Of a stretch of 64,000 nucleotides of DNA, positions 1 to 64,000 are shown piece after piece. The stretch is from Candidatus Versatilivorator sp. (lineage in GTDB: Bacteria > Acidobacteriota > Terriglobia > Versatilivoradales > Versatilivoraceae). The first letter of the stretch is position 1, and the number at the start of each line of letters is the position of its first letter. The stretch lies in NCBI GenBank assembly GCA_965198125.1, contig CBDAOQ010000003.1, positions 4,149,659-4,213,658 of the forward strand, read 5' to 3'. The translations under genes and the position numbers were made by a program. The notes under the pieces are model-generated. The model searched no databases and had not been told where the DNA came from. It saw only the letters and a program-made list of their open reading frames with translations.

Positions 1-98
1 AGGCGGCGGGCGCCGGGGAAAAAACGCCGGGAGGCGATCTCACTGTATGCCCCTTGCTCGCCCTGATAGGCAATCACGGGTTGTTGGCCAGACGGCAT
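1..98 (-). CDS. pheA: prephenate dehydratase, first 33 codons only (gene runs off the left edge)
   Basis: Absent from the ORF track because it has no stop in the window. Reverse translation from ATG 98 gives MPSGQQPVIAYQGEQGAYSEIASRRFFPGARR, matching the IAYQGxxGAYSE opening of PDT domains. Confidence 0.5.
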   Translation of the reverse strand, partial: MPSGQQPVIAYQGEQGAYSEIASRRFFPGARR

Positions 99-306
99 GG
101 TCGTCCTGCCTTCGGCAGTCACAGGCGTGACATCTTCCCGGGCCAATGCCGGGAAATGCGAGAATGCGGCTGTTCCCTCGGGACCCCAATCGGGTTACAG
201 GTCCCGTTGACAAACCGGAAGCCAGTACTCGACAATGTGTTGCCCCGCATTGGGCCGCCGGGAAGGGCCCATCGGAAATACTTCTGGTGCTGGGAGGAGG
301 AGTCTG

Positions 307-1641
307 ATGCGAATATTGCCGTTTCGGGGTTACCGCTACAATCCAAACCGTATTCCCAACCTGGACGATGTGATCTCCCTGCCCTACGATCAGTTCAAGG
401 GATCCCGAGACGACCGGTTCCACCAACGGCATCCCTATAACATCGCTCATCTTATCATGAACCCGGAGACCAGCGAGGATTCCCCGTCCTGGAATCGATA
501 CACCCGATCCAAGGCGTTGCTGGATCGATGGATGAAGGAATCGGTCTTCCTGCAGGACAACCAGCCCAGCATTTATCCCTACTATCAGGACTTTCCCGTC
601 GCCGGAGGGACCACCCGAACCCGCAAGGGATTTGTGGCCCTGGGCGAAGTCACCGACTACTCCCGGGGCATCGTGCGGCCCCATGAGCGCACCATGGCCA
701 AGCCCAAGCAGGATCGCCTGGAACTGCTGCGCTCCACGCGAGTCGATTCGGGAATCATCTTTGTCCTTTACTCGGATCCCGAGGGGGAGATCGAGTCCCT
801 TCTGGATGAGGCAATCCGGCCGCAGCCTGCCATCTCGGCAGGCGGTCCGGACAAGATGTTGAATCGGTTGTGGCGGGTATCGGACCCACCGGTGATCGCT
901 CGAATCCAGCAAGCCATGCAAGACAAATCCGTAATCATCGCCGATGGCCACCATCGCTTCGAGGTGGCGGTGGAGTTCAGCCTGGAGGCCATGAAGCATC
1001 GGTCCGAGGACCCGGCTTGGGAAAACTACCGATTCAAGCTCTTCAGCTTTGTTCGGCAGGAGTCTCCGGCAATTTCCATCTTGCCGGTGCACCGCATCCT
1101 CAGACACCTGGACGGGTTCGAGCCGGCCCGCTTTCTTCAACAACTTGAGCCCTTCTTTTCAATTGAGGCGACCGAGGTCAGTGCCGGCGTTCCGGTTGAA
1201 AGGCTGGAGGAATTCCTGGAACGAATGCGGCTTCAGCAAGCCGCGGGGCATGCGGCATTGGGAGTCTACCTGCCCGGACTGGACCGGTTGGCCCTGTTGA
1301 CCTATCGAAAGGAGGCAGCTGGGAGGCTGGATTGGCCGGGGGACAAGTCCGAGACCTGGCGCCAATTGGATGTTTCCATCCTTCAGGTGGCGATATTGGA
1401 CCGGATACTGAACCTCGGGGAGCGGGAATTGGCCCAGGGCAATTTTCTGGAGTATGTGAGCGAGGCACGCGAGGCGGTGCTGAGAGCGGCGGACGGCTCC
1501 GGTCAATGCGCCATTCTCCTGAACCCCACACCCATGGAACAGGTTGAAGCAGCGGTGGAGGCCGGAGACCTGCTTCCCCAAAAAACCACCCACTTTCACC
1601 CCAAGCTCATGGAAGGTCTGGTGTTTGCCAAACACCTGTAG
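307..1641 (+). CDS. DUF1015 family protein
   Basis: Track ORF 235..1641 trimmed to ATG 307. MRILPFRGYRYNPNRIPNLDDVISLPYDQF is the canonical DUF1015 N-terminus, and the 444-aa length fits the family. Confidence 0.85.
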   Translation: MRILPFRGYRYNPNRIPNLDDVISLPYDQFKGSRDDRFHQRHPYNIAHLIMNPETSEDSPSWNRYTRSKALLDRWMKESVFLQDNQPSIYPYYQDFPVAGGTTRTRKGFVALGEVTDYSRGIVRPHERTMAKPKQDRLELLRSTRVDSGIIFVLYSDPEGEIESLLDEAIRPQPAISAGGPDKMLNRLWRVSDPPVIARIQQAMQDKSVIIADGHHRFEVAVEFSLEAMKHRSEDPAWENYRFKLFSFVRQESPAISILPVHRILRHLDGFEPARFLQQLEPFFSIEATEVSAGVPVERLEEFLERMRLQQAAGHAALGVYLPGLDRLALLTYRKEAAGRLDWPGDKSETWRQLDVSILQVAILDRILNLGERELAQGNFLEYVSEAREAVLRAADGSGQCAILLNPTPMEQVEAAVEAGDLLPQKTTHFHPKLMEGLVFAKHL

Positions 1642-1681
1642 CACGCATTCCTCAACAAGGGGCTCCAGGAGTAAAAACCCC

Positions 1682-1985
1682 CAGAAATCGACCATCCCTT
1701 CGCGACCCTGGCATCCCGTCTCGGTTCACCTCAACGCCTTAGTGTCCCTTCGTGGTCCTTCGTGGATAACTCTTTTTTCTCTTGTTTCAGATAAGCCGGG
1801 CCCCCGCCCTGCCGGGCGGATCATACGAGAGTGAAACAATCGGAAATCGATAATCCTTTCTCGACCTTGGCATCCCGTCGCGGTTAACCTCAACGCCTTA
1901 GTGGCCCTTCGTCGTTCTTCGTGGCCCTTCGTGGATAACTCTTTTTCTTTTGTCTTTTTTCTTTTGTTTCAGACAAGCCGGCTCG
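1682..1985. repeat. two head-to-tail copies (period 159 bp) of a composite G+D repeat unit
   Basis: CAGAAATCGACC at 1682 recurs as CGGAAATCGATA at 1841. Each unit also carries TCAACGCCTTAGTG..CTTCGTGGATAACTCTTTTT..TGTTTCAGATAAGCCGGG, a GC hairpin, then GGATCATACGAGAGTGAAACA. A third, near-identical unit lies at 43992-44165. Confidence 0.9.
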
Positions 1986-2963
1986 CCGGGGAGAGCTGCG
2001 AAACCAGGCCGCGAAGCGGGCAAGACCCTCTTCAAAGGGGACTTTGGGAGCGTAACCCAACACCCTGCCTGCCTTGCTCAGATCGGCATGGGTGAAGGGC
2101 ATATCAGCCGGTTGATCTTCCTGCATAAGGACACGGGCCGGCTTGCCCAGCGCCTTCTCCAGAAGGTGAACCATCCTTTTGAGGGAGATTGGATTGCCGC
2201 TGCCAAGATTGAACAGTTCAAAGCGAGATTTCAGGGGCAAGGTCGCCATAATCCCATCCACAATGTCATCGATATAGGTGTAGTCGCGGGACGAACTGCC
2301 GTCTCCAAACAGCGTGACGGGTCGATTTCGCTCAATGGCGCGAGCGAATTTGTATATGGCCAGGTCGGGACGCTGCCGGGGCCCATAGACGGAGAAGAAG
2401 CGGAGACAAATCACCTCTAGCGGGTAGAGGTGGGCAAAACAGTGGCAGAGTTTCTCTCCGGCAAGCTTGGTGACCCCGTAGGGCGACAGCGGATCGAGAC
2501 GGTGCTCCTCTTCCGAAAAAGGCGCTCGGCTGGTCTTGCCATAGACCGAGCTGGAAGACGCGAACAGGAACTTCCGGCACATTCCCTGGCGAGCCAGTTC
2601 CAGCAACCCCAGCGTTCCCTGAAGGTTGACTCGCTCATACAACAAGGGCCGGGTCAAGGATGACCGAACCCCCGTTCGTGCCGCCAGGTGGATGACGACC
2701 TCGTAGGATTTTCCGGACAGGGCCGATTGAAGCTCCTCTGGGTTGCCGATGTCCATCTGAAGGAAGTCAAAGCTTCCCCGCTCGGACACCTGCCTCAGGT
2801 TCTCTCGCTTGAGATCGGCAGGGTAGGCGTCGTTGAGGTCGTCCAGGATGGTTACCCGAGCCCCGGCGCCAATCAGGCGTTCAGCCAGGTGAGAGCCGAT
2901 GAAACCGGCGCCTCCGGTAAGCAGAACAGGGGTTCCCGGAGAAAGCCCGGGAGGGGAGTTCAA
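1890..2963 (-). CDS. NAD-dependent epimerase/dehydratase (UDP-sugar 4-epimerase-like SDR)
   Basis: GGAGFIGSH Rossmann motif and YGVTKLAGE (YxxxK) catalytic motif. The best start is TTG 2963, with GGAG 5 nt upstream, overlapping the nadA stop as TTGA. The only upstream ATGs would overlap nadA by more than 200 nt. The last 29 codons are repeat-derived. Confidence 0.8.
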   Translation of the reverse strand: MNSPPGLSPGTPVLLTGGAGFIGSHLAERLIGAGARVTILDDLNDAYPADLKRENLRQVSERGSFDFLQMDIGNPEELQSALSGKSYEVVIHLAARTGVRSSLTRPLLYERVNLQGTLGLLELARQGMCRKFLFASSSSVYGKTSRAPFSEEEHRLDPLSPYGVTKLAGEKLCHCFAHLYPLEVICLRFFSVYGPRQRPDLAIYKFARAIERNRPVTLFGDGSSSRDYTYIDDIVDGIMATLPLKSRFELFNLGSGNPISLKRMVHLLEKALGKPARVLMQEDQPADMPFTHADLSKAGRVLGYAPKVPFEEGLARFAAWFRSSPRRAGLSETKEKRQKKKSYPRRATKNDEGPLRR

Positions 2964-4006
2964 TGAATCTCCAGCATCCGGTCCACCGCTCGCTTGGCTC
3001 TCAGCCGGACCTCTTCCGGGACATCGACAACGTATCGGTTCTGGAGGAGTGAATCGAGGGTATCCTGCAAGGTGATTTGGTTCATGTGGGGGCAACGAAC
3101 ACTGCACAGTCGGAGCATCTCTTTGTCGGGGTTTTCGGCCGCGACGTTGTCTGCCATGCTGCATTCGGTCAGCAGGAGATAGCGCGGGGCCCGAGACTCT
3201 TCCACAAAACGAATCATGGCCGAGGTGCTTCCCGAGAAGTCGGCTGCCGCAACCACTTCCGGGCTGCACTCGGGGTGAGCCAGGACAATCACGTCGGGGA
3301 ACTGTCTGCGCACGTTCTCGACATCATCCACGTTGAATTTCTCGTGAACCTCGCACTTGCCGTGCCAGCCGATGAGGTGGTACTCCATGTGAGGATCCTG
3401 CTTATCCCTGGGTATGGGCGTGTCGGTGGGGAAAATGATGTGTTTGCCGCTTTCGCGAGCCACGTTTCTGGCCAGGTATTCGTCGGGGAGAAAAATTGCC
3501 GTCTCGGTCTTGAGAGATTCAATCACCGCCAGGGCGTTGCTGGAGGTGCAGCAGATGTCACTTTCGGCCTTGATGTCGGCATAGGTGTTGACGTAGGTCA
3601 CCACCGGAACCCCCGGAAACCGTTTGCGCAGATTGCGGACATCCTCGGCGGTGATGCTGGCCGCCAGGGAACAGCCTGCCTTCAGCGAGGGGATCAGCAC
3701 CGTTTTGTGGGGACTCAGGATCTTGGCTGTTTCCGCCATGAAGTGGACCCCACAGAAAACGATGGGATCGCCATCGGTGGTAGCTGCCAGGCGACTCAAC
3801 TCCAGGGAGTCTCCGGTGAAATCGGGTACCGAATGAAAAAGCCCGGGCTCCATGTAATTGTGTCCCAGGATCACCGCGCCCAGGTCGCCCTTCAATTGGT
3901 TGATGCGGCAGGCCAATTCGGCCTTGGCCCGGATTTCGAAATCGGGCATGATATCTTGCAGCTTTTCCCGGAGAAGGCGATAGGTTTTCAGGGCGTCTTC
4001 GGTCAT
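2960..4006 (-). CDS. nadA: quinolinate synthase
   Basis: From ATG 4006: MTEDALKTYRLLREKL..GAVILGHNYMEPGLF..FCGVHFMAETAKIL..CSLAASI..CCTSSNA..AHPECSPEV, 348 aa. The extra 187 N-terminal codons of track ORF 2960..4567 are translated repeats. Confidence 0.93.
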   Translation of the reverse strand: MTEDALKTYRLLREKLQDIMPDFEIRAKAELACRINQLKGDLGAVILGHNYMEPGLFHSVPDFTGDSLELSRLAATTDGDPIVFCGVHFMAETAKILSPHKTVLIPSLKAGCSLAASITAEDVRNLRKRFPGVPVVTYVNTYADIKAESDICCTSSNALAVIESLKTETAIFLPDEYLARNVARESGKHIIFPTDTPIPRDKQDPHMEYHLIGWHGKCEVHEKFNVDDVENVRRQFPDVIVLAHPECSPEVVAAADFSGSTSAMIRFVEESRAPRYLLLTECSMADNVAAENPDKEMLRLCSVRCPHMNQITLQDTLDSLLQNRYVVDVPEEVRLRAKRAVDRMLEIH

Positions 4007-4064
4007 TGGACTCCAACCTGCCGCCGTGTGGATCCACGGCAAGCGATGAATAGCAAGTGCTTGC

Positions 4065-4093
4065 AGTATAACGCCGATGCGGATTTGAGGCAA
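4065..4093 (-). promoter_or_regulatory. sigma70-like promoter for nadA (TTGCCT-17-TATACT)
   Basis: On the minus strand the -35 TTGCCT is at 4093-4088, followed by a 17-nt spacer and the -10 TATACT at 4070-4065. It lies about 55 nt upstream of the ATG, and GGAG precedes the ATG. Confidence 0.45.
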
Positions 4094-4129
4094 TTTCGGA
4101 GGTGCGGTTGGCCTGGCAGGACCAGAAAA

Positions 4130-4501
4130 GATATCTACGAAGGGCGAAAAGGCAAAAAGATATCCACGAAGGGCCACGAAGAACGGCGAAGGGCCACTAA
4201 GGGGTTGGAGGAGGCTCGAGAGGGGTTCGCCAAGGGTCGGGAAGGGGGAAGAAGATATCCACGAAGGGCGAAAAGGCAAAAACATATCCACGAAGGGCCA
4301 CGAAGAACGGCGAAGGGCCACGAAGGGGTTGGAGGAGGCTCGATAGGGGTTCGCCAAGGGTCGGGAAGGGGGAAGAAGATATTCACGAAGGGCGAAAAGG
4401 CAAAAAGATATCCACGAAGGGCCACGAAGAACGGCGAAGGGCCACGAAGGGGTTGGAGGAGGCTCGAGAGGGCTCCGCCAAAGGTCGGGAAGGGGGAAGA
4501 A
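4130..4501. repeat. tandem repeat, 124 bp x 3 (family G units)
   Basis: GATATC(T/C)ACGAAGGGCGAAAAGG recurs at 4130, 4254 and 4378, and GATATCCAGGAAGGGG at 4502 marks the start of a degenerate fourth unit. Each unit contains CCACGAAGGGCCACGAAGAACGGCGAAGGGCCAC and GGGGTTGGAGGAGGCTCGAGAGGGGTTCGCCAAGGGTCGGGAAGGGGGAAGAA. A degenerate extension runs to about 4633. Confidence 0.95.
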
Positions 4502-4682
4502 GATATCCAGGAAGGGGCTGAAGTATCTGTCAAGCGGGTAAAAGATTAATCCGCGAAGCGACTCCAAGGGGTTGGAAAAGACTCGAAAGGGGTCCTTGAA
4601 GGGCCACGAAGAAAGACACTAAGGCACGAAATCATGTTCCCGTCGTTCGGTCTCAGCGTCGAGCATGAGTCGATGCCTGATT

Positions 4683-4835
4683 CACATCGATGGACAGGAT
4701 GGACAGGATTTTTCCGGAGACGGCTGGCTTGTGTTCCCGGACATCCTCAAATCCGCACGCGATCATCGCCCGAGTCAGCGTCTCCTGCAGCAGCCTCCCG
4801 TCCTGATTATCCTGTGCATCCTGTGTATCGATGTT
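4683..4835. mobile_element. family A MITE-like element (153 bp) with decayed GxxExxY-type ORF stub
   Basis: Termini are CACATCGATGGACAGGATGGACAGGAT (4683-4709) and ATCCTGTGCATCCTGTGTATCGATGTT (4809-4835), matching 23/27 as inverted repeats. The minus-strand interior reads IDTQDAQDNQDGRLLQETLTRAMIACGFEDVRE. Confidence 0.75.
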
Positions 4836-4981
4836 CCATTTATAGTCCTTCTCGATGGATCTGCCCAGTCGCGGGGGGCGGGCGCCCGGCTCGCAGGCAA
4901 ACGGGAGTTTCCCAAAGGGGACAGGCCGGCTTTTAGAGAAGTCGCCCGCCGGATACCCCCCACCTCACCATCGAGACGACA

Positions 4982-5191
4982 CCCCCGGGAGCGCGGGCGT
5001 CCCGCCCGCATGCTGTCCCTTCGGTTGCCGCTCAGTTTCCCTGCGATGTTGCAGCCGACCGCCCTGCCGGCGAGAACCGCATGGGCCCGGCCGAAGCAGA
5101 GGCAGGGCGCCGCTGCCGGTTGATTCCGGTGGAGGAGATGGTCGAAGCTGCGGGAGGATTTGTGCGGGCGGGACGCCCGCGCTCCCGGGGG
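4982..5191. repeat. family E: perfect 29-bp inverted repeat flanking 152 bp
   Basis: CCCCCGGGAGCGCGGGCGTCCCGCCCGCA at 4982-5010 has its exact reverse complement at 5163-5191. Confidence 0.9.
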
Positions 5192-5316
5192 GGGCTTCCT
5201 CCCATGACAGGGTCACACCAGCGGGACAAAAGTGCAGAAGCATTTTGGAGCCAGTTGTCGTTGAAGGAGGTCCATCAGTCCTCGTGCCTATTCGTGTTCA
5301 TTGGTGGTTCGTCTTC

Positions 5317-5458
5317 ATTGACGAACGGCTGTTTTTCCTCTGAGTGATGCGCACCGTCGTGGGGGGCGGGGGAAACAAAAGAAAAAAGAGTTATCCTTCG
5401 TTGATTGACGAACGGCTGTTTTTCCTCTGATGATCCGCACCGTCGTGGGGGGCGGGGG
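5317..5458. repeat. direct repeat pair (56 and 55 nt, period 87 bp) of family D in reverse orientation
   Basis: ATTGACGAACGGCTGTTTTTCCTCTGA(G)TGAT(G/C)CGCACCGTCGTGGGGGGCGGGGG occurs at 5317-5372 and 5404-5458. It is the reverse complement of the ..GGCGGATCAT..GTGAAACA module. Confidence 0.85.
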
Positions 5459-5725
5459 CCGAACTTGCCCAGGGTCAGCTTCCGTCGTGACTCCGCAACC
5501 GTAGTTGCCGGTGCCAGCGGGCGTAGGCCGCGATGTCCTTCCACCTCATGTTCCTGAGGCTCTTGTCTCCGTAAGCCGTCTCCATTCTCCATCGAAGATA
5601 GTTACGGGGTGGAAACGGCAGGAAGGGGAAGCGGCGATACCAACTTCGATCACGGAAGGTCCAGCAGATTCGAATGAGTTCCAGAAAGACGATCACGGAC
5701 GGTGTCCCAAAACCCGATGCACCCT

Positions 5726-6184
5726 TCAAGAAAAATCCCGCAAGGTCCGATCGTTGCGGATTTCCTTTTCCAGCCGCTCGGCAACCTGCAGGTCGTATTC
5801 CTTGTGGTCGGGGGCCGGACGACAGTCCCGGTACTTCGCATAGCAATGGTAACAGATGGTCAACTTGGGAAATTTTCTAAAGTGCCGGTCAAAGCCCAGT
5901 AGACCCGGAACCAGGCTGATTCCCCAGGTCCAGTAGGCCAGTCCCAGTCCGAGCAGGAGATAGGCCAGGCCCGCCAGCTTGCGTGGATCCTCCCGCACGT
6001 AGAAGTCTCCTAGGCCGCAAACCGCGCAGCGGTCGACACGGTTCCGGGTGAGGTGTGCCTGGGTAAACCGCAGGGCCTGCACCGTGCTGCAGGAGCGGCA
6101 GCTCACGGGATTCCCCTTCTCCTGCGGCTGCGCCTGGCATTCACGATAGCAGCGCCGGCACAGGAATGTAATCCGCATGGTCAC
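5726..6184 (-). CDS. hypothetical Cys-rich (double zinc-ribbon-like) membrane protein
   Basis: 152-aa ORF with CRRC..CRSC, CAVC and CYHC pairs and one hydrophobic helix (LAGLAYLLLGLGLAYWTWGISLVPGLLGF). I do not recognise a family. Confidence 0.6.
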   Translation of the reverse strand: MTMRITFLCRRCYRECQAQPQEKGNPVSCRSCSTVQALRFTQAHLTRNRVDRCAVCGLGDFYVREDPRKLAGLAYLLLGLGLAYWTWGISLVPGLLGFDRHFRKFPKLTICYHCYAKYRDCRPAPDHKEYDLQVAERLEKEIRNDRTLRDFS

Positions 6185-6267
6185 TCCTCGATGGCTCCCC
6201 TGCCCGCAATTGCGATCCGGATCTCACAGGATGGAGGTCTCCAGCGCCATTACTCCGCATGGCCCGT

Positions 6268-6687
6268 TTAGATGTCCAGGAACACCTGCAACCAACAGGC
6301 CGATGGACGCGTGCGGATCGTGAGTTGGTGGTAGGTGATTGCCTTGACGTCCAGCCGGGCGGTATGGCGCCCGAGATTGTATGGTTCTCCTCGAACCCGC
6401 GCCTCGAGGAGACGGGCCGACAGCCTGCCAATCTTGAAGTCTCTTGGGGCGAATTTCAAACCGTCGTAGAGGTAGAGCACTTCGGTCAGCCATCTCACCA
6501 GGAGTTGCTGTTGGTCCCCGGCCTCGATCCTGACCGGCATCGATTCAGCCGGAAGGACGGAATCCGGGTCGAGAATTACCGAGGTGAGCCCGCAAGCCGC
6601 CTGTTCAAAGGCCTCCGACAGCGTCTTCCCGTAGGCCTCGATCCCCAGATCTGCGGGGTGGTCCAGGAGCAGGTAACCGGATTCCAT
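6268..6687 (-). CDS. archease
   Basis: From ATG 6687: MESGYLLLDHPADLGIEAYGKTLSEAFEQAA...LDVKAITYHQLTI. The DHxADxG and KAxTYH motifs are typical of archease; 139 aa. Confidence 0.85.
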   Translation of the reverse strand: MESGYLLLDHPADLGIEAYGKTLSEAFEQAACGLTSVILDPDSVLPAESMPVRIEAGDQQQLLVRWLTEVLYLYDGLKFAPRDFKIGRLSARLLEARVRGEPYNLGRHTARLDVKAITYHQLTIRTRPSACWLQVFLDI

Positions 6688-6741
6688 TGAATTTCTGGTT
6701 TCTCTCCAACGTCCGCGATGCATAGCCGGGCCGAGGATGAG

Positions 6742-9700
6742 TCACCGGGGCAGATTCACCCACAAGGAATTGTTCACGGCGGTGATCTCTTCCACTTCGG
6801 GACCGGGGAGGATCCGTAGATGCAGCCTTGGGGTGCCCCCGGCAGCCTGCAACCCGCTGAGGGAGACCACGGTGGTTATCGGGAGCAGGTCCACCAGTGC
6901 CGGCAGCGAGGAAACCTGGTGTTCAAAGATCACGGCCGCCTTGGCATTCCGGATCTGCAGCTTGAACGGTCCCGAAGAGGCCGAACCCAGGTTGTGAAGC
7001 GTTACTTCCCCCCGGTCGGCGCCGGCGTCGTATCGAAAGTCTTGAGGCCCCATCGCCAGGTCGGGAAGCTGCCAGATCGGAGTTCCCTTCTGCTTCTGCT
7101 CGACGCTGATGATGGTGGCCTTTCCCCCTCGAAGTGTCAAGGGAATGGAACTGTGACGCTTCAGCCTCAGAACCCTTCGGTTGAGGCCAAGGTCGACTTG
7201 CCCGTCGTTGTTGACATCTCTCCCTTCGGTGACCTCGTAGGTGCCGTTTTCCAAACGCCACACCCGCAACTGGACGTCGTCCAAGGTCTCGCCCAGGTTG
7301 AAGACGGTGACTTCCAGAGCATCGGGCTTGGCCAACGAAACCAGAGCCGCCACCTGCCCCCGGGTATTTTCCCAGCTCAGCGCGTGTCCCGCGTAAATCT
7401 GGTGATTGGCATGGGCAACACCACCCAGCCGAGCCCGCTGGGTTGCCCGGTGGGGAATAAGAACTCCGGCCGGGTCCAATTCCGCCTCGGTGAAAAGAAG
7501 ACGGTTCTGTTCCAGGTGCTTGAGCAGTGGGGCCTGGTAGTCGAGCAGGTAGCTTTTTTTGCCGGTCGCCTCGTAGGCATATTGACGCGCCAGCAACCCC
7601 GCTTCCCTGAAGTGCAGGTGGCGGTTCCAGAGGTTCAGTTTGGGGAGCAGCTTCAGAAAGGGGCCGGGTCCAAAGGCTTCCTGAAGGAACGGTTGCCATC
7701 TGCCCGAGGTCGTCTGGGCGGTGTCGGTATGGCCGGCCTCTAACAGCCTGTCCAGCGGCCACAGGTAAGCCGGGTCGCCGGTTGCCCGGAAGACCCCCCA
7801 CATCAGGTCCAGCATGGGTGGGCCGGGCAATCCCCGGCTCATGACATTGTCGGTAGGAAAATGGATGGCCAGGGAGAGTTGCGGATAGCGGTCCTTCTTC
7901 CAGTGGTCCAGCCGCGCTGCGGCATACTCCTTCAACTTCTGAACCAGGACCGGGCTGCGATTGTACTCGGCCAGAGTCAGCGCCGCGTGCCAGAGCAGAG
8001 GACTCCAGGCCTCTTCCCGGGCATAGACTCCCTGCCGGACCGATTCCGTAGCGCTCACCCGGGAGGATTGAAAGTGGCGATGACCCGCCGCATTGATAGC
8101 CGTCAGGCGATCCAGGTGACGGGAGGTCTCCATCAACATTTCGATCCAGCGGGGATTGCCGTAATCGAGAAGAGCCAGCATGGGAGCCAGATTCAATCCG
8201 GCCTGATAGGCTTGTCGGAGGGGCCTGATCTCACGGTTCAAACCCTTCTCCAGACTCCCGTGGCGCAAACAGGCCTCCATCAAGGCGACCAGGGAATCCT
8301 TGAGGCGGGGTGCCGGACCGTCCATCAGTGCTATCCCTGGCCAATGGGCCGCCAGCCGGGTGTCTCCATCGATCCCGCCGCCAAATGCGCCGTCCTGGAT
8401 TTGCCGGTTGTCGATCCACCACTGAGCAATGTGCCGGAAATGGTCTACCAACTGCTTCTGTTGAACGGCCCATTGCGGATATGCGGGGGGTGAGGGTCGT
8501 TTCTCTCGATATTCGGGCGGGGTCGAATCGGGTTGGAGCAGTCCCTTGAAGGACAGGGCCATCGGATCCTTCGGTCTGGATTGCAACACCTCTTCCACCA
8601 GGCGGAAGGTCTCGTCAACACTGCTGAAATGCCGGCGAGCCGAGGTGAAATCCATGGACATCCAGTCCAAACGGCGGGTCAGCTTGCGCAGGCCTTCGCG
8701 GATCAACAGAAAGCGGCCCGCAAACAGATCGCTCCGGGAGGCTGGGTCCTCGGGCAGGCGCCATTGGGTCGCGGAACGCACCTCAATCTCTGCGTTCTGG
8801 AGATGCTCCCGGGAGAAATCGATTTGGTCGCTGGCAACGGTCATCCAAAGGGCCTGACCCGCAGGGACAAAGCGATCGCCAAGGTCCAGCTCGATTTCGG
8901 CCGGCTTTTCCGCCGACAAGCGAAAGTCCAGGAAAATCAAATCCCGCTGGGGAAGGATGGGATCCTTCACCGTCCAGCGCACCCTTGGATCCATGGGGGC
9001 GGACTTTCCGGAGCTGCCCATTCGGATCCGGATGGCCCTCACGACAGTGTGGCTCAAGAAAGGAGGCAGGAAAATGTGTCGGAGGCCCAGCCTGGGAGAC
9101 GATTTCAGAGGGGCGGACGGCGGCTGATAACTTTCTTTGGGAACAGCGACCCAGGCCTCCCGGTCCCCGGGGAGATACCCGGTCCGCAGTTCGGTTCCCA
9201 GACCGAAGAACGATCTGACTTGCCGGGCAGACTGCCCTGGAAGATCGGCTGCCAGCTCAGAGGGCAGCAGTCGGTAAGTCAGCGACCCTCTTTCAGCGGT
9301 TTCGGTCTGGTCCAAAGGACCGTCCTGTATCGACAGGAGGGACAATTCGCGAACCTGTCCGGATTGGCGTTCCACTCGAATCCAAGGCACGGTGAGGGGT
9401 GCCTCCAGTGGCTTGACGGTCTCCCCACCCCTTTCTGAAGACAGGTCCCAAAGCCGCCGCCGGTGGCTTCCCTCGCCGGCGTAGATCTCTCCTTTCAGGT
9501 TTCCCCGCAGGCGGAGATGGTTGAAGGGCTCCTCTGGAACCTCAAGGCGCAAGGCCCGGCCCTCCTGCGGGTACCCCTCTATCGGTGGTGGCCAGGAGCT
9601 TTCGGCAAAACCATCCACGGCCGCCGGCGAGGAACGCTTGAGATCTCGGGCGGACAGGACTCTCAGTGAACGAACCGAGATGGGGGCGGTCAGCGGCAAG

Positions 9701-10545
9701 ATGGCCTCTGGATGGTTCCAGCCGAAACGGTCGGCCCAGTGACCGGAACGCAATTCGGAGTCAACCTGTTTTGCCGAGAGGTGCCGGCCCGCCCGCCCGG
9801 CTCCAAGCTGGGACAGATTCGCGATCGCACCGGCGCTCAAGGCTTCCTGAAAAATGCGGAATTCGTCCACATAGGCCCGTCTTTCATTGCCCTGGCGGTG
9901 GTAGGGAGTCAAGGCTTGGGTGTGAATGCCGATCTGATCCAGCCACCTGCCGAAATGGTGCCTCCCCAGGTGGTTGCCGACCTCCCGGCCGTCCACGTAA
10001 AAGCGGAGTCCTTCCAGCTCGTGCCAGCTAAAGGCCAAAAAGAACCAGCGGCCGGCAACGACTTCAGCGCTGTCCCCGGCATCCGCCTCCAGAATACGGG
10101 AGTCCCGGTCGAAGAGCCTCAGTCCGAGGGTCTTCCCCGTCCAGAAAAGGTGAGCGAAGAGGTGGTCTGGGGAGTGAAGCTGCCGGGTGCTGATTCGAAG
10201 GATGGAAAAGGGAATTTTGCCGGGGGGCTCGTCCAGTTGCCACCAAAAGGATAGTGTGCCGTGTTCGGGATAAACATTGCCGCCTGCGGCAAAACTGAGC
10301 AGGGCTCCCCAGTCCAGGAAGAGGGCTCTTCCCTGCCGGCCGTTCCTGGCGATGCGCAGCCCTCTGTTGCCCAGGGGAGAGGCGTCCCCCGCCGCCCGGT
10401 CGGCCAGCACCTTCTGTTCAAACGAAGCATGGAAGAGGAGCGCGGAACTGTCCTCTGCAAACGATCGCTCCGCCGAGGCTGCCGGCAAGATCGCGGAAAG
10501 CAGAAGGAAAGCGGCCCGAGGGTGTCGTCTGATGTGCGTGCTCAC
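6742..10545 (-). CDS. large secreted LamG (concanavalin-like) domain protein
   Basis: GTG 10545 gives a signal peptide (VSTHIRRHPRAAFLLLSAILPAASA). The N-terminal ~200 aa look like a Laminin_G_3 domain (ALFLDWG..GTLSFWW..WFFLAFSW..LRFYVDG..VDEFRIF). The remaining ~1000 aa are unassigned. The track start at 10806 would overlap tex by 240 nt. Confidence 0.8.
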   Translation of the reverse strand: MSTHIRRHPRAAFLLLSAILPAASAERSFAEDSSALLFHASFEQKVLADRAAGDASPLGNRGLRIARNGRQGRALFLDWGALLSFAAGGNVYPEHGTLSFWWQLDEPPGKIPFSILRISTRQLHSPDHLFAHLFWTGKTLGLRLFDRDSRILEADAGDSAEVVAGRWFFLAFSWHELEGLRFYVDGREVGNHLGRHHFGRWLDQIGIHTQALTPYHRQGNERRAYVDEFRIFQEALSAGAIANLSQLGAGRAGRHLSAKQVDSELRSGHWADRFGWNHPEAILPLTAPISVRSLRVLSARDLKRSSPAAVDGFAESSWPPPIEGYPQEGRALRLEVPEEPFNHLRLRGNLKGEIYAGEGSHRRRLWDLSSERGGETVKPLEAPLTVPWIRVERQSGQVRELSLLSIQDGPLDQTETAERGSLTYRLLPSELAADLPGQSARQVRSFFGLGTELRTGYLPGDREAWVAVPKESYQPPSAPLKSSPRLGLRHIFLPPFLSHTVVRAIRIRMGSSGKSAPMDPRVRWTVKDPILPQRDLIFLDFRLSAEKPAEIELDLGDRFVPAGQALWMTVASDQIDFSREHLQNAEIEVRSATQWRLPEDPASRSDLFAGRFLLIREGLRKLTRRLDWMSMDFTSARRHFSSVDETFRLVEEVLQSRPKDPMALSFKGLLQPDSTPPEYREKRPSPPAYPQWAVQQKQLVDHFRHIAQWWIDNRQIQDGAFGGGIDGDTRLAAHWPGIALMDGPAPRLKDSLVALMEACLRHGSLEKGLNREIRPLRQAYQAGLNLAPMLALLDYGNPRWIEMLMETSRHLDRLTAINAAGHRHFQSSRVSATESVRQGVYAREEAWSPLLWHAALTLAEYNRSPVLVQKLKEYAAARLDHWKKDRYPQLSLAIHFPTDNVMSRGLPGPPMLDLMWGVFRATGDPAYLWPLDRLLEAGHTDTAQTTSGRWQPFLQEAFGPGPFLKLLPKLNLWNRHLHFREAGLLARQYAYEATGKKSYLLDYQAPLLKHLEQNRLLFTEAELDPAGVLIPHRATQRARLGGVAHANHQIYAGHALSWENTRGQVAALVSLAKPDALEVTVFNLGETLDDVQLRVWRLENGTYEVTEGRDVNNDGQVDLGLNRRVLRLKRHSSIPLTLRGGKATIISVEQKQKGTPIWQLPDLAMGPQDFRYDAGADRGEVTLHNLGSASSGPFKLQIRNAKAAVIFEHQVSSLPALVDLLPITTVVSLSGLQAAGGTPRLHLRILPGPEVEEITAVNNSLWVNLPR

Positions 10546-10564
10546 CGGGAGAAATGCGGGCTGG

Positions 10565-13525
10565 CTAGCGGATCCCGCTGAATTTTTCCTGCAGTAGACG
10601 AATCTTCTCCGAGAAGGAAAGATTGGAGGTGTCCGGAAGGACTTCAGCTTCGGGGGCCTTGGATTGCTTGCGCTGAATGGCGATGGTCTTGACTCCGGTG
10701 GCCTGATGTCTCTTTCCCTGGCGTCTTTTGCGGCCAAGCGGTTTCTGTTCCGACTTGCCGGTGCTCCGCTTCTCTTGACGGGTAGCGGATTCGCGGGACG
10801 ATGCATCCGCCGGTTTGGGCGAGGCTAGACGCGAGTCTGTCTTTGGAGGCATTTTCTTTTTGCGCCTCCCCGGGTTTTCCCTGACCTGCAGGGCCTTGAT
10901 CGAAAGCGAAATCCTGTTGGTGGAGGTGTCGACCCCGATGACCTTTGCCTTGACCACCTGACCCACGTGGATTGCCTGGTTTGCGTCTTGCACGAAACGG
11001 CTGGAGATTTCGGAAATATGGACCAGACCCTCCTGTTGCACTCCGATGTCGACGAAGGCCCCGAAACTGGTCACGTTGCTCACCGTACCCTCGACCAGCA
11101 TCCCCTTATGCAGATCCGACAGCTCCTTGATATCGTCGCGAAATGAGGGTGGAACAAAGACCTTCCGGGGATCCCGCCCCGGCTGGCGTAGTTCCCGTCT
11201 AATATGTTGCAGAGTTGGAAGTCCAACCCGATCACCCGATAATTTCTCCAGATCCGCTTCCTCGAGTTTCTTGGGATTCTCAATCAGTTCGCCAACCGTT
11301 GCCTGGACCGATCGAGCCATTTCCTCCACCAGGCCGTAACGCTCGGGATGAATGGTCGTTCGATCCAGGGGCTGGGCGCTTCCCTGGACCCGCAGGAAAC
11401 CGGCGGATTGCTCGAAGCAGGTGTCCGTAAAGCCGGGGACCTCCATCAGTTGGGAACGCGAGGAGAACGACCCGTTCCGCTGACGGAATTCGACGATGTT
11501 CCGAGCCAACCTGGCATTCAACCCGGCGACGTAACCAAGCAGTTCCACCGGTGCTCTGTTCAGATCCACGCCCACATGGTTGATACAGGACTCCAAGATT
11601 CCATGCAGCTTCTGCTTGAGGCGTTTCTGCTCAACCTCCTGTGAATTGGGGCCCAAAATAATGGCCTTCGGTTGAATCTTTGCCAGCTCGACCAACGGAT
11701 CCTGTAATCGCCGGGCGATGGAAATAGCTCCACGAACGCCGAGGTCCAGCCGGGGAAATTCCTTTCGAGCCCCCTCCGAACTCGCATAGGCCCCAGTGCC
11801 TCCCTTGTGAACGATGGCGGAGAAGATCGGTTGCCGCTGGGACTGGCCGGTCTCCGGGTCGGCCTGGTTGCTCGGAGTCGGGGTGGGCGAGGGTTCAATG
11901 GCCGTCAGGGTCCCGCTTTCAGTCGGGGTGGCCGAATCCGTCCTGCCGCTCTCGTCGCCGTTTTCAGCGGCAGTGCTTTCCATCCCCGCGGAAGGCTCTG
12001 AGACCGTCGAGATGGAGGCCTCCTCGGATGAGGGGTGCGCCGTGGCGCTTCCCCGATCGGGATCTGCTTCCGATTTCTGTCGGGCTTGATCGGATTCCGC
12101 CCCAGCCTCCTCCTGGTCGGCGGTTGCAGGAGAGTCTTGCCGCGCGGGATTCGGCTCTTCAACCGCCTTGGTTTCGAGAGTCCGGCTGGCTCCTCCAGGA
12201 ATGGAAGGCTCGCTTGCCGTCCGGCCGTTGGTCTTTCCCTCCTTGTCAGTCGGCGGATCGGACTTGGCCGCCTTGCCGCGAACCAGGGAGAGATCGAAGG
12301 AATGCCCGGCATGGTATTTGGCCAGAAAACCCTTGACGAAACGGTCGATGTCTCGTGACCCGACCCCATTGCCAATGGCGATGGCGCGAGTTCCGTGGCG
12401 TTGGATGAGCCGATAGAGGATGGCTTCGGCCCGGTCGCTGTTTTTGCGCGGCAACCCGGGTCCCAAGGTGGCGTGCTCACGATAGGCCCCGCTTGCATCA
12501 ATGACCGCTATTCTGCAGGCCGAGCGGGCTCCAGGATCGATTCCCATGACCGGCACCGAACCCACCGGGGGAGCCAGCAGCAAGTTCGAAAGGTTGGCCT
12601 GAAACAGTTTCAGCGCTTCGTTATCGGTTCTTTCCTTCAAGTTGGACCGTATTTCGCCCTGGAGAAGGGGCTTCAGGGGGTGGAAGTAGGCCGCCTGGAT
12701 GGCTTTCTCGAGATGGGGAGCGTAGGGGGAATCGGTCTGCCGGATCACCTTCTCCCGGATCACCTGAAGCGCTCTATTGTCGTCCATGTCGATTTCAAGG
12801 GTCAGGATGCGCTCCCTGACGCCGCGCCGCAGTGCCGCGATGCGATGGAAGGGGATCCGGGAGACTTCTTCGCGGAAGTCATAGAAACTGTCGTATTTGG
12901 TCTTTTCCCCTGCTTTGCCCTCCACTACCTTCGAAACCACTACGCCTTCGGAGGACATCAATTGCCTGAGCGAGCCTCGAATGACGGCATGTTCCGCCAG
13001 CCACTCGGCCACAATGGCAAGCGCGCCCTGGATGGCTTCCTCCCTGGTGGCGACGGCCTTGTCCTCCGAGAGATATTTCTGGGCGGTGTCGTCGATGGAG
13101 GACTCGCCGCTTCCCTGCTCCCAGAGCTGTTTGGCCAGAGGCTCCAGCCCCTTTTCTTTGGCGGCGGATGCTTCCGTGCTTCCCTTGGGCTTGAAGGGAC
13201 AGTAGAGATCCTCCAGCCTGTTTTTGTCGTAACAACCCTGAATCGTTTCCTTTAGCTCTTCGGTGAGCTTGCCCTGATTTTCAATTCTGGCCAGGATCGA
13301 GCGCCGCCGCTTCAGGAATTCCTGATATCGGCCATAGCATTCCGCAATGCGGCGAATCTTGGGCTCGTCCAGGTTTGCCGTGACTTCCTTGCGGTAACGG
13401 GCGATGAAAGGGATCGCCGCCTGCTTTTCCAGCAAGTCGAGGGTAGCGTCAACCTGCTTAAGGGAAGTTCCGGATTCTTTGGCGATCTTTTGGAGTAGGG
13501 TTGGATCCAGATCCATGCGGTTCAT
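10565..13525 (-). CDS. tex: Tex-like RNA-binding transcription accessory protein (with insertion and basic tail)
   Basis: IPFIARYRKE opening, YqgF-like core (MGIDPGARSACRIAVID), HhH region, and C-terminal S1 domain (GMLVEGTVSNVTSFGAFVDIG). At 986 aa it is longer than the usual ~750. Confidence 0.9.
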   Translation of the reverse strand: MNRMDLDPTLLQKIAKESGTSLKQVDATLDLLEKQAAIPFIARYRKEVTANLDEPKIRRIAECYGRYQEFLKRRRSILARIENQGKLTEELKETIQGCYDKNRLEDLYCPFKPKGSTEASAAKEKGLEPLAKQLWEQGSGESSIDDTAQKYLSEDKAVATREEAIQGALAIVAEWLAEHAVIRGSLRQLMSSEGVVVSKVVEGKAGEKTKYDSFYDFREEVSRIPFHRIAALRRGVRERILTLEIDMDDNRALQVIREKVIRQTDSPYAPHLEKAIQAAYFHPLKPLLQGEIRSNLKERTDNEALKLFQANLSNLLLAPPVGSVPVMGIDPGARSACRIAVIDASGAYREHATLGPGLPRKNSDRAEAILYRLIQRHGTRAIAIGNGVGSRDIDRFVKGFLAKYHAGHSFDLSLVRGKAAKSDPPTDKEGKTNGRTASEPSIPGGASRTLETKAVEEPNPARQDSPATADQEEAGAESDQARQKSEADPDRGSATAHPSSEEASISTVSEPSAGMESTAAENGDESGRTDSATPTESGTLTAIEPSPTPTPSNQADPETGQSQRQPIFSAIVHKGGTGAYASSEGARKEFPRLDLGVRGAISIARRLQDPLVELAKIQPKAIILGPNSQEVEQKRLKQKLHGILESCINHVGVDLNRAPVELLGYVAGLNARLARNIVEFRQRNGSFSSRSQLMEVPGFTDTCFEQSAGFLRVQGSAQPLDRTTIHPERYGLVEEMARSVQATVGELIENPKKLEEADLEKLSGDRVGLPTLQHIRRELRQPGRDPRKVFVPPSFRDDIKELSDLHKGMLVEGTVSNVTSFGAFVDIGVQQEGLVHISEISSRFVQDANQAIHVGQVVKAKVIGVDTSTNRISLSIKALQVRENPGRRKKKMPPKTDSRLASPKPADASSRESATRQEKRSTGKSEQKPLGRKRRQGKRHQATGVKTIAIQRKQSKAPEAEVLPDTSNLSFSEKIRLLQEKFSGIR

Positions 13526-13703
13526 TTCCTGCCAGCGAGGCAGTCATTATAGCAGAAGAAGCTCGGAGCCGACGCCCCTCGCGCCTTCCTTACGAAAGGA
13601 AACGAGTCCCTGGTCCGGCCGCGGTAACCCCCTCCAGCTTGAGAGTGGCCTTGGCTGTGCCCAGGGGCTGTGGAAAGTTCAAGTCCCCCTGGTGCGGGCT
13701 CCA

Positions 13704-13946
13704 GCCCGCATTTCTCACCAGGACGCTGAGCATAAGGTCGAAACGTGCTTGTCTTTAACATCTTGCGGCGCTTTGTTTGGAGTCTTCAGAGTACAGACTG
13801 AGCTGGGCGCGCCCTGGCTTGTTCTTTTCCCCTCAGCGCGCACATGCTCCCTCGACCGTAGTGCCGGCTACGCTCTTCGGTCGCGAGCACGCGCTGAGGG
13901 AAAAATTCCGGCGCCATGATCGCACCCCCCGGAGAGAAATGCAGGT
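13704..13946. mobile_element. family C element, 243 bp, MITE-like with long internal hairpin
   Basis: Termini are GCCCGCATTTCTCACC (13704-13719) and GGAGAGAAATGCAGGT (13931-13946). The interior is the reverse complement of 29843-30085 and contains the TTTTCCCCTCAGCGCG / CGCGCTGAGGGAAAAA inverted repeat. Confidence 0.85.
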
Positions 13947-13984
13947 TAAGTTCCCTGGTGCAGGCTCCAGTCATTCGTCTTGGG

Positions 13985-15187
13985 TCAACTCTTGGTCAGA
14001 GCCAGTATCCGATCCGCCGCGCAATCCAGGGCGTTCCGGAGTTGGCTGGGATCGTTCCCGCCGCCCTGGACCAAGGCGGGTGTGCCCCCGCCCTTGCCCG
14101 ATATCATTCGGCTGCAATCCATCATCACCGGGCGAAGGTCGCCGGGAAGAGACTCGCTCCTGGCCAGCAGGAGTTGTGCCTGGGCGCCGCCGTTGCCGAG
14201 CAGAGCCCAGCAAGGACCGCAGGCCAGAAGGCGTTGAGCCAGCAGGGTGATGAATCCTCTCTCTTCTCCCTCGAATAGATGCCGGACAATGCGGCCCCCT
14301 GCGTTGGAGGGTGCCTGACCGTAAAGGTGTTGCGCCAGCAGGTCAGCCAGCCATTCGTTTTTTGCCTTCAAGTGCTTGCGTATGGTTTTTATTTCCTGCA
14401 ACTGCTTTTCGACTCGCCCGGGAGCATCCTGACGGGCGACTGAGAGCCCTCTGGAGATTCGATCCAGGTCTCCCAAGTGGCGTCGAAAAGAGCGGAGTGA
14501 ACGCCGGCCGCAAACGAATTCCAGGCGAGTCCGCCGATTCACCCGCTCAACCCGGTTGATGAAAATTCCACCGATCTCCCCGGATAGGCTCACATGGGTG
14601 CCGCCACAGGCAGAAACGTCGAAGTCATCGATGGTGACCACTCTCAGGATTCCTTCCCGGCTGCTCGGCTTGCGCAGGTTGAGTCTGGAAGCCTCGTCGG
14701 GGGGCACCAGTCGTGCGGTAACGCTCCGGTTCTGGTAAATGATCGAGTTGGCCAGATCTTCTGCTGAGCGGACAACCTCCAGGCCGATCTCCGCCGCTTC
14801 GAGATCGATGGTGGAATACTCCGCACTGAGGTGAAAACCGATGGTGGCCAGTGAAGCGACTCTGACAAAGGCCTGTGAAAGGATATGTTGTCCCGTGTGC
14901 TGCTGCATATGGTCGAAACGTCTTGGCCAATGGACACTGCAGTGGACCCGGGTCAGGGAAAGAGGGTGGTGCAGTCGATGGATGATGCTTCCATCGGCCC
15001 CATCCACCGCTTCAACCACCGGATGTCCCTCAATGGACCCCAGATCATGGGGCTGGCCGCCAGAGGTGGGATAGAAAGCCGTTCGATCCAGTCTCACTTC
15101 AAAAAATCTTCCCACCTGTCCCCCTTGAACAACGCGGGCGTCGAACTCAGTCAGGTAACTGTCCGAATAGTAGAGTCTGTCGGTCAT
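13985..15187 (-). CDS. alaX: alanyl-tRNA editing protein, AlaX-L type
   Basis: MTDRLYYSDSYLTEFDARVV opening, HTGQHILS and CGGTHV zinc/editing motifs, and a DHHA1-like C-terminus (GKGGGTPALVQGGG). Confidence 0.85.
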   Translation of the reverse strand: MTDRLYYSDSYLTEFDARVVQGGQVGRFFEVRLDRTAFYPTSGGQPHDLGSIEGHPVVEAVDGADGSIIHRLHHPLSLTRVHCSVHWPRRFDHMQQHTGQHILSQAFVRVASLATIGFHLSAEYSTIDLEAAEIGLEVVRSAEDLANSIIYQNRSVTARLVPPDEASRLNLRKPSSREGILRVVTIDDFDVSACGGTHVSLSGEIGGIFINRVERVNRRTRLEFVCGRRSLRSFRRHLGDLDRISRGLSVARQDAPGRVEKQLQEIKTIRKHLKAKNEWLADLLAQHLYGQAPSNAGGRIVRHLFEGEERGFITLLAQRLLACGPCWALLGNGGAQAQLLLARSESLPGDLRPVMMDCSRMISGKGGGTPALVQGGGNDPSQLRNALDCAADRILALTKS

Positions 15188-15243
15188 GGGAAACCACTCC
15201 AGGGGAAAATGGCTTGGCGGCAGTGGTGTTCAGGTTAGAAAAA

Positions 15244-16422
15244 TCAGGACTCAAACAGGTGAAGGTACTTCAATCCCGATCCGGTGTTGAAGAGGACGAC
15301 TTCGTCCGAAGATTCGATGAAACCGGATCGAATCAGTTTCTTGAGAGCTGCCAGGGTAGCTCCGCCTTCCGGGCAGGCGAAGAGGCCCTCCCGTCGGCCG
15401 ATTGCTCTGCTCTCGGCCAGCATGTCTTCGTCGGTAACCGCCACCGCCGTGCCGCCGCTTTGCCGCAAGATATCCAGGATCAGAAAATCCCCGATGGCTC
15501 GCGGTACCCGCAACCCGGCTGCCAGCGTGGCCGCGTGGAACCAGGGCTGGCATCGAGGACTGTTCTGCTTGAATGCCCTGACCACCGGAGCACAACCGGC
15601 GGCCTGAACGCTGACCATCTTGGGCCGCTTGGAAGAAATCCATCCCATTTGTTGCATTTCCTGGAAAGCTTTCCACATCCCCACCAGGCCCGTACCTCCT
15701 CCAGTAGGATAAATGATGACGTCGGGCAGGCGCCATTGGAGCTGCTCGGCCAATTCCAGCCCAAGCGTTTTTTTCCCTTCAATCCGGTAGGGCTCCTTCA
15801 AGGTGGCGACGTCGAACCAGCCGTTCGCTCTGGCCTGCTGAGCAACCAGCCGGCCGCAATCGGTGATGAGGCCATCGACGAAATGCACGTGAGCTCCCAG
15901 GGTTAAACACTCGATGCGGTTGGCCGGCGGAACATCTCGAGGCATGAAAACGTGGGCTTCCAGCCCGGCCTGGGCTGCATAGGCGGCCAGTGCTCCGGCG
16001 GCGTTTCCGGCCGACGGAATCGCCAGCTTCTCAGCGCCCAGGGCCTTGGCCATGGTTACCGCCACCGATAACCCCCGAGCTTTGAAGGAACCTGTGGGAT
16101 TGGCGGCCTCATCCTTGATCCAAAGCCGAGACAAGCCGAGGCTGGAAGCCGTTCTTTTGGCATCAACCAGCGGTGTGCCGCCCTCACCCAGGCTGATTCT
16201 GGCTTGCGAATTTCCGGGAGGCAACAGTTCCCGGTACCGCCACATGGTATGAGGCCGATTCCCCAGGTTTTCTCGCGAAAGGCTCGTTTGAACTGCCGAA
16301 AGGTCGTAGCGGACCAACAGAGGATTGCCGCAGGAACAAAGATTGATCAGCTGTCGGGGAGAGTGAACTTTGGAGCAGGAGCTGCATTCCAGATGGAGCA
16401 GAAAAGGGTTCACCGGAAACAA
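15244..16422 (-). CDS. thrC: threonine synthase
   Basis: N-terminal zinc ribbon (CSSC..CSCG), PLP lysine motif NPTGSFKARG, and GNAAGALAAYAA. Confidence 0.9.
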   Translation of the reverse strand: MFPVNPFLLHLECSSCSKVHSPRQLINLCSCGNPLLVRYDLSAVQTSLSRENLGNRPHTMWRYRELLPPGNSQARISLGEGGTPLVDAKRTASSLGLSRLWIKDEAANPTGSFKARGLSVAVTMAKALGAEKLAIPSAGNAAGALAAYAAQAGLEAHVFMPRDVPPANRIECLTLGAHVHFVDGLITDCGRLVAQQARANGWFDVATLKEPYRIEGKKTLGLELAEQLQWRLPDVIIYPTGGGTGLVGMWKAFQEMQQMGWISSKRPKMVSVQAAGCAPVVRAFKQNSPRCQPWFHAATLAAGLRVPRAIGDFLILDILRQSGGTAVAVTDEDMLAESRAIGRREGLFACPEGGATLAALKKLIRSGFIESSDEVVLFNTGSGLKYLHLFES

Positions 16423-16535
16423 CTCCCGCGGAGAGGACGGATCGGACGACAGTCAGTATATGGCCATTTAGTCCATCATAGTTAGACGGGATATATAGCT
16501 AGATAGGCAGGCAGCAGATAACAACCCTGCGAGCT

Positions 16536-16943
16536 TTAAGGAACAACCTCAAAGCCCATCTGCCGGAAGTGATGGTCTAATGTCAATACCCGGAGAATTC
16601 GCAGTTCTTGCATGAGAACAAAGCTGCAGCAGTCGGTAAATGAAAAGTCCTTGTCCCGATAGCGGAAAAAGAGCGCCCGTGCCCGTTCTCCTCGCGCTTC
16701 GTCAATGGACTCAATGCGCAGTCGAGTTGAGCCATCGATTTGAAGCCACCACGCTTCAGCGGCATCAAGACCGAGGCGGAAGCGGAGGGTAGTCAGAGTT
16801 TCGTCGATCACATAGTCGGTTGTCGCTAACAAACCGCCAGCCGACAACCATTGATCCCGGGATTCCTGCACGAATGGGCACGCGGCGTCGGCACTGTCAG
16901 CGGCCGCAACCCACGCGGCCGTGTCCACAAACATCAGCTTCAC
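16536..16943 (-). CDS. vapC: PIN-domain ribonuclease toxin (VapC-like)
   Basis: 135 aa with acidic PIN residues in context (FVDTAAW, VIDETL, SFTDCCS, LDHHF). GTG start overlaps the antitoxin stop by 4 nt. Confidence 0.85.
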   Translation of the reverse strand: MKLMFVDTAAWVAAADSADAACPFVQESRDQWLSAGGLLATTDYVIDETLTTLRFRLGLDAAEAWWLQIDGSTRLRIESIDEARGERARALFFRYRDKDFSFTDCCSFVLMQELRILRVLTLDHHFRQMGFEVVP

Positions 16944-17185
16944 CGGTATAGCACCTCATCATGCCGCGCGGCAGCGTCCCCCGATCCGGATGAGCCAACG
17001 GGTGTTGCCTGGTACAGCGGGTCTGATTCCAGTGGCGCGCATTCAAGCGGGGGACTGCCTACTGGTACGATGTCGAAAGCCGGGCGACTTCGATACAGAA
17101 CAGTAAATCGCCCTCCGTGTTTCACTTTCTCGACAACATCCTGCAGTTGCTCTCGGAGCTGTTTGGCGCTGATCATCTCAGGCAT
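16940..17185 (-). CDS. type II antitoxin (Phd/YefM-like)
   Basis: 81 aa, MPEMISAKQLREQLQDVVEKVKHGGRFTVLYRSRPAFDIVPV. Immediately upstream of the PIN gene and translationally coupled to it. Confidence 0.8.
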   Translation of the reverse strand: MPEMISAKQLREQLQDVVEKVKHGGRFTVLYRSRPAFDIVPVGSPPLECAPLESDPLYQATPVGSSGSGDAAARHDEVLYR

Positions 17186-17200
17186 GGGAGTGCCTCCGTA

Positions 17201-17240
17201 AAGTTCAACTTAAGATAACCTTTTGTCGAATTAGTGGCAA
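17201..17240 (-). promoter_or_regulatory. sigma70-like promoter (TTGCCA-17-TATCTT) plus palindromic operator AAGTTGAACTT for the TA operon
   Basis: On the minus strand the -35 is at 17240-17235 and the -10 at 17217-17212. A perfect 5+1+5 palindrome at 17211-17201 abuts the -10. GGAGG lies 7 nt before ATG 17185. Confidence 0.45.
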
Positions 17241-17513
17241 GTACATTAGCAGACTTTCTTGGATCCGGTGGCCGGGACTTGGATGTGCCGAGAAGCCCCG
17301 GCCTGCCTTTTGTCGCCGGTGGGCTAAGGGGCGCTCTGGATGGGAAAGGACCCGCCATCCCGCCCTTGCAAAGGTTCGAAAGATGGGTTAAAACCTTGCC
17401 AACCCTGATGCAGTTGACCCGAGCCCTGAACGGCTGCCATGATGGTGTTCAGCGACAATGCCCTGCCGTGGAACCTCATGGACTGAACGCGGTCGTCCCA
17501 AAGGAGGGGTAAC

Positions 17514-18599
17514 GTGGCAAAGCTCTCAAGGAGGAACCGGCCCCTGAAGGATCTTGCCCGACGGGCACTGGTCCTGCTGATCGCGGTGTTGGCTGCCACC
17601 AGTGCCGCTGCCGCCCTGCAGGAGAAGAAAGCGGCTCCCCGGCCAAAGACCAGGGCGGAATTCGATGCCTACACCCAACTGTACAACGAGAAGGATATGC
17701 GCCGGAAGGCCATGCTGGCTGCGAAGTTCATCGCCGACTTTCCTCAGTCCGACTTCCGCCTGGCCGCCTATCAGTTGGAGATTCAGGCCAATGAGGCCCT
17801 GGGCAACCATGAGAAGGTGGTTTCGGCGGGGGAAAAGGCGTTGCAAGAGTTTTCTGAGGCCGACAAGCAGCCCAAGATATACATTTTTCAGCGGATGATC
17901 CGCGGCTACCAGCAACTCAACGATTCTCGCAAGACCATAGAGACGGGCGAGAGGCTGCTGGCCGTGGAGCCCAACCATTTGCGGACCCTTCTCACCCTGT
18001 CGATGGTTCTTCCAAGGTTCCTGCCCGAGGAGGAGACGGCCCGCGTCCGACAACTGGACAGGGCCCTGGAAATCGCCCACAGGGCCCAGCGGCGGGTCGA
18101 TGCTATTGTCAGCGGACCGAAACCGTCAGGAGCGACGGCAGCGCAGTGGGTCAGGCAAAAAGCGGACCTGCCTGCCCGGGTTCACGCGGCCCTGGGTTTG
18201 ATCCACTTCAACCGCAAGGATTATGAGAGCTCCATCGAGGAGTACGAGAAAGCAACCTCTCTGACCAGGGGCGAGGGTGTCGACTTCTACCGGATGGGGA
18301 TCGCCTATTACTATCAGGCGCTGGCTGTCAGCCAGGAGCTGGCTGAATGGGACCCAAAGGAAGACCCCGATACCGCCGCCAAAGAGGAGAAAGAGGCTCA
18401 ATTCGCTGCCTGGAGAGACAAGGCTATCGCCGCGCTGGCCAAGGTCATCGTTTTGAAGGACAACGCCCCCGAGCAGGTAGTCCAGTCCGCCAGGGATGAG
18501 CTGGAGCGCCTTTACAAGGCCAAGAACAACGACTCCCTGGAAGGATTGGAAGGGGTGATCAGTCAGGCTGCGAGAGAGCTGGGGAATGGGATGCAGTAA
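17514..18599 (+). CDS. secreted TPR-like repeat protein
   Basis: GTG start after GGAGGGG. Signal peptide ALVLLIAVLAATSAAAA, then a helical-repeat composition. Confidence 0.7.
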   Translation: MAKLSRRNRPLKDLARRALVLLIAVLAATSAAAALQEKKAAPRPKTRAEFDAYTQLYNEKDMRRKAMLAAKFIADFPQSDFRLAAYQLEIQANEALGNHEKVVSAGEKALQEFSEADKQPKIYIFQRMIRGYQQLNDSRKTIETGERLLAVEPNHLRTLLTLSMVLPRFLPEEETARVRQLDRALEIAHRAQRRVDAIVSGPKPSGATAAQWVRQKADLPARVHAALGLIHFNRKDYESSIEEYEKATSLTRGEGVDFYRMGIAYYYQALAVSQELAEWDPKEDPDTAAKEEKEAQFAAWRDKAIAALAKVIVLKDNAPEQVVQSARDELERLYKAKNNDSLEGLEGVISQAARELGNGMQ

Positions 18600-18612
18600 C
18601 CTTCGCCCCGGG

Positions 18613-19191
18613 CTAGGGCGAAAGAGTCTTCAGCAAACCGGAGCGGTCCATGGGGCGAGGCGTCTGCACCAGTACTGAAAAACGCCGGCGTGGGTCGGGT
18701 CGGTGGGTAAGCGAATAGTTGTTCCGGCCGAACAGTTCATCGCAAAAGCGCCCGATTTCCGGGCTCAGGGCGGCATAGGTCCTTTCGTTGTTGGGAGCCA
18801 ACAGTCGATCGTTGACGCAAAGCTCGAGTTCTTGGCTCTCGAAGCCGAGTTTTCCTTCCAGGCGTCCATCCTCCTCCAATTTGCTACAGGTCGTGAGCAC
18901 AGCCCGCAAGGCTTGGCGGAAGCGGTCACGGTTCCGGCCTCCCAGCTTTGCCTTGCGATTGTAGAGAAGGCCGAGGCGATTGTCGCCCCAGTCGAGGCTG
19001 AAGTCGGCTTCGTAGCCCACCAGGAGAATGCCTGGCCCGGCGGGCACGTGACGATAGTCCGCCACGTCCACCAAGGTTTCCTCGCAACTCTGCTCCCTCA
19101 CCCAGTCATGAAAGATTGGGATCAAGGGTTCCAGGTCAACCGCACCCGAGTGCTTCAGGTGCAGTTTCAGGTTGACGTGTTGGATTTCCAT
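18613..19191 (-). CDS. hypothetical protein, 192 aa, immediately downstream of the sulfite reductase gene
   Basis: Trimmed to ATG 19191 (MEIQHVNLKLHLKH...), 11 nt after the upstream stop. No family recognised. Confidence 0.6.
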   Translation of the reverse strand: MEIQHVNLKLHLKHSGAVDLEPLIPIFHDWVREQSCEETLVDVADYRHVPAGPGILLVGYEADFSLDWGDNRLGLLYNRKAKLGGRNRDRFRQALRAVLTTCSKLEEDGRLEGKLGFESQELELCVNDRLLAPNNERTYAALSPEIGRFCDELFGRNNYSLTHRPDPRRRFSVLVQTPRPMDRSGLLKTLSP

Positions 19192-19201
19192 CCCGGAGAG
19201 A

Positions 19202-21469
19202 TCAAGCGGTGGCGGCGCTGGGGGTGAGACCCATGCGGTTGAAGCAGCCGTGGCAAGCCTCGATAAAGAGTTGGGCCTCCTCAATCAGCCGTCTCGAAGA
19301 TTCCGGAGTGTATTCATTCCCGTTCTCTCGGTGGGCCGCGAAGAGGTAATTGGCGAACTTGGGACCTGCAAACGGGTCAAAAATCTTCTCGGTGTCGAAA
19401 TACCGGGTGCGGAACTGCTTCACGATTTCGTCCCGATCGTCGGAAACATCTAAAAACTCTATCTTGATGAGTCCCTTGGCTGCGTGGAGCATGGCCCCCA
19501 AGGCTGTCTCCCCCGCCTTCTGGAAATTCTCCTCCTCAGCGTATACCTGGGCTTCAAAGACCTGACGTTCCGCCGCGGTCAGGTCGAACTCCACCGAGGT
19601 GACCACCTCTCCGGCGCACTCGCCTTTGCCGATGTCGCTAATGCTGTATTCTCTGGGGTCCCCCCAGTCGCTGAAGTAGGAGCTGTCGGATTCGTAACCG
19701 GGAACCTTGGCCAGGTCCTCCAACAGCTTGCGGACCTGCAGCTTGCCGGTGCGCTTGATAAAGTCCTGAAAGCTCTCTCCCTGGAGCCGGTGGCTGACGT
19801 AGCGCTCTCCCAGCCGGGAAACCACCTCGGGAATATTCTTGGAGGGTATGGCCACGATGGGGAGTCCGTAGGAGCCGGCATTTTGGTCCCACTGGCCTCC
19901 CAATACCACCTGAAAATGGGGCACGGCGTATCCGCCGACCTTCCGGCTCACCCCATAGAACCCCAGGTCCGCGATGTGATGCTGCCCGCAACTGTTGAAG
20001 CAACCGCTTACCTTGACGTGAAGATCCTGGATGGCTTGATCCATCTCCGCGCCCTTGCTGGCCAACCGGCGTTGGAGCTCGGCAGCCAGTCCCCTCGAAG
20101 AAGAGATCCCCAGCTTGCAGGTATCGGTTCCCGGGCAGGCCACCACGTCGACGATGTTTCCTGCTCCGGGCCGGGCTAATTCGGCCGATTCCAGGGCCTG
20201 GTAAAGTTCGACAAGGTCGCTTCGACGCACCCAGCGCAGGACCATGTTTTGTTCCACGGTCGTGCGTACCGTTTCCGGAGTGAAGCGGCGAGCGATGTCC
20301 GCCAGGGCGCGAAGCTGATCGGCGCTGATATCCCCCAAGGGGAGGGTGACGGTAGCGACCATAAAGCCCGTCTGTTTTTGTGGCCGGATGTTGGTCTTCA
20401 GCCATTGCTGGAACTCGGGGGAGCCCGACTTGGGAATGATCCCGGGCGGGTGGGGGGATCCTTCACCAGCCGCCGCCAGGGCCTCGCTGAGATATTGATT
20501 CCATCGGGGGTCTCGGGGAAGGCGGTCGCGCTCCTCCAGAACCAGGGCCTTGAACTTCTCTATGCCCAGGTCGTGAACCAGGAACTTGATTCGGGCCCGG
20601 GCTCGATTCTTCTTTTGGCCCAGCCGGGCAAACACGCGGGCGATGGCCTGTGCGGTCGGCAGCAGTTGCTCCGGGCGGAGGAAGTCATCGAAAAGTTTAG
20701 CCTGGTAAGGAACGGCCCCCAGCCCGCCGCCGACATAGAGTTCGAACCCGCGCGCTTCCACGCCGTTCTCCCGGCGAGTCACGGCGATGGCTCCCAGATC
20801 GTGCATGCTGGTCAGTCCACAGGCGTGCTGGCTGCATCCGCTAAAGGCCGGTTTGAACTTTCTGCCGAAGTTCTGGCAGTCGGGATGGCCCAGCAGGAAT
20901 CGTGACAGAGCCTTGGCATAGGGAGTCACATCGAAGGCCTCGTCCGGGCAGACCCCCGAATAGGGGCAGGCGGTGACGTTGCGCACCGAATTGCCGCAAG
21001 CCTCTCGAGTGGTGATTCCAACCGCCGCCAAACGGCGCATCAGAGACGGAGTATCCTCCATGTGCACGTAGTGGAGCTGGAAATCCTGCCGGGTGGTGAC
21101 ATGGGCGATACCGTCGGAGTATTCCTCGGCCAACTCGGCCATCACCTCGAGTTGAGCGGCATTGAGTCCGCCGTAGGGAACCTTGATTCGCTGCATGCCC
21201 GGAGCGTCCCAGAGGGTATTGGGGCCTTTGGTCGGATTGGACGTCGGATACTCCAGGGATCTGGCCGCTTTGCCGTCGTGTCGTTGACCGTTGTCGTACC
21301 GCTGTCCATAAACGCCGCGACGCAGCCGGGTTTCCGCGAAGACCCGCTCATCCACCTTCTCTTGTCGCCGCAAATCGATCTCGGTTTCGAAGATGTCGAT
21401 TTCCCGGTTCAGGGGCTCCGAGATTTTGCCCGCAAGCCGTTCTTTCCAAAGTTGGTTGGAAGCTTTCAT
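19202..21469 (-). CDS. ferredoxin-type nitrite/sulfite reductase hemoprotein with ~190-aa C-terminal extension
   Basis: Two NIR_SIR ferredoxin-like halves plus the siroheme/4Fe-4S Cys cluster (ACPGTDTCKLG, VSGCFNSCGQHH). At 755 aa it exceeds the usual ~560. GGAG precedes the ATG. Confidence 0.85.
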   Translation of the reverse strand: MKASNQLWKERLAGKISEPLNREIDIFETEIDLRRQEKVDERVFAETRLRRGVYGQRYDNGQRHDGKAARSLEYPTSNPTKGPNTLWDAPGMQRIKVPYGGLNAAQLEVMAELAEEYSDGIAHVTTRQDFQLHYVHMEDTPSLMRRLAAVGITTREACGNSVRNVTACPYSGVCPDEAFDVTPYAKALSRFLLGHPDCQNFGRKFKPAFSGCSQHACGLTSMHDLGAIAVTRRENGVEARGFELYVGGGLGAVPYQAKLFDDFLRPEQLLPTAQAIARVFARLGQKKNRARARIKFLVHDLGIEKFKALVLEERDRLPRDPRWNQYLSEALAAAGEGSPHPPGIIPKSGSPEFQQWLKTNIRPQKQTGFMVATVTLPLGDISADQLRALADIARRFTPETVRTTVEQNMVLRWVRRSDLVELYQALESAELARPGAGNIVDVVACPGTDTCKLGISSSRGLAAELQRRLASKGAEMDQAIQDLHVKVSGCFNSCGQHHIADLGFYGVSRKVGGYAVPHFQVVLGGQWDQNAGSYGLPIVAIPSKNIPEVVSRLGERYVSHRLQGESFQDFIKRTGKLQVRKLLEDLAKVPGYESDSSYFSDWGDPREYSISDIGKGECAGEVVTSVEFDLTAAERQVFEAQVYAEEENFQKAGETALGAMLHAAKGLIKIEFLDVSDDRDEIVKQFRTRYFDTEKIFDPFAGPKFANYLFAAHRENGNEYTPESSRRLIEEAQLFIEACHGCFNRMGLTPSAATA

Positions 21470-21675
21470 TCAGGGACTCCCTGCCTGCGGCGGTGAAGGA
21501 CCGTGCCAATGATTGGAGCCGAGATACCGTCCTCCCCAAGGTCGCTCTAAGAGCCTATTCTATAGTCAGGGGGAGCTTTTTGCAAAATTCGCAACGGGGC
21601 AGGTCATTTTGCCGGCAAACGTGATGTTCTGCCTTTTTCAATATCGGGTGCGACCTGGTGAGAAATGCGGGTTCA

Positions 21676-21849
21676 CCACAAAAAGCACAAAAGTCACAAA
21701 ACGAATTTTTCGTAACCCTTCTCGAGATGCCGGTTGCGAAGATATCCATGCAGGTCGAAGGCCGTCTGCCGGATCTGATCACACAAAGCCCGCATGCCTT
21801 GGTCGTTTCTCATCGTTCCGCTCTTTTTGTGTTTTTGTGCCTTTTGTGG
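21676..21849. mobile_element. family B MITE-like element (174 bp)
   Basis: Termini are CCACAAAAAGCACAAAAGTCACAAAA (21676-21701) and TTTTTGTGTTTTTGTGCCTTTTGTGG (21824-21849), in inverted orientation. The same right terminus recurs at 40833-40859. Confidence 0.8.
21694..21813 (-). pseudogene. 39-codon stub resembling the N-terminus of a GxxExxY (PDDEXK_3) protein
   Basis: Too short for the ORF track. Reverse translation gives MRNDQGMRALCDQIRQTAFDLHGYLRNRHLEKGYEKFVL, which matches about 12 of 28 positions of the remembered consensus ELTEKIIGAAFEVHNELGPGFLEKVYEN. The in-frame leader PQKAQKHKK comes from the terminus. Confidence 0.5.
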
Positions 21850-21950
21850 CCATTCCCGGCAAAGATCCCGCTGCCGTATTTTGCAAACGCCTCAGGGGGA
21901 CAAAAGACCAATCCTTTTTCAGGGATCTGCACGATGACTGCAGTCTCGAA

Positions 21951-23945
21951 TCAGCTTCCCTTCTGCTGTGCCCGGGTGCCGGCCTCCAAGGTCTTGATAA
22001 TGGTCTCGACATCGAAGACGCAGCCACCCCAGGTCCCGCCGCTCACCTGCTGCAGGGCCGCCCAGAGGCGCGAGTCATCGGGAAGCCGGCTGTCGTGGGA
22101 GAGGTGGGTTGGAAGCGCTCGCGCTGCCAGCATTTTGTCACCGGCTTCTACCCCAAGCACTTTTCCTTCGCAACCCACCAGGTCGACACTTCCCACCAAG
22201 CGGTTTCGATCGACGACGATTTGAATGATGTCGCCGTCTCTGACCTTGGCGATGGGCCCCCCGGCCAGCGCCTCGGGACCGACATGGCCGATGCAGGCTC
22301 CAGTGGAAACTCCCGAAAATCGGGCATCGGTCACCACCGCGATGTGTTTTCCAAAGGAGAGGTGCTTCAGGGCGGAAGTGATCTGGTAAATTTCTTCCAT
22401 TCCCGATCCGGCCGGACCGCGGCAGATCAAGACCAGGATATCCCCTGGTTTGACCCGGTCCTCCTGCCGGCTTTTGATGGCGGCAATGGCGTCGGTCTCT
22501 CTGGTGAATACCCTGGCCGGACCGACCTTGCGGTAAACGCCGTCGGGGTCGACCACCGAGGGATCGATCGCCGTGCTCTTGATCACCGAGCCTTCCGGAG
22601 CCAGGTTTCCGCCAGGAAAGGTGACCGTGCTGGTCAATCCCCTTCGGCGGGCCTCCCTCGGGGTCATGATGACCTCCTCCGGGTCGACCCCGTCCAGTTC
22701 CTGAAGTTTGTGGCGCAAGTGGCGGCGCCGGTCGGATCGCTCCCACCACTCCAGAACCTCTCCCAACGACAGCCCGGCCACGGTTTGGGCATCCAGCTGC
22801 AGGAGTTCGAGATCCCGCAGATGGAGCATCACTTCGGGGACGCCGCCGGCCAGGAAGACGCGAACGGTCGGATGGTGTCTGGGGCCGTTGGGGAGGACAT
22901 CCACAATGCGTGGCACCTGGCGGTTTATTCTGGCCCAGTCGGCCGCCGCCGGCCGCCTGAGCCCGGCTCCATGGGCTATGGCCGGCAGGTGCAGGAGCAG
23001 GTTGGTGGATCCGCCAAAGGCGGCATGCACCGCCATCGCATTGTGAATGGATTTTTCAGTCAGCAACCCACCCGTCGTCCGCTTTTGTTTCTCCAGAAGA
23101 AGCAGGGCCCGGGCCGACCGGCGAGCCATGTCGAGCCAGATCTCCTGGCCCGAGGGTGCCAGGGCCGAATGCGGCAGGGACAGGCCCAGGGCTTCCCCCA
23201 CGACCTGGGCGGTTGCCGCCGTCCCCAGAAACTGGCAGCCGCCGCCCGGAGAAGCGCAGGCCCTGCAGAGTGCCTCGGCCGCATCCTCCAAAGTGGCTTC
23301 GCCGTGGGCAAAACGAGCTCCAATGGATTGGACCGTGCCGGCATCCTCTCCCTCAATGGGAGGCAAAGTCACTCCTCCAGGTACCAGAATACAGGGCAGA
23401 TCACGGGTTGAGGCCAATGCCATCATCATGGCCGGGAGTCCCTTGTCACAGGTGGCGATGCCCAGGACGCCACTCCGCGTGGGGAGTGACCGGATCTGCC
23501 GCCGAAAGATCTGGGCGGCGTCGTTGCGGTAAGGGAGGCTGTCCATCATTCCCGGCGTGCCTTGCGTACGGCCATCGCAAGGGTCGGTGCAATAGGCTGC
23601 AAAGGGAATACAGCCGGCGGCGCGGAACTGCTCCGCGGCCGCCTGCATCAACAGTCCCACCTCCCAATGCCCCACGTGATAGCCCAGCGCCAGGGGACGA
23701 CCGTCGGGGGCCCGGATTCCCCCCTGAGTGCTCAGGATGAGAAATTCTCTGCGACCCAATTCCGACGGGTTCCAGCCCATGCCCGCGTTTTGACTGAAGG
23801 CGAAAAGATTGCCGCTGGGAGCATGCCGGAGCAAGTCCTCGTTGATCGGGACCCGGCCTTCCGGCCCCCGCGCCTTGGTCCGAATCTCAAACAGGGTCGG
23901 ATCGTTGGAATCGAGAATGCGGTCGTGCTCTTCTCCAGGGCTCAT
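21951..23945 (-). CDS. YjhG/YagF-family sugar-acid (D-xylonate-type) dehydratase, IlvD/Edd superfamily
   Basis: Collinear over the full 664 aa with my memory of E. coli YjhG ([87 protein letters not shown]). Confidence 0.9.
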
Positions 23946-24061
23946 CGTGAGCCTCCCGAATTTGATTGTTGAGAATGAATGCCTCGGATTTCACAAGGAG
24001 GCAGGGCGAAACATTATCTTCCGCCAACACCAGGATTGCCGGATTCCTATCGGGTCTTTGA

Positions 24062-24709
24062 TCAGGCGGTGCGGCCTTTCACCACCTCGGCCACAAAAGC
24101 CGCCGCCCGGCGGCGCAAATCCTCCATGTTGCCCGAGTTGAGCAGCTTCTGATTGATCAGGCTGCTGCCGACTCCCAGAACCGCAGCCCCACTTCTGATG
24201 AAGTCGGCTGCCGTGTCCAGGTTTACCCCCCCGACCGGAACAATCTCCAGTTGGGGAAGCGGCGCCCGAATGGCCTTGATGTATGCAGGGCCGCCAATGT
24301 CCGCCGGAAACAGCTTGATCATGGAGGCGCCTGCCTCCCAGGCGGCCAGCATTTCGCTGGGCGTGTAGCAGCCCGGAAACACCGGGATGCCGTATCGGCG
24401 ACAGAGCGCCACCATATCCGGGTTGAAGGTCGGGGCCACTACAAAATCGGCTCCGGCCAAGATGGCAGCGCGAGCTGTTTCAGGGTCCAGGACCGTCCCC
24501 GCTCCGAAGAGGGTTTCTCCACGGTAGCGCTGGCTGGCCGCCCGGATGGTCTCGAGGGCCCCCGGGGTGGTCATGGTGACTTCAATGGCCCGGACACCGC
24601 CTGCCCGTATGGCATCGGCAGCGGCAATCAACTGATCGGAGCTGTCTGCCCGCATGATCGCAATCAACCCCGTCCGCCTCATCAGGTCCAACTTTTGTTG
24701 GTTGGTCAT
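24062..24709 (-). CDS. eda: KDPG/KHG (Eda-type, class I) aldolase
   Basis: Start set to ATG 24709, with GGAGGG 8 nt upstream. IAIMRADS..AGGVRAIEVTMTTPGALETI..GAGTVL..FVVAPTF..PGCYTPSE..IKLFPA. Confidence 0.88.
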   Translation of the reverse strand: MTNQQKLDLMRRTGLIAIMRADSSDQLIAAADAIRAGGVRAIEVTMTTPGALETIRAASQRYRGETLFGAGTVLDPETARAAILAGADFVVAPTFNPDMVALCRRYGIPVFPGCYTPSEMLAAWEAGASMIKLFPADIGGPAYIKAIRAPLPQLEIVPVGGVNLDTAADFIRSGAAVLGVGSSLINQKLLNSGNMEDLRRRAAAFVAEVVKGRTA

Positions 24710-24827
24710 GGTGGAAGCCCTCCGGCCCGCATTGCTCACCGGTTCCCGGGTGTGCAGTGAAGGCGTATGACCTTCAGCAGTTTGCGAGCCCCATGTTCGA
24801 ATTTCCCGGGAACGGGCGGTGCGGCAG

Positions 24828-25982
24828 CTAGCGGGAGGTGCGTTTCCCGCCGCCCAGCACGTCCGATCTCAGCAGTGCTTGCACCTCCGATTTGTCGACG
24901 ATCGGCAGATCGAACATCAGGGTTTGTTTCAGGCGGGTGGCTGCATCTGCCGTAAGGACCCCCTTTTCCATGCCTTCCCGGTTGAATCCCGAGGTCAACA
25001 GACCGTAGTAAAATCCCGCGTTCCAGGTGTCTCCGCCGCCCAGTCGGTCCCACAGGGTGATGGACCTGACCGCAGGCGAGCGAAAGAAACGGTCCTGGGA
25101 ATCGATGGCCGCCGATTCCCAGCGGTGTTGCTCGAAGGTGTCCGGATAGCGGATGGTGATGGCAACCATCTTGGCATGGAACCGGTCCCGGACCTGACCG
25201 GCAAAAGCCCGAAGGTCATCATCGTCCATGGGGCCCAGATCGCCGTCGACAATCTGCTTGGCGGAATAGCTTCCCAAACTCATGCCATAAAGCTTGGCCA
25301 TATCTTCAATGGTGGTGATGAGCACGTCCACATGGTCGGTGGCGATGGGTGTCAAAACCTCACGGGCCTCTTCGGGAGACCACAATGTGCCTCGATAGTT
25401 GAAGTCCATTCCGACCAGACACTTGGAGGGCTTGTTCTCAAGTGCTTCTTGGAGTGCTTCCAGGTTGTAGTTGCGTTTGTATCGGCTATGGCCGGCCAGG
25501 CCGAAGGTGATTCCGGAGGTATGGAACAGGCGGGCGTCCTTCAGGGACTCCTGCCAATTCACCATGCCCGCCCCCAATCTGGAAGCGGCCGAATACATGC
25601 GTTGATAGATACCGATGTTTCGCCTGGGAGTCCGCCCGATTTCATAGATCAAACGGCCAATGGGTTCGGTTTTAGGCGCCCAGACCATGCTGCCCGTCTC
25701 GATGCCCTGCTCCCGAGCGGCATTTTGCACCGCATGCCCATAGGGGTTTGCCGGAACCCGGGTGATGTAGGCGGAGGGAATGCCGAGCCGGCTGAGGGCG
25801 GTGGCCAGTGTAAATTCACTGCCGGCCAGCGACAGATGAACCAACCGGGTTCGTTCCGGTCGCTCCATGTCGGCCGGCGTTTCGCGGACCAGTACCTCAC
25901 CAAAGGTCACAAAGGCAGGGCCACCGGCTTGAAACTGAGACAGATCATCTTTTGTGATATCGAATTTCACCTCTCCTGCCAT
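24828..25982 (-). CDS. PfkB-family sugar(-acid) kinase, KDG-kinase-like
   Basis: Start set to ATG 25982, with GGAGGG upstream. The C-terminal GGGDTWNAGFYYGL motif is typical of the ribokinase/PfkB fold. At 384 aa it is longer than typical KdgK. Confidence 0.8.
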   Translation of the reverse strand: MAGEVKFDITKDDLSQFQAGGPAFVTFGEVLVRETPADMERPERTRLVHLSLAGSEFTLATALSRLGIPSAYITRVPANPYGHAVQNAAREQGIETGSMVWAPKTEPIGRLIYEIGRTPRRNIGIYQRMYSAASRLGAGMVNWQESLKDARLFHTSGITFGLAGHSRYKRNYNLEALQEALENKPSKCLVGMDFNYRGTLWSPEEAREVLTPIATDHVDVLITTIEDMAKLYGMSLGSYSAKQIVDGDLGPMDDDDLRAFAGQVRDRFHAKMVAITIRYPDTFEQHRWESAAIDSQDRFFRSPAVRSITLWDRLGGGDTWNAGFYYGLLTSGFNREGMEKGVLTADAATRLKQTLMFDLPIVDKSEVQALLRSDVLGGGKRTSR

Positions 25983-26141
25983 GAGGATTCCCTCCTGCGA
26001 TCCAGGGTTTCCGGTTGACCGGGATCGACGGTGAACCGGCCATTGCCAATCGGAAATCCTGCCACCCGGTCCTGCGGTTGTCCAGCGGCTCCCCATCATA
26101 ACCGCAGCGCTGAAAAACAGGAAGGACTACGGGGGAGGCGG

Positions 26142-28206
26142 CAGGGTCCTTTCATGCTGTTCTTCTAACGTCGACTCCCTTATGAGACCGTATTGGGCCA
26201 AGAATGGGTGAGACTGGTAGAGTTTCGGGGGGATGACAGGCTGATTGGAGTGGTTTGGAGGTGCCTGGACCCAGGTCCGGGCCTTGCAGGCCCAGTGGAG
26301 CGCGGGCATCGGGCCTGCCGGCCCGGCTCGGTCCCTCTCGCCGGGCTCAGTCGGCGAGGATCGTCGCCAGCGCGGCCTCCCGGTGCTGCTGATAGTGGTC
26401 GATCGATTCCGGCACGTTGGCGAATCCGGCGTGGAGGACGATCGCCAGCGCGGCGTTGGAGATGGTGGCGTTGTTGGCCGGCCCATGATGGGTATGAATC
26501 CGGCTCTGGTCTTCTCCGTAAACCGTGTCGCGGCGGTAGTGGTTGCGGTTCTCGATGCTCCAGTGGCCGCGGTTCCACTCCAGCAACTGGGCGGCGTCGG
26601 CCTGCTGCGGGCCTGCCGAGGTGATGCCGTAGGCGAAGCTGACGGTCTCGACGCCCTCCTTGATGAGGTAGCGTTTCCGGGTCACTCGGAAGGCTTGTTT
26701 CGCATGGGAGAAGGGCAACAGGCCCGGCGGCGGACAGAAGGTGTCGATCCTGCGCGTCTCGATTCGTCCGTGCCCCTTCTCCGGGCCTTGGGTCGCCTGA
26801 GGCCGTGAGCGACTCTCCCAGTCCACCGTCTCCAGCATCCGGCAGGTCTCCGGGCAGTTGTTCTTCACCGTCAGCAGGTAGTGGGCTCCATGCTGCTCGA
26901 CCAGGGCCCGCTCGGTGTCGCGGCAGGTGTGCAGGGCGTCGAGGGTGACCGTGCGCCCGCGCAGGTCGACCTCCTCCAGCAGCGCCCGCACCGCGGCAAC
27001 CTCCCCGCCCTCCTCGCCGAAACTGTGGCTCGCTACCGGAAGCCCCGAACCGTGTTCCACCAACGTCACCGTCTCCCAGCGCCGCTTCCCCTGCGCGTGA
27101 CGGTTCGCCCCGCAAATCCGCTTGCCGTCCCCGGCAAAGGCCGTCCCCTCCCGGCAGCGTGGAGCCGTCCAGCGCTGCACCTGCCGCGCCAGAGAATCCG
27201 GGCCCGTGTGTGCCAGGACCCGGTGGATGGTCGCCAGCGATGGCGGAACCCAGCAGTTCGCCTTGGGGTCGAACCAAGTGCCCAGTACCCGCAACTCTTC
27301 TTGCGTCAATGACTTCGCAAACCGTGCCGTCTCCGTCGGTCCCACCTTCCCGGCCAGCCGCGCCAGCACGCAGATCGACACCACCGCCGCCATCCGGTGC
27401 TTGCGCCCCTGCGCCCGCCGGAAGTCCTCTACCCCTTCCAACTGCCTCCGCAACGACTGCAACTCCCCCTTCCCGTAGTCCACTGCCACCCCCCGGCAGC
27501 CCCACTCCCGCCGGTCCTCCGGATCCCGCAACCGCTCTCGCGCATCCTCCCGCAACGGATACAGCAGCATTTCCTTCCGCTCCCCGTGCCGCTCGGTCCA
27601 GCTCCCGTTCGAGCGCCCATACCCCCGCGTCCGTCCCACCCGCTTCCAGTTCGAGGCCAGGTACACCGTCCCTTGGTACCGCTTCGGATCCACGAAGGTC
27701 TCGGCCAGCTCCAACCGGTGCCCCCAGGTCTGCTCCCAGTCCTCGCTCAGCCGCCGTAGATTGCGGCCCAATACGTGCGAGCCCAGGTTCTTGACTCCCT
27801 GCCCCTCCGGCAGAATCAGAAAACGCGTGTTGTTTCCGATTAAGTGCAGCCGGCGAAACTGCACCCCCTTGTGCCAACCCAGCCACCGGTCCCGCGGACC
27901 GCACTTGAAGGCTCCCCCCTGCCAGCCCACCAGCGCCACCCACCGGCCGTCCCACTCCGCTACGTAGCGCAGTCCCCGCCCTGCGAATTGCTTGAACCCC
28001 AGATAATGATGCTCCTCCATCAGTGCGTCCCAGCGCCGCCGCTCCTCCGGCCACGCCAACCGTACCTTTACTTCTTTCACCACCGGTCGGAACTCTCCAC
28101 ACTCTTTCGCCATGCCTCCATATATACAGAACTCTCCTCGAAAAAGCCAGCCCTTTTTTCTAACCTTGTACCTGCGTCACTTAGAACTCAGCATGAAATG
28201 GCCCTG
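26142..28206 (-). mobile_element. ISAs1-family insertion sequence (2065 bp) with 9-bp target-site duplication
   Basis: The ends CAGGGTCCTTTCATGCTG (26142-) and CAGCATGAAATGGCCCTG (-28206) match 16/18 as inverted repeats. GGGAGGCGG is directly repeated at 26133-26141 and 28207-28215. A single transposase ORF lies inside. Confidence 0.9.
26347..28113 (-). CDS. transposase: N-terminal DUF4338-like domain fused to an ISAs1-type DDE domain
   Basis: N-terminal part: HHYLGFKQFAGRGLRYVAEWDGRWVALVGW..NNTRFLILP..ETFVDPKRYQGTVYLASNW..GRTRGYGR. C-terminal part is collinear with H-repeat/ISAs1 transposases: GDGKRICGA, TLDALHTCRD, YLLTVKNN, HGRIETR, HWSIENRNHYRRDTVYGED. Confidence 0.85.
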   Translation of the reverse strand: MAKECGEFRPVVKEVKVRLAWPEERRRWDALMEEHHYLGFKQFAGRGLRYVAEWDGRWVALVGWQGGAFKCGPRDRWLGWHKGVQFRRLHLIGNNTRFLILPEGQGVKNLGSHVLGRNLRRLSEDWEQTWGHRLELAETFVDPKRYQGTVYLASNWKRVGRTRGYGRSNGSWTERHGERKEMLLYPLREDARERLRDPEDRREWGCRGVAVDYGKGELQSLRRQLEGVEDFRRAQGRKHRMAAVVSICVLARLAGKVGPTETARFAKSLTQEELRVLGTWFDPKANCWVPPSLATIHRVLAHTGPDSLARQVQRWTAPRCREGTAFAGDGKRICGANRHAQGKRRWETVTLVEHGSGLPVASHSFGEEGGEVAAVRALLEEVDLRGRTVTLDALHTCRDTERALVEQHGAHYLLTVKNNCPETCRMLETVDWESRSRPQATQGPEKGHGRIETRRIDTFCPPPGLLPFSHAKQAFRVTRKRYLIKEGVETVSFAYGITSAGPQQADAAQLLEWNRGHWSIENRNHYRRDTVYGEDQSRIHTHHGPANNATISNAALAIVLHAGFANVPESIDHYQQHREAALATILAD

Positions 28207-29850
28207 GGGAGGCGGCGGGAAGACAAGGGCATTTTGGTCACGGGATTCAGTTCGGCGAAGCCACTTTGCAGGGAACGATCCGCTTCGGAAGCCGGCCAGC
28301 ACCAGGACCAGGCTCAGGCCCAGGCAGAGGTAGGCGAAGATGTCTCCGTACAGGGAATAGAAGGTGAGCGATTGTCTGAAGCGGAACGGGCTGTCCAGCA
28401 CCGTTCGCCGGTGGAGTTCGGTTCCGGCCAGAACTCTTCCGAAGGGGTCGATGACGGCGCTGATCCCGCTGTTTGCAGCCCGCAAGAGATAGCGCCGGTT
28501 CTCGACAGCCCGCATGCGGGCCATCAGCAGATGTTGGTGGGGAGCAGCCGAATTGCCGAACCAGGTGTCGTTGGTGATGTTGACCAGAACCTCGGCCCCG
28601 TCCGCCACAAAGCGGCGTACCAGATCCGGCACCACCGCCTCGTAACAGATAAAGACTCCCACCTTTTCTCCGGATTCCAGACGGGAAACAACCACCCGGC
28701 TGCCGGGCTGATAGTCCCCTACCCCGGTGGAGATCTTCTCGACGAAAAAGAAAAGCCAGGACCAGGGAACGTATTCCCCGAATGGAACCAGATGCATCTT
28801 GTCATACTGTGCAATCAACTCCCCCTTGGGAGACACCGTTCCGGCGCTGTTGTAGGGACCGGTGTTGGAACCGGCGGCCCCCATCGGCCAGTCTACAAAT
28901 CCGAACAGCAGCGTGGATCCGGAAGCTGCAGCCAGCTCGTTCATCCTTTTCCGGAACGACGGGTCGTCATGATAATAAAACGGCGCCGGTGTCTCCGGCC
29001 AGATGACGAGCCGAACCTGGTGCGGTGCCGGGGCCATCGGGCCGGCGTCAGGGATGGTTTCCGAATCCTCGACCGGGGGGGATAGGGACAGCTCGACCAA
29101 CTCTTCCACGATTTGCGTTTGCGATTGTCGGTCCCAGGGCTGATCCAGAGCGATATGGGTCTGTACCAGTCGCGCATGCGCTTCCCGGGTGTTGCCGGCC
29201 TCCGCCGGTCTCATTCCCACCCAGACCAGACCGGCCACCATCGCCAAGGCGACGGGCAGGCCGCCGATGGCCAGCCTGGACCGGAAGAAACAGCCGGCGA
29301 TCAGAGTGTTGATCAGTACCACCAGAAAGGAGAGCCCATAGACTCCGGTGACGGTGGCAATCTGAGCCAGGTGGACCTCATCGGCCAACGCGTAGCCTGT
29401 CAGGCACCAAGGGAACCCTGTCAGGAGGTATCCCCGAAGGTACTCCGTGGAAACCCAAAGAAAGGGCGCCAGCAGGAAGCAGGACCCGGGAAGCCGCAGC
29501 GAAAGCCGGGCGAACCCCCAGGCGAACAGGCCCGGGAACAGTGCGAGGTAGACGATCAGCAAAGCAAACAGAAAAACGGCTCCGGACCAATGCATGTCGC
29601 TGTAACCCTGCAGTACGGCCAGGATCCAGTAGCAGCATCCGGAAAAAAAAGTGAGGCCGAAGATCCACCCCAGCAAGGCCGCCCGCTGCCAGGCAGTTTC
29701 CCGAAAGAGGGCAATCAACAGGGGAACCAGCGCAACCCAGCTCACCCAGGACAGGGAGAATTTGGGAAAGAGCAGGATCTGCAGGATGCCGCTGGCAACG
29801 GCCAGGAAAAGCTTTGGGCAAAGCCTGAAGCGGTACGGCCTAGCCCGCAT
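28177..29850 (-). CDS. lnt: apolipoprotein N-acyltransferase
   Basis: Multi-TM N-terminus and a CN-hydrolase domain (YDKMHLVPFGEYVP, ICYEAV, NITNDTWFG, RAVENRR). The ATG lies inside a family C terminus. The last 8 codons and the stop come from the IS end. Confidence 0.9.
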   Translation of the reverse strand: MRARPYRFRLCPKLFLAVASGILQILLFPKFSLSWVSWVALVPLLIALFRETAWQRAALLGWIFGLTFFSGCCYWILAVLQGYSDMHWSGAVFLFALLIVYLALFPGLFAWGFARLSLRLPGSCFLLAPFLWVSTEYLRGYLLTGFPWCLTGYALADEVHLAQIATVTGVYGLSFLVVLINTLIAGCFFRSRLAIGGLPVALAMVAGLVWVGMRPAEAGNTREAHARLVQTHIALDQPWDRQSQTQIVEELVELSLSPPVEDSETIPDAGPMAPAPHQVRLVIWPETPAPFYYHDDPSFRKRMNELAAASGSTLLFGFVDWPMGAAGSNTGPYNSAGTVSPKGELIAQYDKMHLVPFGEYVPWSWLFFFVEKISTGVGDYQPGSRVVVSRLESGEKVGVFICYEAVVPDLVRRFVADGAEVLVNITNDTWFGNSAAPHQHLLMARMRAVENRRYLLRAANSGISAVIDPFGRVLAGTELHRRTVLDSPFRFRQSLTFYSLYGDIFAYLCLGLSLVLVLAGFRSGSFPAKWLRRTESRDQNALVFPPPPQGHFMLSSK

Positions 29851-30085
29851 TTCTCACCGGGGGGCATGACAATGGCGCAGGAATTTTTCCCTCAGCGCGT
29901 GCTCGCGAGCGAAGAGCGTAGCGGGGACTACGTTCGAGGGAGCATGTGCGCGCTGAGGGAAAAAGGACAAGCCAGGGCGGGCCCAGCGCCGTCTGTACCC
30001 GCATGCCCTCCAATAAGGGCCAGTAAGGTATTGAAGATAAACGGTTTTTCATAATGGTTCCAGCGGCCCGGTGAGAAATGCGGGC
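29843..30085. mobile_element. family C element, 243 bp
   Basis: Termini GCCCGCATTTCTCACC (29843-29858) and GGTGAGAAATGCGGGC (30070-30085) form a perfect 16-bp TIR. An internal perfect 16-bp inverted repeat pairs TTTTTCCCTCAGCGCG (29884-29899) with CGCGCTGAGGGAAAAA (29949-29964). Confidence 0.9.
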
Positions 30086-30152
30086 TGGGGGAAGGAAACA
30101 CGCGGCGCCTTCAGAAAGGGGAGCATCCGGGGGGGGGCTGAAGCCATGCGCT

Positions 30153-30836
30153 TCACTGGCGTCGCATAATCGATTCGTAGCCGTCCCGGGCCAACCGAGC
30201 CTTAACCTGGGATGTTTTCCGGGCGCTGCGGAATGGACCGACCTTGACGCGGATCCACGCCGGGGTTTCCGATTTCGACGGAGCGACGACCACCACAGGG
30301 TATCCCTTGCCCCGCAGCTCGGCGGCCAGGCGATTGGCATCGGCCCGGTTCCGGAGGGCTGCCACTTGCAGGTGGAGCAGGCTTCCGCTGCCGGACGGGG
30401 AGCGGGACGGGGTCCTTCGAGCCTTGGACGGCTGCCGTGCCGCTTTCCGATTCTTCTCTTCGGAGGAGCGGGGCCTGAAGTTCTCATCGACACTCTGATC
30501 CTTAACGGCACTGTAGAAGTCCAGTTCCTTTCGAAAGTCCGGCGGATTTGCGGGATCCGGCTTGGCAGACGCCGGCCCGGCCGGCTGGTCTGGAGGCGTT
30601 GCCCGGATTCCTCCTGTTGCCGCCGGTGGGTTCACCGCCCCCGCCGAAGCCCCCGATGCCTGCAGGTCGGGCTGCAGCCCATCGCCGACTGCCAGGGGTG
30701 CCTCCCCGGCCTGCCCCCGCCCCAGCCAGAAACCCAGAGAAAAGAAACTGGCGCAGATCAGGACTGAGCAGAGAAAAAACAGCAGCAAGTGCCGGTTATC
30801 CAGTCGCAGTTCCTTGTTTTCAGGACTCCTCTCCAT
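30153..30836 (-). CDS. SPOR domain-containing membrane protein
   Basis: One N-terminal TM helix, a Pro/Ala-rich linker, and a C-terminal SPOR-like fold (LHLQVAALRNRADANRLAAELRGKGYPVVVV..WIRVKVGPF). Confidence 0.8.
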   Translation of the reverse strand: MERSPENKELRLDNRHLLLFFLCSVLICASFFSLGFWLGRGQAGEAPLAVGDGLQPDLQASGASAGAVNPPAATGGIRATPPDQPAGPASAKPDPANPPDFRKELDFYSAVKDQSVDENFRPRSSEEKNRKAARQPSKARRTPSRSPSGSGSLLHLQVAALRNRADANRLAAELRGKGYPVVVVAPSKSETPAWIRVKVGPFRSARKTSQVKARLARDGYESIMRRQ

Positions 30837-30918
30837 GAATGTTCCTCCGGACCGGAACTGCCGTTCCCCATTGGGGAAAATCGACCCGCAGCCGTCCGAT
30901 CCTCGAACAGGTCCCCCG

Positions 30919-31680
30919 CTATTTCTTCAGAAAAGGTTCCAGGATGTCGATGGCCAGCGGGAAAACCAGGGTGGTGTTTCTCTCGACTCCGATTTCGGTC
31001 AGGGTTTGCAGATACCTCAACTGCAGAGCTATCGGTTCCCGCGCCACCACCTCGGCGGCCTGAGCCAGCTTTTCCGAAGCCTGATACTCCCCATCGGCGT
31101 GAATGACCTTGGCCCGTCGTTCTCGTTCCGCTTCGGCCTGTTTGGCCATGGCCCGCTGCATTTCCTGGGGAAGGTCCACCTGCTTTACCTCGACCGTTCC
31201 AACCTTGATGCCCCAGGGATCGGTGTGCTGGTCCAGGATACTTTGCAACCGGACATTCAAGGTCTCGCGCCGGCTGAGCAAATCGTCCAAAGACACCTCA
31301 CCGAGGACGGAGCGGAGAGTGGTTTGGGCAAGCTGAGAGGTGGCATAGAGATAGTTCTCAACCTCAACCACCGCCCTCACGGGGTCCATGACTCGAAAAT
31401 AGACAACGGCATTGACCTGGACGGTAACGTTGTCGCTGGTGATGATGTCCTGCGGCGGTACATCCAGAGTTACAACTCGCAGCTCCAATTTGACGATTCG
31501 GTCAATGGGCCACCACACGATGATGAGACCGGGACCCTTGGGCTGCGGCAACAGTCGTCCCAGGCGAAAGATGACTCCTCGCTCATATTCCCGCAACACC
31601 TGAAGCGAGTTGAAAAGCACGACCGCTACCAGCAACAATCCAAAGAGACCCGGGACGGAAATGAAATCCAATTCGAACAT
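30919..31680 (-). CDS. SPFH/band-7 (stomatin-like) protein
   Basis: [42 protein letters not shown], and a coiled [11 protein letters not shown] tail. Confidence 0.9.
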
Positions 31681-31695
31681 GAGTGCCCTCCTTTT

Positions 31696-32997
31696 TCAGC
31701 TCGAGGCAGTCCCGGGACCATTTTCCCGGGTCACCCTGACGTGGAGCCCCTCGACCGCTACCACCCGGATGCGGTTGCCGGACTCGATGGGCTGGGAACT
31801 GCTGGCCTGCCAGATCTCGCCGTGGACCCGCACTTTGCCCTGGGCGCCGATATCGGTCAAAGCCGTCCCGACCTCGCCGACCATGCCCTCTTTGCCCGTC
31901 ACTGACTTGTTGCGGTGGGCCAGAAGGACCAGCCTCATGAGAAAGACGGTGATGGCGGCAAAGGGGAGGGTGATTCCCAGGGCGGTGACCAGCTTCACCC
32001 GCATTTCAGGGAGGGGTGAATTGATGAGAATCAGGGAACCCAGAACCATGACGGCAATTCCCAGAGTGGCCAGCAGTCCGTAACTGGTCATCTTTGCCTC
32101 CAGCACAAAAAGAACGATGGCCGCCAGAATCAACACGACTCCCAGGAGGTTGATGGGCAGGATGTTGAATGCCACCAGCGCCAGGAAGACGCAGACGCCG
32201 CCAGCCACCCCGGGAAAGATCAGACCCGGATTGCTGAACTCGATATAGAGTCCAAGGAGGCCGATCAATCCCAGAATCAGTGCAATGTTGGGGTTCAAGA
32301 CTTTTGAGAGGACCTTTTGGCGGACCGTCATTTCAATCGCCTTCAGGTGCTCGTCCCTCAATTGCAGGACCTGTTTTTGCCCGTCAAAGCGCTGGATCTC
32401 CTGCCCGTCGAACTTGGTGAGAATCTCGTTCAGATCCTGAGCGATGCCGTCGATGAGATTGCCCTCCCGCGCCTCTTCTTCGGTGAAGGACACGCTCTCC
32501 AATACCCCTTGCTCCGCCAATTCGGTGTTGCGTCCGCGCTTGGCCACGAAACTGCGGATATAGGCGGCGGCATCGTTTTCCACCTTTTTCTGCATGACTT
32601 CGTCCATCTTGCCCCCACCCAGAGGTACGGGATGAGCGGCTCCGGTGTTGGTGCCGGGAGCCATGATGGCCAGATCGCCGGACAACAGGATAAAGAATCC
32701 TGCCGATGCGGCTCTGGCGCCGCTGGGCCCGACAAAGATCAGCACCGGAATTTTTGACCGCAATATCTTCTCGATGATTTCCCGCATGGAAGCGTCGAAA
32801 CCGCCCGGCGTACTCATCTGGATGATCACGGCAACGGCGCCTTCCTCCTCTGCCTGTTCCAGGCCTCGGGTGACGTACTCCGCAATGACGGGGTGAATCA
32901 CATCGTCGATCTCCAGAGTGAACACGACCGCCTCGGCCGAGGGAATGCAGGCCGCCAGAATCGCCAGCAAAACCACCCCGAAACCCTGTCTCGTCAT
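31696..32997 (-). CDS. NfeD-family membrane-bound ClpP-class serine protease
   Basis: Signal peptide, ClpP-like domain (GPSGARAASAGFFILL), several TM helices, and a C-terminal OB (NfeD) domain. It sits upstream of the stomatin gene as in the classical pair. Confidence 0.88.
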   Translation of the reverse strand: MTRQGFGVVLLAILAACIPSAEAVVFTLEIDDVIHPVIAEYVTRGLEQAEEEGAVAVIIQMSTPGGFDASMREIIEKILRSKIPVLIFVGPSGARAASAGFFILLSGDLAIMAPGTNTGAAHPVPLGGGKMDEVMQKKVENDAAAYIRSFVAKRGRNTELAEQGVLESVSFTEEEAREGNLIDGIAQDLNEILTKFDGQEIQRFDGQKQVLQLRDEHLKAIEMTVRQKVLSKVLNPNIALILGLIGLLGLYIEFSNPGLIFPGVAGGVCVFLALVAFNILPINLLGVVLILAAIVLFVLEAKMTSYGLLATLGIAVMVLGSLILINSPLPEMRVKLVTALGITLPFAAITVFLMRLVLLAHRNKSVTGKEGMVGEVGTALTDIGAQGKVRVHGEIWQASSSQPIESGNRIRVVAVEGLHVRVTRENGPGTASS

Positions 32998-33388
32998 GCG
33001 AATCTCCGCGAACTGAATTCAGGAATCACTTGGAATTTCGGGAACTCCCCTGCCCGGAAAACCGGGGAACCGCCTCACTCGGCGACGGCAGCGCAACCAT
33101 GAGGTTGATCGACCTGGCGCCAACCGTAACCCTCGCCGAGTCCTATATAAAGACAGGCCCTCACCCGAACGCCCCTTTTGACTCCGAATTATAACAGAGT
33201 TCCCCACCGGTTACCGGCCGATCTGGAACGGCACCCGTACACCCGCAGCCTCCGGTGAAAGGTGGGGTTAGGACCGGGAAGTTCCCTGACCGCCGGAGGT
33301 AAGGGGAATCAGTTGCCGGTTTTTGGATTAGAATCGATAAAGATATTTTGGTGGCAAGGATCGGTTGGATTGCAAGGTGACTCTTCGG

Positions 33389-34969
33389 ATGTCGGCTAGG
33401 ACGGTAGTGGCGGGGCTCCTCGTCAGCGGTCTGCTGATCGGAAATACGGAGATCTATCTCTGGAGCGGCATGCCTCCCGCCGAGCCGCAGGAAACGGAGC
33501 GGTCCGATGCGGAATTGTTCCATCGGCGTCTGCAAGCCTACACGGCCGTGTTAAATCTCGTCGAAACCGGGTATGCGGAGCCGGTCGATATGAATCGCGC
33601 CATCGCCCGGTCGATTCAGCGTATGCTGAGCCGTCTGGACCCGCACTCCAGTTTTTACAACCCCAAGACCTTTCGCGAACTGCGCGCCTACCAGGGTGGC
33701 AACTATTCCGGAATCGGTGCTCGGGTGGCTCCGGTGGACGGACAATTGATGGTGCTCTCGACGACTCCCGGTTCACCGGCCTGGGAGTCTGGAATCCGAC
33801 CCGGGGATGTCATCCTCTCGGTTGACGGGGTCTCGAACAGGGACCGTCCGGGCGCGGAAGTGGTCCGGCTGTTGCGAGGAGCCCGTGGCACGCTGGTGGA
33901 GGTTTGGATTGAAAGGATGGGGGTCAACCAACCCTTACGGCTCAAGATCCGCCGAAAAGAGATTCCCGAACCCAGTCTGCCAGTTTGTTTTGCCATCCTG
34001 CCCGGGGTCGTTTACCTGCAACTGGTGGCCTTCACGGCCACCACCGAAGATGAAGTGGATCGATCCCTGGAGCGGTTCCAACCTGAATTGGAGGGTCTTG
34101 TTCTGGACTTGCGGGACAACAGGGGAGGGAATCTGCAAAGCGCCATCGGCGTTGCCGATCGCTTTTTGGATCTGAACCAGGTCATATTGGTCACCAAGGG
34201 GAGGCTTCCCGACTCCAATGTCGAATATCTGGCCACTCGCGGATATGATCGGGAGCCGTTTCCGCTGGTGGTCTTGATCAATGAGCGGACGGCCAGCGCG
34301 GCTGAAATACTGGCGGGAGCCATTCAGGATGCCCGGCGGGGAGTAGTGGTCGGAGAAAACAGCTTTGGAAAGGGACTCGTCCAAACGGTCTTTCCTCTGA
34401 GCGATGGCAGCGGGCTTTCTCTGACCACGGCCAAGTGGTTCACGCCCAACGGACGCATGATTCAGCGGAACTACAGGAATCGCTCTCTGTTGGAGTACCT
34501 GAAACGGGTCGGAAGGTTGGAGAGCGGCCGCTCTCCGGCACGTCCGCTGTTGGATCGCCTTCCCTCCGAGTCTGGCGAGGGTGGCATCCTTCCGGACGTT
34601 GTGGCTGAGTCGGCCCCATTGAGACCGTTTCAGCATCGCCTGTTGTCGCGCCGTCTCTTTTTTGCATTTGCCCGGGAATTCAAAGCCAAGTATCCGGTGC
34701 TTGCCGGCACGGCTATTGTCAGCCCTCTGGTGCTGCGGGAATTTCGTGACTTTTTGACGGTACGGGAACTGATTCACTCCGATCAGGAGTTCCAGGACCA
34801 CCTTCCCTTCATCCGGCGGAGTCTCCGTAGCCGTTTGTTGCTCCTCTCTCTGCAACCCGAGGAGAGCATGAAAGTAGAACTTGGGGGAGATCCCCAGGTG
34901 ATTCAAGCCTTGGCATCCCTGCCTCGGGCCAGATTACTCCTCACCCGGGCCAGATCCGGTGAGGATTAA
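33389..34969 (+). CDS. S41-family C-terminal processing peptidase (PDZ-containing)
   Basis: Start set to ATG 33389 (MSARTVVAGLLVSG signal). PDZ region (GSPAWESGIRPGDVILSVDG) and the S41 core (LRDNRGGN, SASAAEILAGA, GENSFGKG). Confidence 0.88.
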   Translation: MSARTVVAGLLVSGLLIGNTEIYLWSGMPPAEPQETERSDAELFHRRLQAYTAVLNLVETGYAEPVDMNRAIARSIQRMLSRLDPHSSFYNPKTFRELRAYQGGNYSGIGARVAPVDGQLMVLSTTPGSPAWESGIRPGDVILSVDGVSNRDRPGAEVVRLLRGARGTLVEVWIERMGVNQPLRLKIRRKEIPEPSLPVCFAILPGVVYLQLVAFTATTEDEVDRSLERFQPELEGLVLDLRDNRGGNLQSAIGVADRFLDLNQVILVTKGRLPDSNVEYLATRGYDREPFPLVVLINERTASAAEILAGAIQDARRGVVVGENSFGKGLVQTVFPLSDGSGLSLTTAKWFTPNGRMIQRNYRNRSLLEYLKRVGRLESGRSPARPLLDRLPSESGEGGILPDVVAESAPLRPFQHRLLSRRLFFAFAREFKAKYPVLAGTAIVSPLVLREFRDFLTVRELIHSDQEFQDHLPFIRRSLRSRLLLLSLQPEESMKVELGGDPQVIQALASLPRARLLLTRARSGED

Positions 34970-35505
34970 CCGGCATTCTGCAGGACGGCGTGGCCGGAAC
35001 CGAAACCAAGAGGAAGCCCAATTGAAACGCTGAGAGTTTTTCTCCCTCTGCGGCGATCCAGAGGCAGAAAATGAAGTCGGGGCCAATCACGATGTTTTTG
35101 GTCAAAGACTTGGTACGCATGCAGTTATTGTTAGAGATTGTCCCAAGTTTCTTGACCGCATCAAATCGGCCGCCAAGTCTAGGGGGTATGCGGTTGCTCC
35201 AATCCGGCGTGTCATGGGTCGCGGGACCCCAAGGAAACGCAGCACAGGGAAAATACGGGGCTCTTTTTTTCGCCAATCGGGGTGAAAATTCGGGATCGTT
35301 GGTAAACAGCTTTAACATGGCTCAAAACCCTCTCTCTTCCTCCCCTTGTGGTATATGTTGGTGTGATGACGAAAGACGCCGTGAGGCGAGCTCCCGCTAG
35401 CTCGATGCTGACGCGGATTGCTCCGATATCGGCGAAGAGCGCGCAGGCCTGTTGACAGAGGAATCTCTCTAACCCGCAATTCTCACCATGGTTCGCAGAT
35501 AAACG

Positions 35506-35703
35506 GTGAGAGGGGCATCGAGGCGTTTCAGGCCGGGTTTGCGAGGGTTGGGGGTCGAAGCGCAAGAGGGCGACGGCGAGCCCTTCGAGGCGACGATAGC
35601 TCGGCTCGCCGCCCAGATACGAGAGCAGCAGACCGAAGGAGCGACGCTGGACGCCGTCATCAAGGTCAATTTGGAGGCACTTGGGTTTGGAGGCGACCGA
35701 TGA
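35506..35703 (+). pseudogene. 3'-terminal remnant of a type I R-M methylase gene (hsdM)
   Basis: GEPFEATIARLAAQIREQQTEGATLDAVIKVNLEALGFGG resembles the coiled C-terminal tail of HsdM proteins. It ends in an ATGA overlap with the next gene. The upstream frame is closed by stops next to a family C motif at 35472-35487. Confidence 0.5.
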
Positions 35704-37451
35704 CCTACAGCGAAGGAGAAATCAGATGCCAACTCAGCCTTGGTGAGGACAGCCGCTGGGAATTCAAGCAAATCGAGTTCGTCGGCAGCCGCCCAAGGAA
35801 TCCGAGGCGCGACGATTTGGCGGATGAGATCGCGGCGTTCGCTAATGCGGACGGCGGTACGCTGCTCTGCGGCATCACCGACGCAGGCGAGGTACAGGGC
35901 ATGTCTCGTGAACAGATTATCGAGTTGGATTCTGTTCTGGTCGAGGTGAGCTCCGACGCCATCAAACCAGCCGTTCGCATCCGCACCCATCACGGGCGAC
36001 TGGATGGCAAGCGGTTGCTACTGGTCGAAGTGCCGGCGGGAGAATCGCTGCACGAAAGCCCGGGTGGGAGCTATGTTCGGGTGGGCGGCACAAAGCGAAA
36101 GACGAACAGCGACGAGCAGCTACGATTGGCGCAACGACGGGGACAGGCGCGTTTCCGCTCGTTCGACGAGCAACCCCTTCCAAATACCGGATTCGGAACT
36201 CTGGATGAATCGCTCTGGAAGCCGCTGTTGACGGCCGAAGGCGCGGCAAATCCCGAGTCAGCGCTCGGGAAGTTAGCGCTCCTGGTGCCCGACGAGGCTG
36301 GAATTCCGCGCTCCACGGTAGCTGGCGTGTTGTTGTGCACCCGAAATCCCGAGCAGCACGTCCCCAACGCCTGCATTACGGCGACCCGTTACCGGGGAAA
36401 GAATCGGGCCTCTGGCCAGATCGATGCACAGGAGATTACCGGCCCGCTGAACCGCCAAATCGCCGACGCGGTGGCCTTCGCCATAAGGAACATGCACATT
36501 GCAGCGCGCAAGGAGCCGGCGCGCGTGGACCTGCCCCAGTACAGCGACAAGGCGCTGTTCGAGGCCGTGGTCAATGCCGTGGCGCATCGCGACTATTCGA
36601 TGCGTGCCAGCAAAATCCGCCTGTCCATGTTCGAAGACCGCCTGGAAATTCAGTCGCCTGGCTCGCTGCCGAACAACCTGACCATCGACAGCATGGCAAC
36701 GCGGCAAGCAACTCGCAACGAAGCCTTGACCTCGGTGCTGGGACGAATGCCGGTGGGGGGTGTCCAAGGCTCGGAGGACAGGCAGTATTTCATGGAGCGG
36801 CGCGGAGACGGAGTTCCCATCATCCGGCGCGAAACCAAGGCACTCAGCGGAAAACTGCCCGAATATCGACTAATCAATGCTTCGGAAGTCTGCCTCATCA
36901 TCCCTGCGGCAGCGCAGGAGCAGAGCCCTGCCCACGCTGTCATCACCGTGCGGTCCGTCGGCCAACCCTTGCCTGGTGCCGACCTGTTGACTCTTTTTCC
37001 GAACAAGACCTGGAAGCGTGCGACCACGGACGAGGCCGGGGAGGCACCCGTCGACCTGCACACGACTCATCTCCCTATGACGGTGTTCGCTGCCGGACCC
37101 AGGCACGCAGCACATCTAGAACGGGAATGGGTCCCCAGCCGGGGAGCGCTCACGATAGAAGTTAAAGCCCTACAGGAAGGTGGTAGTGTCATCTTCCCCG
37201 AGGCGACCGGATGCCTTCCAGGCCTCAAGGGTAGGCTTAATCCCATTCGCGACACCCATGACCGAACTTATCTCTACGCGTCCAACATTGCCATCAACGA
37301 GGGCGAGCAGCAACCGGTCCACTTCATCCCTGGTGAAGACCTGAGGTTAACCGATGCCGAAGGAACCAAATTTCTGGTGCGCATTGTCGATATCGTAGGT
37401 CGCTCGGCGCTTGTGGAATATCGTCCATATCCTGAATGGCAAAAAAGATAA
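35700..37451 (+). CDS. AlbA_2 (Schlafen-type) + RecG-C-terminal-like (HATPase_c_4) DNA-binding protein with unassigned C-terminal domain
   Basis: From ATG 35700: GEDSRWEFKQIEF..LADEIAAFANADGGTLLCGITD..LLLVEVPAG (AlbA_2), then ALFEAVVNAVAHRDYS..LEIQSPGSLPN..TRNEAL. The last ~180 aa have no motif I recognise. Confidence 0.8.
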   Translation: MTYSEGEIRCQLSLGEDSRWEFKQIEFVGSRPRNPRRDDLADEIAAFANADGGTLLCGITDAGEVQGMSREQIIELDSVLVEVSSDAIKPAVRIRTHHGRLDGKRLLLVEVPAGESLHESPGGSYVRVGGTKRKTNSDEQLRLAQRRGQARFRSFDEQPLPNTGFGTLDESLWKPLLTAEGAANPESALGKLALLVPDEAGIPRSTVAGVLLCTRNPEQHVPNACITATRYRGKNRASGQIDAQEITGPLNRQIADAVAFAIRNMHIAARKEPARVDLPQYSDKALFEAVVNAVAHRDYSMRASKIRLSMFEDRLEIQSPGSLPNNLTIDSMATRQATRNEALTSVLGRMPVGGVQGSEDRQYFMERRGDGVPIIRRETKALSGKLPEYRLINASEVCLIIPAAAQEQSPAHAVITVRSVGQPLPGADLLTLFPNKTWKRATTDEAGEAPVDLHTTHLPMTVFAAGPRHAAHLEREWVPSRGALTIEVKALQEGGSVIFPEATGCLPGLKGRLNPIRDTHDRTYLYASNIAINEGEQQPVHFIPGEDLRLTDAEGTKFLVRIVDIVGRSALVEYRPYPEWQKR

Positions 37452-37607
37452 AACATCCATACGCGATGCCCTGAAGCAGGAAGCCCTCAGAAAAGCTGGC
37501 ATCCAGTTTTTGGCGAACCAGGCAGAGTCATAACTCCCCATACCACGACGAGGCCTGGGGCTATGCTTTCGAGCTCCCTCATCGATCTCCGGGAGCTGCC
37601 TGTTAGT

Positions 37608-39571
37608 CGGAACTTCCAGCGTTATCGACGCAAGTTATTGTATCACCGGGACATAGTAAGGAATCCGGCTGCACGCTACTGGGTAGAAGGTTAGCGGGTG
37701 CGACCGAGCCTCAGGGAGCGAGGACTTTCTCCTGTTGGGGAGTGGGTCGGGTCACGAGGTCAAAGGGCGGTGATCCGGCGGCGCTGGGCTGGACACGCTG
37801 TTTGACAATGGTGGCGAGGTCGGCCAGCAGCGTCCGGAAGCTGTGGACGGGGAGGCCGTCGGGGCTGTGTTTGGAGGCGGCCTTTTTCCGGGCCGAGGCC
37901 GACGGCTTGGCCGCAGCCACCACCGAGGGACGCTCAGGGCCCTCCTCGTCATCGAACAGCATCGGCGCCAGGCAGAGGCGCATGTGGCGCTCGACGTAAT
38001 AGGCGAGCAGACACAGCAACAGGTGGGCGCGGACCCGCGAGGCCAGGCGATGGTGGATGGGACGCACCTTGAGATCGATGGTCTTGAAGCAGCGGAAGGC
38101 GCGCTCAACCACACTGAGCCCCTTGTAGGCCTTGACCGTCTCCTGGCTGTCGAGTTGGCTTCGCCAGGCTGGTGCGAACCACGTAGAAGCCGTCGAGGGC
38201 GGCCTCGGCGGCGATGCGGTCCGGGTTGCGGCGGTAGGAGAAGCGGTCATCGGTGATGTCGAGGAGGAAGTGCTTCTTCATCTTGTACTTGTCGACGACC
38301 TTGTGGACGCGCTGGCGGATCTTGATCTCTCCTTTGAGGCGGCGGCGCTCGCGTTGGGTGGCCTTGAGGATTGTGCCGAGTTCGGTCTCGGTGGCTGCCA
38401 GCAGCTCCTCCCGCTTGCGGGAGCGCTCCTCGGCCAGCAGCGGGTTGCGGCACACGATCAGGCGTTCCCCGGGATAGAGGGTGGGGCAGGTGATCTCGGC
38501 CAGGTCGCGCTGGTCGAACAGGGAGGGCTGCAGGGCTCCCTGTTCGACCAGGGCCCGCAGCGCCGGACCGCGCAAGGCACTGATCCAGTCGAGTCCGGCC
38601 GGCTTGAGGTCCTCCCGAATGCGGGCTTCGGTCAGCAGGCCGCGATCCCCGACCAGCACCACCCGCGACAGGCCGAAGCGTTTCCGCATCTTGTTGACCT
38701 GGGCGGCCACGGTGGAGGGATCGGCGGTGTCGCCCTGGAAGGCTTCGATGGCGAGGGGCCAGCCCTGGCGGTCGCACAGCAGCCCGAAGACCAGCTGCAG
38801 GGACCCTCGCTTGCGGTCCCGCGAGTAGCCGTAGCGAGCCAAGGGGCAGTGGCGGCCCTCGAACCAGGTCGAAGAGAGGTCATACAAGACCAGGGCGCCC
38901 TCCTGGAGGTGCTTGCCGGCCAGCCGGGTCTCGATGGCAGTCTGGCGTTGGAGCAGCCAGTCCATGGCTTGGTAGAGTTCATTCTCGTCGGCATCGGCAA
39001 GGTCGAGCATGTCGGCGAGGCTGTCGCTGGCGGTATGGGAGGAGAGGCCGCGGGCGGTGGCAAGCTTGGAGCGGGGATCGAGGATGCGGGCCACGATCAT
39101 GGCGACGACCAGGTCGCGCTGGCGGGAGCGACGGCTGGCGATGAGGGATTCGAGGCCGCACTGGCGCAGGCAGGAGAGGACGGCGGCGACATGGCCGTGG
39201 GGCAGGGAGCGGACGATGTCAAAGGCGTCATGGAGGGGGATGTCGGAGGGGGTGGCGCCTTTGAGGAAGCGGCGCAGGGCGTCAATGAGGTGGGGCGGGA
39301 GTTTGGAGAGGTTGGCAAGGGTGCGTTTTCTGACCTTGCCGTCTTTCCAGAAGGACTCGCGCAGGAGGATGGCGGGCGGGGAGTTGCGGTTGGGGACGAC
39401 GTCTATATACATGACTAAGAGTATAGGGACATAAGACATTCATGTCAATAGACAAAAGCATTGTAGAAGTCACTATTACATGGACATGTATTGCACGAGA
39501 AGAAAACACGCGAACCCTTGCCAGTCCTACCGTTAGAAGCGAAAATGACGCGAAATCAGCTGGAAGTTCCG
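37608..39571 (-). mobile_element. IS1634-family insertion sequence (1964 bp) with 6-bp target-site duplication
   Basis: Perfect 13-bp TIR: CGGAACTTCCAGC at 37608-37620 and GCTGGAAGTTCCG at 39559-39571. GTTAGT is directly repeated at 37602-37607 and 39572-39577. Confidence 0.8.
37711..39439 (-). pseudogene. IS1634-family transposase, split by a +1 frameshift near 38161
   Basis: ORF 38105..39439 (MYIDVVPNRNSPPAILLRESFWKDGKVRKRTLANLSKLP...FYVVRTSLA) continues in ORF 37711..38250 (SQLDSQETVKAYKGLSVVERAFRCFKTIDLKVRPIHH). Removing one A in GCGAAGCC restores a ~575-aa protein. Confidence 0.8.
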
Positions 39572-39572
39572 G

Positions 39573-40301
39573 TTAGTGGAGCACCTTTACGACTCGGAAG
39601 CCGTAATCGGTGTACTTGTAGGAGGGGTCCAGGCTGCTGCGGGCCGCGCAACGACTCACCTTGATCTGGTGGCGCCAGGCCCCACCCCGGGAGGCCCGGC
39701 GAAGGGTCTTTGTCTGGTTGATCGGATTGTTGTTGGGGGATCGCTGGTAGTAGTCGCGTGCATACCAGTCCAGACACCACTCGTGGACATTTTCGCCCAG
39801 GTCGTGAAGCCCGAAATCATTGGGCGGCTGGAGTCCCACCGGACGAGGGCATCGATCCCGCCAACCGGTTCGATACAGCTCGAATTCGGAGGGGTCTTCG
39901 TCACCCCAGGCATAGAGGCATCCCTCCTTGTTTTGGCGAACCGCCCATTCCCATTCGGCCTCGGTCGGCAAGCGGTAGTTTTCATGGGTCCAGTCACTCA
40001 GCCAGTGGCAATAGGCGGCGGCCTGCTGCCAACTGACTGAAACCACCGGCTGTCGTGGATGGCTGAATTGAGGCTCCAAAAACGAGTCGGGCATCCGCCC
40101 CCCGGTTCGACTGACAAAAAACCGGTACTGCTCATTGGTCACTGCGGTAATGCCCATGGCAAAGGCATCGACACGGACTCGATGGACCGGCCGCTCGTCC
40201 GCCCGTCCCCGGTCGCAACCCATGAGAAACTCGCCGCCCGGCAGAACCGCCACGGCTGGAATGGAGCTTGCGATCCTGCTTGCGTTCGCCACGTTCCCCA
40301 T
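39573..40301 (-). CDS. formylglycine-generating enzyme (FGE/SUMF1) family protein
   Basis: Start set to ATG 40301. LPGGEFLMG, RPVHRVRVDAFAM, VTNEQY, SWQQAAAYCHWLS, YRLPTEAEWEWA, RGGAW, and GFRVV at the C-terminus. Confidence 0.88.
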   Translation of the reverse strand: MGNVANASRIASSIPAVAVLPGGEFLMGCDRGRADERPVHRVRVDAFAMGITAVTNEQYRFFVSRTGGRMPDSFLEPQFSHPRQPVVSVSWQQAAAYCHWLSDWTHENYRLPTEAEWEWAVRQNKEGCLYAWGDEDPSEFELYRTGWRDRCPRPVGLQPPNDFGLHDLGENVHEWCLDWYARDYYQRSPNNNPINQTKTLRRASRGGAWRHQIKVSRCAARSSLDPSYKYTDYGFRVVKVLH

Positions 40302-40454
40302 GGATCGACCTCCAGCCGGTGTTGCGTTGTCAAATGGAATGGACCTGTTCAGTGGCCAAGGGATTTCGCGAATGAGTGCGTTCAAACAGGCATGCCACCG
40401 CACGGCATGACTCGATCGACTGGAGTGGACAGCTGCTGCAGGCGGCAATTAATG

Positions 40455-41042
40455 GAGCCTTTTGCAAAATTCCGCAGGCAACGGGCTTATGGAGGCTCGG
40501 AACAGGTTTTGATTAACATGGATGCACAGGATGCACAGGATTTTTTCAGGAAACGGCTAGCTTGTAATCCTGAGCTTCCGCAAATCCGCACACGATCATT
40601 GCCGGAGCCGGCTTCTCGTGCAGCAGCGTCCCGTCCTGGATATCCTGTGCATCCTGTGCATCCATGTTTATTATGAGCCTTTTGCAACATTCGCAATCGG
40701 GAATGATATGGAGGCGGCAAAGGTGATGTGCTGCAGGCTCCGGCATTCACCACAAAAAGCACAAGAGACAACAGAAACCACAAAAAGCACAAAACGAGTT
40801 TCTTGATTTCGCGTCTTGCCGATCCGATGGTCCTTTTTGTGTTTTTGTGCCTTTTGTGGCCATTAAGCTTCAGACGGCAAACGGGTTCAGTGTCACCTCA
40901 TCCTTGACCGACTGGGGAGGAAAAACCCTCGATCTGAATAAGGATCGCCCGACTCCGATTTTTGCAAAAGGCTCAATGGATAAAAACATCGATAGACAGG
41001 ATCGCCCGGTTTTTCATCCTGTCCATCCTGTTAATCCATGTT
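40455..41042. repeat. nested repeat array: F - A(154 bp) - F - B(110 bp) - F(inverted) - A(58 bp)
   Basis: F copies at 40455-40485, 40675-40701 and 40955-40974 (inverted); A element at 40515-40668; B element at 40750-40859; minimal A element at 40985-41042. Confidence 0.9.
40515..40668. mobile_element. family A MITE-like element (154 bp), perfect 27-bp TIR
   Basis: AACATGGATGCACAGGATGCACAGGAT at 40515-40541 has its exact reverse complement at 40642-40668. The minus-strand stub reads MDAQDAQDIQDGTLLHEKPAPAMIVCGFAEAQDYKLAVS. Confidence 0.9.
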
Positions 41043-41126
41043 AAACAAGAAATGAAGTCACGACGTGGAAGGTAGACGCGGGTTGTTGAGCGTGAACGAT
41101 TTCGGGCCGGTTCTTTTTCCTGGTTT

Positions 41127-41217
41127 TTCTTCGTGTCTCTTCGTCGTCCTTCGTGCCCCTTCGTGGATATCTTTTCTTGTCTCTTCGTGGACCCCCTTCG
41201 TGGATATCTTTTTCCCC
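41127..41217. repeat. family G tract (CTTCGTG-type 9-10-mers)
   Basis: TTCTTCGTGTCTCTTCGTCGTCCTTCGTGCCCCTTCGTGGATATCTTTTCTTGTCTCTTCGTGGACCCCCTTCGTGGATATCTTTTTCCCC. Confidence 0.85.
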
Positions 41218-41249
41218 TTCACTGCTTGTCGGTCTGAGGCACGGCCTTG

Positions 41250-43574
41250 CTACGAAGCGGATTCCTGGGTGCGCCCGAACTCGAAACCGGGGTAGGTGAT
41301 CCGAGCGTGGTAAATGCTGGAAAGGGTTTCGAGGAAGTTGAAGGCAATGCGGTCGATCTCAGCCAGGGTGATGTCGCACTCTGAAAGCTGTCCGTCCTCG
41401 GTGGTGGTAGCCACGATCTTCTGAATCAACTCCAGCAACTTTTCCTGAGAGTGGTCGCTCAGGGTTCTGGCTGCGGCCTCCACGGCGTCGGCCAGCATGA
41501 TGATGGCGGCCATCTTGCTTTGCGGCCTGGGCCCCGGATAGCGGAAGCGGGATTCGTCGATTTCTTCGGGTGTGGTTGCGTTGGCCTTGGCCTTCTCGTG
41601 GAAAAAGGTCAGAAGCTTGGTGCCGTGGTGTTGCGGGATGATGTCGACCATGGCAGAGGGGAGCTTCGCGGCCCGGGCCATTCGGATGCCTTCGGTTACG
41701 TGTTCCACCACGAGCGTCACGCTTTCCTCGGGACCGATGCGGTCATGGATGTTCTGGCCCCGCTGGTTCTCCACGAAGTACTCGGGATGAATCGACTTGC
41801 CGATGTCGTGATAGAAACAGGCCACCCGCGCAAAGACCGGGTTCAGCCCGATCGCTTCGGCGGCTCGTTCGGACAGCGTTCCGACGGCAACGCTGTGGTT
41901 GTAGGTTCCGGGAGCTTTCAGGATCAGCTCACGGATCAGAGGCAGGTTGATATTCCCGAGCTCCTGCAGCCTCATGATGGTAGTGACCATGAAAAACCTT
42001 TCGAAAAGAGGCAACAGAAAAACCAGCAAGCCCGTGTTGATCGGCCCCGACAGAAGGGCCAGGGTGGCCCCCAGCAGGCCGGCGGCGAAGTCGAACGGAG
42101 CCAGTTTGGCGTACTGCAGGATCACGAAAAGGCCAATGGCCGCCGATCCGAGCTTGAACCCGGCGCCTACGAACCCCACTCTTTGCACGGCGCTGCGTAT
42201 GGTGAGAATTCCGATCAGGTTCGACATCAGCACATAGAAAAAACCATAGATATCGCTACTCAGCGTCAATACGGCCAGGATGCTCGACAACAGAGAAAAA
42301 ATCAGGGCGGCACGGTCATCCACCAGGATGGTTACCAGCATTGCCCCCAGTGCAAAGGGCAAGGCGAAAAAGAAATAGACCTCGTCGTTGCCGGGCAATC
42401 CCGCGAAGTTCTGGCTGAGGGACTCGCTAAGAGCCTCGCCCACAAAGCCGAATACTTTGAGCAGGATGGTCTGAGTGACCAGGACGGTCCCGGCCAGCAC
42501 TGCCAGTCTCATAAAATTCCAGTGGGTCGGCCAAAGGTTTCTCAGCAAGTAGCCGAACACCGCCAGTAGTGATCCAATAAAAACCGCCAGGCTGATCATT
42601 TGGGCCAGCGAAGAGGGTTTTCGGGGAAGGTTTCGGATGGCTTCGATTTGCCGTAGTTGCCCCGGACTGATTTCGTCCCCGTAGCGAACAACGACCTTGC
42701 CCTTCTTGAGGATGACAAAGACCGGGTCGACATTGGCCACCGCTTCCCGTTGGGCGGCTTGCGTGGGTTGCAGATCAAAGGATAGATTGGGCTGCAGCAA
42801 CTCCCGGACCAGGCTGGAAACCGGTTGCAGGGGCAACTGGTGGTCTTGCAGCAGCTTCGGCAACCAGGTGCCGACCTCCTGGCGGGTCCTGTCCAGAGTC
42901 TTGACCTGATCCACCGGAATCGTCTTTCTCTCTCCCGAGTCGGCGGAGAGGACCTGGATGCTCCCTTTCTCCCGAATCAGGTCCCTTGCGCTCTCAATCA
43001 CATACGAAGCGTCGACCTTGCGCAGCGCCTGTTCCAGCACCTGTTGCAACCCCTGGCTGAATCCGTCGCCGACCAGGAACCGAGCCGCAGGTTCCAGCGC
43101 CGATTCCGGCAGCAGTCGGCCCAGCTGCAATCCGAGGTTTGTCTGGACTTCCGGCGGCAGGTGGTGAAGGTTCCAGGCCGAACCGGCGGAAGGTGTCAGG
43201 TTGGGGGCATTCAGTTGGCTTCTCAACGTGGAGAACAGCTCGCCGATCCGGTTGATGCGGGCCTCGGCCTGATTTGCCGCATAGCGATATACGGGAAGCG
43301 CGGCGTTTTTGGCTTCCTGCTGTCTGAGCCTGGTGGCTTCTTCGTCCTGCATTGGGACATCCGCCGGGACCAGAATATCGGAAGAAGCAATGTCTCCCGC
43401 CCGATACTCGGGGAGGGTGAAGATTCTGTACTTGGAGCAGAAGAAGGTGAGCACGCCTGTAAGGACCACCAGCAGCAGGATCAGAGCCGGGACCCGTCCG
43501 GGGCTCACCTGGTCTGATCTCTGTCCCAGGGGATCATTGGAGCTGCCGTTCCTTCTCAGACTGATGACTTTCAT
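41250..43574 (-). CDS. pgpH: 7TM-receptor / HD-domain phosphohydrolase (PgpH-like c-di-AMP phosphodiesterase family)
   Basis: Large extracytoplasmic N-terminal region, seven TM helices, and an HD domain (GTYNHSVAVGTLSERAA, FYHDIGK, IIPQHHG). Confidence 0.85.
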   Translation of the reverse strand: MKVISLRRNGSSNDPLGQRSDQVSPGRVPALILLLVVLTGVLTFFCSKYRIFTLPEYRAGDIASSDILVPADVPMQDEEATRLRQQEAKNAALPVYRYAANQAEARINRIGELFSTLRSQLNAPNLTPSAGSAWNLHHLPPEVQTNLGLQLGRLLPESALEPAARFLVGDGFSQGLQQVLEQALRKVDASYVIESARDLIREKGSIQVLSADSGERKTIPVDQVKTLDRTRQEVGTWLPKLLQDHQLPLQPVSSLVRELLQPNLSFDLQPTQAAQREAVANVDPVFVILKKGKVVVRYGDEISPGQLRQIEAIRNLPRKPSSLAQMISLAVFIGSLLAVFGYLLRNLWPTHWNFMRLAVLAGTVLVTQTILLKVFGFVGEALSESLSQNFAGLPGNDEVYFFFALPFALGAMLVTILVDDRAALIFSLLSSILAVLTLSSDIYGFFYVLMSNLIGILTIRSAVQRVGFVGAGFKLGSAAIGLFVILQYAKLAPFDFAAGLLGATLALLSGPINTGLLVFLLPLFERFFMVTTIMRLQELGNINLPLIRELILKAPGTYNHSVAVGTLSERAAEAIGLNPVFARVACFYHDIGKSIHPEYFVENQRGQNIHDRIGPEESVTLVVEHVTEGIRMARAAKLPSAMVDIIPQHHGTKLLTFFHEKAKANATTPEEIDESRFRYPGPRPQSKMAAIIMLADAVEAAARTLSDHSQEKLLELIQKIVATTTEDGQLSECDITLAEIDRIAFNFLETLSSIYHARITYPGFEFGRTQESAS

Positions 43575-43583
43575 GAAACCTTT

Positions 43584-44165
43584 TTAGCCCCGCCCCCGCC
43601 CCATACGACGGGGCGGATCATTCGAGAGTGAAACAGGTTTTGTTTTAAGTGGGGCCCCTGCCCTGCCGGGCAGATCATCCGAGGGTGTCAGGGGGCCCCG
43701 CGGTTTTGCCTCACGCGCCTTAGTGGCCCGGCCCTTCGTGGATAACTCTTAAGTGGGGCCCCTGCCCTGCCGGGCAGATCATCCGAGGGTGAAACAGGGT
43801 TGTTTCAGACAAGTGGAGGGTTCCGGGATCAGGCAAGCGCCTTATGACCTGGTTGCACCTTTTGAACGACTGCGCCGAGATCAACAAGATGCTTAACGTG
43901 CCGATCCAAAAACTATCCACTATCCACTATCCACTTAGCCCCGCCCCCGCCCCATACGACGGGGCGGATCATTCGAGAGTGAAACAGGTTTTGTTTCAGA
44001 TAAGCCGGGCCCCCGCCCTGCTGTGCGGATCATACAAGAGTGAAACAATCAGAAATCGATCATCCCTTCGTGACCTTGGCATCCCGTCGCGGTTAACCTC
44101 AACGCCTTAGTGGCCCTTCGTCGTTCTTCGTGGCCCTTCGTGGATAACTCTTTTTTCTTTTGTTT
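43584..44165. repeat. repeat array: five family D hairpin-tail modules, family G and H modules
   Basis: A 62-nt perfect direct repeat lies at 43584-43645 and 43935-43996. A 41-nt perfect direct repeat lies at 43647-43687 and 43751-43791. Heptamer CTATCCA x3 is at 43913-43933. A composite G+D unit at 43992-44165 is near-identical to 1783-1945. Confidence 0.95.
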
Positions 44166-44461
44166 CAGGTAAGATAAGGCGCTGATGAAGTATCCTGGCC
44201 TCGAGACACTCGAGGTAAATGACAATGTCCGGAAACTCGGGCATGAACTCCGATGCTAGCACCGACGCCCACGGCGGTCAAGTTGTGTCCTGTTAACGTG
44301 TTGCATTGAAATTGGGTGATAGATCGGTGTTTGCGCCAGGCAAGCCGGGATGGTGCAATGCCCCTATCGGATCTTGTATCCGCGCCGCTCGACGCGCTAT
44401 TCTTGGTGGCAGTCGAAATGGAACGTCGTATGCCGGGCACGAAACCAAAGGAGCCGATACT

Positions 44462-45022
44462 ATGGTCTTGACACCTTCAACCATGCTACCACTGGGGGCA
44501 CCTGCACCCGATTTTCACCTGCCGGATGTCGTGTCCGGAAACACGGTCACGCTCGGCAGCTTTGCCGACAAGGATGCACTCCTGGTCATGTTCATCTGCC
44601 GGCACTGTCCGTTTGTGATCCATGTCCAGGAGGAGTTGGCGCGCTTCGGCAGCGACTATCAGAGCAAAAACCTGGGAATTCTGGCCATCAGCTCCAATGA
44701 CGCCGATACTCATCCCGATGATGCGCCTTCCAACCTGAAGGCCATGGCGGAAGAGCTCGGCTTCGCCTTTCCCTACTGTCATGACGAGACTCAGGAAGTC
44801 GCCCGGGCCTTTCAAGCGGCCTGCACCCCTGATTTTTTCCTTTTTGACCGGCGGCGGGATCTGGTCTACCGGGGTCAGTTGGATGGGAGCCGGCCCGGGA
44901 ACAACGAACCGGTCACGGGACGGGACCTGAGGAGCGCCACGGACGCCGTGCTTGCGGGAACTCCGGTCTCGAGCGACCAGACGCCCAGCATCGGCTGCAA
45001 CATTAAATGGAAAGCCAATTGA
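44462..45022 (+). CDS. thioredoxin-fold (AhpC/TSA-like) thiol-disulfide oxidoreductase
   Basis: Start set to ATG 44462, with AAGGAG 8 nt upstream. APAPDFHLPD..LLVMFICRHCPFV..GILAISSND..PDFFLFD. Confidence 0.85.
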   Translation: MVLTPSTMLPLGAPAPDFHLPDVVSGNTVTLGSFADKDALLVMFICRHCPFVIHVQEELARFGSDYQSKNLGILAISSNDADTHPDDAPSNLKAMAEELGFAFPYCHDETQEVARAFQAACTPDFFLFDRRRDLVYRGQLDGSRPGNNEPVTGRDLRSATDAVLAGTPVSSDQTPSIGCNIKWKAN

Positions 45023-45067
45023 ATCGGCGGGTGTTGATGGTGAGAAGAGCGTTGGCTTGGGAGGCCT

Positions 45068-46498
45068 TCAGGGCGCTTCAATGGCGTAGACGTGGGAGCG
45101 GGTCATGATGTAGAGGGTGCCGTTGGCAACCACGGGAGTGCTGTAGACGGTGTTGCCGAAGTTGAATTCGTCGATGAGTCTCTTCTGACGGCTGGCCTCC
45201 AGAATGGTGAGGTCACCGTCCTCGTCTCCCAGCATGACCTTGCCGTCCACCACGAAGGGAGAACCCCAGACCGCCGCCAACATGTCATGTTCCCAAAGTA
45301 ATTGGCCGGTGTTCAGGTCCAGGGCACGAAAGAATCCACTGAAATTGGCGGCGTAAAGCAGGCCGTCACGGATGGCCACGGTTGAGATGCTGCGACGGAA
45401 ATCGTGATGCCAAACGGCGCCGGTCGGCGTGATATCCCCTGACTGGGTGGCGTCGATGGCCCAAAGGTGCCCCACGCCTTCGCCGTGCTCGGGGTCCTGG
45501 CCCACCGCGATAAACACTTGGTCGTTGTATACCACGGGTGTCCCAATCAGATTGTTGCGGTCCCCTCGACCGTTCTTCCACTCGGACCCCTTCGGGTTGC
45601 AGTCGAACTTCCAGACTTCCTTCCCGGTCTGGGCTTCAAAGGAATAGAGCCAACCGTCGCCGCCGGCAAAGATGACCTGGGGCCTGCCGGCAATTTCTCC
45701 GTAAGCCGGAGAGGACCACTGACCGTGGAGCACCGAGTCTGCGGGCGCCGCATTCTCCCAGGCCAGCTTGCCGCTGTGCCGGTTCAAGGCCAGGAAACTG
45801 GGGGCTCGAGGCACCGGAATATTGATGTGGCTCTCATCGGTGCCATTGGAAGTGTTGACGAAGATCAGATCCCCCACCAGCAGCGGCGAGCTGGTGGCCA
45901 GGTTGTGCGGGAAGACCCCCAACTCTTCAATCATGTCGAAGGTCCACACCACGTCCCCGTCGATCGGGGAGGTGTGTTTCTCGTCCTTGACGGGTCCGTC
46001 GTTTTCGCCATCCAGAAACCCTTCGGTGTCCAGGCTCACCACTTCTGCCCGGTTGGAAACGTAGTACAGTCGATCTCCAGCCAATGCCGGCGAGGAGCAG
46101 ATGCCCTGTTCAGGCCAGTCGTTGACTCTGCCGGCGGCCAGCTTTTCGTGAGTCATCTGCCAAAGGAATTTCCCGTCCTTCTCTCGGAAACACATGATGA
46201 CGCCCCGGTCTCCCTTCTGTTGGTCGTTGCGCAGCCTCTGGTTGTTGGTTCCCACGAAGACCTTGCCACCCGAGATGGTGGGGTTTCCATAGGACTGGGA
46301 TCCGATCGCGGCAATCCACTTGATGTTTTTCCCGGTCTTCAGGTCCCAATGGGCCGGAATTCCCATGGCGTCCGAGACCATGTTCCGGTCGGGTCTACCT
46401 CCCCACATGGGCCAGTCCCCGGCCAGACCGGAGAGGACGCCTCCGCCCGCCAGTAACAGGACCACCGCTGCAAAGACCTTCAGCTTTGGCAATGACAT
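45068..46498 (-). CDS. secreted PQQ-like beta-propeller repeat protein
   Basis: Start set to ATG 46498. Signal peptide, GDWPMWGG opening, and repeated ..G.LY...... propeller blades. Confidence 0.8.
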   Translation of the reverse strand: MSLPKLKVFAAVVLLLAGGGVLSGLAGDWPMWGGRPDRNMVSDAMGIPAHWDLKTGKNIKWIAAIGSQSYGNPTISGGKVFVGTNNQRLRNDQQKGDRGVIMCFREKDGKFLWQMTHEKLAAGRVNDWPEQGICSSPALAGDRLYYVSNRAEVVSLDTEGFLDGENDGPVKDEKHTSPIDGDVVWTFDMIEELGVFPHNLATSSPLLVGDLIFVNTSNGTDESHINIPVPRAPSFLALNRHSGKLAWENAAPADSVLHGQWSSPAYGEIAGRPQVIFAGGDGWLYSFEAQTGKEVWKFDCNPKGSEWKNGRGDRNNLIGTPVVYNDQVFIAVGQDPEHGEGVGHLWAIDATQSGDITPTGAVWHHDFRRSISTVAIRDGLLYAANFSGFFRALDLNTGQLLWEHDMLAAVWGSPFVVDGKVMLGDEDGDLTILEASRQKRLIDEFNFGNTVYSTPVVANGTLYIMTRSHVYAIEAP

Positions 46499-46536
46499 GC
46501 GTTTCCTCTCAACCCCTCGGCCCGATCTGGCCATCC

Positions 46537-48765
46537 TCAATGACCGGATGGCGCGACGGAGACGTTGTCGTAGTAAATTTCGGCTGCGGAATAACCGTAG
46601 ATCCCCGGACTGCCCTGACGGTGCACGATTGGGTCCAGGACCTCGATGGACCACCCTTCGGGCTCGGGCTCATCGCGCTTCCAGACCTTTCCCCTGACCA
46701 TTCCCCCGGTTCCTTCAGGAAGAATCTCAACTCGAAGCTTCATCCGGTACCACACGTCCGGGTCGACTCGATAGTCAATGGTCTTGGAGAAGTGCCCCAG
46801 TTCCGAGAGCCAACTCCGGATCTGCAGCTTCTGGCGGTTGCCCATCAAGGCCAGGATATAGCGCTGGGCGATCAGACCCATGTCCGGAAGACGGCGGCGT
46901 TGTTCCGTGCCCATCATCTCGGCTTGAATCTGGTAGCCCGATGCCTTCCAATCTCCCAGAAACACCATGGTCCGCCACGACCGAGGGTTTTTGGACAGCT
47001 TCTTCAGCACCTTGTTCCCGTCCAGTGAGGTCACTACGAATCGGCCCCGGGCGGCATTCCAGCCGTCGGCAACCGTTCCCTCCTCCAACCGTTCAAAGTC
47101 CTCCTGGAAAGGAATGGCGGGTCGCGAGCTGACACGAGCCCTTCCCTGCAGGTTGCCGACCCGGGCGATCAGCAGGCCTCCCTGAGGAACGTTGCCGTCA
47201 CTGAGAGTGAGGCGCCCATCGGCGGAAACCTTTCCCTGTATTCCCTCAAGGGACCAAACCGCTTCCGTCGGTTTCATGCGGCCCCGTGCGTCCACCACCC
47301 GAGCCACGAAGGTTCTGGAGGCGCCGGGAGAGAGAACCACCTCCCCGGGCTCCACCATGACCCGGTGGACCCGACCCTGGAAGGAGTCGTTATCGCCTGC
47401 CTGGGATTCCCCCGGGGCGGGAGCCTCCCGGTTGCGATCCTCGAGGCCGATGCAATAGAGCCTATTGCGAGTCAGCAGATAGATGCGGCCATTGGCCACC
47501 GCAGGCGAACCGTTGATGGAGACGGCCGAACCGTCGGCATTGGTAAATCGATCCAGATCCAGCTCTTCGGGGGGTTGGTGGCCGCGCAGGCCCAAAATGT
47601 GGAACTGTCCGTCAACGTCTGAAACAAAAAGCTTGCCGTCGGCGACAACGGGCGAGGCTCGCTGCATGACTCCCAGGTTGTGCTTCCAAAGCTGTTTACC
47701 CGTGTCGGCGCCGAAGGCGACCAGATTGGCCGAATTGTCTACATGATAGAGGATGTTGTCCGCCAGGGCCGGCGAGGCATAGCCCGCGGTGAACCCATCC
47801 ACTTGCCAGACGACCTGGGGCTTGCCGTCAACGATCTGAGAGGCATCCAGGCAAACCAGTCGGCCCATGGCCGTGCTGGCGTCGACATTCTCTTCGCCGT
47901 GGGAGGCGAAAACCCGACTGCCCCGAACCACGACCGAGGAGTTGATCCCTCTCTTGCTGAATGGGAAGCCCCAGACCCTGTTACCCGTCGCCAGGCTGAG
48001 CCCGTAGATCGAACCGTCCCCGTTTCCACCGATCAGGAGCCGTTGACCGTTGATCCGGCTCACCACCGGGACTGTGTAGGTGGTGTCCTTGGGCGCTTTG
48101 CCGGGAGTGGTCACCCAAACGGTTCCACCGGTGCGCTTGTCCAGAGCATAAAACCGGTCCCGTGGAATTGCCGTCGAACCCCATCCGGCGCTCAGAAAAT
48201 TGACGAACAGAAGGTTCCCGTGCAAGGTTGGAGTGACGGTCCTCCCCCCATAGCCGGAAATTCTCCCGACCTCTTCGGCGAATGATCTGGCCCAGACCAC
48301 CTTGCCGTCAGGATCCAGACAGTGCACCATCCCTTCGATTCCATTGGCAAAGATATGGCCCGTGGTCGGATCGGCTGCCAGGCTGGCCCAACCGACTCGG
48401 TGGTGGGGGATATCGGTCAGGAACACCTTGTAGCGGAATTCCCATCGCAGATCCCCGGTCTCGGCGTCGAAGCAGGCAATCTGTTCCTGCCAGCCGGGCG
48501 GCGTGTCCGGTTCCGCCAAGGTGATGACACAGACCCGTCCGTCCACCACAATCGGCGTGGAGCGGCCGCCGATGGACCGCTTCCATCTCAGGTTCTCCCC
48601 CTCCGGCGACCAGGTCGAGGGCAACCCCGTCTCCACAGAGCCCCCGTCCGCGTTGGATCCGCGCCACAAGGGCCAGTCGGCGGCTCCGGCTGAAACCGCC
48701 AGCCACCCTGCGCTCCAGACGGAGAAAGCAAGCCATGCCGTCAGGATCTGCATTGCCGTTCGCAT
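46537..48765 (-). CDS. secreted PQQ-like beta-propeller protein with C-terminal LamG/DUF1080-like jelly-roll
   Basis: Start set to ATG 48765. Signal peptide and ADWPLWRG opening, paralogous to the downstream gene. The C-terminal ~200 aa contain W..ARGRFVV..G..VLKK..YRMKLRV..GIYGY..IYYDNV. Confidence 0.8.
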   Translation of the reverse strand: MRTAMQILTAWLAFSVWSAGWLAVSAGAADWPLWRGSNADGGSVETGLPSTWSPEGENLRWKRSIGGRSTPIVVDGRVCVITLAEPDTPPGWQEQIACFDAETGDLRWEFRYKVFLTDIPHHRVGWASLAADPTTGHIFANGIEGMVHCLDPDGKVVWARSFAEEVGRISGYGGRTVTPTLHGNLLFVNFLSAGWGSTAIPRDRFYALDKRTGGTVWVTTPGKAPKDTTYTVPVVSRINGQRLLIGGNGDGSIYGLSLATGNRVWGFPFSKRGINSSVVVRGSRVFASHGEENVDASTAMGRLVCLDASQIVDGKPQVVWQVDGFTAGYASPALADNILYHVDNSANLVAFGADTGKQLWKHNLGVMQRASPVVADGKLFVSDVDGQFHILGLRGHQPPEELDLDRFTNADGSAVSINGSPAVANGRIYLLTRNRLYCIGLEDRNREAPAPGESQAGDNDSFQGRVHRVMVEPGEVVLSPGASRTFVARVVDARGRMKPTEAVWSLEGIQGKVSADGRLTLSDGNVPQGGLLIARVGNLQGRARVSSRPAIPFQEDFERLEEGTVADGWNAARGRFVVTSLDGNKVLKKLSKNPRSWRTMVFLGDWKASGYQIQAEMMGTEQRRRLPDMGLIAQRYILALMGNRQKLQIRSWLSELGHFSKTIDYRVDPDVWYRMKLRVEILPEGTGGMVRGKVWKRDEPEPEGWSIEVLDPIVHRQGSPGIYGYSAAEIYYDNVSVAPSGH

Positions 48766-48938
48766 CAAATGGAATCCCCCTGCGCCCCGTCGACTTGAAG
48801 GTTGAACCGCCGGCCTCCCGAATTCACCGACGCCGGTCCAATCATTATCAGGTTGAAGGACAAAAAACAAAAGTGTTATCTCGACGGGGTCCGGCAGTCT
48901 TCCACTCTCTCCCGCGCCCCAGGCGGAGGGTGGTTAAG

Positions 48939-49003
48939 TGGATAGTGGATAGTGGCCAGTGGTTAGTGGCTAGTTGATTGGATCGATGCGTTAAGCATCT
49001 TGT
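48939..49003. repeat. family H: heptamer array TGGATAG x2 + TGGCCAG/TGGTTAG/TGGCTAG, then conserved flank
   Basis: The reverse complement matches 43883-43936 (ACAAGATGCTTAACG..CGATCCAA..CTATCCACTATCCACTATCCA). Confidence 0.8.
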
Positions 49004-49052
49004 CTCGAATGTTTCCCCGAATCCGAAGTACGGTCCCCGAATACGGCGCCAT

Positions 49053-50753
49053 TCACGGGTTGGGCTTCCCCGGTCCATACAGGACTTCCCCCGGCCTGGC
49101 ATCGAGGGGACGCCCGGCGTCGATCACCAGTGTTCCGTTGACGATGACATACTCGATGCCCTCCGCCAGGCGGTGAGGCTCCTGAAAACTGGCATGGCCG
49201 GCGACTCGCTCCGCATCGAAAATGGCAATATCGGCCTTCATGCCCACCTGGAGAAGACCTCGGTCTTTGAGACCCAACTTGGCTGCGTTCATTCCCGTCA
49301 TTTTGTGAACGGCCTCCTCAAGGTCCAGAACCTGCTCCACTCTCACATACTGTCCCAGGACTCGGACAAAGGCGCCATATCCGTGGGGATGAGGCGTCCC
49401 CCCACCTGGCAAGTCCCTGCCGCCCGCAGCCCCGCCCGAGCCAATGGACATCCAGGGGACCTGCAGGGCGCGACGCAGGTCCGCCTCGCTCATGAGGGGG
49501 TAAAGGACTCCGACCGGGCCCTTCGATTCCCGCAACAGATCAAAGAGGGTCTCTCCGGGACTCCGGCCCAGTTGGGCCGCGATGGCCTGGATGCTTTTCC
49601 CGGCCAGGGCCTGGTATTTCCGGGAGTCTGCCTGCAACAGCACTATTGCCTCCCAGCCGCCCGCCGCCCGGAAAGGGTTGACCCCGCCAGGCTGTTTCTG
49701 CCGAAGTTCTCGCAGAATGCGGACACGAAGGTCGCGTCCGGACAGCCGTTTCAACAGTTCCTCCCTGCCGCCATCACTGGCCCAGGGGGGCAACAAGTCC
49801 ACCAGGTGCGCCCGGGCGTTCCTGTAGGGAGACAGGCTGGCGGTCACGGCCAGCCCCGACTCCCTCGCCTTCTCGATGGAATCGATCGCCTTTTGCAGAC
49901 GTCCGCGGCCGCGGCGGTCGACAACCCTCAAGCCCCTGATGTCCACGGGAATTTGGGCCTGCTCGGCTAGCTGGATGGCCTCCTTTAGGGACTTTTCAAT
50001 GCCGCTGGCGGAATTGCCGATCTCGGTGGCATAGATCCCGCCATGGGATTTCACCTCCCGGACCAGTTCGGCGAGTTGTTCCCCGCTCAGAATGCCTTCG
50101 GTAGCCGGCCGCGCCGAGCTGGCGAGCCCCAGCGCGCCCTCCAGCATGGCCTGCCGGACCAACTGGGTCATTGCGGCAACCTCGGGCTGGGTGGGTTCAC
50201 GCACGTCATCACCCAGAACGGAGCGGCGCACACCTCCGGCCCGGACGTATGAGGCCACGTTGACCGCGATTCCACCTTGCTGCAATCGAAGGAACGTTTG
50301 TGCCAAGGGGGTCCGGTCGGTGGGGACTGCCTGGGATGCGGGCCTCCCCCCGCCCGCGGAATGGAAGGCATGGTCCGGATGGCCCCCGCCCAGAATTTCG
50401 GTCGTCACCCCCTGATGAACCTTGCTGAGGGCGTTGGAGTGAATCATCGAGCCTGCGTCGGAGTGACTGTGGATATCGATGAAGCCGGGAGTGACCCACA
50501 GTCCCCGCGCGTCGATCACTCGACGGCCTTTCTGCTCCCGGTCCTTCAGTGTCCCCACATGCACGATCTCGTCCCCGCGAATGGCCACGTCCCCTGGAAA
50601 CCACAGGGAACCCGAGCCATCGACGAGCTTGCCGCCGGCGATGATCAGGTCGAACGGGTATTGGGGAGATTCCCGACAGGCGAGCAGGTTGCAGCAAAGG
50701 AGCAGCGCCAGGGTGGCCCGCTTGAGTGAAGGCGGCGGCATCTTGAGAGTCAT
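49053..50753 (-). CDS. N-acyl-D-amino-acid deacylase (D-aminoacylase) family amidohydrolase, lipoprotein signal
   Basis: LLLCCNLLAC lipobox-like signal, IAGGKLVDGSG..GDVAIRGDEIVHVG, GFIDIHSHSD metal motif, and a C-terminal beta-barrel (VIVNGTLVID). Confidence 0.85.
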   Translation of the reverse strand: MTLKMPPPSLKRATLALLLCCNLLACRESPQYPFDLIIAGGKLVDGSGSLWFPGDVAIRGDEIVHVGTLKDREQKGRRVIDARGLWVTPGFIDIHSHSDAGSMIHSNALSKVHQGVTTEILGGGHPDHAFHSAGGGRPASQAVPTDRTPLAQTFLRLQQGGIAVNVASYVRAGGVRRSVLGDDVREPTQPEVAAMTQLVRQAMLEGALGLASSARPATEGILSGEQLAELVREVKSHGGIYATEIGNSASGIEKSLKEAIQLAEQAQIPVDIRGLRVVDRRGRGRLQKAIDSIEKARESGLAVTASLSPYRNARAHLVDLLPPWASDGGREELLKRLSGRDLRVRILRELRQKQPGGVNPFRAAGGWEAIVLLQADSRKYQALAGKSIQAIAAQLGRSPGETLFDLLRESKGPVGVLYPLMSEADLRRALQVPWMSIGSGGAAGGRDLPGGGTPHPHGYGAFVRVLGQYVRVEQVLDLEEAVHKMTGMNAAKLGLKDRGLLQVGMKADIAIFDAERVAGHASFQEPHRLAEGIEYVIVNGTLVIDAGRPLDARPGEVLYGPGKPNP

Positions 50754-50781
50754 GGTTCCGGCAGTGGGGTTGAGGATTGGG

Positions 50782-51147
50782 TCAGGTCGACTGGGGCTGA
50801 AGGAACCGTCCAGCCACCTCGTTCATTTTTTCCAGCGTCAGTCTCCAGTGGGAGTCGTGCCAGAGGACCTTGGAGCCGGAAATGAGCAGCAGTTGAGGGG
50901 ATTCATGGTCCACCCCCAATTGCTCTGAGATCTGATTCGAAAGCGAACGCTCTTCAATCACTCGAACCAGCGCACAGGTGCAGGGGCGGTTGGCCCCGCC
51001 TTGTCGGTCGAATTCGGTGAAGGCGGAGTAGACCTCGGCGCTGATGGGACATTGGCTGCTGTGCTTCAGCAGAAAGACCGCTTCCCGATCCGAACCCGCC
51101 AGCAGGTCCTGCACATCCGCTGGAGTCTTGATCTGAAAAAAGGACAT
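50782..51147 (-). CDS. ytxJ: YtxJ/DUF2847 (monothiol bacilliredoxin-like) protein
   Basis: Start set to ATG 51147. FLLKHSSQCPIS active-site context; 121 aa. Confidence 0.8.
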   Translation of the reverse strand: MSFFQIKTPADVQDLLAGSDREAVFLLKHSSQCPISAEVYSAFTEFDRQGGANRPCTCALVRVIEERSLSNQISEQLGVDHESPQLLLISGSKVLWHDSHWRLTLEKMNEVAGRFLQPQST

Positions 51148-51184
51148 GGACGCTAACACTCCCTTCCGAAGACCTGGGATGCGA

Positions 51185-52240
51185 TCACTCCGAACCGGCC
51201 GGGGAGGAGTCCTCGGCCGCCGGGTCCGGCTTCCCGTTGCCGCCAGCCAGATCCTCCCGGGCCCGAGCCAGCAGGTCTTGCAGGCCTTCCAGCGAGTTCT
51301 GGTGCGTTGTGCGGTAAAGAGACTCGAGGTTGCGGCGGGAAATCTGTTGATAGCTGCCGTCGAGAAGGGAAGCTCGGGCAAAGGCATTCATGGCTTGCGG
51401 GAATCGCATCAATCGAGTCGACACCACTCCCAATTGGAAGTGAACGAATTGGGACCGTGGTTCCGCATCCAGCGATTTGGTGAGATATCCGTAAGCCCGC
51501 GCCAGGTGGAGCGTGGCCAGCTTGGGCCGACCCGCGGCGCCGGTCCCCGGGCTCTTCGGCTGGGACGAGCCCGCTTCGGGGCCTGCCTGGTCGGGAGGGC
51601 TCTCCCCCGGCGGGGGAGCCTCCTTCGTGGCCTGCCGTTCGATCTCATACTTGACCAGATAGGCGTGGCCCAGCCCGGCAAGGCTTTGAGCCATATAGCG
51701 GCGGTATTCGGCCTCCCACTGCTGCTGGTCGGTATTGGCGGGCCGGACGATTTTCTGCAGCCGTCCCAGGGCTCGCGTGGCCAATTGAATGGAGCGGTCA
51801 GGCTCTCCCTTCGACGAGTGAGCCAGGGCCATCAGCACCAGGATCGGAATGTTGTCGGGTGAATGCCGCAGCGTTTTCTGGCCGTGCTCCAACATTTTCT
51901 CCGGCTGATTCAGGCTTTGGTAATCCAAGGTAGCCAGGTGGTGAACCGAGCCTAGATAATTGGATTCCGGATACTGCTGCACAAACGCCTCGATCAGGCC
52001 GGTGCGCTGGGTGGGGTCGCTGGATTGTTCTATCCGGAGAAAATCCTCCCGCTCGGCCGGGTCTTGGGCCAGTTCTTCGGCGGGCTCCGGAACGTCGTAG
52101 ATTCTGAGCTTGCCGGTCCCCGACGAGGGTGGAGCCTGAGCGGCGAGAGCCACCGGCCCAAGGATCTGACACTCCGGTGGGATTGCCGGCAGGCTCATTC
52201 CTGCAAGCACCAGGCACATGGAGAGCAATCTCAAGTTCAT
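51185..52240 (-). CDS. secreted helical-repeat (TPR-like) protein
   Basis: Start set to ATG 52240 (MNLRLLSMCLVLAGMSLPA signal). Architecture is reminiscent of 17514..18599. Confidence 0.65.
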   Translation of the reverse strand: MNLRLLSMCLVLAGMSLPAIPPECQILGPVALAAQAPPSSGTGKLRIYDVPEPAEELAQDPAEREDFLRIEQSSDPTQRTGLIEAFVQQYPESNYLGSVHHLATLDYQSLNQPEKMLEHGQKTLRHSPDNIPILVLMALAHSSKGEPDRSIQLATRALGRLQKIVRPANTDQQQWEAEYRRYMAQSLAGLGHAYLVKYEIERQATKEAPPPGESPPDQAGPEAGSSQPKSPGTGAAGRPKLATLHLARAYGYLTKSLDAEPRSQFVHFQLGVVSTRLMRFPQAMNAFARASLLDGSYQQISRRNLESLYRTTHQNSLEGLQDLLARAREDLAGGNGKPDPAAEDSSPAGSE

Positions 52241-52362
52241 GGCTGTTCCGGAACCATCTACCATCCCGCCAGAATAGCAAAAATGGAAATGGCAGCGCAC
52301 CCTTTTCTGGCTGCGGCGGTTCCTCGGAGGAAAGGGGCAGGTAGCGCGGCGCCCAGGCAAGT

Positions 52363-52950
52363 CGGCCCCCCAACCTGGCTGGCGGATCATTCGAGAGTGA
52401 AACAACGGGTCCTTATGCCTATCGGGAGCAGGGGCCATGTCCCGTTAATTCGGTTGGCTGCATCATTGAACATCGATACACAGGATAGACAGGATAAACA
52501 GGACGAGAAGCTGTTGCACAAGAAGCTGACTGGCTCGATAATCGAGGGCGCGTTTGTGGAAAACCTCAGTGTCCTTCGTGGCACTTCACGGATCTCTTTC
52601 GAGTCTTTTCCAACCCCTTGGAGTCCATTCGCGGATTCATCTTTTGCCCTCTTAACAGATCCTTTATCGCCCTTGGTGGAAATCTTTTTCCCCTGAGCCT
52701 TTTGCAAAATTCGGAGTCGGGCGAGATGGGGGCAGAATGCTCCTGCAAAATAACGCCCTCGAAAGGGATCTGCACCTGGCTAGCCATGGGTTTCCCAGGG
52801 ACAACAACTCTTCCCGACAATAAATCCCGCTTCCTAGCGAATTTTGCAAAAGGCTCCCCTTCCCAACCTTTGGCGGATCCCTCTTGAGCTTTCTCCAACC
52901 CCTTCGTGGCCCTTCGTGGATTTCTTTTTTTGGCCTTTGTGGATAACCCT
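52363..52950. repeat. repeat array: D - linker - A(solo end + ORF stub) - G - F..F(162-bp inverted pair) - G
   Basis: GGCGGATCATTCGAGAGTGAAACA is at 52381-52404 and the A terminus at 52469-52495. The G-type segment 52568-52690 matches the reverse complement of 4505-4633, with a 29-nt identical core. A perfect 19-bp inverted repeat pairs GAGCCTTTTGCAAAATTCG (52695-52713) with 52838-52856. Confidence 0.9.
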
Positions 52951-52970
52951 CAATTGTTTCAAATAAGGGA

Positions 52971-53876
52971 TCAGGAGACGATCCGGGCCTCGTTCTTGAG
53001 GGTACCAATTTCCGGAATGGTAATTTCGACGGTGTCTCCCTCCTGCAGGGCGGCCGCTTCGGTTTGAATGATACCCGTACCGGTCAGCAACACGGTGCCA
53101 TCGGGAACGGGATTGGCGTAGAAGAGCCAGTCGATCAGTTCTTCGATCGTGCGCTTCATCATGCTCAGCCGGGTGTCCCCCGAGAAGATGACCTGGTCGT
53201 GTCTCCTGATCTCGCATCGGATCGACAGGGCGTAGGGATCGGGGACCTCATCGGCGGTCAGCAGGACCGGTCCCAGGGAACAGCATCCGGAATAGATCTT
53301 GGACTGGGGAAGGTAAAGCGGGTTTTCCCGCTCAATGTCCCAGGCCGAGACGTCATTGGAGACCATGAACCCGAGAATTTTGCGGTTGGAGGAAAGCAGG
53401 ACCCCCAACTCCGGCTCCACTGCGGTGAATTTCGAATCCTTCCGTATCCCGATGAAGTCGTTTGGACCGGTGCATCGGGTTGCGGTGCCCTTGAAGAAGA
53501 GTTCCGGCCTCTCGGAGAAATAGACGTAGTCGTAAATTCCTGTGGACGCCTGGGTGTCTCCATCCCGGAATTCGGCGCTTTTCTTGTAGGTCACGCCGCA
53601 GGCCCACACCTCCGGGGGGTGCACGGGAATGGCCGCATGGGGCTTTGCCGGGCTCGGTGGGACGTTCAACTGGGACCAGGTCAGGGGCAGGGCTTGGGAG
53701 GTGCAGTGCCTTTCCACCAGCTCCGCCAGAGAGGTCCCCTCGCGGTTGGCCAGACGGGCGTAGTCCAGCAGGGTGGGCAGGCCGTTGCCGTCTTCCAAGA
53801 CCGGATAGACGCTCTCGTTCTCGACTTTTGCCAGGTGAACTCCGGTTTCAGGATCGTGGATTTGAGCCAGTTTCAT
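52971..53876 (-). CDS. fumarylacetoacetate hydrolase (FAH) family protein
   Basis: Start set to ATG 53876. The C-terminal FAH fold is visible (LGPVLLTADE, GTVLLTGTGI); 301 aa. Confidence 0.8.
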   Translation of the reverse strand: MKLAQIHDPETGVHLAKVENESVYPVLEDGNGLPTLLDYARLANREGTSLAELVERHCTSQALPLTWSQLNVPPSPAKPHAAIPVHPPEVWACGVTYKKSAEFRDGDTQASTGIYDYVYFSERPELFFKGTATRCTGPNDFIGIRKDSKFTAVEPELGVLLSSNRKILGFMVSNDVSAWDIERENPLYLPQSKIYSGCCSLGPVLLTADEVPDPYALSIRCEIRRHDQVIFSGDTRLSMMKRTIEELIDWLFYANPVPDGTVLLTGTGIIQTEAAALQEGDTVEITIPEIGTLKNEARIVS

Positions 53877-54027
53877 GGATGTCTCCTCGCTGCAAGGGAT
53901 GAGTCTTGGTCGCAGCACCGGCCAGACTGTCGGTCCGGGGGTTGAGTTGTTCCTTGGCCAGAGCAGCCGTCCCCTGCCGGTTGCACCAGGTTTGGGCTAC
54001 CCGACCTCACCTTCGGCTGTGGCTTGC

Positions 54028-54687
54028 TCAGTACCGCCTGGACCGCTGCAGGGTGATGTCGAACTTGGCCGTATCGGCCGCCGCCATTACTGCCATGACC
54101 CCGGCTTGCACGGGGTCGCTCACGACCAGATCGGCCGCCTCCGGCACGGTGCCGGCCATGTTGAGCGACAGCACCGTAATTCCCTGCCGCTTGATTTCCT
54201 CGACCGCCCGGGCGATATCCCCGCCCATGATGGCTCCGGCCATGACCAGGACCTTGACCCGCGGCAGCAGGGCCACCGAGCGTACGGCGGCGGCGATGTG
54301 ATCTTCCCCCACCAGCGGGATGGTGTCCACCGAGATCCTCTCGCCGCGCAGGTTGTGCCGGTCGGCTTCGCTGATGGCGCCCAGAGCCACCTGTCCCACC
54401 TGGGCTCCGCCGCCGATGATGATGATCCGTTTGCCGTAGACCTTGAGCAAGGGGTCCAGGGAATCTACGGAAGTCACCACCCCCAGCGCCCGCAGGTCCC
54501 GGAGGAGTGCTTCCATGTCGGTGACATCGCGCAGTTCCAGATAGACGCTGGCTGCGTGGGACCGGCGTTTCACGATGTCCACCGAGCTGATGTTGGCTCC
54601 GTGTTCGGCAATGGTCCGGGTGAGCTGAAACAGAACCCCGGGACGATCCAATGCCTGGATCAGCAAGGCAATTGCTTCTGATTTCAT
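54028..54687 (-). CDS. ACT domain-containing protein with C-terminal Rossmann-like module
   Basis: N-terminal ACT (ALDRPGVLFQLTRTIAEHGANISSVDI) followed by KRIIIIGGGAQVG...VLVMAGAIMGG. Confidence 0.7.
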   Translation of the reverse strand: MKSEAIALLIQALDRPGVLFQLTRTIAEHGANISSVDIVKRRSHAASVYLELRDVTDMEALLRDLRALGVVTSVDSLDPLLKVYGKRIIIIGGGAQVGQVALGAISEADRHNLRGERISVDTIPLVGEDHIAAAVRSVALLPRVKVLVMAGAIMGGDIARAVEEIKRQGITVLSLNMAGTVPEAADLVVSDPVQAGVMAVMAAADTAKFDITLQRSRRY

Positions 54688-55074
54688 GCGGACGCCACCT
54701 CGGTGGTCTCAAATCGTTGCAAGTCCAGCTTCCCGAAATCTAAAGCAAGCCCTATGCGGAGAAAATGCAGTACCTGGCCCGGGTGCGGGATGGATCGCGG
54801 CGACAGCTCCGAGACGGTTACAGGTGCTGTCAGGTGGTGGGAGTGAGGCGGGACAGTGCCCAGGTGCTGCCTTTGTATTGGGAAGACAATAGGGGCCGTC
54901 CCCTTTCTCCCATTCCATCCACTTCCACTTCCGGGCTGCCGCCAGTCCTGTTGCCGCCCCGACGACGCTGTCTCTTTCCCTCAACCCCTTCACTCTTGGG
55001 TGGGATGCTCCAGGTCATGATTTCGGGGTTTCAGTCCTTCGTCACTCCACGGCGCACGGAGAAATGCGACCTGA

Positions 55075-57606
55075 TTACAGGGGTTTTTTGTTCAGGCGAG
55101 CTTTATACATGGACACGCCCAGCCGTCTCGTATCATTTCCCGTCCCGATGGAACTCGGAGAGACAGCGTCAGGCAAGTCAAAGTCAATGGCGATACCCTC
55201 AGAGTCGAACAGTTCCTTCGGGATGGTTGCTTGGAACGTCTGCATCTTTCTCCGGGTGGCCGTCCACTCTCCAACCTTGTTTCCGTTGGCAAGTACATGG
55301 ACGGTCTGTTTGCGCACCCTCTCCTCCCGGAGGTATGGAACAAACGTCGCTTCGAGCAAGAGATCGTTTCCAGGTTCCGGAGCTGGCAAATGGAGACTGG
55401 CGCGGCGCCCGGTGGTCCAGCACCTATTCCTCTGCTTGGTCCTGCTCCATCCCTTTCCCATGAAGGCATCGGCGTTACCATTGCTTCCGAACCGAATATC
55501 CGTCCCGAACCGGTAGACCGGTAACAGGTGCAAGCTGACGGAGCTCATCAATATCGCCAATTTTCTCTTGTCGCCTCCTGTTCCTATCAAATACGGCAAA
55601 GACGCATTGGGCAGATCGAATCGTATTTCCACCTCTGGAGAGTGGATCAGTCTGTTTGGCACAACGGTTCGGAACTGATGCGCCCTCCGTTGGCGGGCAG
55701 ACCAGAGGTCGATCTCGGTGCCGTTGACAAGAACATGAATATTTTGTTCAGGGACCTGCGCCCTGATATAAGGAATGAGTTTGGCCTTCAAGGCAAGATC
55801 GGTTTCCGGTATGGCCACGGTCAACTTCAAGCTTGCACTCTCGCCGTGGTTCCACCAGCCTTTACTCATCGGCGAGCTCCAGCCGAATCCAACGTAATCG
55901 TCTGCATTTCCCATCAGCCCGAAAACGATCTCGGTTCCGTATTCGTACAAAGGGCGCCGTGTCTGAATAGCAACAGGTTCGTCGGCTAGGCATGACGTCG
56001 GGTCAAAAATGCTTCCTCTGATCAAATACTTGGTCAGTCTCTGCTCCCCGCGTGAGGCACTGTATTTAACGAACGGACGAGTGCGTACCTCACTCGACTT
56101 GATTTCAAAAATAGGTCGACCGGGAAACCGGCCCTCCGCACCGGCCGCTCTCATGATGGTCGCAGCGATATCCAGAACAGAGGTGTGAGCACTCGAAACC
56201 TTCAGAGGTCCGGAGCTTCCGGGAAGCTTCACGGTAAGCAGGGCAACCATCCTGGAAACGCAGGTATCGACCGTTTTGCCGTCAACCAAAGGTGGTATCT
56301 GGCTGCCATGGTCCCCCTGCAGAACGATCAAAGAGCTGTCATAAAGGTTCAACTCTTTGAGTCGTTCCAACAGTTTCAGAAATAGTTTCAGGATTGCTCG
56401 TGCTTCATTTCGGTAATTCTCTCTGGTGTTTGGAAGAACACGTCCCGCATAACTTCCGTCGGACCGGGTGACATAAGGGGGGTGGGGTGGCCATAAATGA
56501 AGGAAGTGATAGGCTGGCTGGGAATCGCCCACAAAAATATGCTGCAGGTAATCGCTAAAGAATGCCTTTTCCCGTAAGGAAGAGACATGGCCAGATCCGG
56601 CCACCAACGGTGTAATGAACCAATTGTTGTCATTGTAGATTCGATGTCGAATCCAATGGGGAAATTGCCGGAACAGCGCCACGTCCATCAGGCGGGCGGC
56701 GTTGAGGTGAACCACATCCTCCGGAGAATCCTGGTAGACACGCTGGCGATCATAGTAGTTCGTGTACTTGCTTTCCCTCATGGATTCACAAGGAACCAGG
56801 TTTACCTTGTACCCTTGATCGTACAGGCGGTTCTGAAAACCTGCCTGGATCGACTCCCGGTAGTATTTTCCGGGAAGTTGATTCCCAACGTAAATCTGCC
56901 CGGAGAAGATCGCCGGAATCGAAAAAGAAGTGTTTGGAGCTACTCCTATGTTCTCTGCGAACAACACAAAACCCTGCAGGTCATCTTCGAGTTGCTGCTC
57001 GACCACCAGTTCCCGGAAGATGTCGGTTTGAAAACTGTCCAAGACAATATGAACGATGTTCCTTGTAGAGGAATAGCTAAGCAAGCCGCTTGGAACCTGG
57101 TGCTCGTAAGGGTGGCTCTTTGACCAGAGTCCTTCAGAGGCGGCGCTTGGAGCCAACAGCAGAATCGATTGGAGGCCGATCAGTATCCAACTGGTGCTCG
57201 AGGTGATTCTAGTCAGGTAGCGTGAAAAACCCAGACCGGCCGCCAGGACAAGGATCCACATCGTTGCATCCATCCAACCGCGCAGCCCAAACCGTGACCA
57301 ATCGATTCCCCTGCCATCGAAAACTCCATAGGCTCCCACCAGAAAATTCCCTTGAATCCAGAGCAATATTCCAAGGCAAAAGATTGCGCACGCAAGTCCC
57401 TTTACGGCTCGGCTCGGAACCATGTATCCAATCAGGAGGAACGTAGCCGTGAGCAACAGACCGGACAGACCATATAGCGGGAGCAGGCTCGAATACCCTA
57501 CTTCAAACTCGTCCAGATTCGCCCGGTATACCGAAAAAGTCCCGAAAACGAATAGATTGGCAGAAACCAAAAGAGATGGAGGAAACAGGTGTTTCAGCCT
57601 GTGCAT
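55075..57606 (-). CDS. membrane-anchored sulfatase/LTA-synthase-like (alkaline phosphatase superfamily) protein with duplicated C-terminal domain
   Basis: About 5 N-terminal TM helices, IVHIVLDSFQTD and LHLWPPHPPY, GDHG motifs. Two ~145-aa C-terminal repeats follow (YEYGTEIVFGLMGNADDY.. and YRFGTDIRFGSNGNADAF..). Confidence 0.8.
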   Translation of the reverse strand: MHRLKHLFPPSLLVSANLFVFGTFSVYRANLDEFEVGYSSLLPLYGLSGLLLTATFLLIGYMVPSRAVKGLACAIFCLGILLWIQGNFLVGAYGVFDGRGIDWSRFGLRGWMDATMWILVLAAGLGFSRYLTRITSSTSWILIGLQSILLLAPSAASEGLWSKSHPYEHQVPSGLLSYSSTRNIVHIVLDSFQTDIFRELVVEQQLEDDLQGFVLFAENIGVAPNTSFSIPAIFSGQIYVGNQLPGKYYRESIQAGFQNRLYDQGYKVNLVPCESMRESKYTNYYDRQRVYQDSPEDVVHLNAARLMDVALFRQFPHWIRHRIYNDNNWFITPLVAGSGHVSSLREKAFFSDYLQHIFVGDSQPAYHFLHLWPPHPPYVTRSDGSYAGRVLPNTRENYRNEARAILKLFLKLLERLKELNLYDSSLIVLQGDHGSQIPPLVDGKTVDTCVSRMVALLTVKLPGSSGPLKVSSAHTSVLDIAATIMRAAGAEGRFPGRPIFEIKSSEVRTRPFVKYSASRGEQRLTKYLIRGSIFDPTSCLADEPVAIQTRRPLYEYGTEIVFGLMGNADDYVGFGWSSPMSKGWWNHGESASLKLTVAIPETDLALKAKLIPYIRAQVPEQNIHVLVNGTEIDLWSARQRRAHQFRTVVPNRLIHSPEVEIRFDLPNASLPYLIGTGGDKRKLAILMSSVSLHLLPVYRFGTDIRFGSNGNADAFMGKGWSRTKQRNRCWTTGRRASLHLPAPEPGNDLLLEATFVPYLREERVRKQTVHVLANGNKVGEWTATRRKMQTFQATIPKELFDSEGIAIDFDLPDAVSPSSIGTGNDTRRLGVSMYKARLNKKPL

Positions 57607-57955
57607 TAGCCGCAGTTCGTTACTGGGTCAGTGGATAGTTGCAGCATCGACTCAATGGTTGACGAATTTTCAGTCAGAGTCAATCGCACGTTCCCGGGAC
57701 ATTCCCCAAAAGACCGTCCTAAATCAACTCAAGTTATTGAAGGCAGTGGAGTAAGTAGACTCGACAAGTGGAAGGGGTCGAATTTTCGAAAAATGGGGGA
57801 AGTCCAGCCGTCTTGCCAGTTGCGAGCTTCCCCCCAAGCGAGTATTCTCTAAGCCTGTGATTGCCGAAAGCCGTTGGATTCTCCGCGGAGCCATGGGGTC
57901 GGGCCTCAAGCCGCGAGCGCAAGCATCGATTTCAATTGAATCCAAGGAAACGCCC

Positions 57956-59308
57956 ATGACCCATCAGAGCCGTCGCAACTTTCTGCGCCAGTCTATTGGA
58001 ATCACCGGAGTCGGCGCCTCCGGCTACCTCACGTCCGCTCGGTCCCTCGAGGCGGGGCCGGCGGCGCCTGCCGAAGTCCTGGGCGCCAACGACCGGATTC
58101 TGGTCGGCCTCATCGGTTGCGGAGGAAGAGGCCGCAGGATCCTGGAGCACTCTCTGGAAGTGGACAAGGTGCGCTGCGTGGCCCTTTGCGACGTGGACGA
58201 CGAACAAACCGGGAAAGCGCTGCGTTCCGTTGAGACCGCCGCCGGCCCCGCGCCCTTGCAGACCCGAGACTTCCGGAGGGTCCTGGACTTGAAGGAGTTG
58301 GATGCCGTCATAGTGGCCACTCCCGATCACTGGCATGCCCTCCAGACGGTCATGGCCTGTCAGGCAGGAAAGGACATTTACGTCGAGAAACCGCTCTCAT
58401 TGAATATTCAAGAGGGTCGAATCATGGTCAGAGCCGCTCGCCTCTACCAGCGAGTGGTCCAGGTGGGGACCCAGCAGCGCAGCGCCCCCCAATTCTCCCA
58501 GGCCGTGGAGTACGTGAAATCCGGCCAGCTTGGGAGAATTCGTTTGGCCCGGGCCTGGGCCTATCTGGATTGGAAGGCGGCCACGCCCAAGGCGCCCGAC
58601 GGCCCCCCTCCTGACCGGGTGGACTACGACCTGTGGCTGGGTCCGGCCAGGCGGAGGCCCTTCAATCCGAACCGATTCCATTTCACCTTCCGCTGGTACT
58701 GGGACTACTCGGGGGGCTTGATGACCGACTGGGGGGCCCACATGATCGACATCGCCAACTGGGGGATGGACGTCAAGGCGCCAGCTTCGGCCTTTTCCGC
58801 CGGAGGAAAGTTCGCCTATCCCGACGACGCCATGGAAACGCCCGATACCCAGCAGGTGACCTGGACCTTTCCCCATTTCAGCATGATCTGGGAACACGCC
58901 CTGGGTGTGGGCCGCGGACCGGAGGCGCGGGAGCACGGGGTTGCCTTTCACGGAGAAAACGGGGTTCTGGTGGTGGATCGCTTCGGCTGGGAGGTGTTTC
59001 CCGAAACCCAGAGAATCGGCAGGCAGCGCACCTACAAGGCTCCGGGACTGCCTCGGCGCCGGGTCGGGCGGGATTACGCTCCCGACCATGTGCAGAATTT
59101 CCTGGACTGCGTGCGCTCCCGCGAAACTCCCGTGGCAGACGTTGAAATCGGTCACAACTCGGTCATCGCCTGCCATCTGGGCAATATTGCCCAGCGTCTG
59201 GGCCGTCAAGTCCGGTGGGACGTGGACAAGGAACAGGTGATCGATGATCCCCAAGCGGAAGCCATGACCGCCATGAACTACCGGCCTCCCTGGAAGCTGG
59301 AGCTGTAG
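57956..59308 (+). CDS. Gfo/Idh/MocA-family oxidoreductase with Tat signal
   Basis: Start set to ATG 57956. SRRNFLRQSIGITGVGA twin-arginine signal and VGLIGCGGRG Rossmann motif. Confidence 0.88.
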   Translation: MTHQSRRNFLRQSIGITGVGASGYLTSARSLEAGPAAPAEVLGANDRILVGLIGCGGRGRRILEHSLEVDKVRCVALCDVDDEQTGKALRSVETAAGPAPLQTRDFRRVLDLKELDAVIVATPDHWHALQTVMACQAGKDIYVEKPLSLNIQEGRIMVRAARLYQRVVQVGTQQRSAPQFSQAVEYVKSGQLGRIRLARAWAYLDWKAATPKAPDGPPPDRVDYDLWLGPARRRPFNPNRFHFTFRWYWDYSGGLMTDWGAHMIDIANWGMDVKAPASAFSAGGKFAYPDDAMETPDTQQVTWTFPHFSMIWEHALGVGRGPEAREHGVAFHGENGVLVVDRFGWEVFPETQRIGRQRTYKAPGLPRRRVGRDYAPDHVQNFLDCVRSRETPVADVEIGHNSVIACHLGNIAQRLGRQVRWDVDKEQVIDDPQAEAMTAMNYRPPWKLEL

Positions 59309-59495
59309 TCCCCCCGATGACGTCCGCGAAGGGGCACGAAGGACACTGAGGCTATCCACGAAGTGCACGATGTCACACCAAGGTCAAGAAATTATTGTAG
59401 ATTTTGGATTTGAGGCGACATCAGTGGTCATAATTCCCCAATCAACGATCAGAAATCTACAATCTTCAATTTAAACCACTACCCTGGGGGGTCCC

Positions 59496-59933
59496 ATGGC
59501 TGACGGAGACAGTGGCTTCAAGGTTGACGATCGCCGCAAGTTTACCGAGGACGGCCAGTTGCGAGACTCGGTGGAGGAAGCTTTTGCCGGGGCCGGCAGC
59601 CCTTCCGGCGCCGACCAGGGCCGGGAGAAGGTTGCCGAGAGCACCTCGCCCCCGGTCGTCGGCCAGGACAGCCAGGATTTCAAAATGGACTTCCGGACCG
59701 TGGTTCTGTCCCTGGCCACAACGGCCCTGCTCCAGATGGGACTGGCTCCCAATCCGGAAAACGGTAAAGTCGAAAAGGACCTCCCGGCGGCACGGCAAAC
59801 TATCGAAATCCTGGACGTCTTGAAGGAAAAGACCCAGGGAAATCTGCACCCCGAAGAGACCCGGCTGTTGGATCAATGTCTGCACGACCTCAAGATGAGC
59901 TTTGTCCAAAACTCCCGCAGAGTCACCTTGTGA
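59496..59933 (+). CDS. DUF1844 domain-containing protein
   Basis: FKVDDRRKF opening and FRTVVLSLATTALLQMGL..DLPAARQTIEILDVLKEKTQGNL core. Confidence 0.8.
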   Translation: MADGDSGFKVDDRRKFTEDGQLRDSVEEAFAGAGSPSGADQGREKVAESTSPPVVGQDSQDFKMDFRTVVLSLATTALLQMGLAPNPENGKVEKDLPAARQTIEILDVLKEKTQGNLHPEETRLLDQCLHDLKMSFVQNSRRVTL

Positions 59934-60021
59934 TCCGCCGCCAAGATCGGCGAGCCACGGCCTCCCATCTCCGACGATTCGACTTCGCTCTCCATAGACT
60001 TTCCCGTCAGGCCGCCTGAGC

Positions 60022-61521
60022 ATGGCCGATAACACCGACAGCAGCATCCACCAACGTTTTTCCACGCGATGGGGCCTCCTGGTCAGCCTCCTGGGGGTAG
60101 CCGTCGGTACCGGCAACATCTGGAGATTTCCCCGAATTGCCGCTCAAAACGGCGGCGAGCACGGGTCGGGTGCATTTCTGGTCAGTTGGGTGCTGATACT
60201 GTTTCTGTGGAGTATCCCCTTGATCGTGGCCGAGTACGCCATCGGCCGCCGGAGCCGAAAGGGCCCGGTTGAGGCTCTGGCCGCAATCGGGGGCAGAAAC
60301 TTGATCTGGACGGGCGGTTTTGTCGCCTGTGTCTCCGCGGCCATTACTTTCTACTATGCCGTGGTGGTGGGGTGGTGTCTCTACTATCTGGTGCAGATGC
60401 TCACCGCGCCGCTGCCGCTGTCCACCGAAGCCGCCCTCTCAACCTGGAACCGTTTCCAGGCCTCTGCCTGGCCTTCTTTTTTCCACGCCCTCGCCCTGGT
60501 GCTGTGCGCCCTGGCGATCTGGCGGGGGATCCGCTCCATCGAACGCCTCAACCGCTGGATGATTCCCACCCTGCTGGCGATCATCCTGATCTCGCTGTTT
60601 CGTGCCCTGACCCTCCCCGGCTCCTGGGCGGGGATTGCCTACCTGTTCACTCCCGACTGGGAACAGTTGCTTCAACCCGGAATATGGCTGGAAGCCCTCA
60701 GTCAGAATGCCTGGGACACCGGCGCCGGGTGGGGACTGTTGCTGACTTATGCCGCCTATATGCAGAGGCGGCAGCCCATCGTCAAGAATGCCCTGTTGAC
60801 CGGTATCGGGAACAACCTGGTCTCTTTGCTGGCGGCTTTGATCGTGTTTGGGACGGTCTTTTCGATCCTGCAGACGGAGATGACCCTGTCCCGCCAGGAG
60901 ACTCTCGAGATCCTGCGCTCCAGCGGCCCCGCCTCTACCGGTCTGACTTTGATTTGGATGCCGCAACTGTTCGCCCGCATGTCACTGGGGATCCCCCTCT
61001 CCATCCTGTTTTTCCTGGGACTCTCGCTGGCCGGCTTCAGCTCGCTCATGGCCATGCTGGAATTGCAGGCCCGCGTGCTGGTGGATGCGGGATTGACCCG
61101 ATCCAAGGCGGTTCTGCTGGTTGGAGTCGTCAGTTATCTGCTCGGCATTCCCTCTGCGCTCAGCCTTTCCTTTTTCGCAAACCAGGACTTCGTCTGGGGT
61201 GTGGCCTTGATGATCTCGGGGGCACTGGTCGCCTTTGCCGTGACGCGATACGGTTGTGCGCGATTGCGAGGGGAGGAGCTGTCGGCTGATTCCGGCGACT
61301 GGTCCCCGGGGCGCTGGTGGGATGCCTCCATGAAGTACGTGGTCCCGGTAGGCGCATCCCTGTTGCTGATGTGGTGGCTGACCCTCTCGGCCACGGTGTA
61401 CGCCCCGGATCAATGGTACAATCCCCTGCTGCCCTACAGCGTAATGACCTGCCTGGTGCAGTGGGGGGCCGTATTGACAGTGCTGTGGCTCCTCAACCGT
61501 CGCCTTTCCAGGCGCAGGTAA
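60022..61521 (+). CDS. sodium-dependent transporter, SNF (neurotransmitter:sodium symporter) family
   Basis: VGTGNIWRFPRIAAQNGG signature; about 11-12 TM helices. Confidence 0.9.
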   Translation: MADNTDSSIHQRFSTRWGLLVSLLGVAVGTGNIWRFPRIAAQNGGEHGSGAFLVSWVLILFLWSIPLIVAEYAIGRRSRKGPVEALAAIGGRNLIWTGGFVACVSAAITFYYAVVVGWCLYYLVQMLTAPLPLSTEAALSTWNRFQASAWPSFFHALALVLCALAIWRGIRSIERLNRWMIPTLLAIILISLFRALTLPGSWAGIAYLFTPDWEQLLQPGIWLEALSQNAWDTGAGWGLLLTYAAYMQRRQPIVKNALLTGIGNNLVSLLAALIVFGTVFSILQTEMTLSRQETLEILRSSGPASTGLTLIWMPQLFARMSLGIPLSILFFLGLSLAGFSSLMAMLELQARVLVDAGLTRSKAVLLVGVVSYLLGIPSALSLSFFANQDFVWGVALMISGALVAFAVTRYGCARLRGEELSADSGDWSPGRWWDASMKYVVPVGASLLLMWWLTLSATVYAPDQWYNPLLPYSVMTCLVQWGAVLTVLWLLNRRLSRRR

Positions 61522-61522
61522 G

Positions 61523-61565
61523 TCCGCCCCAGGCCGTTCCGGGCGGATCATACGAGAGTGAAACA
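61523..61565 (+). repeat. family D hairpin-tail module directly after the transporter stop codon
   Basis: CCGCCC (61524-61529) pairs with GGGCGG (61541-61546), followed by ATCATACGAGAGTGAAACA. Confidence 0.8.
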
Positions 61566-61629
61566 ACGAATCTTCATGGCCTGTCGGGAACAAGGGCCAA
61601 GTCGTGCTAAACCGGTTTTCTACTTATTG

Positions 61630-61837
61630 AACATGGATACACAGGATAGACAGGATAAACAGCACGAGAGGCTGCGCCACAGGAAGCAGACCCGCTCGAT
61701 GATCGGGTGGGTGTTGGAAGTAATCCAAGAGCCCGGGAGCGGGTTTTGGGAAATCCGTGTTGGAACAGAGGCGATGGTTGAACTCATGACGGTGGAAACT
61801 CTCGCCAAATAATCCTGTGCATCCTGTGCATCCATGT
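61630..61837. mobile_element. family A MITE-like element (208 bp), longest interior
   Basis: Termini are AACATGGATACACAGGATAGACAGGAT (61630-61656) and ATCCTGTGCATCCTGTGCATCCATGT (61812-61837), matching 23/26 as inverted repeats. Confidence 0.85.
61633..61812 (+). pseudogene. 59-codon N-terminal fragment of a GxxExxY (PDDEXK_3)-type ORF
   Basis: MDTQDRQDKQHERLRHRKQTRSMIGWVLEVIQEPGSGFWEIRVGTEAMVELMTVETLAK. The stretch IGxxxEVxxExGxGxxE lines up with IIGAAIEVHxxLGPGLLESxY. The nuclease core is absent. Confidence 0.55.
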
Positions 61838-61937
61838 CAATTAGCCGTCTAACTATGCTTGACTTTGAACGGGTTTCCCGCCACGCGGCACAAGGCGTTG
61901 TTTCAAATAAGCCCTGAATCCGAGCTGGTGCCGAGCC

Positions 61938-62888
61938 ATGAAACGAATCCGCGTCATTGACTCCCATACCGGCGGCGAACCGACACGGGTGGTGGTCGAG
62001 GGGGGTCCCGACCTCGGAACCGGCCCCATCGCCGAAAGACTGATTCGTTTTCGCGACCGATACGATGGTTTTCGCTCGGCGGTCGTCAACGAGCCGCGCG
62101 GCTCCGATACTCTGGTGGGGGCGCTTCTGTGTAAGCCCTGCGAGGCGGATTGCGCTGCCGGGGTGATTTTCTTCAATAATGTCGGCTATCTGCGGATGTG
62201 CGGTCACGGCGCCATCGGGGTTGTCTCCACGCTCGCCCATCTTGGCCGCATCAAGCCCGGCCGGCATCGCCTGGAAACCCCCGCGGGACCCATTGCAGCC
62301 AGGTTGGAAGCATCGGGTGCAGTGACCATTCAAAACGTGGCCAGCTATCGATGGGCCAAGGGAATCCCATTGAAACTGGAGGGTTACGGTCGCTTGACAG
62401 GGGATGTGGCCTGGGGAGGCAACTGGTTTTTCCTGAGCGAAGACCACGGCCTTCACCTGTCCTTGGAGAACATCGACCGCTTGCTCGACGCTACCTGGAA
62501 GATCAGGAGAGAACTCCGGGAGCAAGGCATCAGGGGCAGGGACGGTCAAGAGATCGATCACATCGCATTGTTCGCTCCTCCGCAACGGACCGATGCGGAT
62601 GCCAAAAACTTTGTCCTGTGCCCCGGGGGCTCCTACGACCGCTCACCCTGCGGGACCGGCACCTCTGCAAAAGTCGCTTGCCTGGTCGCCGCCGGCCGTT
62701 TCGGTGAGGGCCGGACCTGGCGGCAGGAAAGCATCCTCGGCAGCCTGTTCGAGGCCACGGTCCGTGTCGATGGAGGTCGCATTGTGCCTTCCATCAAGGG
62801 GTCGGCTTTTGTCACCGCGGAGGCAACCCTGCTGCTCGACCCGCGAGATCCGATGAGGATGGGACTCGATCCAGCCGCCAGTCCCTGA
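61938..62888 (+). CDS. proline racemase / 4-hydroxyproline 2-epimerase family protein
   Basis: VIDSHTGGEPTRVV opening. Both catalytic Cys contexts are present (RMCGHGAIG and DRSPCGTGTSAK). Confidence 0.88.
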   Translation: MKRIRVIDSHTGGEPTRVVVEGGPDLGTGPIAERLIRFRDRYDGFRSAVVNEPRGSDTLVGALLCKPCEADCAAGVIFFNNVGYLRMCGHGAIGVVSTLAHLGRIKPGRHRLETPAGPIAARLEASGAVTIQNVASYRWAKGIPLKLEGYGRLTGDVAWGGNWFFLSEDHGLHLSLENIDRLLDATWKIRRELREQGIRGRDGQEIDHIALFAPPQRTDADAKNFVLCPGGSYDRSPCGTGTSAKVACLVAAGRFGEGRTWRQESILGSLFEATVRVDGGRIVPSIKGSAFVTAEATLLLDPRDPMRMGLDPAASP

Positions 62889-62937
62889 ACTTTGGCCCCA
62901 TTGCTTCTACCGGCCCCCAGACTGCTCTATTCTTTTT

Positions 62938-62966
62938 TTGGTTCCCAGCCCGAGAAAACCTATAAT
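62938..62966 (+). promoter_or_regulatory. sigma70-like promoter TTGGTT-17-TATAAT
   Basis: -35 at 62938-62943, a 17-nt spacer, and -10 TATAAT at 62961-62966, preceded by a T-tract. It lies about 300 nt upstream of the symporter ATG. Confidence 0.4.
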
Positions 62967-63008
62967 GCCGCAGCGGTGGCTGGTTCATGACTCCCCGGAG
63001 CCGGCTCC

Positions 63009-63107
63009 GCCTGCATTTCTCACCGGGGGCGCGCCCCGTACAGTCTGTGCCCGCAATCCTTTACAATCGGGCCGTTAAGGTGCTGAAGACAAACTGTTTT
63101 CGTGACC
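63009..63107. repeat. family C deletion derivative (one terminus + right-hand arm, no central hairpin)
   Basis: GCCTGCATTTCTCACCGG at 63009-63026. The following GTCTGTGCCCGCAATCC..GGGCCGTTAAGGTGCTGAAGACAAACTGTTTTCG aligns at about 75-80% with 29991-30050. Confidence 0.7.
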
Positions 63108-63271
63108 TATGCAGTGACCCGTCGAGCAACGCGGGTCAGACCCCGGCGACCCGGTGGGAAACGCGCACCAGGCCCGAGAGAGACAGGAATCCCGAGGATT
63201 GACGACAGACAGGAGGCTTGGACGCCGCTTTCGACCGATCGCCTCCATTTCCGTCCTCCAGACGTGACGAC

Positions 63272-64000
63272 ATGGTTTCAGAACATTTGTTGAGATGGCC
63301 CGATCTGGTGGCCATCGGCATCAACTTGAGCGCGATGGTGGCGATCGGCGTCTACACCGCCCGCCGGAACCGTTCCGCCGACGCTTATTTCCTGGCCAAT
63401 CGCAGCATGCCGGGCTGGATCGTCGGATTTTCACTGATGGCGACCATCATCAGCTCGATGACCTTCCTGGCCATCCCCGGCTTCACCTTTGAAAAGGACT
63501 GGCGTTACATGCCGGCCCACTTCTTCTACTTCATTCCGGCCATCGTCGCCTATTTCCTCTTCATGCCCTATTTCCGCCGGGGCCACGTGCGCTCGGCCTA
63601 CGAGTACCTGGAACAGCGGTTCGGCACCTGGGCCCGGTTGTATGCCGCCGCCGGCTTTCTGGTGTTTCAAATGTTTCGCACCGGTGTGATTCTCTACGCC
63701 GTGTGTCTGCCCTTTGGGCCCATGACCGGCCTTCCCTTGGGTTGGGTCATCCTGGTGCTGGGCATTCTGGTGGCCGCCTACACCATCGCCGGCGGCCTGG
63801 AAGCTGTCATCTACACCGACCTGCTTCAGGGCCTGGCCCTGATTGCCGGTGGACTCATCTGCATTCCGCTGGCTGTCGATCTCATTCCGGGTGGGCTGTC
63901 CCAGGTCTTTGCAGAAGCGGTAGCCGACGGAAAATTCGCAGTCGGCAGCACGGGCTGGTCCTGGGACGATCAAACCGTCTGGGTGCTCATCCTGGTTTAC
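63272..64000 (+). CDS. sodium:solute symporter (SSS) family transporter, 5' part (runs off the right edge)
   Basis: Absent from the ORF track because it has no stop. From ATG 63272: MVSEHLLRWPDLVAIGINLSAMVAIGVYTARRNRSADAYFLANRSMPGWIVGFSLMATIISSMTFLAIPG..AYEYLEQRFG. Confidence 0.8.
   Translation, partial: MVSEHLLRWPDLVAIGINLSAMVAIGVYTARRNRSADAYFLANRSMPGWIVGFSLMATIISSMTFLAIPGFTFEKDWRYMPAHFFYFIPAIVAYFLFMPYFRRGHVRSAYEYLEQRFGTWARLYAAAGFLVFQMFRTGVILYAVCLPFGPMTGLPLGWVILVLGILVAAYTIAGGLEAVIYTDLLQGLALIAGGLICIPLAVDLIPGGLSQVFAEAVADGKFAVGSTGWSWDDQTVWVLILVY

Follow-up and report, generated by a model that had tools for sequence, protein, structure and literature searches.

In REPIN-RAYT systems, REP doublets are dispersed in the genome and the RAYT gene, which encodes an HUH/Y1 transposase of the IS200/IS605 type, is flanked by the same REPs. 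Free-standing homing endonuclease genes, PD-(D/E)XK types included, are not known to carry terminal inverted repeats. TnsA of Tn7 requires TnsB for its action, and no cognate repeats are known to frame Rpn proteins. Type I MITEs arise by internal deletion and retain the terminal inverted repeats at both ends (PMC10969869), and Rickettsia palindromic elements are found in frame within protein-coding genes, with the open reading frame (ORF) unbroken (PMC10969869). In a 2012 survey of the PD-(D/E)XK superfamily, GxxExxY / PDDEXK_3 is listed as 'unknown' and PDDEXK_2 as a putative transposase (PMC3424549); our literature search found no paper on GxxExxY function or mobility.

Here we describe repeats of a family, named family A, in a 64,000-nucleotide stretch of an acidobacterial chromosome (the window). 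Family A displays several of the features by which MITEs are recognized, namely inverted termini, small size, absence of a complete gene, many copies and a gene-bearing relative that shares the termini, but not the target-site duplication that flanks MITE copies. With moderate confidence, we interpret its members as non-autonomous, MITE-like derivatives of a ~470-bp GxxExxY cassette, whose nuclease is inferred to recognize the termini and drive their spread.

Family A elements in the window

The window has a G+C content of ~60% and carries ordinary chromosomal genes. It shares synteny with Candidatus Versatilivorator sp. OZ242296 (Acidobacteriota, Terriglobia) and the Terriglobia MAG OY762429, the nucleotide identity being 80-86%. 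Matches to the family A terminus ATGGATRCACAGGATRSACAGGAT with at most 3 mismatches number 8 in the window versus 0 in 100 dinucleotide-preserving shuffles. The family A and B elements reported in a first-pass annotation of this DNA are all present, their coordinates being off by only 1-4 bases (Table 1), and our translations of the A1 stub and of the other stub ORFs agree with its readings.

Table 1. Positions of repeat elements and associated features in the window.
Feature	Position	Strand	Length	Description
Element A1	61631..61837	+	207 bp	
Element A2	40516..40667	-	152 bp	30-nt arms, 97% complementary
Element A3	4684..4834	-	151 bp	Deletion class shared with A2
Element A4	40986..41041	.	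56 bp	Termini-only hairpin; left arm partly decayed
Element A5	52470..52560	+		Left terminus, ~25 homologous codons, junction with inverted family C repeat
Element B1	21672..21852	-		Termini of CACAAAARN 9-mers (CACAAAAAG-type); nested in outer repeat 21572-21897 with GAGCTTTTTGCAAAATTCG-type ends
Element B2	40746..40863	-	~118 bp	Short form, CACAAAAAG-type; nested in repeat 40674-40975 with GAGCCTTTTGCAA-type ends
A1 composite, left outer arm	61559..61630	+		Begins TGAAACAACG, inverted partner of 61896-61905
A1 composite, right outer arm	61838..61905	+		Ends CGTTGTTTCA
GC-rich hairpin followed by GGATCATACGAGAG	61523..61558	+		Abuts the stop codon that ends the upstream transporter gene

The neighbours of element A1 are genes for an SNF-family transporter (60022-61521) and a proline-racemase-like protein (61938-62888). 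Its termini (left, 61631-61656; right, 61812-61837) form 26-nt arms that are 88% complementary, and its stub ORF (61633-61812) opens with an ATG at 61633 and runs for 59 codons up to a TAA at 61810-61812. A1 keeps the N-terminal ~45 codons of a GxxExxY gene together with a ~28-nt piece of the E-x-K region. The A2 stub ORF, MDAQDAQDIQDGTLLHEKPAPAMIVCGFAEAQDYKLAVS, which lies on the minus strand, joins the N-terminal ~30 codons of the full-length gene to its final ~12 codons; the identical 39-residue peptide is found in P0004, and many variants differ from it by one or two residues. A3 displays the ATCGAT variant at the left and right terminus alike, and has lost its start codon because both termini carry the ACATCGAT variant. 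A4 is a member of a 60-79 bp class that is found in other genomes. A5 had been read as a solo end, and the terminus search of the window detected no right terminus for it, but this reading is too simple, as the element is joined to a family C repeat, and this chimera is recurrent (P0040, P0083 and P0084). As initially reported, a full-length GxxExxY gene is absent from the window, in whose six-frame translation a subfamily HMM matches N-terminal stubs only.

The repeated units exceed the elements themselves. A1 is enclosed by an outer inverted repeat, TGAAACAACG...CGTTGTTTCA (61559-61905), and copy-to-copy homology extends beyond the inverted termini: the ~370-bp A1 composite (61540-61910) is found again in L002, L007, L033, L083 and L087 with 83-95% identity, and a copy in OZ242296 that is 95.5% identical has unrelated neighbour genes. 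A2 is enclosed by a ~530-bp composite (40443-40977), which is recurrent too. Since outer arms and composites of 370 and 530 bp are repeated here in addition to the termini, some of the spread may be that of larger units. The hairpin-GGATCATACGAGAG module (families D4, D5 and D11) is present in ten copies in the window; an Rfam scan of the whole window, this module included, retrieved no family at gathering score.

Family B was initially described as repeating the family A pattern with a different 9-mer terminus. The architecture is indeed the same, but an origin from GxxExxY genes is not supported at a significant level: the interior of B1 shows only a weak likeness to the GxxExxY N-terminus, and comparison of family B with GxxExxY gives an hhalign probability of 2% (E = 0.023, correct register) and an HMM E-value of 7.9. 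The short form represented by B2 is found again in metagenome loci L111, L117, L118 and L122. No full-length family B parent was found in a metagenome scan, which gave 14 loci containing short stubs only.

Stubs are remnants of a GxxExxY gene

Pfam and NCBIfam profiles do not match the window stubs at E-values up to 10. By contrast, a subfamily HMM detects A1 (E = 4.4e-8), A3 (1.9e-4), A5 (1.8e-3) and, weakly, A2 (0.33), and hhalign comparison of the stub alignment with the family alignment yields 98.7% probability (E = 2.7e-16). The GxxExxY likeness originally claimed for the stubs thus eludes the standard profiles and is recovered by the more specific ones, as well as by DNA alignment to L001, a metagenome locus that carries a full-length gene. 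A2 and A3 correspond to L001 from 1877 to ~1972 followed by its 3' part (58/65 identical positions between the A2 3' half and L001 2289-2353; 55/62 between A3 and 2290-2353). A1 corresponds to L001 1877-2010, then 2142-2169 (23/28) and the right terminus, while a 249-bp form in L090 keeps ~72 codons.

A search with the alignment of four stubs retrieved 109 short proteins (31-104 residues) from many assemblies, all of which are short stubs or GxxExxY fragments, and none of which contains another domain. The single PF13366 scorer among them, P0057, comes from locus L001, the others being too short. On this alignment evidence, the window stubs are gene remnants and not members of the GxxExxY family, and derivation of the family A window elements from a full-length cassette by internal deletion is essentially established.

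Architecture of the parent cassette and of its protein

The first-pass annotation predicted a full-length parent framed by inverted 9-mer doublets, a reading that is supported. Such a unit is found in L001 (1882-2353), where 472 bp are framed by a perfect 26/26 inverted repeat, ACATGGATGCACAGGATGCACAGGAT, and hold a single ORF with one frameshift; once repaired, this ORF encodes a GxxExxY protein. Four further full-length arrangements likewise have DNA-level termini, namely L104/L105 (one locus from two samples, 99.8% identical), L106, L107 and L108. The TIGR04256 scores of the repaired L001 protein, of its intact relative P0110 and of P0224 are 142-144 bits, compared with a cut-off of 35, and the match spans residues 19-131 only. 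PDDEXK_3/TIGR04256 is the sole domain of the cassette, in which a recognized transposase is absent. From sequence evidence, it is essentially established that the family A cassette is a unit of ~470 bp in which a single gene for a ~125-residue GxxExxY PD-(D/E)XK nuclease lies between inverted termini. Full-length gene and stubs may coexist on one contig, as P0119 does with P0055 and P0080, and P0113 with P0106.

Used as a query, the repaired L001 protein retrieves 2,598 PF13366 proteins at E ≤ 1e-10. Among the 120 closest (60-90% identity, each with a precomputed PF13366 assignment), 98 start with MDxQDxQD, in agreement with the early proposal that the termini encode the odd N-terminus, and 38 end with NPVHPVHPC, which is the translated right terminus; the ORF therefore spans the unit from one terminus to the other. 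Both the MDxQDxQD head and the NPVHPVHPC tail are by-products of the DNA repeat, since the start codon is part of the left terminus and the frame often continues through the right one.

The AlphaFold model of the cassette protein (pLDDT of 78) has a confident core and values below 50 over residues 1-12 and 136-158, which the termini encode. Foldseek retrieves fold matches with Cas4, lambda exonuclease and RecB-type nuclease domains, which are generic nucleases; in the PDB, lambda exonuclease and Cas4 (4ic1) match best, at a TM of ~0.45. The PD-(D/E)XK catalytic residues are conserved, with D79 and E89-L90-K91 unchanged across 44 sequences. PADLOC has no matching model for this protein, and a sequence search of the PDB with it gave nothing useful.

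Anatomy of the termini

Comparison of 57 paired elements shows that terminus positions 1-8 (ACATGGAT), 11-17 and 20-26 (ACAGGAT twice) are near-invariant, and that positions 9-10 and 18-19 vary freely, with no covariation between arms. The conserved terminus unit is thus a heptamer, ACAGGAT, copies of which follow the terminal ACATGGAT every 9 bp. In the translated motif D-x-Q-D, the invariant A of positions 11 and 20 closes the variable codon. The invariance of this third-codon-position base, together with the absence of arm covariation, points to a constraint on DNA rather than on the peptide or on stem pairing. Such a DNA-level constraint on the heptamer fits a protein recognition site every 9 bp, for which there are no binding data. 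A hairpin stem was rejected as the conserved feature, since the variable dinucleotides of both arms fail to covary.

The first-pass annotation had also raised target duplications as a possible trace of insertion. None is supported: at lengths of 2-5 nt and at every boundary offset, nothing rises above the shuffled expectation, and the best 2-mer signal (17/54 versus 9.7 expected) equals the shuffle maximum. CATG was considered as a duplicated target (ACATGT) and discarded; where one end of an element has the ACATCGAT variant, its opposite end has the mirror form ATCGATGT, so that the bases in question are repeated in inverted and not in direct orientation and are part of the inverted termini.

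Size classes and distribution across genomes

The sizes of the 57 paired elements cluster at ~150-156 bp (28 elements; 34 when those of 143-149 bp are included), ~205-217 bp (9) and 60-79 bp (9). Internal deletions always keep both termini, and each class is amplified in many unrelated contexts. The series had first been read as the decay of an element with terminal inverted repeats into MITEs. Internal deletion and the MITE-like outcome are upheld, but the sizes form discrete, amplified classes rather than the products of random decay, which implies that each deletion form has itself multiplied.

Exact termini are present in at least 100 genome blocks of 8 kb and span ten or more phylum-level lineages. 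Among the hosts are Acidobacteriota, Chloroflexota, Latescibacterota, Verrucomicrobiota (Opitutales), Planctomycetota (Phycisphaerae) and Gemmatimonadota, as well as Gamma- and Betaproteobacteria, Desulfobacterales, Lentisphaerales and Candidatus Spongiihabitans, and many are represented by closed chromosomes from independent long-read assemblies. Judging by record names only, some of the source records, such as Candidatus Spongiihabitans, are presumably sponge symbionts. In other phyla, termini are often solo or placed around unrelated interiors, so that sharing across phyla may owe as much to conservation of recognition sites as to recent transfer. Plasmids rarely carry relatives, and none was found in phage records or viral contigs. 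Derivation from a larger autonomous element, in which the termini would enclose a classical transposase, was considered and rejected, as no transposase or other enzyme gene lies between a terminus pair among the 100 loci listed.

Insertion sites and empty alleles

Family A copies sit in differing gene contexts, and orthologous sites can differ in their element content. This is the case for the site shared by the window (21692) and L051 (4230), where the difference resembles recombination between repeat termini. At the orthologous site of L032 and L074, the termini are 100% identical and the interiors belong to different size classes.

Short family A hairpins are found in frame in a loop of hsdM in L096, L090 and L104/L105. 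L103 provides an empty hsdM allele, comparison with which shows that 8 codons have been replaced by 27, which is not a simple insertion. Full-length cassettes lie between hsdR and hsdM in L104 and L108, and in L108 the ATG of the right terminus doubles as the hsdM start codon. Cassettes are also located between gspE and gspF, with three tandem stubs before them; the presence of a full-length gene at this same position in L106 and L107, which represent two genomes, suggests long residence there.

For family A, none of the pairs compared (L004/L101, L009/L017, L032/L074 and window/L051) provided an empty site exact to the nucleotide, each being rearranged, replaced or occupied on both sides. In Sphingomonas, the fabD-fabG spacer is 464 nt with the cassette in Sphingomonas parapaucimobilis versus ~32 nt in S. 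paeninsulae, a gain of ~432 nt to be compared with a terminus-to-terminus length of ~436 nt. At the level of nucleotide comparison, this demonstrates a single clean cassette-sized insertion.

Distant GxxExxY genes

A sample of nine plasmid GxxExxY genes sharing 38-50% identity with P0110 indicates that association with short tandem repeats extends well beyond family A. Tandem 9-mers flank eight of the nine genes. They are inverted around four (Bacteroides, Bernardetia, Treponema and Sphingomonas), and form downstream hairpin arrays at two, both of them Gemmatirosa copies. Two further genes have direct repeats, of 22 nt in Fusobacteria and in the form of ~70-nt flanks with tandem 9-mers in Prevotella; flanking 9-mers are absent only from the Persicobacter gene. 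The 9-mers differ by clade (CACAGGAT, CACAGAGGA, CACGCGAAG, CACGGAT and others). The initial proposal that intact GxxExxY genes sit between inverted termini is borne out by L001 and its kin and also in distant clades, except that two distant genes have direct instead of inverted repeats and one has none.

Discussion

In the interpretation that we favour, the heptamer arrays would be binding sites for the cassette's own nuclease, which would cut at or near them and so promote the spread of the cassette and, in trans, of its gene-less derivatives. Integration would proceed via break repair or gene conversion, in a homing-like manner, rather than via a DDE-type staggered cut; this route seems the likelier one because target duplication is lacking and copies are often inside palindromic repeats or in tandem. 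That the nuclease drives element movement remains an inference which could go either way, as there is no biochemical or genetic evidence that links it to the termini. We put forward only tentatively the broader possibility that GxxExxY proteins are the engines of an unrecognized class of minimal mobile elements of ~440-470 bp, in which the nuclease would recognize inverted, clade-specific 9-mer arrays. If this were true, such units and their derivatives would slip between operon genes and in frame into genes in many phyla. It would also explain the function of the large GxxExxY family and the origin of many low-complexity protein heads and tails, and of several intergenic and in-frame palindromic repeat families.

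The GxxExxY gene might instead be cargo, the 9-mer termini being recognized by an unlinked transposase or recombinase, or by host recombination, which would move the cassette and its derivatives, while the nuclease would serve a selfish or host role such as addiction or defence. The missing target duplication speaks for such an arrangement, and so do the generic nuclease matches of the fold search and the many termini that, in other phyla, are solo or frame unrelated interiors. Cassettes moreover frequently occupy a position in restriction-modification operons, as at hsdR|hsdM in L104 and L108, and we know of no small (~125-residue) PD-(D/E)XK nuclease that acts alone as a transposase. We nonetheless regard a cargo role as unlikely, though it cannot be dismissed. 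No other enzyme gene was seen within terminus pairs in the 100 loci listed, and all 109 proteins retrieved with the terminus-encoded peptide are short stubs or GxxExxY fragments devoid of other domains. The ORF fills the unit end to end, as transposases do in minimal insertion sequences, and PADLOC provides no matching model. In addition, the link between the gene family and flanking 9-mers persists across phyla while the 9-mers themselves differ by clade, as would fit a cognate pair of protein and site.

It is improbable, in our judgement, that the 9-mer arrays are merely structural or regulatory palindromes (REP-like sites, terminators or a start-hiding mRNA panhandle) spread by ordinary recombination, with the genes propagated by duplication and horizontal transfer. 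Several observations lend themselves to this explanation: the elements are intergenic and often directly 3' of stop codons, hsdM in L108 uses the right-terminus ATG as its start codon, one orthologous site has 100% identical termini around changed interiors, and one orthologous difference resembles recombination at repeat termini. However, the variable positions of the arms do not covary, which places the constraint on sequence and not on pairing, and deletions always retain both termini, each class being amplified in unrelated contexts. Short forms are also found within coding sequence, and the fabD|fabG spacer of Sphingomonas gained a unit of terminus-to-terminus length. Finally, chance or assembly artefacts as the source of the stub likeness and of the inverted termini are virtually ruled out, for although standard Pfam and NCBIfam profiles miss the stubs, they are refuted by the shuffles (8 termini versus 0), the hhalign probability of 98.7%, the alignment of stub DNA to both ends of the full-length gene and the recurrence of the elements in many independent long-read chromosome assemblies.

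A cassette, its cognate arrays and amplified gene-less derivatives turn the 'unknown function' of GxxExxY proteins into a concrete hypothesis open to experimental test. Should the nuclease drive spread, it would represent a new enzymatic route to DNA mobility, and the cassette would be the smallest self-contained bacterial element known to us. Whatever the mechanism, these repeats account for annotation oddities such as short ORFs that start with MDAQDAQD or end with NPVHPVHPC and extra low-complexity loops in HsdM, and they provide a marker for horizontal exchange among co-resident bacteria.

Comparison with known systems

The cassette protein belongs to the same nuclease superfamily as TnsA of Tn7 and the Rpn/YhgA-like PDDEXK_2 group, and like them is linked to mobile or recombining DNA; TnsA and Rpn/YhgA-like proteins are nonetheless assigned to Pfam families other than PDDEXK_3. 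As with free-standing homing endonuclease genes, a nuclease gene is wedged in the same orientation into conserved operons (hsdR|hsdM, gspE|gspF and fabD|fabG) without target duplication. Homing endonuclease genes, in contrast, are not known to leave amplified families of deletion derivatives. The hairpins of family A in frame in hsdM recall Rickettsia palindromic elements, which are without a known gene-bearing parent, whereas that of family A has been identified.

REPIN-RAYT systems resemble the present one in their short palindromic doublets between genes, in the single gene framed by inverted copies and in the absence of target duplication, and the termini-only hairpins of 60-79 bp are reminiscent of REPINs. 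The protein sets the two apart, as that of the cassette has a restriction-endonuclease-like PD-(D/E)XK fold, unlike RAYT. The dispersed elements of family A furthermore retain gene remnants, and the cassette ORF overlaps the repeats, which is not the case in REPIN-RAYT systems.

With insertion sequences and their type I MITEs, the cassette has in common its terminal inverted repeats and a single ORF occupying the whole unit. To our knowledge, a gene-bearing unit of ~440-470 bp is smaller than any known autonomous insertion sequence. It encodes only a PD-(D/E)XK nuclease of ~125 residues in place of the DDE, HUH, serine or tyrosine enzyme of insertion sequences and, unlike these elements and MITEs, it lacks target duplication and has termini made of tandem heptamer arrays. 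As in type I MITEs, the gene-less members of family A arise by internal deletion, outnumber their parent and fall into discrete sizes.

Full-length cassettes and extra in-frame segments in HsdM

Intact GxxExxY genes framed by family A termini, the inverted 9-mer-doublet ends of the short elements derived from this nuclease cassette by deletion, occur at loci outside the window that include L106, L107 and L108. In L106 and L107, the intact gene is immediately preceded by three tandem family A stubs (truncated GxxExxY ORFs), whose period in L107 is 264 nt, and stubs and gene together occupy the identical position between gspE and gspF in two different genomes. At L108, a cassette of 141 residues fills the gap from the hsdR stop codon to the hsdM start codon. 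The start codon called for hsdM is an ATG inside the right terminus CCATCCATGT, and the palindromic CATG present at both cassette ends means that an outward-reading start is on offer.

One loop of the widespread HsdM methylase (proteins P0230-P0349), canonically ...AYKHILRANTDAKGHSTLTPDEK..., is a hotspot for extra in-frame segments, which are present in about 40 of 120 homologues. These segments derive from several palindromic repeat families and are of the types DxQD..PVHP, TKVTK..PFVA, GEGRGEG, SDPSDPS, ADCGL..QSAIQN and KDEGRRM..SSFIPH. A second family A hairpin lies in frame near the HsdM C terminus in L096. Comparison of the hsdM loop of L103 with those of L096 and L090 reveals that the replaced or abutted sequence resembles the element's own end (AACACCGACGCCAAGGGC versus AACATGGATGCACAGGAT), and a similar likeness is found at the L108 hsdM start (ATGCTTGAC versus ATGTTAGAT). 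Judged from sequence alone, both may reflect microhomology at integration, or coincidence.

Coordinates of repeats, elements and extra segments
Feature	Locus	Positions (strand)
Intact GxxExxY gene with upstream stubs	L106	1733-2487
Intact GxxExxY gene with upstream stubs	L107	1707-2498
Cassette between hsdR and hsdM	L108	2489-2926
Extra HsdM-loop segments	L096	3404-3474 (-)
	L090	5335-5400 (-)
	L104	2100-2170
Family C	window	1728-1950; 4128-4516; 41129-41220; 43730-43750; 44106-44160; 52560-52690; 52880-52950
Hairpin module, GGATCAT(A/T/C)CGAGAGTGAAACA	window	1791-1851; 43584-43645; 43645-43687; 43749-43791; 43935-43996; 44000-44060; 52351-52417; 61512-61578
Inverted GAGCCTTTTGCAAAATTCG ends	window	21572-21897; 40452-40977; 52695-52856
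CCCGCATTTCTCACC-type ends	window	13697-13950; 29836-30089
Palindrome GACGACACCCCCGGGAGCGCGGGCGTCCCGCCCGCA	window	4975-5198
34-mer of GACGACACCCCCGGGAGCGCGGGCGTCCCGCCCGCA	L001	72-783
Tandem short-repeat motifs	L073	1800-4300

Other repeats and nested palindromes

Family C, a third repeat family, consists of CCACGAAGG-type 9/10-mers and includes an array of three 124-bp units arranged head-to-tail; its translation (…STKGHEERRRATKG…) is reminiscent of the low-complexity heads of small ORFs, and its parent gene has not been identified. A recurrent module consists of a GC-rich hairpin followed by the tabulated motif, often immediately 3' of a stop codon. Its TGAAACA end pairs with the ...TGTTTCA that terminates neighbouring repeats, and no Rfam family reached its gathering score for this module in a scan of the window.

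A further inverted-repeat element of about 250 bp, with CCCGCATTTCTCACC-type ends, fills its site in the window and is absent from orthologous sites in L056 and L038, L056 retaining just 15 nt (AAATGCGGGCTAGGG) from one of the two ends. Adjoining the family A element A3 is a palindrome, rich in GC and with arms of 36 nt (GACGACACCCCCGGGAGCGCGGGCGTCCCGCCCGCA), whose 34-mer occurs in 5 irregularly spaced copies in the parent cassette locus, L001; the unit of A3 and palindrome recurs at 94% identity in L031. Several tandem motifs (CACGGATNN 9-mers, about six repeats of CACAAAGG 8-mers, and GGAATTA 7-mers) share a single 8-kb block in L073 (Opitutales), where solo family A termini adjoin them.

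Family B elements, which have CACAAAARN 9-mer termini, are themselves enclosed by elements with inverted GAGCCTTTTGCAAAATTCG ends, and the one starting at 40452 also encloses the family A element A2. This composite of about 530 bp has copies of 82-90% identity in L010, L012, L025, L039, L043 and L051. Palindrome nested within palindrome seems to be the rule in the window.
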